Source: Rhizophagus irregularis (Eukaryota). From it: DNA of 64,000 nucleotides. A program made the translations under genes and the position numbers. The DNA is taken from contig NC_089430.1 in assembly GCF_026210795.1 (NCBI RefSeq), positions 2,170,001-2,234,000 of the forward strand, given 5' to 3'. This document shows positions 1-64,000 of the stretch, piece by piece. The notes under the pieces are model-generated. The model had not been told where the DNA came from and did not search any database. It worked only from the letters and a program-made list of their open reading frames with translations. Position 1 is the stretch's first letter, and each line of letters opens with the position of its first letter.

Positions 1-3000
1 ATTTTATGGAATAACTTGGGATTCAGAAATAAAAAATTATATGATGGTTTTGAATAATAAATGTAAAGAGTGTAATAAAATGTGTAATTCAATATACTTT
101 CGACAAAATTTTGAAAATTGGACTAGTAGTAATGATAATATCGATAAATCTATTCAAAATACACAGTTATTAGCTCATAAAGATGTAAGAATAGCATTAG
201 AATGGATACCTTATGATAGATTGTATAATATTAAATATATTTCAAAAGATGAGTTTGGTAAAATATATAGAGCAAATTGGACTGATGGATATATAAGATA
301 TGATAAAAGTTATGAAAGTTGGAATAATAATAATCAAAATTGGATAAGAGAAGGATGCAATATGTTTGTGAATTTGAAGAGTTTAAATACTCCAAATATT
401 CTTACATTAGAATTTATAAATAAGGTATAAGTTAATTACATAACAAAATTATAAATATTTTATTTTCTAATATATTATTACATTTGTAGATTAAAATTGA
501 ACATGAATTTTATGGTATAACTTGGGATTCAGAAATAAAAAATTATATGATGGTTTTGAATAATAAATGTAAAGAGTGTAATAAAATATGTAATTCAATG
601 TACTTTCAACAAAATTTTGAAAATTGGACTAGTGGTAATGATAATATCGATAAATCTATTCAAAATACACAGTTATTAGCTCATAAGGATGTAAGATTAG
701 CATTAGAATGGATACCTTATAATAAATTGTATAATATAAAATATATTTCAAAAGATGAGTTTGGTAAAATATATAGAGCAAATTGGACTGATGGATATAT
801 TTGGTATTGGGTTAATAAAAATCCAAATTGGATAAGAGAAGGATGCAATATGTTTGTGAATTTGAAGAGTCTAAATACTCAAAATATTCTTACATTGGAA
901 TTTATAAATAAGGTATAAGTTTAAGTTAATTTGTACATAACAAAATTATAAATATTTTATTTTTTTAATATATTATTACATTTGTAGATTAAAATTGAAC
1001 ATGAATTTTATGGAATAACTTGGGATTCAGAAATAAAAAATTATATGATGGTTTTGAATAATAAATGTAAAGAGTGTAATAAAATGTGTAATTCAATATA
1101 CTTTCAACAAAATTTTGAAAATTGGACTAGTGGTAATGATAATATCGATAAATCTATTCAAAATACACAGCTATTAGCTCATAAAGATGTAAGAGTAACA
1201 TTAGAATGGATACCTTATGATAGATTGTATAATATTAAATATATTTCAAAAGATGAGTTTGGTAAAATATATAGAGCAAATTGGACTGATGGATATATAA
1301 GATATTATGAAAGTTATGGAAGTTATCAAAGTTGGAATAATAAAAATCAAAATTGGATAAGAGAAGGATGCAATATGTTTGTGAATTTGAAGAGTTTAAA
1401 TACTCCAAATATTCTTACATTGGAATTTATAAATAAGGTATAAGTTAATTACATAACAAAATTATAAATATTTTATTTTCTAATATATTATTACATTTGT
1501 AGATTAAAATTGAACATGAATTTTATGGAATAACTTGGGATTCAGAAATAAAAAATTATATGATGGTTTTGAATAATAAATGTAAAGAGTGTAATAAAAT
1601 GTGTAATTCAATGTACTTTCAACAAAATTTTGAAAATTGGACTAGTGGTAATGATAATATCGATAAATCTATTCAAAATACACAGTTATTAGCTCATGAA
1701 GAGGTAAGTGTAGCATTAGAATGGATACCTTATAATAGATTGTATAATATTAAATATATTTCAAAAGATGAGTTTGGTAAAATATATAGAGCAAATTGGA
1801 CTGATGGATATATAATATATGATAAAAGTTATGAAAGTTGGAATAATAAAAATCAAAATTGGATAAGAGAAGGATGCAATATGTTTGTGAAATTGAAGAG
1901 TTTAAATACTCCAAATATTCTTACATTGGAATTTATAAATAAGGTATGAGTTTAAGTTAATTACATAACAAAATTATAAATATTTTATTTTTCTAATATA
2001 TTATTACATTTGTAGATTAAAATTGAACATGAATTTTATGGAATAACTTGGGATTCAGAAGCAAAAAATTATATGATGGTGTTGAATAATAAATGTAAAG
2101 AGTGCAATAAAATATGTAATTCAATTCGCTTTCAACATAGATTTATAGACTGGACTAGTGGAAATGATAATATTGATGAATTTATTAAAGATACTCAGAT
2201 ATCAGCTCATAAAGATGTAAAGGAAGCATCAGAATGGATACCTTATGATAGATTATATAATATTGAATATATTGCAAAAGATGAAGTATATAGGGCAAAT
2301 TGGATTGATGGAAATATAAATTATTTTAATTATAGTGGAAGTTGGAATAATGAAAATCAAAATTTGGTAAAAAAGGATAAAAATATATATGTATTACTGA
2401 AAGTTATAGATTATTCAAAAAGTATTACATCTGTACTTATGAAAGAGGTATTATAAATTTTTTATTTGATAATATAATTATAAAATTTTAAATGTTTTAT
2501 TAATAAAATATTTATTTATAGATTAATAAACTTTTTGGAATTACTTGGGATCCAGAAACAAAAAATTATATGATGGTTTTAAATAATAAATGTAAAAAGT
2601 GCAATAAAATATGTAATTCAATTTTCTTTCAACAGAAATTCATAGATTGGACTAGTGAAAATGATGATATTGATAAATTTATTCAAAATACTCAGTTATC
2701 AGCTCATGAGAATGTAAGGGAAGCATTAGAATGGATACCTTATAATACATTTCATGATATTAAATATATTGCAAAAGATGAATTTGGTAAAATTTATAGA
2801 GCAAATCGGACTGATGGATATATTTGGTATTGGGATAATAAAAATCAAAATTGGATAAGAGAAGGATGCAATATGTTTGTGAATTTGAAGAGTTTAAATA
2901 CTCCAAATATTCTTACATTAGAATTTATAAATAAGGTATAATTTTCAGTTAATTACATAACAAAATTATAAATATTTTACTTTTTAAATATATTATTACA

Positions 3001-6000
3001 TTTGTAGATTAAAATTGAACATGAATTTTATGGAATTACTTGGGATCCAGAAACAAAAAATTATATGATGGTTTTAAATAATAAATGTAAAAAGTGCAAT
3101 AAAATATGTAATTCAATTTTCTTTCAAAAGAAATTCAAAGATTGGACTAGTGAAAATGATGATATTGATAAATTTATTCAAAATACTCAGTTATCAGCTC
3201 ATGAGGATGTAAGGGAAGCATTAGAATGGATACCTTATAATAGATTTCATGATATTAAATATATTGCAAAAGATGAATTTGGTAAAATTTATAGAGCAAA
3301 TCGGACTGATGGATATATTTGGTATTGGGATAATAAAAATCAAAATTGGATAAGAGAAGGATGCAATATGTTTGTGAATTTGAAGAGTTTAAATACTCCA
3401 AATATTCTTACATTAGAATTTATAAATAAGGTATAATTTTCAGTTAATTACATAACAAAATTATAAATATTTTACTTTTTAAATATATTATTACATTTGT
3501 AGATTAAAATTGAACATGAATTTTATGGAATTACTTGGGATCCAGAAACAAAAAATTATATGATGGTTTTAAATAATAGATGTAAAAAGTGCAATAAAAT
3601 ATGTAATTCAATTCGCTTTCAACAGAAATTCATAGATTGGACTAGTGGAAATGATGATATTGATAAATTTATTCAAAATACTCAGTTATCAGCTCATGAA
3701 GATGTAAGGGAAGCATTAGAATGGATACCTTATAATAGATTTCATGATATTAAATATATTGCAAAAGATGAATTTGGTAAAATTTATAGAGCAAATCGGA
3801 CTGATGGATATATTTTATATTGGGATAATAAAAATCAAAATTGGATAAGAGAAGGATGCAATATGTTTGTAAATTTGAAGAGTTTAAATACTCCAAATAT
3901 TCTTACATTAGAATTTATAAATAAGGTATAATTTTCAGTTAATTAGTACATAACAAAATTATAAATATTTTACTTTTTTTAATATATTATTACATTTGTA
4001 GATTAAAATTGAACATGAACTTTATGGAATAACTTGGGGTTCAGAAACAAAAAATTATATGATTGTTTTGAATAATAAATGTAAAGAGTGCAATAAAATA
4101 TGTAATTCAATTCGCTTTCAACAGAAATTCCTAGATTGGACTAGTGGAAATGATGATATTGATAAATTTATTCAAAATACTCAGTTATCAGCTCATAAAG
4201 ATGTAAAGGAAGCATTGGAATGGATACCTTATGATAGATTTTATGATATTGAATATATTGCAAAAGGTGGGTTTGGCAAGGTATACAGAGCATATTTAAA
4301 TGATGGATTTATAACTGATTGGGATGATTTAAATAAAAACTGGAAAAGAATTAGCAATGATATATTGGTAGCTCTGAAAAGTTTGGATAATTCAAAAAAT
4401 ATTGCATCAGAATTTATTAATGAGGTATTACCTGATTAATTTAATTTATTATTTATGGTCATAAAATTTAAATTATTAGTTTTACTAAAATATTTATAAT
4501 ATTACATACACATAGATTATATTACATAATAAGGTAGGAATGGAAAATTTTGCGATTGTTGGATTTTATGGGATAACACAAGATCCAAAAACGAAAAATT
4601 ATATAATGGTTTTAGATTATGCAGAAGATGGAAGTTTACGAAATTATTTAGATAAAGAATATAAAAAGCTTACTTGGAATAAAAAGTTCGATTATTTACG
4701 ACATATTACAAATGGACTTGAATGTATTCATGAAAAGGAATTAATTCATCGAGATTTGCATATTGGAAATATATTAAAGTTTAAATATAAAACTGCTATA
4801 ACTGATATGGGACTATGTAAACCTGCAAATTATAATGCATTAGAAAACGTAAAAAACAACATATATGGTGTTTTGCCTTATATAGCCCCTGAAATTTTAA
4901 GAGGAAAAAATTATACCAAAGCTGCTGATATTTATAGTTTTGGTATAATAATGTATGAAGTGATTTCTGGATTACCTCCATATTATGATTTAGGCCATGA
5001 TAAAAATTTGGCAATAAAAATTTGCCAAGGTCTAAGACCGAGATTTAATATTAAAGTACCACAGTTAATTGTACATTTAATTAAAAGGTGCTTAGATGCC
5101 AATCCATCAGAACGGCCAATAACAAAAGAAATAAATAATATTTTACGAAGATGGCAAAATGGATCAAATGAAGAGTTACAAACACAAATTAAGGAAGCAG
5201 ATGAAATAAATGAAAATTCATTAAATAGCATTATACCTTCATCTGATTTAGGGATATCATATAATACGCATTCAGAAGCTATTTATACAAGTAGGTTACT
5301 CGATTTTAATAATCTACCTAAACCAAAAAATTCCGATGATTATTATGAACAAAATGATAACATAATAAGCAAGGAATATTCAGGTATTAATTAAGTATTT
5401 GTTAACTGTTACTTTTTAAATATAATTAGAAGTATGATTACAATAATAATAATCTTCAATTTATTAAATAGAATCTTTACAACTTAACTTTTCTCAATTG
5501 AATATTAATACGAGCGGTAAATAACTTACTTATGTAATGACTTTAATATACAAAATACTAACAATAAAGATCAATTCATTAAATAGAATCTTTGCAAATC
5601 AACATTTCTCAATTAAATATTAATGAAAATGGTAAATATTCCACTTATAACATCAAAAATATTTATAAAATACTAATAACAAAGTTTCAATTTATTAAAT
5701 AGAATCTTGTCAAATCAATATTTCTCAATTGAATATTAACGATAATGGTAAATATTACACTTATACTGTAACTTTAAAAATATTAGTTTATAATACTAAC
5801 AATAAAGTTTCAATAGAATCTTGTCAAATCAATATTTCTCAGTTGAATATTAATGAGAATGGTAAATATTACACTTATAACTTTAAAAATATTAGTTTAT
5901 AAATACTAAAAATAAGTCTTAATTTATTAAATAGAACCTTCATAAATCAATATTTATCGATTGTACGATAATGAAGATAGTAAATATTAATTTCTGCATA

Positions 6001-6148
6001 ATAACTTCATGTTTTTTTCGTTCGTAATTAATATAATCTTTTTTTTTTCTTAGGTCAAAATAGCGAATCAGGAAGCAAAAGAAAAAATTATTTCTTAAGT
6101 CAAAATAACGAATCTGAGAGTGAAAGAAAAAAAACTAAAATAGAATAA
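1..6148 (+). CDS. Multi-exon TKL-type protein kinase with at least 9 tandem N-lobe repeats; 5' end lies outside the window. Exons: <1-424, 490-912, 988-1437, 1503-1943, 2016-2447, 2522-2935, 3008-3430, 3503-3925, 4002-4424, catalytic exon 4516-5383, 45-nt microexons 5472-5516, 5587-5631, 5703-5747, 5817-5861, (5935-5979 carries a stop), last exon 6054-6148
   Basis: Each repeat ends AAG/GAG|GTAT and the next starts after TAG. All complete repeat exons are multiples of 3 (414-450 nt). The last repeat has IAKGGFGKVY...VALKSL...EFINE. The catalytic exon has HRDLHIGN, DMG, APE and DIYSFG and is in frame from acceptor 4515. Confidence 0.85.
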
Positions 6149-7386
6149 AATTATAATTATATATATCCTTTTTAGTTTTTTTGCTGCCGTTGCCGAGTTT
6201 AATTATAAAATTATTATTATTTTTTTTTAAAAAAAAAATTTGCCATTATGATTTAAAATTCTGCATAACATCGGCTTTCTTAAAATCCAGGGAGATAGAT
6301 AATCAACTAATTTTTTTTTTTTGCTTTTTTATAATTATTTGAATTGCAAAATTTTTTTTTATAAAAATTATGTTAGGTAGAATTTTAAATCATAATGACT
6401 TCATATTTAATTATATATAGATTTGTATTCATTGATTAAATAAATAACAATTTAAATTTTGAAAATATAAAGAATAAAATTATTTGGAATGAATATAATT
6501 CGGATTTTAATGCAAAAAAAGATTTATTATTGTAAATTTAAAAATTAACTTGCTGATATTTTACAATTGGAATATTTATTAACATTTGGTGCCTATTAAC
6601 TTACATGCTTGTAGACTTAATACTATTACATTGGTTTGAAAGTTCTTTAGAAACTGCTGCTCTTAAAATAATATATAATGTGAAATGATGACATTAATTG
6701 ATTAAATTTGAAGATAAACCAGCATATGTTTAAATGATAACAGATAAAATTGGTATAATTACAGCGATTAATGTAAGTTTTGTATACCATAATTAATGAA
6801 TATATAGAAAGTAAGTAATGGAAATTGACAAAGTAAGTAACGTAAAGTCACATGATCTATTACGTTACTTCTCTTATATAAGGTACGGAAGGACGGAAGG
6901 TAAATTTTGGCGGATGATAGGTTATATGTTGAACATTCTTTCTTTGTATCGAACTATGTTCTTTTGATGATCTTGCCAACTTCACATAAAATAAAATAAA
7001 ATAAAATAAACGGAAGGTAAATTTTTTTGGTAAATATTTTACGTTACTCCTTATATTTGCCACATGATCACATCATGTTTATTTATTTATCGAATCTCAT
7101 TTTCAGTATAGATTCATTTCCTTGGTTCCTTCCAGTTTTGCAATTAAGGTTCAGTTGTTTTAGTTGTTTTTCACTTTACGTTTCATTTCTTACTCATTTT
7201 TTTATTTTGTTTATTTTGTTTCTGTTTCATATTTCGTTTTTCACTAATTTTATTTCATTTTTTTTTAGATATTTTAGTTCTTTCAGTTCTAAAGGTATGT
7301 TTTTTTTTATTTTTTATTTAATTTTTTTTATTTCGTTTTTATCTTATATTTCGTTTCTTACTTTATGGTTTATTTTTTACTTGGTT

Positions 7387-7763
7387 TAGTGCTTCTAACG
7401 GAATGGGTCAACCTGGGTCATGTGACCTGATCTGACTTCAGATTTAATAATTTTTATGACCCGGTGACCCACATGACCTGACCCGATTGACCCGAGTTAT
7501 TGAACAAATACTAATTAATTATAATAAATGAATGATAACAAAGCTTCATAATATTACAAATCTATTAAATCTATTATAATTTCATTAAGGTTTCATTATA
7601 ATGCCAAAAATATGGTGTCGCTCATTTTTTTTTCCTTTGAAAATTCGGGTTTAGATCCAGGATATCCGGTTGAACGGTTGGGTTTAGAATCAAGACTTTT
7701 TCACTTTGGTCGGGTTGGGTATATCTTCAAAACCTGACCCGACTTGATCCGTTAGGAGCACTA
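7387..7763. mobile_element. hAT-superfamily MITE, 377 bp
   Basis: TIRs TAGTGCTTCTAACGGA / TCCGTTAGGAGCACTA, a perfect 8-bp TSD ACTTGGTT (7379-7386 and 7764-7771), and subterminal TGACCC-type repeats. Confidence 0.85.
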
Positions 7764-7934
7764 ACTTGGTTTCCTATCATTATCCAACTTCCTATCATGA
7801 TCATTTTTTTTATTTTTTGTCTCATTATTTTTCATCTCATATTACTTCTCATTATTCGTCTCCCATTATTTCTATTACATTTTTTCATTTTCCATTATTT
7901 TTTTTTTCTCTCCTGTTTACTTCCCATCATTTTT

Positions 7935-9070
7935 TTTGTCTCTCATCACTTCCTTTCGTTTCCCATCACTCCTTTTTGTCTCCCATCACTTCGTTTTGTC
8001 TCTCATCACTCCTTTTTGTTTCTCAACATTTCTTTTTGTCTCTCATCACTTCCTTTCGTCTCCCATCACTCCTCTTTGTCTCTCATCACACCTTTTCGTC
8101 TCCCATCACTCCTCTTTGTCTCTCATCACACCTTTTTGTCTCTCATCATTTCTTTTTGTCTCTCATCATTTCTTTTTGTCTCTCATCATTTCTTTTTGTC
8201 TCTCATCATTTCTTTTTGTCTCTCATCATTTCTTTTTGTCTCTCATCATTTCTTTTTGTCTCTCATCATTTCTTTTTGTCTCTCATCATTTCTTTTTGTC
8301 TCTCATCATTTCTTTTTGTCTCTCATCATTTCTTTTTGTCTCTCATCATTTCTTTTTGTCTCTCATCATTTCTTTTTGTCTCTCATCATTTCTTTTTGTC
8401 TCTCATCATTTCTTTTTGTCTCTCATCATTTCTTTTTGTCTCTCATCATTTCTTTTTGTCTCTCATCATTTCTTTTTGTCTCTCATCATTTCTTTTTGTC
8501 TCTCATCATTTCTTTTTGTCTCTCATCATTTCTTTTTGTCTCTCATCATTTCTTTTTGTCTCTCATCATTTCTTTTTGTCTCTCATCATTTCTTTTTGTC
8601 TCTCATCATTTCTTTTTGTCTCTCATCATTTCTTTTTGTCTCTCATCATTTCTTTTTGTCTCTCATCATTTCTTTTTGTCTCTCATCATTTCTTTTTGTC
8701 TCTCATCATTTCTTTTTGTCTCTCATCATTTCTTTTTGTCTCTCATCATTTCTTTTTGTCTCTCATCATTTCTTTTTGTCTCTCATCATTTCTTTTTGTC
8801 TCTCATCATTTCTTTTTGTCTCTCATCATTTCTTTTTGTCTCTCATCATTTCTTTTCGTCTCTCATCACTCTCCTCTGTCTCCCATCACTTCTTTTCGTC
8901 TCCCATCACTCCTCTTCGTCTCCTATCACTTCTTTTTGTCTCTCATCATTTCTTTTTGTCTCTCATCACTTCCTTTCGTCTCTCATCACTCTCCTCTGTC
9001 TCCCATCACTTCTTTTCGTCTCCCATCACTCCTCTTCGTCTCCTATCACTTCTTTTTGTCTCCCATCATG
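7935..9070. repeat. 20-bp minisatellite (TCTCATCATTTCTTTTTGTC)n
   Basis: About 35 perfect copies at roughly 8141-8855, flanked on both sides by diverged copies. Confidence 0.97.
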
Positions 9071-10756
9071 TCCTATTTCTCCTTTTTGTTTCCTATTACT
9101 TCTAATTGCTCTTTTTTACTCCCTTTCATCTTCTATTACTTTTCATTATTCCATTGTTATTTCATTTTTTTATTAGCATCTTTCTCCTTGATCATTATAA
9201 TTTACTTATCTTTTTTATTTATTGTTATTGTTTTTTTTAATTGTATCACTTCATGGTGATTTTTTCTTTAAAATCGAAAATGTGTGAATTAAATTTTAAT
9301 ATTTGCAAATAAAATTTCATTAATAAGATTATTTTGAATTAAATATATTTGCAAAAATTTTTTTTTTAAAAAATATCTTTGCAATAAAATTTTAAGTTTA
9401 ACAGATCAAAAATTAGCTAAGTTAAAACAATCAGCCATCAGCCGATTAATAAATTTACTCTATATATTGTGCATCATGTGACAATTGTGACATACTTGAA
9501 AAACCCAGGTGATGATTGCCCGGGTGACGTTTAGCAATCCCCTTATATCATTTTCTGTACCTTATATAAGGGGAGTAACGTAAAGTAAATATAATTGACT
9601 TTACGTTCCGTGCCTTATATAAGGGAAGTAACGTAAATTGTATCGTATGTACACGCTGTAAAATAGTAATAACCTTTCTTTTTCCCATTTTTAATAAGAA
9701 AATATTGAAAAAATGAAAAGATTTAATGTGAAACTATTGTACAAAAGCTATTTTTGTAGTGCATAATGGACATTTACTACTATCAATCGATCTAATTACT
9801 GTAAATCACTGACCCTTTTTTACTCTTTATTAAAAAGAAAGATACTGCAATTCTAAGTGATAAATAATATAAAAGTATCTTGTAGTAAATTTTTATATTA
9901 AAACTAATTCAACCAAGACAGTAAAATCCTCAGTTTTCTCTATATTTTAGCAGTAATAAAGGATGTAATATATATCACTCACTCTGTTATGCATTAAAAA
10001 TAAATTAGATTTCATTATTTGCTTCAAGATATTTTAACCTTTTAATCATCATCACCTTGTCGAATAGGCAAAATAATCATGTAAATCTTACTTTTTTTGG
10101 ACAATTTTGATAATGTTGGCCAGAATTTTATTTCCTGTTTTAATAACTGACTGACACTATAATAATTCTTGCCTTGAAAAAATGTGTACAGCCAATAATA
10201 AATCTTTTTTTGGTTGGACTTTACTTATTTTAATATTTTTCGGAAGACCCAATATATCTCCATTTATTTTAATTTTAGTTTCATTTTTGTCTATTTTAAT
10301 ATTTTTATTTGTACTTGGTTTGCCTAATCACTTTTAATTACTATACCCAAAATATTTTTGAGCTTGATAAGATTAAATGATTCAGTTCATTTTGATGGAA
10401 ATGGAATTATGCTTTCTTTTACTCTTACCATAAGTTTTCTGTGAACAACAAGATAATAAAATATAGTTAGTATAAAATCTTCAGGTATTTATTAAGATAA
10501 AAGCATTTGAATTAATAGTATAAAAACTAATAATAAGACTTGATCTAATAAATAGCATCTTTATCTTTACAAATAAAAATTAATTATGTAAATTTAACTT
10601 AATTATAATAATCCTGCTTTTTATACATGATTGATGGATTTTGTTTTTATTTATTCATTTATTTTTATTTATTTTATTTTTAAATAGATAACAAATCTAA
10701 AAGTAAAATCTAGAATAAAATCATATTTAACATTAGGCAATTTCTATTTGAACACG

Positions 10757-11119
10757 GGTGTTTGAACCCGGGTCATGTAATTATTGACATTTTGACTAAT
10801 AGTATAAACTTCAAAATTAGTATATAAATGGATTTTTGCCTGCTCTACAAGTTTACCTAAGGTATCAAAGGTGCTTTTAAATGTCAGTTTTGACTTTACC
10901 TATGAATAATTGATTTTGCCGATCGTTCTTAAAAAAAATTTAGGAAATGATTGGCAAAGACAGTTTTTCATATATAAGTCAAAAACGGCATTCAAAATCC
11001 CCTTTGATGCCTTAAGTAAACTTGCAGAGCAGTCAAAAATACATATATATTACATAGAAAAAGTAAAAGGATGTGACATTGGTGTCATTATTTCACATAA
11101 CCCATGTTCAAACACCCCG
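10757..11119. mobile_element. Foldback/MITE-like element
   Basis: Terminal CGGGTGTTTGAAC / GTTCAAACACCCCG, plus internal inverted arms at about 10833-10897 and 10976-11040. Confidence 0.55.
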
Positions 11120-14100
11120 CGTAAACTTTGAAATTTTCTTAACATCATTAGTCAGGTATATTTATCAAATTTTTTATTAAAATTTTTTTTTGGACCATTA
11201 TAGTTTAAAATTCTGTTTAACGATAATTTTTGCTGGTAGGGTTTAAAACTTTAAATTATTTAACACCTCATTTGATTTAAAATGAGTTTTTTTTTGCCTA
11301 TGATAATTAGTTGAATTTCTTTTTAATAAGACTTTATTAATCAAAAATGGAAGTGCAAAAGAGGGAGAATAGGAATAATATTAATAAATAGAATTGTAAT
11401 TTGTAATTATCTCTTTTATTTAATTTGTATTCATTTTCCATTTATTAATAATTATTTAATTATTAATTAAATAAAGATTTAAACCTAATTTTTGGAGCAT
11501 AATAAAATTAATAATAAGAGAGAATTAATGATTGTATAATTGAAAAAATGTTCATAATTATATTCTGGCAACCCTATAAAGACAGTTTGTACACAAATAA
11601 TATTGAATACATTCAGAAAATGTACAAAGGAGTCATTATTTGTCTGTAAAATAAACAAATTTTTGCGATTGTATATTATTGGTTATAAAAATTGTATGAT
11701 AATTGATCATTTATATGTACAATAAGTGAACAATAACAAATATTGTGCAAACTTTGTACAAAATAAAAACCATTCTGTCTACAAATTATATAATAGCTGA
11801 CATTTTTTCACATTTGTACAATAATTAATAATACAACTATTTCAATTATTCACTATATGGTTACTATTGGAGACAACAAAAAAAACCACCTGAAATAATA
11901 ATAATAAATAATAGTGAAATTATAAAAAAAGCTTAGGATGGAATCTGGAGGACTCGTATCTGTATATTAAATTTCATAAAATATTTTCATGAACTGAATG
12001 GTCATGCACAATTAAGATAATAAATTATTTAACCTTAAAAGTTCTTAGCTATCAGTGCCTATTTTTTTGATTACCATATAATAATCCTGTAATGTATATT
12101 TTGTAATAATTGACAATATAATTGCTATTATAATTTAATATATATTAAAATACCATATTACAATAAAATGTAAAAAAATAATAATTTTGTAATATATGAC
12201 AATTATCCTTTTATATTAATTACAATAATAATATTAAATATCATACTTGTTAATAGACTTATTAATATATATGTTATTAAATATGATATTTACATGACAT
12301 GTCAAAAATTCCTATTAATATTATTTAAAAAGCATTATAAAATACTACCAAAAAAATCACCACTGATAGCAAAGTTGGTTCCTTTTAAGGTTCATCATTG
12401 TGAAATAATGTTTGATTTATTCACAATATCTGCTGGATACAACTAATACAACTAATTTTCCCATCTTTACTTTTTCTGAACTTGATATAAATGTTTCATA
12501 CCTTAACACATTAATAGTTTGCGCACTGGTAATGATTTTACTATTCCAAGTTTAGTTGGAATTTTTAAGTCAATTGTGTATTTATCCCATTTATTAATAA
12601 TAGCTTTAGTGTCTTCATTATTGTTTTGAGCGATAAGGATATTTTTGACAGCTTGATGAATAAGTGCACCAATTGTATCATCTTTTCTTAACTTTACTAA
12701 ATTAGTTGCTTACTTGCTTTTAAATGCAAATGAAGTGCTTGTTGCCATGCATCATCAATAATAAATTCTGTTAATTCATCATATGGTTCTTCTGCCCTAT
12801 TTTGTTAATATTTATTAATAATTATTAGATGATGAGCCTATAAAAAATAGCAATTACTTATTAATATATTGAATATGAACCTTTCATATACTGTTTGAAC
12901 TCGTTCACAAGCTTTATAACAGACAAATGGAATTTGTATTGGTAAGTGTTGAACCATCCAGCAATATCTTTAGCTAAACTTTCCAATCTTGTGCTGATTT
13001 TGTATACTCAAACAATAGTGTTTTTTATTGTATTTTATTGCTTGAAGAATCTAAAAAAACAATATGAGTAAAATAATAGAACTGGTTAAAATTTTAATAT
13101 TTTTTGCAGAACCAAATATTAATGAATTTATGTAACATATTTTTAGTTGATAATTCTTTTGGAAAAACCATAAAAACATGTTAAAAAAATATTTTATGAT
13201 TTTTTTTACTTACTAAATTTTCGCTTAGGACATCTTTATTACTATTTTATAAAAATTTGATATTAACATAAATATAAATGAAATAAAAAGCTTATACAAA
13301 AAAATAAATAAATAAAATAAATAAAATAAAAAATAAAAAATTGTCAGCCAAAATAATTAAAATTTCTTTTAAAAAAGACTTACATCATTCAATCATCTCC
13401 CCAATTGTTAATATTTCCTAATATAGGGATCAAAGATTTTATTTTAATCTGTTTATATATACTGATGCAATTGCAATATCAATATTAATAAATAAAGTTA
13501 GTTTTTTTATTTAATACTGGCATGGTCTGTCAATAGTCAAATTAGACTAATATACTAATATTTGACTTTGCCGAATATTTGCTGAAACTGCCTGATCAGC
13601 GAAAGATAGTCAAAAAAGTTAATATTTAAATCTTCTTAGAATCTTTTTGACTTTGATTCCTCTTGGATAAAGGTAAATAAATATATAATTTTATTATTTT
13701 CAAAAAAAAAATTTTCACGAATGGCATTTTATTTGTTTCAACTTCAGTCTGTAAGTACATAGATAAGCTCCTCTGACTTCATTTCAGCTTTGGAAGGCGA
13801 GAGCTTTTTTCAAAATTAAATTTGTAGAAACGTTTTACTAACATTTCTTTTTTTTTTTTTGTAGGAATTACCAGCAATAAGACTTTAAGATGAGAAAAGG
13901 TTGGAACTTTTTTTTATCTTTTCTTTTTTTAATTTAAGAATCATTTTAACATTTCTTTTCATTAATTTTTTTTGTAGGGTTTCGGCTTGAATGAACTAGA
14001 CTTTAAGGTAAGAAATGGAAAAGAGGGAAGGAGTAATTTTATTTTAAATCTAAGAAACAAACTAACGTTTCTTTTTTATTGCTTTTTTTTATAGGATGCT

Positions 14101-15139
14101 GGCTTGGACACAAACTGGACTTTAAGGTAAAAAATAGGGAAAGGGGGAAGGAGGAAGAGGATTTTTTTATTTAAATATAGGAATGAACTAACGTTTCTTT
14201 TTGTATTTTTTTGTAGAACACCAGCTTGGACTATAAGGAGATAATCAGAATTTTCTTTTTATCAATCCAATATATAAATTACCGAAATATGATTAAGATC
14301 GAACCATACTTCACTGAATCCTTATAATTTGAATCCATACGAATGCTAATATTTTATTTAGGTATAATTTTTTTATATGGTAGAAGGAAATAGGAATGAA
14401 TTTTTATATCATGTCAATTCCCCTCATTTACATTATTTGTAATAATAAAGATGTTTTGTCAAACATCAACTTTATTAAACTTTCCCATGTCAATTTAAAA
14501 TCATCACCTCTAATAAGAAATTCTCATGAAATTTGGAATTAACAAAATTAATCAAAATTTTAGGATTTCATACAAACATTTTTTAAACAAAGAGATCAAA
14601 GAATTCCGATAATTATTATTTTAAGAATTTTTCATTAAAATTCGTTTTTTTTTTTGATTTAAATCAAAGATAATTTTTGAGTATGTACGGAAATATCGTA
14701 TGTTTAATTTGCTAAAATTATTTTACCATTTTTTTTCATCAAGAAAAACTTGTACAGTAAAATATTAAATTGAATGTGCATTATATCGCACAAATGATTA
14801 CGTCAGTATAATAATTTAATGAAAGCTAAAATTCATGGTTTTTACTTTAGAAATATTTTAAGGCCCATTTTTCATTTTTCACTTTTAAAGTAAAATTTAA
14901 ATGGTGATCTTATTACGATTCGATAAATTACATCTATTGTAGAGTGTAGAGTTATTTAATAAAATAACAACAAAGACCATCGAGATTAGGTTCCGGCATA
15001 CTTTACAGACAACACGTGGCGTGATGCCTTAGGCCAGAGTTATGTCGTAATGTGGGCCAGGTGATTAATTGTCACGTACTGTGTTGTCGGTGAAAATTTT
15101 TGTTGGTCAAATGTCTTTCAATGAAATGGGGAGCTGCTC

Positions 15140-15724
15140 AAAATCCCAACGATCAGAATCCCGTTATAACACAAGCTCGACGCTCACAAATCATAATCTC
15201 GAAAGTTCAAATCCTGACACTCATTATACCGACACTTATTATCTTCTTTTTTTAATTTTTACATTTTTTTTTTAGACGTAATATTTTTTGTAATACTTTG
15301 TGGCGATTATTAATATTACTTATTTTGGAGAGTTGGAAATAATATACCGAAGGAAAAAAACCCCTAATATTTTCCCGGTCATTCATAAGCTCAGCTAATC
15401 ACTCCGCAATTTTTAAAACACTTAGTGCGACAGGGGATTATTTCTATTCAATTATTTAATAATTTTAAAAATACAATAATATAATTTTTTTAAAAATATT
15501 TCGATGTTTTTATTTTAAAAAATTATATTTTTATTAATATTTAATAATTTTAATAATCAAACTTCGCTTATTAATAAAATAAAAATGTAATGTTTGTATA
15601 TAAAGATATAATTTTTTTTTTTAATAACGGGATTATTAAGTGTCGGGATAATTGAGTGTCTGGATTTTGAAATTTGATTTGTCAGAATTGTGAGCTCATA
15701 ACGGGATTCTGATCGTCGAGATTT
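15140..15724. mobile_element. MITE with long imperfect TIRs
   Basis: CGATCAGAATCCCGTTAT...GACACTCATTATACCGACACTTA on the left is inverted against TAAGTGTCGGGATAATTGAGTGTC...ATAACGGGATTCTGATCG on the right. Confidence 0.6.
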
Positions 15725-16759
15725 CCTCATTTTTCGTCCGAAAAAGGATTTCTCCGTAGTTAAGATAATTTTCACAATTTAAGACCTTCCCCATAGTTAA
15801 TATAAAATCCCCCTACTAACATATGATTATGTAATTTTTTTTTAAATTGAAAATTTCGCATTATTGCCATTTTAATTATTGATTTTAAATTTTTTCATAT
15901 TATTTTTTTTTTAAAAAAAACATTCAATATATTACAAATAATTGATAATTATCGATTTTAATTGAATATTTGGTTTATGATCGAAAAAGTTAATCTATCA
16001 ATATGCTTTAAAATAAATATTCAATAAAAGACTAGACTAATTATTAATATATTTTGTTTTGAAAAATTTAATACGTAACTTATTTGTAAAGTAAATATAA
16101 ATTCTAGTTGTTTGATTACGACATTGGCTATATATATAATTATGATAACATAAGTATAGGAACATAATTAGAGTATTAAAAATTAAATTTGGTATATACA
16201 TAGTAGTAATTTTAACATGTGCTAAAATTATACGTGTTGAGATAAAATCAAAATGGTGGAAAAACTGGAAATATGATTTTTAATGTAACTCAGGAGATTA
16301 AGACCGAGCTATTGATAATTACGTTTTAACGAAACATTAACAATATTCATATCTATTCATAGTATAAAAAAATAAATTATAAATTAGTTCATTATGGTTA
16401 AACATGACATTTTATAATAATTATTTTTTAACCATAATTGAGGTTCGATCATGTCGGCAAATTGGCTTGTCGGCAAATCAAGTTTTTTTATAAGGAAACA
16501 CGTAAATGAAAATTGCAGAAATTTTCAGTCAATTAGTTTTTTATTACATAACAAGCAGGATAATATATGAGGTAAAAATAGGATTAATCCATATTTTATC
16601 GACCAGGACGGTAAAATTATAATATAGATAATGATAAATATATATATATATATTGTATTAGAAATTAAAAATAACATTAATAAAACTATCAAAGTTAATT
16701 AAATAAAAGGTCTTCTTAAAGAATATAAAGCAAATAAAGCTAACTAAATACAAATAATT

Positions 16760-17134
16760 TTAACTAGGGTTCTGGCAATATGACATGTCTTGTTGATTAA
16801 AATGCCAAGTAGCAACAGTTCCGGTAAATTTAAAACAGGTATCTGAGTTAAATGGTCCTCTATTTTTTGTTTCTCTCTTGCTGCCCATAACCTTTGCGTG
16901 AAGGTAATATGGATTAGCTTGTATGTCTCGAGAATGAAAAGTTACACTTGGATCTCCATTTTCGCAATTCAACCATCCGGTAGTCATTACAGTATTACCA
17001 TAATTATCTGTAGCCCAAACTTTACATTGCGAAAAAAACACAAATATACCGAAAGTAGAATTAAATGCTTCAATTTGTTCAATTGCTATAATACAAATTA
17101 TGGCAACAACGGTTAAAGGAATGGAAATTTTCAT
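16760..17134 (-). CDS. Small secreted cysteine-containing protein, 124 aa, effector candidate
   Basis: Intact intronless ORF. Hydrophobic N-terminus with a probable cleavage after IEA. Four Cys in the mature part. Coding-like composition in AT-rich flanks. Confidence 0.8.
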   Translation of the reverse strand: MKISIPLTVVAIICIIAIEQIEAFNSTFGIFVFFSQCKVWATDNYGNTVMTTGWLNCENGDPSVTFHSRDIQANPYYLHAKVMGSKRETKNRGPFNSDTCFKFTGTVATWHFNQQDMSYCQNPS

Positions 17135-17595
17135 ATTGTATTTTATGAAATTTGCTTAGGATTTTTTTTTTTAATAAAAAATTTTCTTGCGTTATTGTCA
17201 GATTATATATATTTTTTGGTATCTAAGTATGTAATCAAAAAAGTCTCCTTTTTCATATGTTATTTATCATATTTCATCCCTATAAAAATGAAATGTGTTA
17301 AATTCATTTTATTTTGTTTATGTGTAAAAAACGACTATTTTGTCTGATTTATGTCTTATTACAAAAAAAAACCGAAAAAGGAATGTTTGAAAAAAAAAGA
17401 AAGAAAAAATCGGAAAAAAACTGAAAAAAATTTGAAAAAGGAAATAAACATCAAAAGAATTTTTTTTAATTATATACTAGATGATCAGTCCAAAAAACAA
17501 AAAGACTGGAAAAGAAAAATTAATAATAAAAAAAGGGGAAAAAGATTTTAAAAAAAATATTCGGTCTTAAAGAAGGACCGAGGGAAAATAACTTA

Positions 17596-17888
17596 CAGCT
17601 GATTTCACAATGTACGGGACATTTAGCAAATTTTAAAGAACTCGGAATTATTCGGTAAAGTTCAAAATAAAGATAAAATTATACCACCATTCTCGGAATA
17701 GTACGATACTCCAAAATTAGCGTATAATTTTTATTTTATATAAAGCTTACCGAATATTTCCGAGTTCTTTAAAATTTGCTAAGTGTCCCGTACCCTACGA
17801 AACGGGAACCGTGATTTCATTGGGTAACGATCACGTGGCGGTCAAAGTAATTCACGTGATCGGTTTTTTGTCGCTATGAAATCAGCTG
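17596..17888. mobile_element. Tc1/mariner-type MITE with a second MITE nested at 17615-17790
   Basis: Outer element: TA|CAGCTGATTTCA...TGAAATCAGCTG|TA. Inner element: TA|CGGGACATTTAGCAAATTTTAAAGAACTCGGAA...TTCCGAGTTCTTTAAAATTTGCTAAGTGTCCCG|TA. Confidence 0.75.
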
Positions 17889-19259
17889 TAAAACAAAAAA
17901 TTGATTGGCAGACCGAAAAAAAATCAATTCGAGTTTTCGCGTGCGTTACACTACAGAAGAGTAAAGAATTTTTTAATTATATAAATATATATATATATAT
18001 TTTTATTACCATTCATTATTTTTTTTCTTTCTCGCACTTATCCAGATGTTAAAAAGAAAATGTTAAATAAAATTGATAAAAGTAATTTTATATAAATAAT
18101 ACATTTACCGTATTTAGTTAATATTAGCTAATGCGTTTATTTATTCATTTCTTAATATTTTATAATTTATTTTGATTCATAATACTTTTATTAAAATTTA
18201 CTCAAGAACAAATTAATTAGAAATCATATAACATGCAGTTACATAATAAATGACTAATTTATAATAATCACTTGATGATTAGGTAACAAAACACTGAATT
18301 CCGGTAAAGAATTTTTTATGATAATGCGTCCAATTACTAAAAGTGATGTTAAGAATAATTTAAAGTATTGTGAGTGGTTGTAAAAAGGGCAGTTAGTGAC
18401 ATTTCATCAAAAAATAAAAATTTTTTTTTTTTGTTTAAAAGTATCAATTCAAAATTACTGAGGGAGTCCAATCAAACCCAGAACCTAAAAAAAATATTAG
18501 TGAGAAGTTCTGCATGATAACCTTCCATTATTCCCATTCCTATACCAGAAAGAAATAATCATGGCAATAATACATAAAATATGCAAATTAAAAGCTCTTT
18601 AATAAAACTTTTTTCACAAAATAAAACGTAGTTGATTGGATAATATACGTTATGCTATACGAAATTATTGAATACAATCCACTTTCCGATCCAGTGATCA
18701 ATGCCTATTTCATTGATTAACATTTATTATTAATAACATAAACTTTTGTTTACTGCTTTTTTAATCATGTAATTTGACCGAATTAGTGGTACTGTAGTAT
18801 CAGCTGTAGTATCATTCATAAGAAATGTAAAATAAAATTCGACTTTTTTTTTAAAAAAAAATACATTAATAAATTTTTCTAATATATCATTTCGTTACAC
18901 AAAAAGTTCCAGATCCTGCTCCCTTCCAAAATATTTGAATGATAAATCAAATTTAAAGTTCCGTATGTATACGCCAAAATACTTTTTTAGGATGTTTGCA
19001 TAAGATAGGGATGGTCGCGGTCGCACATATTATTTTCTTATCTAAAATTCACGTGACTTCGATAAGTCTGATTTTTCAACATTATTGTTAAAAAGGATGA
19101 AATAAATAATAGTAATGCACTCATTTTAATCATATTACAATATGCATTGGCTCTAACAGCTTATGTTTCACTAAAAAGAACTCGGGCGTATTTTTTTTTG
19201 ACTCTTTTTTTTTGTTTATAAAAGACAATGTCTCATACCAATATTTTATCTAGAAAAAA

Positions 19260-19718
19260 ATGAAAACAGATATTATAAAACATCTCATTTTTTTAATAAT
19301 TTTAGCTTCGCTTTTAACGGCAAACGCTTTACAATTTTCACAATGCAGCGGATATTATCCAAATCCGGCTAACGTATCACTTTTACCTGATCCCCCCATT
19401 TTTGGGCAGTCTGCAGAAATTTTTATTTCTACAATAGCATATACTACAATCGAAGTTAGTGCATATGTTAATATTCTAATGAGTAATCCTAATTGGGACT
19501 TCCCGCTTATTTATAAACAAAAAATTTGTATGGATAAATTTATTCATCAAACTTGTTCTAAATCAGATATATATTATAGTTTTGATTACAAATTTACTTA
19601 TAACCTCGGTAATCAAACTTCAGCGTTAAAAATTGATATTGTAGCTAAGCTTGTGAATCCAGATAATAATATTTTAAGCTGTATCAATGGTACTGTTACT
19701 ATACAAGCACCATATTGA
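19260..19718 (+). CDS. Secreted ML (MD-2-related lipid recognition, NPC2-like) domain protein, 152 aa
   Basis: Signal peptide, then FSQC, V.L.PDPP..GQ, a central C...C pair and C-terminal ILSCI.G.V. This is the Cys/Pro pattern of fungal ML proteins, recognised by eye. Confidence 0.75.
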   Translation: MKTDIIKHLIFLIILASLLTANALQFSQCSGYYPNPANVSLLPDPPIFGQSAEIFISTIAYTTIEVSAYVNILMSNPNWDFPLIYKQKICMDKFIHQTCSKSDIYYSFDYKFTYNLGNQTSALKIDIVAKLVNPDNNILSCINGTVTIQAPY

Positions 19719-19825
19719 TAAAAATAAAAATTTATACTAAGCTAAACTATAAATTTATATGAACAACTAAAACAATAATTTTAGTTTTCACATTTGTAAT
19801 TATTTTCATTTCTTGGAGTTATTAA

Positions 19826-21358
19826 TTATGGCTCAGACATTGTATCCCTTGGCGGTTTCATTCCCTTCATTCTTCTTGCCTTATTGTACCTATAAACAAC
19901 AAATACAATAAATCCAAGAGTAGTTACCAGAATAATAATAGGAATAACTATAGTTCTTATAACAGTTGTGTCGGTTAAATAAATTTTATTATATTGCTCC
20001 ACTTCGGTAAAATTTGCATAATCTCCAATTTTATAAATATGAATGTCATTACTAGCTTGTTTGGTAGTTCCTTGACCTAATAAAAGGAATTAAAATGTTG
20101 TTATAGAGAAATGTTTTATATTTATGGCCTAAAAATAATATATATTAACAATATGTACCAAAAGCTATAAACATATGATCATCATGAAATGTCGCAGTAT
20201 GACCTCTATAAGGAGCTCCAATTATAGTTCCATTTCCATGATACCATTCTCGTGTTTTTAAATCTAAGACCACATAATAATTTTCTACTGGTAATTTCGA
20301 AGCTTTAACTCCCCCGAATACAATAATTCTATTATCATTTGCTTTATTAAAATAAGAGTATTTAATCAGGATCCGAGTATCTTAAAAAAAATCATTTAAA
20401 TACTTACTTAAAATAGCTGTATGATAATATCTTTGTTCTGGTGGATTTTTGGTTTCCTATTTTAATATATTATAAGAAATTTGACAAATTATAATTTTAA
20501 CAGTAATAGCAAGTAATCACGTACCCATTTATTCCAATTACAACTTTTAGTATTATAGACATCTAACTTATATTAGTTAAAAGAAAATGTGTTAATCATA
20601 ATACATATAATACCTGTAATAAATAAATAAATAGTTTACAGTTTACGTACGTTGGCCATATTCATTAATCCATTATCACTATTTCCACCAATATAAACTA
20701 TTTCACCAGTATCAGATAAAAAAGTGGCAGTATGTCCCTCCCTCTTAATTATTGTATTATCAATTGTGCCATAAGTCCAATTACTTGTAGTACTATTGAA
20801 AATATTCATGGTGTCATAACGTATATATAAATTATCACCTAACTTTCCTCCTCCTCCACCACCAAAGAAATATATTGTATTATTTTTATTATTATTATCT
20901 GCAACTGCGCTCAAAAATCTTCTCCTTTCAATCTCATTGTTTGGTACATTCATATTTTTCCATGCTAATGGTAATTGTGTCGTATTAAGAATATATACTA
21001 AACTTTCTGTATTTTGAAGAGTACCCATATCTCCCCCAAAAAAGAAAATCGATTCTTTAAATTTACCAAAGACTACAGTTGTTGCTCCATAATGTTCTGG
21101 TACTGAATCGCCCAAAGTTACATTTACAAATGGCAATGAACCTTCGGTATTATTAAATGATTTTGAAATATCAAGATAGAAGAAATCATTTGTTAAAAGG
21201 CTTTCATTATTTTGACCGCCAAGATAATATATTTTCGTTCCAATTAATGCTGCTGTATGAAAAATTCTTCCTTTTGGAACAACATATTGTTGGCAATTTA
21301 TATTAGCAAAGATTTGAAAAAAAGTTATATATAGAATCAAGTGTTTTAGATTTTTCAT
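19826..21358 (-). CDS. Signal peptide + Kelch beta-propeller + single TM helix + short basic tail. Exons 21358-20651, 20566-20525, 20456-20408, 20341-20159, 20076-19826
   Basis: Kelch motifs (R..HTA...KIYYLGG, IFFFGG, IYFFGG, REGHTA...VYIGG, RIIVFGG, RGHTA...FIAFG). GT-AG introns keep the frame. TM segment IVIPIIILVTTLGFIVFVVY is followed by RYNKARR. Confidence 0.85.
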
Positions 21359-22149
21359 TTTTTGAATTTTTTTTTTCTTTTGAAATTAAAGAAATTATAT
21401 ACATAAATTAAATATTATATCAGCTGACAATAAACCAATTGAACCAATTAAACCATGCAACTATGCAACTGCGCTTAAATAATGATCGAATTTGTATTTA
21501 CGTTACATAGATATAAGAGATTGTATTTTTTTTATACTTTTTTATATTCAGGGAAGATTGCATTTAAAATACTAAAAAGGGAACTGATCAATGATCATGG
21601 TTATCAACAATCACATGATTTGCACGAACTTTAATATTTTCGGTTGTTTTGTACTACCGATACTAAATATAGTTTATTTATTCTTATTACTAACTATTTA
21701 TTTATTATTTATTTATTTATATTTATTTATTTATTTTTTATTATAATTATTTTTGTTTTAAAATAAAATTTAAATAACTTTACGAAACTTAAGATGAGAA
21801 TGTAAATAAAAGTGAATAATTTTTGAAGAAACATGTTTATTTAACTTGACTTTAAATATTTCTCGCGACTTTATTAAATATATGTTTCTTTATATTTCCT
21901 TTATCAATTTATTCGATAGTACAAAGTCACGCTACCGAAATAATTAATGGGTGTTTTTTTAATGGTTACGTTGAAGCGTTTAAGAGTTGATTCATTTAGT
22001 TAATATTATTAAGGCATTAATTAATTTAATTAATTCTAAAAATAATCATAAGAAAACAAAAATAATTCCTATAAACGAATTGAACTTATTTCAATTGCTT
22101 TTGTTATTTATATTATACATCAGTTATATTGTATTTACGGTTCGATCAT

Positions 22150-22745
22150 TAAATCACTGGTGATCGTTTCCCTACTGAGTATTTAATAAAATTTCTACGA
22201 ATTTTGATTCCAATAATAATAACCAATGCAATACTTGTTATGGTTCCACCTAAGACAATAGCATATTCTTTTGGGCAGGTCTGGTGGATCTTCGGTCGTA
22301 GACACTTCAGTGATCTCCAATTTTTATAGATAAAAATATCATTAATTGGTTTTTCTATTGAATAGATGCTGCTAAAAAAGAAGGAAAACTATTTGTTAAA
22401 TACCTACGTTCTTTATTGTATTTTCTTTTTAAAAAAAATACTTACCAAAAGCAATGAATAAAAATCATCAATTAAAGTTGCAATATGACCTATACAAGAA
22501 ACTTTATTCAATGAATTCACTATTCCATAATACCATTCTAATGTATTCATATCAGGGCTTATTGGTATTGGTAATATTGGTAACGTAATTTTTATTTTCC
22601 CAGCTCCGCAAATTGGCCTAATTTTACCAATAAACCAATTATTTAAAATAGTATCAAAAACATTTATCAATAAATTCGCCTCTAAAATGATCTTTTTTAT
22701 TATTATTATAAGCTGTTTCGCACAAATAACTTCTTCTTTCAGGCA
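22150..22745 (-). pseudogene. Decayed paralog of the adjacent Kelch-TM gene
   Basis: Fragments INVFDTILNNW, LEWYYG and GHIATLIDDF resemble the neighbouring gene. The frames are broken. Confidence 0.55.
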
Positions 22746-24189
22746 AAATTGTAAAATTGTATATATTTTTTCATTCTAATTTATTCAAGATATAAAAAAA
22801 ATTGTTAAAACTTTTTTCCGTTTATCGCCGCTTTACCATCAAAATTTTTTTTATCAATCAATATTATTGTGAGAAAACTTCATTCCACTTACTTTTAAAA
22901 TAATCGAAAAAATATTATATAATAGATGATTGTATTTTTCATATTGGTCATTTTTTTTTCCTTTTTTTTAAAGAAAAAAAAAATTGATACTTTCGTTATA
23001 TTACTATACTAGGAAACGGGAACCGTGCCGTTTCTGATTCCTGGAGTACTATATATATAGAAATGTATAAATAGCGTAACTTTTGTAAAATATGCAGGAC
23101 AAACAGATATCGTATATGACATATGAATGCATAAGTTGATAATAATGCATTAATAACATAGCTATGCGTCACCTTTCGTTATAATATAGTCCTTCGTTAC
23201 ACTTCGGAGTTCGGACTAATAATATAATCAAACTACGTTAATCGGCTTAAATTTTGTGTAACAAATCTACTTATCTGCATATATATACCGTAGCATGTGA
23301 TAGTCATAAATCTAATTATATATCCGAAATGAACGACCAAAATAAGTTCAATTGAATGAAATATGATGATAATGATTTAAATTTTAGAATTATAAGGAAT
23401 TTTCTCTATAAACATACAGTAAATGAAATTATCAATTGTAGATAACATTCATCATCTAATCAAAATCACACGGGATAAAAAGATAGATAAACTTTATCTT
23501 AAAAGATAACATTAATATCTACGAAATATACGGATTTATTTTCCATATCTGGTAGAATGGAAAGACCAATGTTTCTATTATTCGAAACATTGTCACAATC
23601 CGTTTTTTATATTCCATCTTTTTTCCGTAAAAGGCTCATATCTCCGGAATTAATAACCCTATATTACGGAATTTATCAAATTATTTACATTTTCCATGAA
23701 TGGATCCGTGAAAGGCTCATTTTTACGGAGTTTTTACAGAAATAACGGATAAAATTTTTTATAGGGTTAAAATATGAGTATACAGTAATTATTTGTTTGT
23801 TACTCATCACTTTGGCAGTATTTCATTCAAAGTTGGATCGTTCTGTCCCAAAAGACCGGTCTCTTAGCCAACCGGTTCGGTATTTTAGGCCAGTCTTAAA
23901 GTTTTCAAATTTATTTTATTTATTTTATTTAAAACGGTGGTATAGTTGGGTTGATCATTAATCAGCAAAAACAATGAAATAAAAGTCGCACTAAATTAGT
24001 TTATATTAGCAATGTATAAAATTATCTGAGAGTTTTTTCGTCCAAATTGGGAATTATAGTTAGATTCACCACTATAAAATATTAAAAATGCCGCTTTATT
24101 CTTCAATTCAAAAAATGATTAGTCAAAATTTAATGCATTTCAGGATATTCAGTATAAAAATTCCTCTTGATAGTTTGTTGTTTTAATTG

Positions 24190-24650
24190 GTTATAGTACA
24201 TTTCGTCGAAGTCCATTTCACTGAAACCCATTTTGACGAAGCTATTTCACCAAAGAGAAGCTTTGTAAAATGGACATTTCATCGAATCCTTCGCCCAAAT
24301 CATCCATTTTGTTGAAGAACATTTCACCGAAAATGTTAGTGATTAACATATTTCCTTAATCATTAACAATTTGATACAAAGAAAATAAAAGTGCTCAAAG
24401 AACAAAAATTTTCTTTAAAATATTGTTTCGAAAAGTTTGTGAATATGATGATTTTGTTATCTTTTTTTTATGTATAATAATTCGTTTTTCTTCCCAAAAA
24501 AAGAAAAATTAAAAAAATCCATATTTTCGGCAAAAATGACTTACATCTGTATTCGGGGAAATGGCATTTCGGCAAAATGACATTTCGGTAAAATATCCCA
24601 TTTGTGAAATTGCTTCTGTGAAATGGACTTCTGAGAAATGTCTGAATACC
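24190..24650. repeat. MITE-like element with CATTTCACCGAA-type internal repeats in inverted orientation
   Basis: GAAGTCCATTTCAC at about 24208 is inverted against GTGAAATGGACTTC at about 24618. Many related short motifs lie on both arms. Confidence 0.45.
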
Positions 24651-24919
24651 ACTTTAATTTAAGGATGTCAATCTACCAATTTAAGTATAGGACAGAATTT
24701 ATTGTATTAAAAAATGTGGTCAAAGAATATTAAACCGAGTAAACGACTAAAAAGATATTTTCATGTATATAACAAAGAATATTATTATAATAATCATAAT
24801 AATCTTTAATAATGCGAAGTATATACTTACTTGGGATTTTCTTTATGATGAAATAGATTCTAAAATAAATAAATAAATTTACAAAATATACTTACATATT
24901 AATTTTTTAAAATTTACCT

Positions 24920-25175
24920 TGATATGATAAATTGTTTTCTTGTGGAGATTTTTAGATTATATTCATTTTTTCTGTTTTTCAATTTACTCTCTTTAATTTT
25001 TTTCACATTCTTTTATTTAAGAATATTAAATTTTCGCTATCTTCTTCGTTAAGTTCATCGAAATATGTTCCTAATATTTGAAATAATTCTTTAGCAGTAG
25101 GTGTTTACATTTAATAATCAAATTTGCAATTAATTTAATGGTGTATCTTCAGAAATTTTCGGTCTAAGACTGTAG
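24920..25175 (-). pseudogene. Remnant of a TKL kinase C-lobe
   Basis: The minus strand reads LRPKISEDTP...LIANLIIKC, then after a deletion PTAKELFQIL, matching kinase subdomains X-XI of the intact genes in this window. Confidence 0.6.
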
Positions 25176-28100
25176 AGCCTTCGTAAACAATTAATTTTCA
25201 CAGAATTAAATCCTTTAATATTCGATGCAGGTTTTATCTTAAAATCCATTTTTCATTCCAGTCCTCCAAAAAAAAAAAAATTCCTAGATCTCCTGTTCAA
25301 TAACAGATAATCTTTTAATTTTTTTTCAAGAGAAAGAACTTTCCGAGTCCGTAATATATTTTGATATGAAAACAGTAAAAAAATAAGAAAAATTATTCTT
25401 GGCTATTAGTAGTTAACTAGATAATTCTATTGTAAGTAAATATATACATTTGATCATTCACATGTAACCAATCTCGAACCCCTTTCAGTACAGTCTGTGA
25501 TAAACTTGCTTTTTTTGCCAGTCAAAATTTGTCACAAATTAAGCATTAAGAAAATTTGTAAATATGAATTTGTCTTTATTGGATAATATTTGTCATCAAT
25601 TTTTACTAGTATTTTATGAAGAAAGCAATGTGTGATTAGAATGAAAATTTTTTTTTTTCATTTGAAAGTTTGAACTATTTAAACCAAAAATAATACTTCT
25701 GAATCTATTTTGTCTTAGCAAAAAATATATTCTCTTGACCAACTAGACTATTTATTAAAGAATCAGAAATATACAATGGAATTTTTGTTTCAATATCTTT
25801 GATTGTATTAATAGGAGTAATTTTCCATTTTAGAAACAACATTACATATCAACTTTATGAGTTAAAAGCTCACTGAGAAATATTTAAGAAAACGTTGAAG
25901 ATTCTAGAGAGCTCATTAACAATTGAGATTGAATCCAAACAGATGATAAACATGTAAACTCAGCTGATGATTCATTCTTTTGGCAGAAAAATTTTTAGAA
26001 ATATTTTCAATTACAGATGTTATATATGGTTTCTTCAAGAATTCTTGCAAAGACCACTTTGAATGTCAGGACACTAAAACCTGTATTTTGCTGCCCAAGT
26101 AATCTTTAAAACATTTCCTAAAAATAAAAGAAAAAATGTTAGAGATCAGATATCATTATTTAGTTATTAGCCTTTTCTAAGCAAATTGTGAAATAAAAGT
26201 GTTTGGTATCCAAATGTCACAAGTGTTTTTAAATAAAAAGAAAAATTGATAATTATAATTCTTTTCGTTGCATGAGTAAAATCTGCGAAAAAAGGAATTT
26301 GTAAATAGATAAAGGTTCTTGAACCAAAACAAACCTAATTCAGATAATCAAGAATGTGTCCAGGTGCTTTGAATATTGAGAAGAAATTGCCATTTGTATT
26401 TCAGGAAAAAGTTATAATTTGCAGGAATATTCTTAGAAAAGCCTAAGAATTACTTAGTATGAAATATCATGTAATTCAGATACTGCTGGAGTGGCAATTC
26501 AGAAATAAGGACATTTACAATATGAGTAAAAAATTTGCTCCACTAAAAAAAATAAAACTTAAAGAAAAAATAAAACAATTAATTAGCTTAACTGAAATTC
26601 AAAATCAAGATTTGTTCTAATTTTTAGCATTTCAAAACTTACTTTATTTTTTTAAAAATAATTTTACAGGATTCTTAATTTTTTAAGAAAAAGGAACGTA
26701 AAAAAGAGATTACCATTTATATTTCTCATATGATATTACTAAATTTTTGCATTCAATTATCAAATTTTTGTACATTGATGATTATAAATTTTTTTTTAAT
26801 TTTTATTATGTAAAAGTTAATACAAAAAAACGTGATTTTGAATTATCTAACTTTTACGATTAAAATTGTGGTAGTTAATAAAATGGTCAGCATTTACAAT
26901 AAAATTTACTGATCAAATATAATTAAATGGTAATTCACAACCTTATTTTTGAAGGTTTTTATTAGGACATTCCAGTTATTAACATCCTCCCCCAATTTTT
27001 GAAATTTCAAAAGGTAATTTAAATACATATGTTCACATATGTTTAAGGTACCTCTCTTTTCTAAAATAAAGTGGTACTGAATATTTTCGATTTACCAAAA
27101 ATTTTCGTTAAATTTTCATGTTTGTTTAAATTATTCTCTCTCCCTCCCCTCAAATTTTTGAGCCAGAAAGGACGTTAAACTAATATTTAGTTTGGAATGG
27201 CCTTATTATTCATTTTTATTATTTATTAAAAAAAGTAAAAAAGACGGTGGGTGAAGAGTAGGTTTTGGTGTTAGGTTTAAGAAACAAACAAAATGTTAAC
27301 GTTAACGTTTATAATAAAATTTGTTTTCCTTCGTTTAGTCATACTTAATACATTTTTTCATTGTTTTAAAATTGACTTTTCCTACTTTAATGCATTGTAC
27401 CCCTTTAACTACCAACTAATCTTTTTAGTGTTTTCAATTACTGTAATAATCAATATTTTAATTTTATCAAAAATTTCCTTTATAAAAAGATTAGTATTAT
27501 TTATTTTATGGGAGTTGGTAATAATAGGGGTTCTTTTCCCTTCTCCCCTGGAGCGTGTCACTCATTAGATATTAACTATTTCAAAAACTATTCTAGCAAT
27601 TTCCGGCTATCTATATGAGGCCGGGAAATAAACGAAGATTCCCGGTCATTTATAAACTCAGCTAATCACTCGCAGTTTGTATGAAGGTGATCATGAGTGA
27701 CACTAGAGGATTACTTTATTTATTCTTTTAGTTAAGTAAATTTCTCTGGAGATCTGGTTAATTAATAAAGATCTGATTAAATCCCGGGTTGACTCTTTTT
27801 GTAGAAATAAATGTGTATTGACAAAATAATTGTCACAGTGAGTCATAATTAGTAATTGAATTTATACGTTAAATTCCGAGATTTTTTTTTTATTTAATAC
27901 AAACTTTGCTTAAGTACTTTTTTTTGTTTTTTTTAAAAAAAAAATAATGTCTTATAAGAGTAAGGGTCACAGAGTCATTAGTCTTCTACTAAAATGTGTT
28001 CTATTAACTAACTTTTAACTTTTTATTTAAAGCTACTACGTGCTCATCTTTAAATTGTGGCTATTCAAAATCATGCAAAAGATGTAAAACATGCGAAAGA

Positions 28101-29834
28101 CATTGTACTTGTGGTCAATGTAAGTAAAAGTTTTTTTATTCTCATAATGACTCAATGACTCTGTGACTCTGTGACAAAAAATAAGCGTAATACAAATTTT
28201 ACCAAGTAAGTTAATACTCTATATTTTATTATTATAAACACTATACCTATATATACAATAAACATGCTTTATATTCATAACGATAAAATTATAAAATTTA
28301 AAACATATAATGCAAACTATAATGCGTTATTAGAAAAATCTCATTCTCTTGTAAAATGTTCGTATAGCCCAGTACCCTTCTTTGCTAAGTAAAAGTTGGT
28401 CTATGACTTATAGAAAAGAAATAGAATTAGATACCGATTAGCATTGATAATGATAATAACAGCAGTACTAGAATGGCTGTCACAACACTCAGACCCAGGA
28501 CCGCATATTTAAATGGCGTTATGAAGTATATAGAAGTTAGGAAATAGTTGATTCCTCTGGGTACTTAGATACTTCTCCATTGCAATATCCACTCAGCTTC
28601 AGTTCTATCAACTTCTGATATTCAGGGGTTATCTTAGTTTTCAATTTGCTGAACATATTGCTTTGTACACCAACTTAAATTTAAAAATTAATTCAAAGCA
28701 TTTTAGGATGACATCAAACATTATGATTACATGATGTTCAACAACCACAATGAAGTTATAGAAAATTTAATAAACACACTACTTTAATTTTACACTTTAT
28801 TAAAATTTCTTTGAAAAAAAAAAAACGAATAAGTAAAAATATTAATAAAGTTATAAAGAATAACACTACAATAACAGTCATCAGTTATAAATTAGCTTCT
28901 TATTCGATTTTAACTAAACAAGTACGCTCCGGACAATGATGTCATGTGACATGATCACGTGATAAATAAGGTGATTCACTGATTCCCGCATGTGACATCC
29001 TAATCATAACACCCTTAATCATCTATTATCGCTCCCCTGTTGACTGCGCGTTTTTTTTAATAATAAATTTTTAATTAGTTATGTAAATTATTTTCTTAAT
29101 ATTATTAGTATATTATAAGTTATAAAATTTAAAAATATGCTAAAAAAATTATTTTTTAATAAAAGTATTTGTAAAAAAAAATTATTTTTTGTTAAAACAT
29201 AATAATTTAATAGTAATTTCATATAGGGTTTAAATTTTATACGCAGGTGCGTTGTAACGCACCCTTTATAATATATCATATATAAAGTTATAAAGTTTTA
29301 ATCCTAATTTAAGAGAGAAGATGAAAACATTAATGATTGTATTTAAACATGAAAAAATGTTCATAATTATATTCTGACAATAGCGATGTCACGAAAATGA
29401 TGGAATTGCAATAAATATCAAGAATTTATAGTTTTTCCTACAGTACAACTGTACAAGTGAATGATTTTAAACTCAATAAACTCCTACATTACAGAGAACA
29501 ATTATTATACAGTCAAGCCAAAGAACCTATTGTCCATAGTCAACGTCTAGTTGTGTCACAATACGAAAATATAAATATAAATGGAATGATGTGGCATCAT
29601 ACCATTAACAAGTAAAATCATGAAAATCATATGATAGCCTTATAATAATCAAGTTTAAACATATTGTATATACATACATAAAAGCATGTTCCATAAAAGT
29701 CTGTTTCACAAAAAATAATTTAATATATATATTACTAATTCTTATAAATAATGACCGTATATCAGTATTTTTCTTTTATTCTTCTTTTATTTTGAAATTA
29801 TATTATTTTTGAGAATATTAATTAAACTTTACGA

Positions 29835-30479
29835 ATGGGAACAAGCGGTCTTACAATTGTTCGTGAACGTAAAGCTAAAAGAGGAAATAAAACAAGTGCT
29901 TTAGGTGGTCCGTCTGAAAGTCAATACTTTTATGAATATTATGTTTGTATTTATCAATGGTATGATGGTTAAGTTGAAAAGTTTGGTTTAGGTACATGGT
30001 TGGTTGATTTTCTATGCAAGTTCAAAGACAACTTAAAAAATAATCCGGCATCATATCTTAATACTGGTTCTCTTGGAGCTAAATTAATTAAAGAATTTAT
30101 GGCAAGTATACCTATTGCACGCATCATTCCTATCGTGTCTTTAAAGGAATTATTCACAATGGCACCTAATTATACAAATATAATTACCACTACATTAGAT
30201 TCAAAATTTGATAATTCCATCATGTTGAGCGTGTTATATTACGATAAAATTATTCTAACAGCAAAACCAGAAAAATTTTTGGGAAAGTATGAGTACTATT
30301 ATAGACAAATTGATAACTTAGATAAGAAATCACTTACGGAGATTGATTATGGAGATGAGGTGGTGAACGAAGGGTATTTTTCAGAGGATCAACTTTTTAA
30401 CAAATTTTTGAATGATATACCTCTTACTATTATGATAAATGGAAAGACCATTACCGGGAGTAAATCAAGTCTAAGTTAG
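29835..30479 (+). pseudogene. Intronless gene of unknown function, about 214 codons, with one in-frame TAA at 29970-29972
   Basis: ATG at 29835 (MGTSGLTIVRE...YVCIYQWYDG*VEKFGLGTWLVDFL) is in frame with the 30000-30479 ORF. Confidence 0.65.
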
Positions 30480-32319
30480 TTGGTCAAAAATTCTGGTAGC
30501 ACTTAAGATACATCCGGGATAGTACTTTGGATTTTGACAAATTATTCAGCAATCATTGATAACTAATATAAATGGAAGTGAATGTATATCTTAGTTATTT
30601 TTATAAATATCTCTTTTACGGAGCTAGTACAATTCTTAATGTTTATTTCTAACATATTTGAAAATAGTTACAAATTTTTCATCTTAAAGCTCTATATTAA
30701 ATTTCAGTAATGATTCTTTTACTAATAAAAAAGATATTTTTTTGTGAATGATTTATAACAATTTCCAATACTTTTAACTACATCAATAATTACTCAATAT
30801 AAATGTAAATACACTAACGGCTTTTAATCAGACTTATATAAATACTTTGGTATTTGTCAATGGTCCATCGATTATACATTACATTGATCAATGATTCTTA
30901 AAATTTTCAATTTTATTCTCAAATATTTCATTCAAATTATCCTTGATATTAATATTTATTGTCAAATCAAAGTATGCTCCTTTAGATAATACTACTGTGT
31001 TATAACTGGTATTAATGATAAGTTTAAATTGCTTCTGAAAAATCATCAATTTTTCTTAATGTAAAATTCAAAAGCTATTATTATAAATATATGTTTATTA
31101 TTCATAATATTGGTCGTAAGAACTCTTAAATATTGATAGCCATTGATTATTGATTATCTAAATCCATTATATTTAATAATTTATACATTATCTATGGTAT
31201 GTATATGATGAAATGTCGGTGATATATTATATCTAATAGTGACGTAATTTATACATAAAAATATTCCCAAAATGAATTTGTATAAAATACTTTACGGATC
31301 ATAACTGTCGATCACTTTATAATTTAATATCCTATTTGTTTTGCCAAATATGGGGTAATCGTAGTGGTCATATGAGTTTTATTGTCAGTGACATCTTTTC
31401 AATTGTAAATATTATTTTATCCTTTATTGAGAATCTAGAATAAAATTAATAAAAAATACAACCGCTAATGTTTTTTATTATGATTTTCACACCTTATTTT
31501 TACATTTCATTATTATTTCACGAAAAATCTTTTGTTAATTGCAAAACTTTTAATAGTTTTACCTTTTGTATATATTAAAACATGATGAATCATGAGACTA
31601 GGTGCCGCTGTAACTGCAGTGAAGCTTCTATGTTACACTCACTTTGTTGACACTAACTCTAATTACTTTTTTTCAAAAAAAGGTAAAGACGGATTTTCAC
31701 GGAATTTTTGGTTTACACCACAATGCTTATGGGATACTAATTTCGGCCCAGGTTCCCATTGGATCTGACGTGAAATTACATATAATGACTGCAGAAGACA
31801 TGGTCCGGATGATTATAAATCAAAAAAATTCCAGATGTTAATCAATCGGACCCAGTTCACCAATGGAAGTATACATGGTTACCACATGTGAATTAAAATT
31901 TCAAATATGATTCAAAATTTACAAATTGATGATCTTTTGATGAAAAGAAGTTCTAAAAGAAAAAAGAAAATTAATTAAATTAAGTCTTTGGAAATTAGTA
32001 TAAATATAATGATATAAAAAATTTCCAAAGAATTCGTTAAGAATTTATTTTCTTTAAATATAGATTTTACAAAATATCTATCATCTTTTATTTATTTTAA
32101 AAAATTAATTACTTATATAAATTATTTCTTAATGTTTTGATATAGACTACTACATAGATTTTATTCTAACAACTATTTTTAGCTATTGATAGACATATAA
32201 CAGATTAATAATATCACAATTCAGACCTTATATTTCTCATAGATTTTTAAAGAATATTTAACCTTCCTTATATATTAATAAATAAATGACAACCTTATGT
32301 TTTAACACTATCCCACGAC

Positions 32320-32760
32320 TCACAAAACCATACTATCTTGGTCTATAAATTCATTAAAAATTTCTGCGTATTCTTCATCATTGACATCACCACCATCATC
32401 ATATTCCTATTTGAGACAATTTGTCTCGTTGCTAATCTTTCCATTACCATACCAGCCATTAATGATTTTGGTTCGATAATAATTGTGAATTGAACGTTGA
32501 CTTTATCGAATCAAAATTCGACTTATTAAGTAATGTCATATCTCTTTCAATCATACTCATTAATTTTTTTTCATTGTGTAATTTAAATCATGGAATTTTT
32601 TCTTCATCCTTCATTTTGGCCCATACTCGTGATGCTAATTCCATTGCTAGGGTGCGTACGATTCTTTTTGTTTCACAATGAACATCATAATATGCCTCTG
32701 AAAAACACAAAAAAGCATTTTGTGACATTCTTCTAACAGTCATTTTTAATCTCTTTAAAA
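32320..32760 (-). pseudogene. HMG-box (MATA-HMG-like) pseudogene
   Basis: The minus strand reads [16 protein letters not shown]...[20 protein letters not shown]. This is an HMG-box pattern with TGA at 32588-32590 where an aromatic residue (probably TGG) is expected. Confidence 0.7.
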
Positions 32761-33639
32761 TAATGCTGCGTCAAAAAAAATAATGTTTAATTATTAATCC
32801 TGTAGTTCTTGTAGTTAATTTTTTTTTTAATAAAAATTTCTGAATGATTATCGTTCGAAACTTACTTGCTTTTATAATTCATTTCTCCAAGTACTCTCAT
32901 TTAAAATATTTCCAAAAGAACATAAAAAAATAAAAATTATTCTCTCCTTGAAACGCATTAGAACTGAAAAGATTCTTTCTTTTCTTCTTTTCGAAAAGCA
33001 CTAAGAACCGCAAAAAGGATCATTTTTTTTAATTTTGAAACACATTCAATGCCATAAATTCTTTCAAAAAAAAACACGGAGTTTAAGATACTTGCATGCT
33101 TACATCAAATGACGTTAAATAAATTAATTATCGGAATTTTATCTAGTAAATGACAGATAAGAAGAACAAAATAACTTTTGTAAGCGTTTTTTATTTGCAC
33201 GTGAATCATTTTTATTGTTCATTTGTTTAGCTAAAAAAGATAGATTAATACATTCTTTTTATCTTACAACGATAATTATTTACTTATTCATTTTTTTTTA
33301 TTTTATTTGTTATTGTTATTATTTGATTTCATGACATCTGTAATAATTGGAAGAATTTATATAAATTTGACTTGCCCATCATTGCCTTATCTAAAATTAT
33401 CTGTGGCGGATGTGGCTTGCTTACTTCTATACATAAGTTACTCGGATCTTGGGTGTGGCTGGAATATAAACCGATTCAATATTTTAATCCGGACACTCGG
33501 ATTAAAGCCGCACTTTTCATATGGAATTTATGCAAGTAATCATTATCTTAGATTATCTGATATGTACATTAAGTCAATGAGTCATGACTACTCATATTAC
33601 ATAAATATACTCCCAAAAAACTATACAAGTACCTTACCT

Positions 33640-34200
33640 CCTGCAATATTTTTTTTACAATATTTATTTTACGCAATATTTTTTACTTTTTTTTCGCAAT
33701 ATTCTTTCTACATTATTTTTGCTTTTTTTCGCAATATTTTTTTACAATATTTATTTTGCGCGACATTTTACTTTTTTTAAAATATTTTTTTACAATAATT
33801 TTTTTTTTACTTTTTTTTACTTTTTTTGCAATATTTTACGCGATATTTTTTCTTTTTTTTACTTTTTTTTCGCAATATTTTTTCTACATTATTTTTACTT
33901 TTTTTCGCAATATTTTTTTACAATATTTATTTTGCGCGATATTTTACTTTTTTTACAATATTTTTTTACAATAATTTTTTTTTTACTTTTTTTACTTTTT
34001 TTTGCAATATTTTACGCGATATTTTTTCTTTTTTTTTTACACTTTTTTTGCAATATTTTACACGATATTTTTACTTTTTTTATTTTTTTTGCAATATTTT
34101 ACGCGATATTTTTACTTCTTTTACAATATTTTTTTACTTTTTTTTTTGCTTTTTTTGCAATATTTTACAATATTTTCGCAATTTATTTTTTTACAATATT
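33640..34200. repeat. T-rich degenerate tandem repeat (TTTTGCAATATTTTACGCGATATTTT-like)
   Basis: Recurrent GCAATATTTT and GCGATATTTT motifs separated by T runs. Confidence 0.85.
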
Positions 34201-35889
34201 TCACTTTGTTTTTATAGGTTTTATATATTATTTACTTTACAACAAAAAAAAGAGAGAAATACTTTCAAGCTGCAGATGCCATTGATGATTTATCATTGAT
34301 ATGTTGTGAGGGTTCGAAAGGCAATATTCAAGTGCTTCTTTTCGGGGCTTAGCTGTACTTGACTAGATGGTGAATTTTAAAATCCCTTTTCAAAATATTT
34401 GGGTTTCAAATTTCAATATTAAAGGTATGTCGAACTGTTTTCGTAAAGCTAAAGAGAGTGGGCTTTGCCTGCGTTACCCTCGTTTCTGGTGATATATATA
34501 TATATATGGTGAACAAGTGGATGCAATGATCAAGGAAGTTACGGCAACCTTGTGAGCTGGCAGATCTATCTATGATAACTCTGTTAACTGACGGACCTGG
34601 CTGAGATACGAATAAGATCTTCTCAGTGTCTAGGAGAGATGTCAGTGAAAGGATGCAATAACCTAAAGCTGTGTTTTTGTAAGTTCTTTCAAACAGATAC
34701 TTGTAGCTTACTGCTACTTGATACTTTAGAAGGATACTGCCTCACGTCACCTACCAGATGGCGGGACGAAATTCTTAAGTAGAGTACTTAGCGAAAGCTA
34801 ACCATCCCTTTAATTTATAGATGTCATGCAAGAAATTTGTAAGAACAACATTTAGTTATAACGAAGAGTCGGATACCAAGCCAACCCAATCATTCATATT
34901 TTTTGGTTCAATAGTACAGTACCTTTCTTTATTTAGATCAACTGCATATTTTGCGGAGTCTATGAACATCTACTCCGATGTAGGATTTATTTATAAAACA
35001 TTTCTTTTTTCAGATTATAATAAGAGGTATTTTTATGACTTAATTTTAAATAAAATGACGTATTTACTGTGTCAAATTTGAAATAATCAATTAGAAACAT
35101 AAAAATATGGTTATTATTTACCTCGTGAAAGAAGTGAAATAATAAGTTGAAGTTAATGTTGAATTCTTATTTATTTTCTTCTCTAACAAATTATGTAACG
35201 CAATAAGTTGTTGATTTTTTTTTATCTCAAACATATTTTATGGCAAATTTACAAAAAAAAATTTTGAATGTTGAATTCCAAATCTCATCTCAGGAGAACC
35301 TGCAATAATAGCTGAAAAGTTATGAATTTTAATATCGGTTTATTTAAAAAACTAATTCATAAAATATTACAAAATGAAAAGATCCGATAAAATTGAAAAT
35401 GCAACAATTCTAAGTAATCAACGCATTTTATTATTAATAACAATAAAATACTTAGAGGTATCAAAAAATTCCAATAACCCTATAACTAACCATACCAGTC
35501 TATCAAAAAAAGCATAACTAAGCAATAAAACTTGAATTCTACAGTAATTGTAAATTCTGAATTATTGTTCATCCAGTTACTAATCTTAAACTAACTATTT
35601 ATCGTTATATTATTATAATTTCTTTGATTTTTAATATTTTCATCTGTGTTTGTATTTTAACTATTTCTAAACAACGTAAAGACAATACAAAATAAAATTC
35701 TCTTAGAATTAAAACAATTAAACTATCAAAATACATTGTGAATATTAAAAAGTAATACATTGAAAAAATAAAGTCCAATTAATTTCCGTCTAACGGAACG
35801 TATTCGAATACTAGCCAAAAGTTCTTCACTTGACTAAATTGATGACCTTACTTTCAATTTTGTTTACTCAATTGAACTTTTATTTGCTA

Positions 35890-36780
35890 TCAGAGTCGTC
35901 CCTTCTTCCCTGAATTGTCACTACGTGCTTTTTGTTTTTGTTCAATTTTCACTTTCAGAATCCACAACTTTTTCTTTTGCCTTATCTTTATTATTTTTCC
36001 ACTAATTACACTAATTACTAAATTCAGAGTTTAATTGATTATATTTTTAAATCACTTCTTTACTTCTTGGAATCGTTGAAACAGCAGGACTCGTTATTCA
36101 TTAACGCTTCTACGAATCGTTCATCCTCCGATGAAGGATGTGCGTTGTTGTTGTGTGCTGTGTCTTTCGGTATCTCATCTTCTTGAAACTTCCATTTTTT
36201 TTTATAAGTTCGTTTTGGTCTTTTATCTGCAGCCAATTATCTAAAACTTCGTTCATTGTTGAATCATAAGTGATCTTGAATAATTCTTGTTCATTATTAT
36301 TAAATACATTAAAATATATTTCATTTTGTTAATTTTAATGATTTTAGCGAAGTGGCCTCCGTATTTTCTTATGTAGTCTTTAATAATTGTATATTCTTCT
36401 TTTGTTTTCTTGATCGTTCAGCTTCGTAACCGCTTGATAACTATACTATCTTTTCTTTATGTCACTTGAAGAAATCTTTGCGTCAAACATCCTAAAAAAA
36501 TATAAACGTTCATTTCTCGAAATTGTTATATTGGATCCACCTTTTATGAAAATTACTTCCATATCACTTGTTAGACGGATTCTGGTCTGAACAGTCTTAT
36601 ATTTGTAATTGCGTTTGACTGTTAGATGTTCTGCGTAACCCACTTGTTTTTCATAGATTTCGTCATCTTTCCAATATGCCGGAAAATCATAGAATCTTAA
36701 GTCACGTGAAATATCGGCAAAATTTTTTTCCAAATAGTTAACATCGGTAGATTGGTATTTCACACGAAATAATCTTACAC
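35890..36780 (-). mobile_element. Decayed coding fragment, possibly ORF1 of a non-LTR retrotransposon
   Basis: ORF with LRFYDFPAYWKDDEIY...TVKRNYKYKTV, an RRM-like pattern, followed by broken frames. The assignment is from recollection only. Confidence 0.35.
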
Positions 36781-38574
36781 TACTTTTTCATTTGATCTGT
36801 TCTCTTTTATGCTCTTCTTTTTCACATAAATTATTTTTCTTTTTTTTTATATTAAATATTTTTTAATACCATTAATTTCATAATAATGTATATGAGAACA
36901 ATAAAAAAAAACTTTATCAAAAATATTTAACACTTGTAATAGGTAAGTTTATTCTGGTTTCTTTGAGTTTTAAATTAAATCTATTATATATTGTTTGAGA
37001 TTTCTTTCAACTAAAGTTTATGATTTTACTAACATGTACATATTTTTTTGATTAAATTGGTTTTGATTGGTAAGTTGAAAAATAAATTGCTTGAATATTC
37101 AATTTATATTAATAAAATTTCAATGAAAATTTTGTGAATCTCTTTTCGAAAGAATAAATGTAAATATAATAAATAATTCTTTAACCAGTTGTTAAATACT
37201 TGATAAATATTTCTAATAGCTTGGTTTAATTTATTTTTTACATCATTTTTTTTTGTCATAAAAATTCCAAAATAAATGTTTCATACTTTATATTTCATTG
37301 TGAAATGTATATACAATAAAAAAATTAATTTAAGAATTAATATAGATGTTACGCGATAAAAATGTTATGTGCGTGGTGTGAAAGATCTTGAAAATTTTTA
37401 AGATAAATGTTACATGTGAATATGGAATATCGTGAATAATTTTCAGTGGCTGATTAAACCAATCATATTTATTAAGAAGGTCTAGGATAAGAAGCCTGGA
37501 CTCCGAGGACCGAGGGTCTAGAATAAGAGTCCTGAACCAGGGGTCTAGGATAAGGACGCACTTTTTTTAAACTGGAATTATGAGCATCATTTCTACTATA
37601 TACGATTAATCCGGATTTATCTGTGACGGATGATGCATCCAGAAAATTATCCAAATTATTAGTTATCTAGGTTCGATTCGGATACAAGAATTATCAGGAT
37701 GGACGGATTTTCGAATCGCATTATAAGGAAAGTTATTTATATGAAAAGAAAATGAATAATTATGTTATAGACAAATGTTAAGAAGACTAAAGAAAAGTTA
37801 ATTAAAGCTTAAAAACGCTTGTTTTTCCGGAGTTACTATTATTGGAACCTCCGAAAAATATCACTCATTAATGATATATCCTATAAAAAAATGCTGATCC
37901 GTGTTTTATCGTTTCATGTTTTTTCCGTGAATGTATCATGGAATTTTTACGATATATTCGAATAAAATTTTTTTGCCTAAATCATTTTTTTTTTCCACAA
38001 AATAACGATATACCGTATTAAAATATCAATTTACCGAAAAACTTATATATTATAATCGGTCAAAAGTCAAAAGTCAAATATGCGTATATGAGGGTTGTAC
38101 ACGTATAAATATTTGATTTATTATTATTATTAATATTATTATTGCAACGAATCGAGGCTTATTTTTATACTAAATATAGAGAACTCCGCGTACAGCACTT
38201 AAACTTTAAATCATCAAAATCGTTAGAATAAGGTTCGTGATCCTGAAAATTACAGACAGGTTAAACTATATTTTGATTTGGAATTAAAATATAATATAAT
38301 AAATAATTACTATGCCACTCTTTTTAATAAATAATTAGGTAGATATTGTATCTATCGTATCGCATTCGAATAATTTCTCTTTTTTTTGAATTCTGTTCAA
38401 TTTATTACAATGTTTTTTTTTTGTGAATATATCATGGATATAAAATATTAGGGATGACACAATAATTATGTAATTATGTAATAAGGCACGTAATTTCATT
38501 TGATCGACTATTTAAATATATTATGTACCAATCAACTTTACAAATTTACCTTTTCCTCTTTACTTAATGAAATA

Positions 38575-38833
38575 TTAACAAAAATTAAATAAAGATATCC
38601 TTTATTTGATATTTGAACAATTACAAAATGATAAAAATACACTTTATTTATGCCTAACAGCTAATAAAATTTGGTGTGAAATTATTGTTCTAATTCTATG
38701 GAAAAATCCTTGGAAATATTTAAACGATGGAAAAGAAAATCGGTATAATACAGTAAAACGCAAAATTTCATTTAATCAAATCTTGAAAATTTTTTTATTA
38801 CTGAACAAAATGTATTCAGTTTTGAGTTTTTGA
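38575..38833 (+). pseudogene. Truncated F-box-like gene
   Basis: KLNKDILYLIFEQLQNDKNTLYLCLTANKIWCEIIVLILWKNPW is the F-box-like N-terminus typical of an expanded Glomeromycotina family. There is no ATG and no downstream body. Confidence 0.7.
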
Positions 38834-39135
38834 TTTTTACACACTCGCGCAAAATGCAAGGTGTATTTTTTTTACAATATGGTAATTTGAGTGAAATTTT
38901 ATTCGTGAGAGTTATCGTTATTTATTTTGTTTCGTAAAATGAAAAATTCGAAAGCTAATTTACTTTTGTAGCATACTATTTATACAGTTAAAGTTTTATT
39001 CTTATTTGCGGAATCTTGATCCGACATTCATATGAACGTTAGCTAAAAAAAATATTTTTTTCTATGTGATGCTTATCTTTCAAGTATCTTTTTTAAAAAA
39101 GATTATTATGATAATTTATAATTTAATTTTATTTA

Positions 39136-40078
39136 TTATACAGCATAGTTAATCCTAGTTATTAACTGGTCTAATGTTAAGTAATTTTCTTCTACACATC
39201 TAGAACTAATTCTTTCCATCCATTTTTCCTTCTCCAAACCATGTAAAAAGCTTATCATATTATCACTGCTATCAAGTTCATGTAAACACTTATTCATTAA
39301 ATTTTCATAAGCTTTACTCAGATCTTTATTTATTTTAATTTCCTTATTGATGAAATTGAAGATGACATCCGATCCCAGATTCTATCACATGCTAAGACTA
39401 AGAAATCAGTATCTGTATCAACTTTATGGGACATAAACATCAGGGTAAGCAATAAAGACTTGTTCTTTTGGTCCTTTACCAGGATTATTCTTACACGCTT
39501 TAAAGTCACCAAAAGCACGGGATACATTATAATCTTCGTATCTTCTATCTTTCTTTGAGATTCTCTATCAAGGTTAGGTTTATGATCAACAGATAAGGGT
39601 ATTGCTAAACCGCCAACGCTCATAACAGCACGTGAATCTCTAGCATTTCCAACATAGACAAATTTTATTTGAAGTTATCACAGTTGCTACTGCAGTACTA
39701 CCATCATCGTACTTGAAAGGGTCATTTTTATCAGGCACAAATTTGAACTCTCATCTTTCCAAACATTATCTGTTTGCATAAAAGCATCCTTTATAGCTTC
39801 TTCAATATTTTCTTCACCAATTTCGTTAATTTTTTTGAAAATATTAAGATGCAAGTTTTTACTGATATATTCAGAAGTATATTTTCCTTGATGTCCATCA
39901 TAAAGTCCAAAAAACTATAATTAGGAAATTCAGGAATATTACACTCAACAGTATGCATATCTTTCATATTTTTTCGCCAACTTTACATTGTTGAAGTAAC
40001 ATATATTAAGCCATGTTATTGACAGATACCTTCAGTAGTGTTTTTATCTTCAATTGGCTCTGAAAGAAATTCACCCAT
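39136..40078 (-). pseudogene. PP2C (Ptc2/Ptc3-like) phosphatase pseudogene, apparently intronless
   Basis: MGEFLSEP...STM*SWRKNMKDMH...FFGLYDGHQG...VGNARDSRAV...AIPLSVDHKP...DFLVLACDRIWD, with several stops and frameshifts. Confidence 0.85.
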
Positions 40079-53432: not shown

Positions 53433-54599
53433 TTAGGCAAGATAAAATTATATTGAATGAAGAGCGTTAAATTTATGCGAAAGTTTTTACGTTTTCATTT
53501 ATTTATTTATACTATGGTTTTATATATTAATGGGAAAATTGAATAAATTCGTAGACCCGAATTTATCATAAGTTCTGGCCAACATATTTTGTTTCAAATT
53601 TGGGCCGATCGTATGAAAACCATGCAATTTCAATGCTTATATTACATGGATCTTCTTTTAAAAATCTGACTGGTAATTTGATAGAGCTTATCTCAAGGAA
53701 CAAAGTTACCAGTTTATTTTTTCTAAATTGTATTTTTTTTAAGGAGTTGAAAGATTTTTAAGTGTTACATTTTATTATATCTAATAATTATTGGGAGAAT
53801 TAATGCTAAAAAATGTTATATCAGATATACAAATGTTATAAATAATAATAGAATGTAGGCTTTTGATACGTTAATAAGGAATTATTTGAGATTTTAGTAA
53901 TTCTATTAGTTGTTTTATTAGTACATCTAAATTTTCACATTTTTAATTTGTTTGACCAAATTAATTATCAGAATTAGATATTATTTATTTAGTTAAAAAC
54001 CTAATATTGGAATATATTAGCATAAATTCAGTTTTGATAGCCAAAATTAATTATAATTTTTGGTAGATTTTTTCTACCAGAATTAATGATAATTTATTAT
54101 TATCCTTTTTGATTAAAAACCTAATATGGAATATAATAGCACAACACTACAAAACAAAATAAAATAATAGTTGAATTAAAGAATCATATATATTATGCAA
54201 TTAACAGAAGTATTTATAAAGTTTGAAATAAATGTAATTACGTTTACAGTAATAAATATCCTGCTTTCTCTCACGATTCTCTTAAGTGATTTTTCTAAAA
54301 AAAAATCTTTATCTCGTTCCAAAATTACTATCTCTGTAATATACAACAATAATGAATTACGGAATTAATATGTAAATAAATTCTAAATAAAATTCATCTG
54401 CTATTTGTCACACAAATGCATAATAATGGGCGAACATTATAGCTGTAGGTGCAAAAAGTTTATATAATCAAGTGACGTCTAAAATTGTAAATGATCACGT
54501 GCTGATTATTGGTGATGGCGATAAATGATTTTATTAATTGAAATATCTTAATATACAAAATTTTCTATATTTTTAATATTTTTAATAATCCCTTCACAA

Positions 54600-55110
54600 G
54601 TTATAATTATCAACAATTTCAACAGAATCGAATTTAATCAACTTTAGATGCAGCATGACAAATTTTAATCACTCAGGTCACTAATTAAATTGTTGATTAA
54701 ACTCACAACTTTATTATCAAAAAATCCTTTAACTTGCGCTTTTTCATCATCATCAATATCACAATAATCCAATAGTATACCTTATAATTTTGAGTATTCT
54801 TCAAAACATAATTCTTTAAATAATTCAGAAGCTTCGTCACGATCTTTATAAACACCTTCTCCTCTTTATACAAAATGGCAAGATTATTCTAGCCATCTTA
54901 TGTCCTTGATCTGCAGATTGTTGATATAATTCTTCCGTTTAAACATTCTTTAGAAGATTCTTTAAATAATTCAAAAGCTTTTCTATACCTGATACATTTG
55001 TGCGAGATTATATTAAGCTACACTATGTCCTAATACAGCTGGTTTTTTATATAACTTAAAAGCTTTTTCCTTATCAATATCGGTTCCAACTTCATTGTGG
55101 TAAAAGTTCA
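54600..55110 (-). pseudogene. Sel1-like repeat pseudogene
   Basis: The minus strand reads VGTDIDKEKAFKLYKKPAVLGHSVA*YNLAQMY, then KAFELFKES, YYQQSADQGH and GEGVYKDRDEASELFKE, with stops and frameshifts. Confidence 0.8.
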
Positions 55111-56337
55111 GCTGAAGAAGAATACTTAAACGCAATAAATATGTTAGGAGAGTGTTAAGTAAGTTAAAACTTTCTCATTACCTCGACATATACTTTTAAA
55201 ATTTAAAATTCATATATGTTAATTCAATCACGATTAGATTTTACTTACTGAATTTTAATATCATTATTATAAAGCCAAAAATGAAAATGTTTTTAAAAGT
55301 TATTGTATGAAACTATAATAAATTTATATTCTCTTGCAACCATTTATTAAGTATTGTAAATAAACACAAATTTATGAAATTAAGACATTTTTTGAATCTA
55401 GGCCGTTATTATTTAAAGGACATCATTTATCAATATTCGCTTGAATCAAAATATTATAAAGGATCAGTAGAATTTTTCTAAAGTTAAACTTAATTCGAAC
55501 AAAATAAATCTTCTGAGTAGAAGAACCTCAGTAATCTTAAAAGTTATACTCCTAGACTCCTAGTTTCTTTAAATATCAAAAAATCTAAGCCATTTTAGGA
55601 AAATTAAATAATCAAGGAATTCTACTATTCCCCGCCCTTTATTTACTAAAAATTTCACATAAGGATGAACCTCCTTCTCTATTTACAACATCTACAATTT
55701 ATAATGTAATTTTAATGCCTAAAAATATTACTTGTCGATAATTATATTCTCAATAAATATTTTACTATAGAAGTTAATAAATTATTAAGATTTGAACTGA
55801 ATTATAAACTAAACTTAATAAGTTAATATCAGAACAGCAAATAATGAAATTCTATTATATCATCTAAAATCTAACATTAACTGCAAATTAATATAGATTA
55901 TTACAAAACTGTAAATAGTATTGCATTACTCTTACAAACTATTATTTATTTAATCAATTGTATACTTTGCATTACATAATCTACAATACTCTAATGCTTT
56001 ATATCTAATTAAAATATCCTTTGGACAAAATATTCGTATGGTAAATAAAACAATATGCATTTGACGTTACAGTATTTGGTAATTTTCGTGTAATTTAAGA
56101 TTTGGACATTAGTTAACTAAATATCAGTATATTCATTATATTGGTATATACAGTAATTGGTTTTGATCAATATTATAATAAAAATCAAATTAATTTCAAT
56201 AGTATAGCAATATTATAAACTTGTTCAAATTATAAATTTATTGATATTCTATATATTGTATACAAGTTTATAAATAAATAAAATGAATTACATAAATTAC
56301 AAAATAATCCTAAATAAAATAATAAATAAATAGTAAT

Positions 56338-58444
56338 CTAATTTAATAAATAGTTAAGATCCATCTTACTCGTAGCATAATTTCTTTGCGTATATTGGTA
56401 TCCAATTTCATGATATTGTATTTCTAAAATTTAATATTAATTACATTAATAATGATAAAAATAAAATATGAAAATTTCAGTAATAATTACCTTCATTATT
56501 ATTTGAATTGACTTTTTTTATTAGAGTTAGAAGCTAAATCTTTTTCATCATCTGTTTTATTATTATAATAAATAAGAAATTTGATTATATGATTTACGGT
56601 ATTGTAATGATAAATTATTTAAAAGCGATTTATTACCATCAAAATAATTTCTTTTATTAGATTTCTCTTCTATTTTATTTAAAAATAAATGAATATAAAT
56701 TAGAATTATAAATCGAAATTTTTTTAAAAAATATATTAATTGCTAATCTTACCAATAATCAAACCATCTTGTAAATCAAAATCAAATTGTATACTATGAT
56801 AAGCTATAAAAATAAAGTTAACATGGTAAAAAATAACAATATTAAGTTAAGCACATTTTAATAATTACCATCTTGTTCTTCTAAATAAATAAAGTAAATA
56901 ATTAATATTATATTGTATAAAGTAAATTGTATAATAAAAAATTCTTACCTTTTGTTGCATTTTTTGGTTCAGGTAAATTTTCAAAATTATAAACTCTACT
57001 ACTAATATCCCAATTACTAGAATTTACACTAAAATTCCCAAGAAAGGAACTATTAGTAGAGCTAGAATTTACATTAAATCTTGTATTTGATTGAGAGTTA
57101 TTAATACTCATGATTTTACTATGTTCATTTTCATTTTGAGAATATGATCTATTAAGATCTCTAAATTTATAAGAAAGAGTACTAATATCAGGTCTTTTCG
57201 TAGGATTAGCATCCCAACATTGTTCCATTAATTCTTTATATTCTAAAGGAGTACCCGGTATTATTTTTGGTCTCATCCCATTTATTATTTTTATTGCAAG
57301 ATCATAATCATGTTTATTAATAAAAGGCGGTTGTCCAGATGAGATTTCCCACATAAGCATGCCAATACTATAAATATCAGCTGCAAAAGTATATTTCTTT
57401 TTAACAATAACTTCAGGTGCTATATATGAAAGATTTCCATATATGCAATCTAATGGTTTATTAGCTGGTCCACAAAATCCAAGATCACTGACGAAAAAGC
57501 TTTGATTTAGTTGACTAAATAATATATTTCCAGAATGTAAATCTCTGTGAATTGCATTTTCATTATGAATAAACCAAACTGTATCAACAATAGTATAAAT
57601 AATTTGAATTCTTTCTTTCCATGTAAGTTCATTATGATTTTGTTGCAAATATTCTCTTAGATTAAAATTCATAAGATTCATTACAATCATATAATTTCCA
57701 TTAAATGGATTTTGAGTTAAACCACAACATTGCACTATAAGGGAAGTTTTGCTACTTAAGTATAGATGAGATATACCCTATAAAAATTAAAAACAATTGC
57801 AATTAAATTTTTTTAAAAAAAAATTCAAAATACTTTTAATTACTTGTATATACCTCCTCAAACCAACTTTTATTGGCACTTTCAACATTTTCTAATTTTT
57901 TGAGCACCATATTTTTACTTCCACCTCTTATTAATTGTTTTTCTTTTAAATCCCATTCTTCATAACGTCCATCAATCCAAACTGCAGTATAAATTTCAGA
58001 ACATCCACCTTTAGTTAAGTATTTAATATATTGTAAATTATTATAAGGAATCCATTCTACTATCAAATCTGGTCTAAGTGCTTTTATTTGACATTGTTGT
58101 ATTAAATTATCAATATCATTATTTCCAGATGTCCAGTTTGAAAAATTTTCTTTTAAATAATTTCGAATACAATGTTCACAATATAATGTAGCTAAACATT
58201 CATCATGACAATTTTCACAAATTCTTTTTGTTCCTTGATTATTAATAATTTTATGATAATCAAATTCTTTATTTAATATTTTTACTGCATATGATTTTTC
58301 ATCCTTTGTAAGAGATTTGTCAGCAAGAACTGTTTGTATTCTAAATACATGTCGTTTTTCTAAATTATTTTGAATATTAAAGTCTACTAATGCATATGCT
58401 CTATTGATTGCAGCTCTCGTTATTTCTTCTCGAATAGTAGCCAT
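56338..58444 (-). CDS. TKL-type kinase with a single N-lobe and a C4 Cys motif. Exons 58444-57854, 57777-56949, 56880-56869, 56803-56753, 56669-56637, 56551-56491, 56423-56338
   Basis: CENC...CEHC, NWTSGN, EWIPY, KGGCSEIY, VLKKL and WFEE, then a phase-0 intron, then HRDLHSGN, DLG and APE. Small phase-1 3' exons have GT-AG boundaries. The 61-nt exon breaks the frame, so the C-terminus is uncertain. Confidence 0.8.
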
Positions 58445-59013
58445 AATACTGTAATAAAATTTAAAATACAATTTTAAACATGAAAGGATGAACGGAAAAA
58501 GGTCTATTAAATTCCGGAGTGAGTTTCACAAAATTTACGTAAACAGCAGTCTGAATTCTTAATCACGTGAATTAAAATGGAGTAAAGGGAAAATAATTTT
58601 CAATTTTTAAAGTATAACTTAATTTATGAAAAAATTTTTTATGAATAAACAAAAAAAACATCAATAGATGTATATAATAAATTTTGTTTATTTTCTAATT
58701 CGTTCTTGTTCGTTCTTGTATAGTTTTATACTCGTTGTATTTCTCGATTTTGTTACAAGTCACTAATTTTGTTTATTATTATTTATCAAAAAAATAAAGA
58801 AAAATATTGTTTATGGGTAGTATTCGAGGCCAACTAAATTTTTATGTCGTTTTTTTTTCCGATAATTCCGTTGGATATCCGTTGGCGTAGGTTTGCATAA
58901 ATTTAACAATATACTTTATTCAATCATTATATAAAATAATTTCTATCAACTTCTTTTTAAAGAATTGTATATAATGAAAAAAAAAAATTTCACATCCAAA
59001 AGAGTAATTTTTA

Positions 59014-59679
59014 TTTTGTGCGGGTCTCGGGGTCTGCTGTTTGCATAAAATAATAAATATGTAAATAAAATAATGAAAATTATTTGGCTGAAATTTTTAA
59101 GTCGTACGGAAGATTAATTAGTTTCACAAAATTTACGTAAACAGTCGATCCATATAAATCCTTAATCACGTGAGTTAAAATTGAGTAACTGAAAAATTAA
59201 GGGAAAAATAAATATTTACAAGAATTTTTTTTTTAAAGTATAACTTATTTTATGAAAAATTTTTTATGCGTAAAACAAAAAAAAAACATTAATAGATGTA
59301 CTGTATATAATAAATTGAAACGTTACTTTCTTACTAATTCGTTCTTGTTCGTTCTTTTATAATCGTATTTCTCGATTTTGGTACAAGTCACACTAATTTT
59401 TGCTTCTTAATATTTGTCTTAAAAAGAAAAATGTTGTTTATGGGTACCGTCCATTGGATATCCGTTAATGTAGATTTTTTAAATGATTCACATGAAAGAA
59501 AAATATTTTATGTTAAAGTATATTGTTAAATTTAACTTTTTTTCTGACCGAATTTTTAGTTTGTTTAAATTTAAAAAATTGAATATAATTAGCTAATTTC
59601 TGTACGACTTAAAAATTTCAGCCTAATGATCTTATTTACGTATTTATTATTTTATGAATCCCGCAGACACGCACAAAAT
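59014..59679. mobile_element. Element with about 100-bp TIRs enclosing a copy of 58523-58890
   Basis: ATTTTGTGCG...GGCTGAAATTTTTAAGTCGTAC (59014-59107) is inverted against GTACGACTTAAAAATTTCAGCC...CGCACAAAAT (59602-59679). Confidence 0.55.
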
Positions 59680-60399
59680 CATACACTCTAGTTGCGATAA
59701 CGAACAAATGTGTATTTTTTTTAGTACATCACGGTTACACTACATTAACTTATAAATTTCATTCAAATCGTTATTATAGCATAAAAAAAACATATTAATA
59801 TCTACTCAGTTTTTTTCGAAATTAGGTCAAATCTTATTGAATAGGTGGTCCACAATCTCTGAGTATTGTATGAATTTCACATTCAAATTGCCCTGATAAA
59901 GCATCTCGTACCTAATAGTATTTACGTACAACACTTTCGGATAAAAGAAAAATATGGATAGAATTAATTTTTTTGTTTTGTTACGAATTTTTATTTTCTT
60001 TTGCTTCCTTGTTTTTATTAACCCCTTCGTATGAGTTGTCTTAGCGGCGTAGTTTCTCCAATGATAACTATTTCTTTTTCTTCTTTTTTCTTTTTTTAAG
60101 GGTGAACTCCTTATGGAGTACGCGCTCATTAACTTACTTTAGTTAGCCTTCTTTATTACCTCCAGATAGCATTCTACACAAAGTTAGTACGGGTCTTATC
60201 CTTTTAGAATAAAATAAATAAATAGATAATGATTTATTATTGACATATGAAAGTCTAATCTTTTTTTTTTTTTACTCCTTTTCCGAACTGAGAGAACCAA
60301 AAAAAAGCCTCTTGGTATAACAAAAATAACGCTAATATCAAACATGCAAAAAGTATCGAACGTTTTAATATTTAATACGGATCATGTTATCTGACATAG

Positions 60400-61345
60400 A
60401 AAAATATGTCATACAAGGACGATACTTAATCATGATTATCCTAACAATAGCATATTTAAAAAAGACTAATATAATGCAGTATATCAGTTTCGTCTCAAAA
60501 ACAACCCTGGTGATTCAGATGCATCTCAAATGCTCCAAATGCTGTTAAATTGGAAAGACTTGGATCTGTTATGGATTTTTAAACCATGTTTAGAACTTTC
60601 TTCAAGAAAGTTAAATCATTTATTGTGGATGTCACCATCACAGCGAAACTTTTATGAGCGGTTTCATGGTATAGTAATTTTAGATACCACATCAAACACA
60701 AATCACGGCTTCTGCAATTATAGAAGATGAAACATTAGATACCTTTCGATGGATTTTAATGACATTATTTGAATGGGTATCTATCCTGGAGTTATATTTA
60801 CTGATTCAGGAATTAGTGCAATCAAAGAAATCTATCCCAATACGAACCACTTGTTATGTATCTTCCATATCGATTTAAATCTTTGTAAAAAAACTTAAGA
60901 GAAAATTAGGAGCTAGCTTTGAGTAATTTCATCATAAATTTTACGCTTGTAGAAATTCTTTATGTAAGGAATTATTTGAATCTCAATGGATGCAACTAGT
61001 CAATCAAATATCCTGAATCAGTTAAATATATGACAGAAACTCTTTATGTTAGTAAAGAGTCATGGCTATCTCATGGATATGTAATCAATTTACAGGTGGC
61101 GTGCAAAGCACGCAAAGAATCAAATCTATTAATAAGCAAATACACAATAAAGTTAATCAGTCTACTTTATGTGATTTGATGGTTAATATTAATGGTTGTG
61201 TTAAAGAAGAAGAACTATTTGAAATTGAACCAACCATTGGATGCCAATGTTGTGTAACAGATTATTTGGATAGATGGACGATATAATTAAGCAATATTTA
61301 ACACCAATTATGTTAGGATAGAGATGAACCAATCAGTATATTAAT
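60400..61345 (+). mobile_element. Decayed MULE/FAR1-related transposase
   Basis: LLWMSPSQ...IVILDTTSNTN, EDETLDTFRWIL, VIFTDS, HLLCIFHI and FTGGVQSTQRIKSIN are MULE DDE motifs, spread over several frames. Confidence 0.85.
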
Positions 61346-61495
61346 GAATAATTAGACTACCGATAAAGTTCATTTTATTAATAATATACAGTATAATATA
61401 CATAACTATAGGTAACAATAACTATGGGAACAACGTTATGTATCTCAGGTTCATAAAAATATAATATTTGAAAATAAAAATTAAAACTTATATGA

Positions 61496-62234
61496 TCAAA
61501 GAAAAAAATACGCTTTATAGAAATGACGTGAAGCAGTATTAGTTGAAGTTGAGATTGATGTTTGAGTTGATTTTAATGACCAAGGCATTTGTTTTTCAGA
61601 AGATGTATTAATACGAATAAAACTAGAATTTTGTAATTCTAAATAAAGTTTGTCCTCTATCAAAGACAATGCCCCGGAAAAAAATATTGAAGAATTTCGT
61701 TGGATGGTCATTGTTTGATTTGTGAACCGACTTCCAGAGGGATGGAATAGGACAACGGGTATTTCAACTGCTTTTTCTTTTGATATGTAGTTGGAAATTG
61801 TGCATTCGACTTGAACTCCAAGTTCACTGATTATAGCAGTATTTGAAGCAGACGCAATCCCTACTGCTGTTATTTGGTACGTTGGTAAGTCTTCGGGTGC
61901 GATATTTAGTACCGACACTGATGTTAAAATTAGCTAGAACATAAATAAAATAAATAAGTAAATAAAAAATTTTAGTAAAATACTTTAAGTAAAGTTAACT
62001 CACATCAAGTTCACCATTGTTTCCTTTACAAATTTTTGAATTCAAAATCGATAATATTTGTCCTTCTTTTGGTTTGACAAATAGCATGGTTTTGAGCTAT
62101 CAATAGGGTAAAATGACTTGATCACCATCTTCCTAGAGTCTAGTGTAACCAATAGTGCTTCCAACCAAATATCCACTAGACGTTTTCTCTTTATATTCAG
62201 ATATGTACAATATGGTTGAGATCTTGACGGGCAT
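61496..62234 (-). pseudogene. Spliced, partly decayed gene convergent with the MULE transposase; beta-rich, possibly OB-fold-like
   Basis: MPVKISTILYISEYKEK... exon with stops, an intron at about 62003-61934, then an open LILTSVSVLNIAPEDLP...SIFFSGAL...LYLEL segment. Confidence 0.55.
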
Positions 62235-64000
62235 TTTTGTTATAAATTTATTTGTATTTTCATTTGAAAATTTTCGTTTGAAAAATTATTAGAAAAAAAT
62301 TTTCGTTTCAAAAAGTTAATTTCGTGAGAGAAAATTTTTTTTTTTTAAAAAAAAAAGGTTTTTTTTTTAATCAAACAAGATCTTTTTTTTTGGGAGTAAA
62401 CTTACATATCTTACATGAGATAATCTTAAAATTTATGCAAGCCAAATCTCATTTGACTATTATCAAACCTTTTTTTTGAGTTTACATTACATCCAAAATT
62501 GCTGACGCAAGGATTAAGAGCATTCTTGTAACGATAAACTGCAGATAATACAAAATCGAATGTTTGAAGTAATAACAAAGAAATTTTTTATGTTTTGAGC
62601 CTTACTACTTAATTTATAACATAATAACCTTTTATCTGTATAATTAATTATGACTCTAAAACGGGTTGCACTTTGCACTTCAATAAAATTATAAAGCTTA
62701 ACGCAGATTTTGATTATTTTAACGAGTATCTATTAATAATTCAACAATCAAGAATAATTTTTTTTTTTATTTATGAAATTTATGATAAAAGACTAATCGA
62801 GTATAATTATTAAAATAATTAATTTAAAACATGTAGCTTTAGCTTGAAATGTCATTTTTGATAAACTAATTAAAAATAATCAACAGAATGATATATTATT
62901 TTTTTCAAGTTAGTTTGTCTTTATTCGCGTTAATCTTTTTTTTTTAAAAAAATACTGTGACAAAAACATGACAAGATTTAATAATAATAAAATATATTGG
63001 GAATGATAATTAAACTTTATAATTGAAATAAAAATTTTGAATTAAAAATGTTATAAATTCTATTGTTATTAAAATACTTCTAAAAAAAATAGATTTTACC
63101 CAACAATCTGTGTCCGAAGTCATGCGTAAATCCGACGGCTGTGACGCTAGGGAATTTCGAAACTATAATTTTTAATAATTCTATTTTCGTATCCCTTAAA
63201 ACCACAAACTTTATCAAATATTCGAAGTCAACTCACTTTTATCATGCGCAGAATCATGTATTTTAAATATTCGTTACTTTTATTACAGAAACGCTTATTT
63301 GTCCAAAATATAATGAACTTCAGATTATATTTCTATACATAAACATGGTATTATTACATATGTATGACTAAATATACAATATTTCTTACATCAAGAATTA
63401 CTCTTTTGCGTTTTGATTAATTATTAAAACCGACCAATATCTAATTGCCATATTGCTATTTTTTTAATAATTTCTCATATTTTCAAGTTATTAATTTATA
63501 GTGGCACAGCTTGTCCCAATTTTGGGCGGTGCAAAAAAACGTGGCAAGCAAACTTTTGTGCTTCTACACTTCACTTTCAATTATAATTGAAACCAGCCCC
63601 AAAAAACTTAACAGTTTTTCCAACTAATATCCGGACATTTAACTTGATCATAACGAGCTAAACTTTAACTGGTTCAAACAAATATTTAACCAGTAATTGG
63701 TTAACAACTTTAACTAGCTCTAACTTTTAATTAATAATTAATGGCTTTCAAATAATGTAACCCGTAAATAAAAAAATGATTCAAAATTTGATAGTACGTG
63801 TTATCGAAAAATATATTTTTTTTAAAAAAAAATCTCTTATATAAATGACCAGAGGAAAAGAGAATATTTTTTGAACAAATTCACAAACAACGAAAAAAAT
63901 AATTTTTTTGAATAATGCATTTGAAATATTTGTTATTGGTCATTGTCTTTTTTATCTTTACTTTTGAAACAGATGGTAATAAATATACAGTTTTTTACTT

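Follow-up and report, generated by a model that had tools for sequence, protein, structure and literature searches.

Putative arrays of inactive kinase N-lobes ahead of intact kinases in Rhizophagus irregularis and related fungi

The N-lobe is usually regarded as one half of an indivisible kinase fold. What, then, is encoded by a series of exons that resemble kinase N-lobes, have no C-lobe and precede a single kinase exon? We address this question in a window of 64,000 nucleotides of Rhizophagus irregularis DNA, which contains two such genes (A and B) and a related kinase gene (C; Table 1). It is highly probable that the array genes encode a chain of dead N-lobes, spliced ahead of one intact kinase.

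Table 1 Features of genes A, B, and C in the window
Feature	Position	Strand	Content
Gene A repeat exon 1	2..424	+	5' end cut by window edge; β4–β5 of the N-lobe before, Cys linker, helices, β1–αC
Gene A repeat exon 2	490..912	+	
Gene A repeat exon 3	988..1437	+	
Gene A repeat exon 4	1503..1943	+	First of exons 4–6 matching P0066
Gene A repeat exon 5	2016..2447	+	Divergent; Gly loop partly deleted, αC Glu retained
Gene A repeat exon 6	2522..2935	+	
Gene A repeat exon 7	3008..3430	+	
Gene A repeat exon 8	3503..3925	+	
Gene A exon 9	4002..4424	+	β4–β5 of last dead N-lobe and catalytic N-lobe first half
Gene A kinase exon	4516..5383	+	β4–β5, hinge, C-lobe with HRD and DMG; PF07714 E 2e-37
Gene A micro-exons (five, 45 nt, phase 1)	5472..5979	+	115-bp tandem repeat; encode Q/N/I-rich tail repeat
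Gene A probable last exon	6054..6146	+	Matches tail of homologue P0038
Gene B, complete	49509-41827	-	14 dead N-lobes and kinase
Gene B repeat exons (14, phase 0)	43231..49509	-	Start codon at 49509
Gene B exon 15	42759..43154	-	Catalytic N-lobe first half: GGFA, VALK, αC Glu
Gene B kinase exon	41827..42675	-	HHD, DMG, stop codon; PF00069 E 8e-35
Gene C	56908..58444 (as mapped)	-	Related kinase with one N-lobe

Structure of the array genes

Gene A has nine repeat exons of 414–450 nt, stop-free in 9/9 and phase 0, each followed by a phase 0 GT...AG intron of 65–91 nt. Tandem Repeats Finder places the array at 319–4266 (period 495, matches 88%, score 5507). Introns 1–8 have a single in-range acceptor that gives an open frame; intron 9 has two, and the acceptor chosen for the kinase exon is backed by homologue P0038. 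Spliced in silico, exons 1–9 and the kinase exon form 1,573 codons with 0 stops. An annotated R. irregularis protein from another assembly, P0066, matches spliced exons 4–6 (408/410). Because the copies differ and the second assembly carries these exons, we reject an assembly artefact.

The repeats are 63–71% identical to the catalytic exon. GGFG, VALK, and the αC Glu are confined to exon 9; seven other exons read DEFG, and exon 5 has a three-residue deletion instead. The dead copies lack the Gly loop, the Ala of VAxK, and the greater part of the αC–β4 loop, the αC Glu is replaced by Lys in 7/8, and the β3 Lys is present in 8/8. This motif pattern agrees with the initial annotation, which also counted at least nine isolated N-lobes. 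The array stands, with a corrected count: the window holds eight complete dead N-lobes and the β4–β5 of another at its edge, and the ninth first half is not an array member, as it belongs to gene A's own kinase.

The catalytic domain of gene A is TKL-type, with JAK1, EGFR, RIPK1, TAK1, and ZAK as the nearest solved sequences, and it belongs to the TKL/PF07714 family of arbuscular mycorrhizal fungi. In genes A and B, the Gly loop, β3 Lys, αC Glu, HxD, and DxG all lie within one bilobed kinase domain that scores above the cut-off for PF07714/PF00069. By domain criteria, both are TKL-like protein kinases with predicted phosphotransfer activity. Gene A runs beyond 5383, via the micro-exons, to about 6146; the fifth micro-exon (5935–5979) contains an in-frame stop. 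Gene B, spliced in silico, has 2,210 codons and 0 internal stops, and its kinase is 45% identical to that of gene A over 186 aa. The dead N-lobes of gene B have no Cys linker, and its exons and introns are of two types that largely alternate. A zinc site needs four Cys/His ligands; the linker of gene A has three Cys, some family members add a His or Cys as the fourth, and gene B has none.

Fold and origin of the repeat units

In the AlphaFold model of P0066, a kinase N-lobe spans the splice junction. Model residues 52–153, across junction 127/128, align to the N-lobe of RIPK3 (Z 9.4, rmsd 2.6, 77 aligned), to MLKL (Z 9.1), and to the pseudokinase N-lobes of TYK2 and JAK2; matches in the structure search are kinase folds in 50/50 listed rows. 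The repeat-unit models have pLDDT values of 86 and 72, computed from alignments that contained catalytic N-lobes and may favour this fold, and their order is canonical (β1-β2-β3-αC-β4-β5). The proposal that splicing exon n to exon n+1 rebuilds one N-lobe ending at the hinge is therefore borne out in the predicted models. The units have no C-lobe: they end at β5, followed by the next linker, and are not bilobed as a pseudokinase is. A complex prediction for one repeat and the kinase domain has an uninformative score of 0.01.

The repeats are invisible to Pfam, with 0 kinase matches on the repeat exons, and the kinase envelope on P0038 begins at residue 504. In the weak matches on the repeats (B3, Fer4_16, GH11, PH_28, and others) no stretch passes, and we regard them as noise summed over the repeats. 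The four kinase-bearing homologues that were scanned have one kinase Pfam stretch each, and genes A and B have one HxD motif each; all six fall short of the at least two full kinase or pseudokinase domains that define plant TKPs.

The exons had been described as circularly permuted, which is true of the exons but not of the protein, where the N-lobe order is canonical after splicing. Permutation of the protein is rejected because gene B opens without β4–β5 and closes with β4–β5 ahead of the hinge, and because the model domain spans the junction. The exon arrangement is better read as a whole-N-lobe duplication unit that encloses an old intron after αC. The same intron is found in gene C (57853-57778, phase 0, after the αC Glu), which by its sequence appears to show the pre-duplication state.

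A single clade of catalytic N-lobes is rejected in an AU test (p=0.0006), indicating that arrays were seeded repeatedly. Dead units cluster with the catalytic N-lobe of their own lineage.

Internal exon indels in the arrays are in frame in 17/17 cases. Under neutral simulation at 0.05 substitutions per site, an exon stays stop-free only 16–26% of the time, whereas the tree lengths of the two arrays are 0.54 and 2.32. These frame and indel tests rule out a pseudogene reading. dN/dS is 0.33 and 0.34 in the conserved core; the codon comparisons thus place the reading frames under selection and the core under purifying selection. In variable columns dN/dS is 0.84 and 1.18, near 1 and not clearly above it in genes A and B, which is as compatible with drift as with diversification.

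A family in Glomeromycotina

Beyond R. irregularis, the homologue search reveals the architecture as a large family. Arrays that add 400–1,800 residues are retained in at least 108 predicted proteins, and all named homologues are from Glomeromycotina (seven named species, several orders); the database proteins are gene predictions. The N-lobe would here be an independent, selected repeat domain. Among 108 homologous kinases, GG[FY] is kept in 108/108 catalytic N-lobes versus 6/412 upstream units, and GG, Ala, Lys, and Glu are all kept in 102/108 versus 1/412. Copy number differs among near relatives: P0038, which has a gene A-like tail, has four units, P0023, whose kinase is 88% identical to that of gene A, has five, and gene A has at least 10.

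Among 120 short homologues listed, a junction-spanning sequence is present in 0/95 of those from outside annotated genomes, which are metagenome-derived; the 25 short homologues displayed mostly end at or just past the donor site. In spore proteome table S4 of PMC8647823, which is keyed by other identifiers and of which 30/127 'Class C' rows were inspected, four family accessions and 'Ypk2p' have 0 matches.

The expansion of TKL/PF07714 kinases in arbuscular mycorrhizal fungi has been published, and the portions of the three reports consulted (PMC6123716, PMC8647823, PMC10234402) do not mention N-lobe-only repeats. We found no description of N-lobe-only kinase repeat arrays in the literature searched.

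Possible roles of the arrays

We favour, with a probability of about 0.45, a reading in which the chain of dead N-lobes serves as a bait or sensor for kinase-directed proteins and, through binding them, controls the intact C-terminal kinase. The repeat exons would be spliced to encode one protein, whose repeat N-lobes fold but have neither the ATP-binding glycines nor a C-lobe. The array would have originated by tandem duplication of the whole N-lobe, from the pre-β1 helices to β5, across the old intron, and unequal crossing-over would have extended arrays repeatedly in different lineages. Each copy would retain the surface by which partners or foreign inhibitors recognise a kinase N-lobe, and the freed loops would drift, so that the copies become different. 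Once a ligand binds, the catalytic domain could be restrained or clustered differently. Candidate ligands are proteins of endobacteria, viruses, mycoparasites, or fungi of another genotype, and also the fungus's numerous paralogous kinases.

Such a decoy or sensor role is suggested by analogy with plants. The closest parallel is in wheat RWT4, whose one partial kinase duplication (KDup) is, according to the part of 10.1101/2024.04.30.591956 consulted, required for effector binding. The repeats are N-terminal partial copies of their own kinase, the feature that defines an integrated partial kinase duplication, and the KDup of RWT4/WTK3 likewise precedes an active kinase. The KDup differs in being one copy that lacks the active-site Lys, inside a plant kinase-pseudokinase protein, whereas the arrays have 1–14 complete five-stranded N-lobes, mostly keep the Lys, and stand in proteins with only one full kinase domain. 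In plant tandem kinases of the Sr62TK type, too, a kinase-derived sensor is fused to a kinase-fold output, and the effector site of Sr62 is predicted to be the N-lobe β-finger (10.1101/2024.08.30.610287, seen in part), but they have a pair of complete bilobed domains and an NLR partner; the array genes show neither. JAK/TYK2, GCN2, and MLKL resemble the arrays in combining a dead kinase-derived domain and an active kinase in one chain; their pseudokinases have both lobes and occur singly, whereas the repeat units are arrayed and lack the C-lobe.

Against the bait reading stand the counts of 0 among the metagenome-derived proteins and in the spore proteome table, and the variable-column dN/dS near 1. 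The duplicated part of the plant protein, moreover, is present once and comes from an unrelated kinase lineage, the analysis identified no NLR-like gene linked to the arrays, and kinase genes of R. irregularis are on average highly methylated, as stated in the portion of PMC8647823 consulted. A broader version, that the variable arrays (up to 14 copies) serve for recognition in a large family of cytosolic receptor kinases, of immune type or for non-self, in arbuscular mycorrhizal fungi, is possible but tentative; these kinases would be the fungal equivalent of plant tandem kinases, made from half-domains. The arrays would offer a concrete input module for part of the kinase expansion that has long been noted in these fungi and lacks an explanation, and their likeness to the partially duplicated kinases of wheat resistance proteins would be a case of convergence. 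The input-module idea is testable, as the repeats are predicted to be soluble and isolates can be compared for repeat number and sequence.

The dead N-lobes could instead be a built-in brake on the kinase domain of the same protein or of paralogues, with no need of a foreign ligand. They would dock on the C-lobe or change places with the catalytic N-lobe, and the number of repeats would set the activation threshold. Lobe swapping is known from baculovirus PK2, a viral C-lobe mimic. The αC–β4 loop normally anchors the N-lobe to the C-lobe; in type-A arrays it is cut from a median of 16 to 7 residues, which argues against a brake, and a single copy would be enough, yet as many as 14 are retained. 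We consider a brake unlikely, although dead units are invariably upstream of one intact kinase (0 downstream in the 108 homologous kinases), their grouping by lineage is expected of a cognate regulator, and pseudokinase-kinase tandems regulate in cis (PMC13519141, seen in part).

We also doubt that the arrays result from near-neutral runaway duplication, in which the N-terminus grows by unequal crossing-over in a gene family prone to repeats, selection maintains only an open frame for the kinase and folded copies, and unneeded ATP-site residues decay. Every upstream exon must indeed remain open for the kinase to be made, median pairwise dN/dS is 0.51 (gene A) and 0.75 (gene B) with variable columns near 1, gene A also has a tandem micro-exon tail, and the species has 2,533 kinase genes, a figure from the part of PMC10234402 consulted. 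However, the long arrays are retained across orders, the hinge marks the 3' boundary in the two window genes, which are unrelated, and the Gly loop is lost in 406/412 upstream units, yet the β3 Lys is kept in 349/412.

It is rather improbable that the N-lobes form a scaffold or ruler, stacking as a semi-rigid rod, aided by the Cys-rich linker, to space, cluster, or localise the kinase or to hold several substrates. The pTM of a three-unit model (0.66) seems above expectation for free beads on a string, linker length is tight (22–23 residues in 255/333), CxxC(x2-4)C is present in 273/333 linkers, and core surface helices are conserved. However, the Cys linker is entirely absent from gene B, and unit number ranges from 2 to 15.

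Least probable is a splicing cassette, in which skipping of phase 0-0 exons would place any of the dead first halves next to the C-lobe exon, so that one gene yields a range of isoforms, pseudokinases as well as kinases: the junctions are all phase 0 and interchangeable, and one assembly has several predicted models of different length for related loci, but the unit that adjoins the C-lobe is the GG[FY] unit in 108/108 annotated kinases.

N-lobe arrays upstream of one intact kinase

The tandem array that the initial annotation placed before a kinase is present in the plus-strand gene at the window edge (gene A; period 495, 88% matches, score 5507 in the tandem-repeat scan). Its nine repeat exons, each of 414–450 nt and without a stop, are separated by GT...AG introns of 65–91 nt, phase 0 throughout, and joined in silico to the kinase exon they give 1,573 codons and 0 stops. 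The annotated count of at least nine isolated N-lobes becomes eight complete N-lobes without a Gly loop ("dead") plus the beta4-beta5 of one further at the window edge. Exon 9 alone combines GGFG, VALK, and the alphaC Glu, as annotated; the eight other copies retain the beta3 Lys, have lost the glycines and Ala, and carry Lys for the alphaC Glu in 7/8. Alignment to JAK1 and EGFR is consistent with these assignments. Micro-exons encoding a tail repeat follow the kinase exon, the fifth with an in-frame stop, and a motif similar to this repeat lies C-terminal of the kinase in 36/83 homologues. Speculatively, the alternation within the tail repeat is reminiscent of amyloid-type signalling motifs of RIPK-like kinases.

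The second array gene (gene B) is complete, with 16 phase-0 exons encoding 14 dead N-lobes, one catalytic N-lobe, and the C-lobe (2,210 codons, the sole stop being the final one). The two kinases share 45% identity across 186 residues; gene B lacks the CxxC-type linker found between gene A units. Exons and introns of two types largely alternate, so the gene B array grew two units at a time; the near-identical exons 5 and 6 are a recent duplication.

Units (one N-lobe, half on each of two successive exons) occur in 259/262 proteins; units with >35% gaps were discarded. A unit was called catalytic by a downstream HxD motif, independently of the Gly loop; all 108 proteins with one have at least two units, and 0 units lie C-terminal of the kinase. 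These proteins share kinship, so that unit counts are not independent events: GG[FY] is present in 108/108 catalytic versus 6/412 upstream units, and GG, Ala, Lys, and Glu together in 102/108 versus 1/412 (upstream, Lys is kept in 349/412 and Glu in 241/412). Past beta5 the two classes differ: a catalytic unit runs on into the hinge (DYA, EYA), an upstream unit into a linker (NNK, NDK). The alphaC-beta4 loop normally anchors the N-lobe on the C-lobe; among pattern-scorable units the median length of this stretch is 16 residues for catalytic (n = 86) and 7 for upstream units (n = 159), and most of it is kept in gene B. No catalytic unit is detected in 151 proteins. Of these, 97 have at least three units, and in 30 of the 97 the last unit carries GG[FY]. 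Many of the 151 are probably cut gene models and therefore no proof of kinase-free arrays.

Predicted fold and maintenance of the repeats

The Pfam mapping suggested earlier does not capture the repeats, which the Pfam scan did not detect; the suggested structure check returned a predicted N-lobe fold. The AlphaFold2 models, for which catalytic N-lobes were included in the supplied alignments, have pLDDT 71.8 and pTM 0.56 for P0038 (four units and kinase) and 86.4 and 0.66 for P0066, a homologue without C-lobe. Each P0038 unit comprises two helices, beta1, beta2, a hairpin insert, beta3, alphaC, beta4, and beta5. Residues 52–153 of P0066 cross the splice junction at 127/128 and match the N-lobes of RIPK3 (Z 9.4, rmsd 2.6, 77 aligned), MLKL (Z 9.1), TYK2 (9.1), and RIPK2 (8.9); 50/50 matches listed are kinase folds, and Foldseek agrees (best E 2.6e-4). 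The model supports the proposal that splicing successive exons rebuilds an N-lobe. P0066, from another assembly, equals spliced gene A exons 4–6 at 408/410 residues, which argues against the assembly artefact that the annotation had considered and puts the window within R. irregularis or a close neighbour of it.

Internal exon indels are all multiples of three (4/4 in gene A, 13/13 in gene B), and intron lengths vary freely. In neutral simulations at 0.05 change per site, the exon stays open in 16% (A) and 26% (B) of trials; the repeat-exon trees have lengths of 0.54 and 2.32. Median pairwise dN/dS is 0.51 in gene A (<1 in 25/30 pairs with dS >0.05) and 0.75 in gene B (<1 in 79/91). By column class, taken from a family profile partly sharing ancestry with these genes and computed over non-independent repeat pairs, it is 0.33 (A) and 0.34 (B) in core, 1.22 and 0.41 in middle, and 0.84 and 1.18 in variable columns, with no clear signal of positive selection in either gene. 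Frame and dN/dS are good indirect evidence that the repeats are translated and their fold maintained.

Duplicated unit, family, and history

A single-N-lobe kinase of the same family (gene C) has a phase-0 intron directly after the alphaC Glu, as in the array genes; its N-terminus is extended by a helical region, and it carries a CxxC...CxxC motif. Most simply, the duplicated unit would be a whole N-lobe that begins with the pre-beta1 helices, ends with beta5, and is interrupted by an old intron. The exons therefore look circularly permuted, as annotated, the intron position accounting for the appearance. Gene B starts without beta4-beta5, as whole-N-lobe duplication predicts.

A search with one repeat exon gave 349 candidates, 271 of them longer proteins; the 120 listed matches are all from Rhizophagus irregularis, R. 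clarus, or R. diaphanus, with 2–12 units each. A search with the family profile yielded 3,403 representatives, of which 150 were listed. Seventeen of 142 new listed matches, hand-picked for many or divergent units, belong to R. clarus (6), Acaulospora morrowiae (5), R. irregularis (2), and, singly, Ambispora leptoticha, Cetraspora pellucida, Racocetra fulgida, and Glomus cerebriforme. Look-alike clusters in the atlas are eukaryotic without exception, Mucoromycota being most frequent.

A tree built from 73 units of 12 proteins places upstream units with their own lineage's catalytic N-lobe (Ambispora, 98/88; Acaulospora plus one Cetraspora unit, 98/85; Rhizophagus type A, 95/98; type B, 91/82). 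An AU test, picked after the first tree and run on a short alignment of 51 units from 9 proteins (P0003, P0139, and P0237 excluded; Gly-loop, Ala, Lys, and Glu columns taken out), rejects a single clade of 8 catalytic units (p-AU 0.0006); at least 4 changes are forced. Either independent origins or repeated re-seeding by conversion may have produced this pattern, and on these trees ATP-site loss is recurrent under both. P0038 shares its tail with gene A, yet has 4 annotated units, and P0023 has 5 and a kinase 88% identical to gene A's; judged from such homologues, copy number changes fast.

Possible role of the array

We found no description of N-lobe-only repeats, in AM fungi or elsewhere, in the openly searchable literature, mostly by title and abstract; subscription AMF genome papers and preprint supplements may bear on novelty. 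The accessible parts of PMC6123716, PMC8647823 (with part of its Table S4), PMC10234402, PMC8778642, PMC10197012, and PMC13519141 describe kinase expansion or bilobed pseudokinases and no such arrays. The half-kinase repeat architecture is real and apparently undescribed.

The dead N-lobes may serve as a bait or sensor module whose binding would control the one intact kinase (probability about 0.45), because the combination of a folded, nucleotide-free N-lobe copy, a fixed core, freely varying loops, and rapid change in copy number is reminiscent of recognition modules. By analogy, according to the accessible text, effectors are bound by a partial kinase element in wheat RWT4 (10.1101/2024.04.30.591956) and, by prediction, by an N-lobe element in Sr62TK (10.1101/2024.08.30.610287). 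High average methylation of the kinase gene class (accessible part of PMC8647823) counts against a bait or sensor, as does the outcome that no clear positive selection was seen. Also against it, 0/95 metagenome-derived proteins span a splice junction, and four family accessions gave 0 hits in a spore proteome table keyed by other identifiers. That the array is a built-in brake restraining the kinase is unlikely, near-neutral duplication is equally unlikely, and a scaffold is more unlikely still. Kinase lobe swapping is known from baculovirus PK2. A splicing cassette is very improbable.

Features in the window
Feature	Position	Strand	Details
Gene A kinase exon	4516-5383	+
Gene A tail micro-exons	5472-6146	+	Tandem, 45 nt, phase 1; Q/N/I-rich 15-residue repeat; last exon near 6054-6146
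Satellite	7925-9069		57 copies of 20-bp pyrimidine-rich repeat, 91% matches (tandem-repeat scan); probably non-coding
Cys-containing ORF, ~125 aa	16760-17155	-	Signal-peptide-like start, no Pfam match; candidate small secreted protein
Small ORF, ML (MD-2-related lipid recognition) domain	19254-19718	+	Signal-peptide-like start; PF02221, E 4e-8
Kelch-repeat beta-propeller gene	20636-22775	-	Signal-peptide-like start; PF24681, E 4e-26
T-rich compound tandem repeat	33644-34176		Period 176, shorter subunits (tandem-repeat scan)
PP2C phosphatase fragment	39330-39674	-	~2 kb from gene B end; PF00481, E 6e-12; looks degenerate
Gene B	49509-41827	-
Gene C	58444-56908	-	One N-lobe
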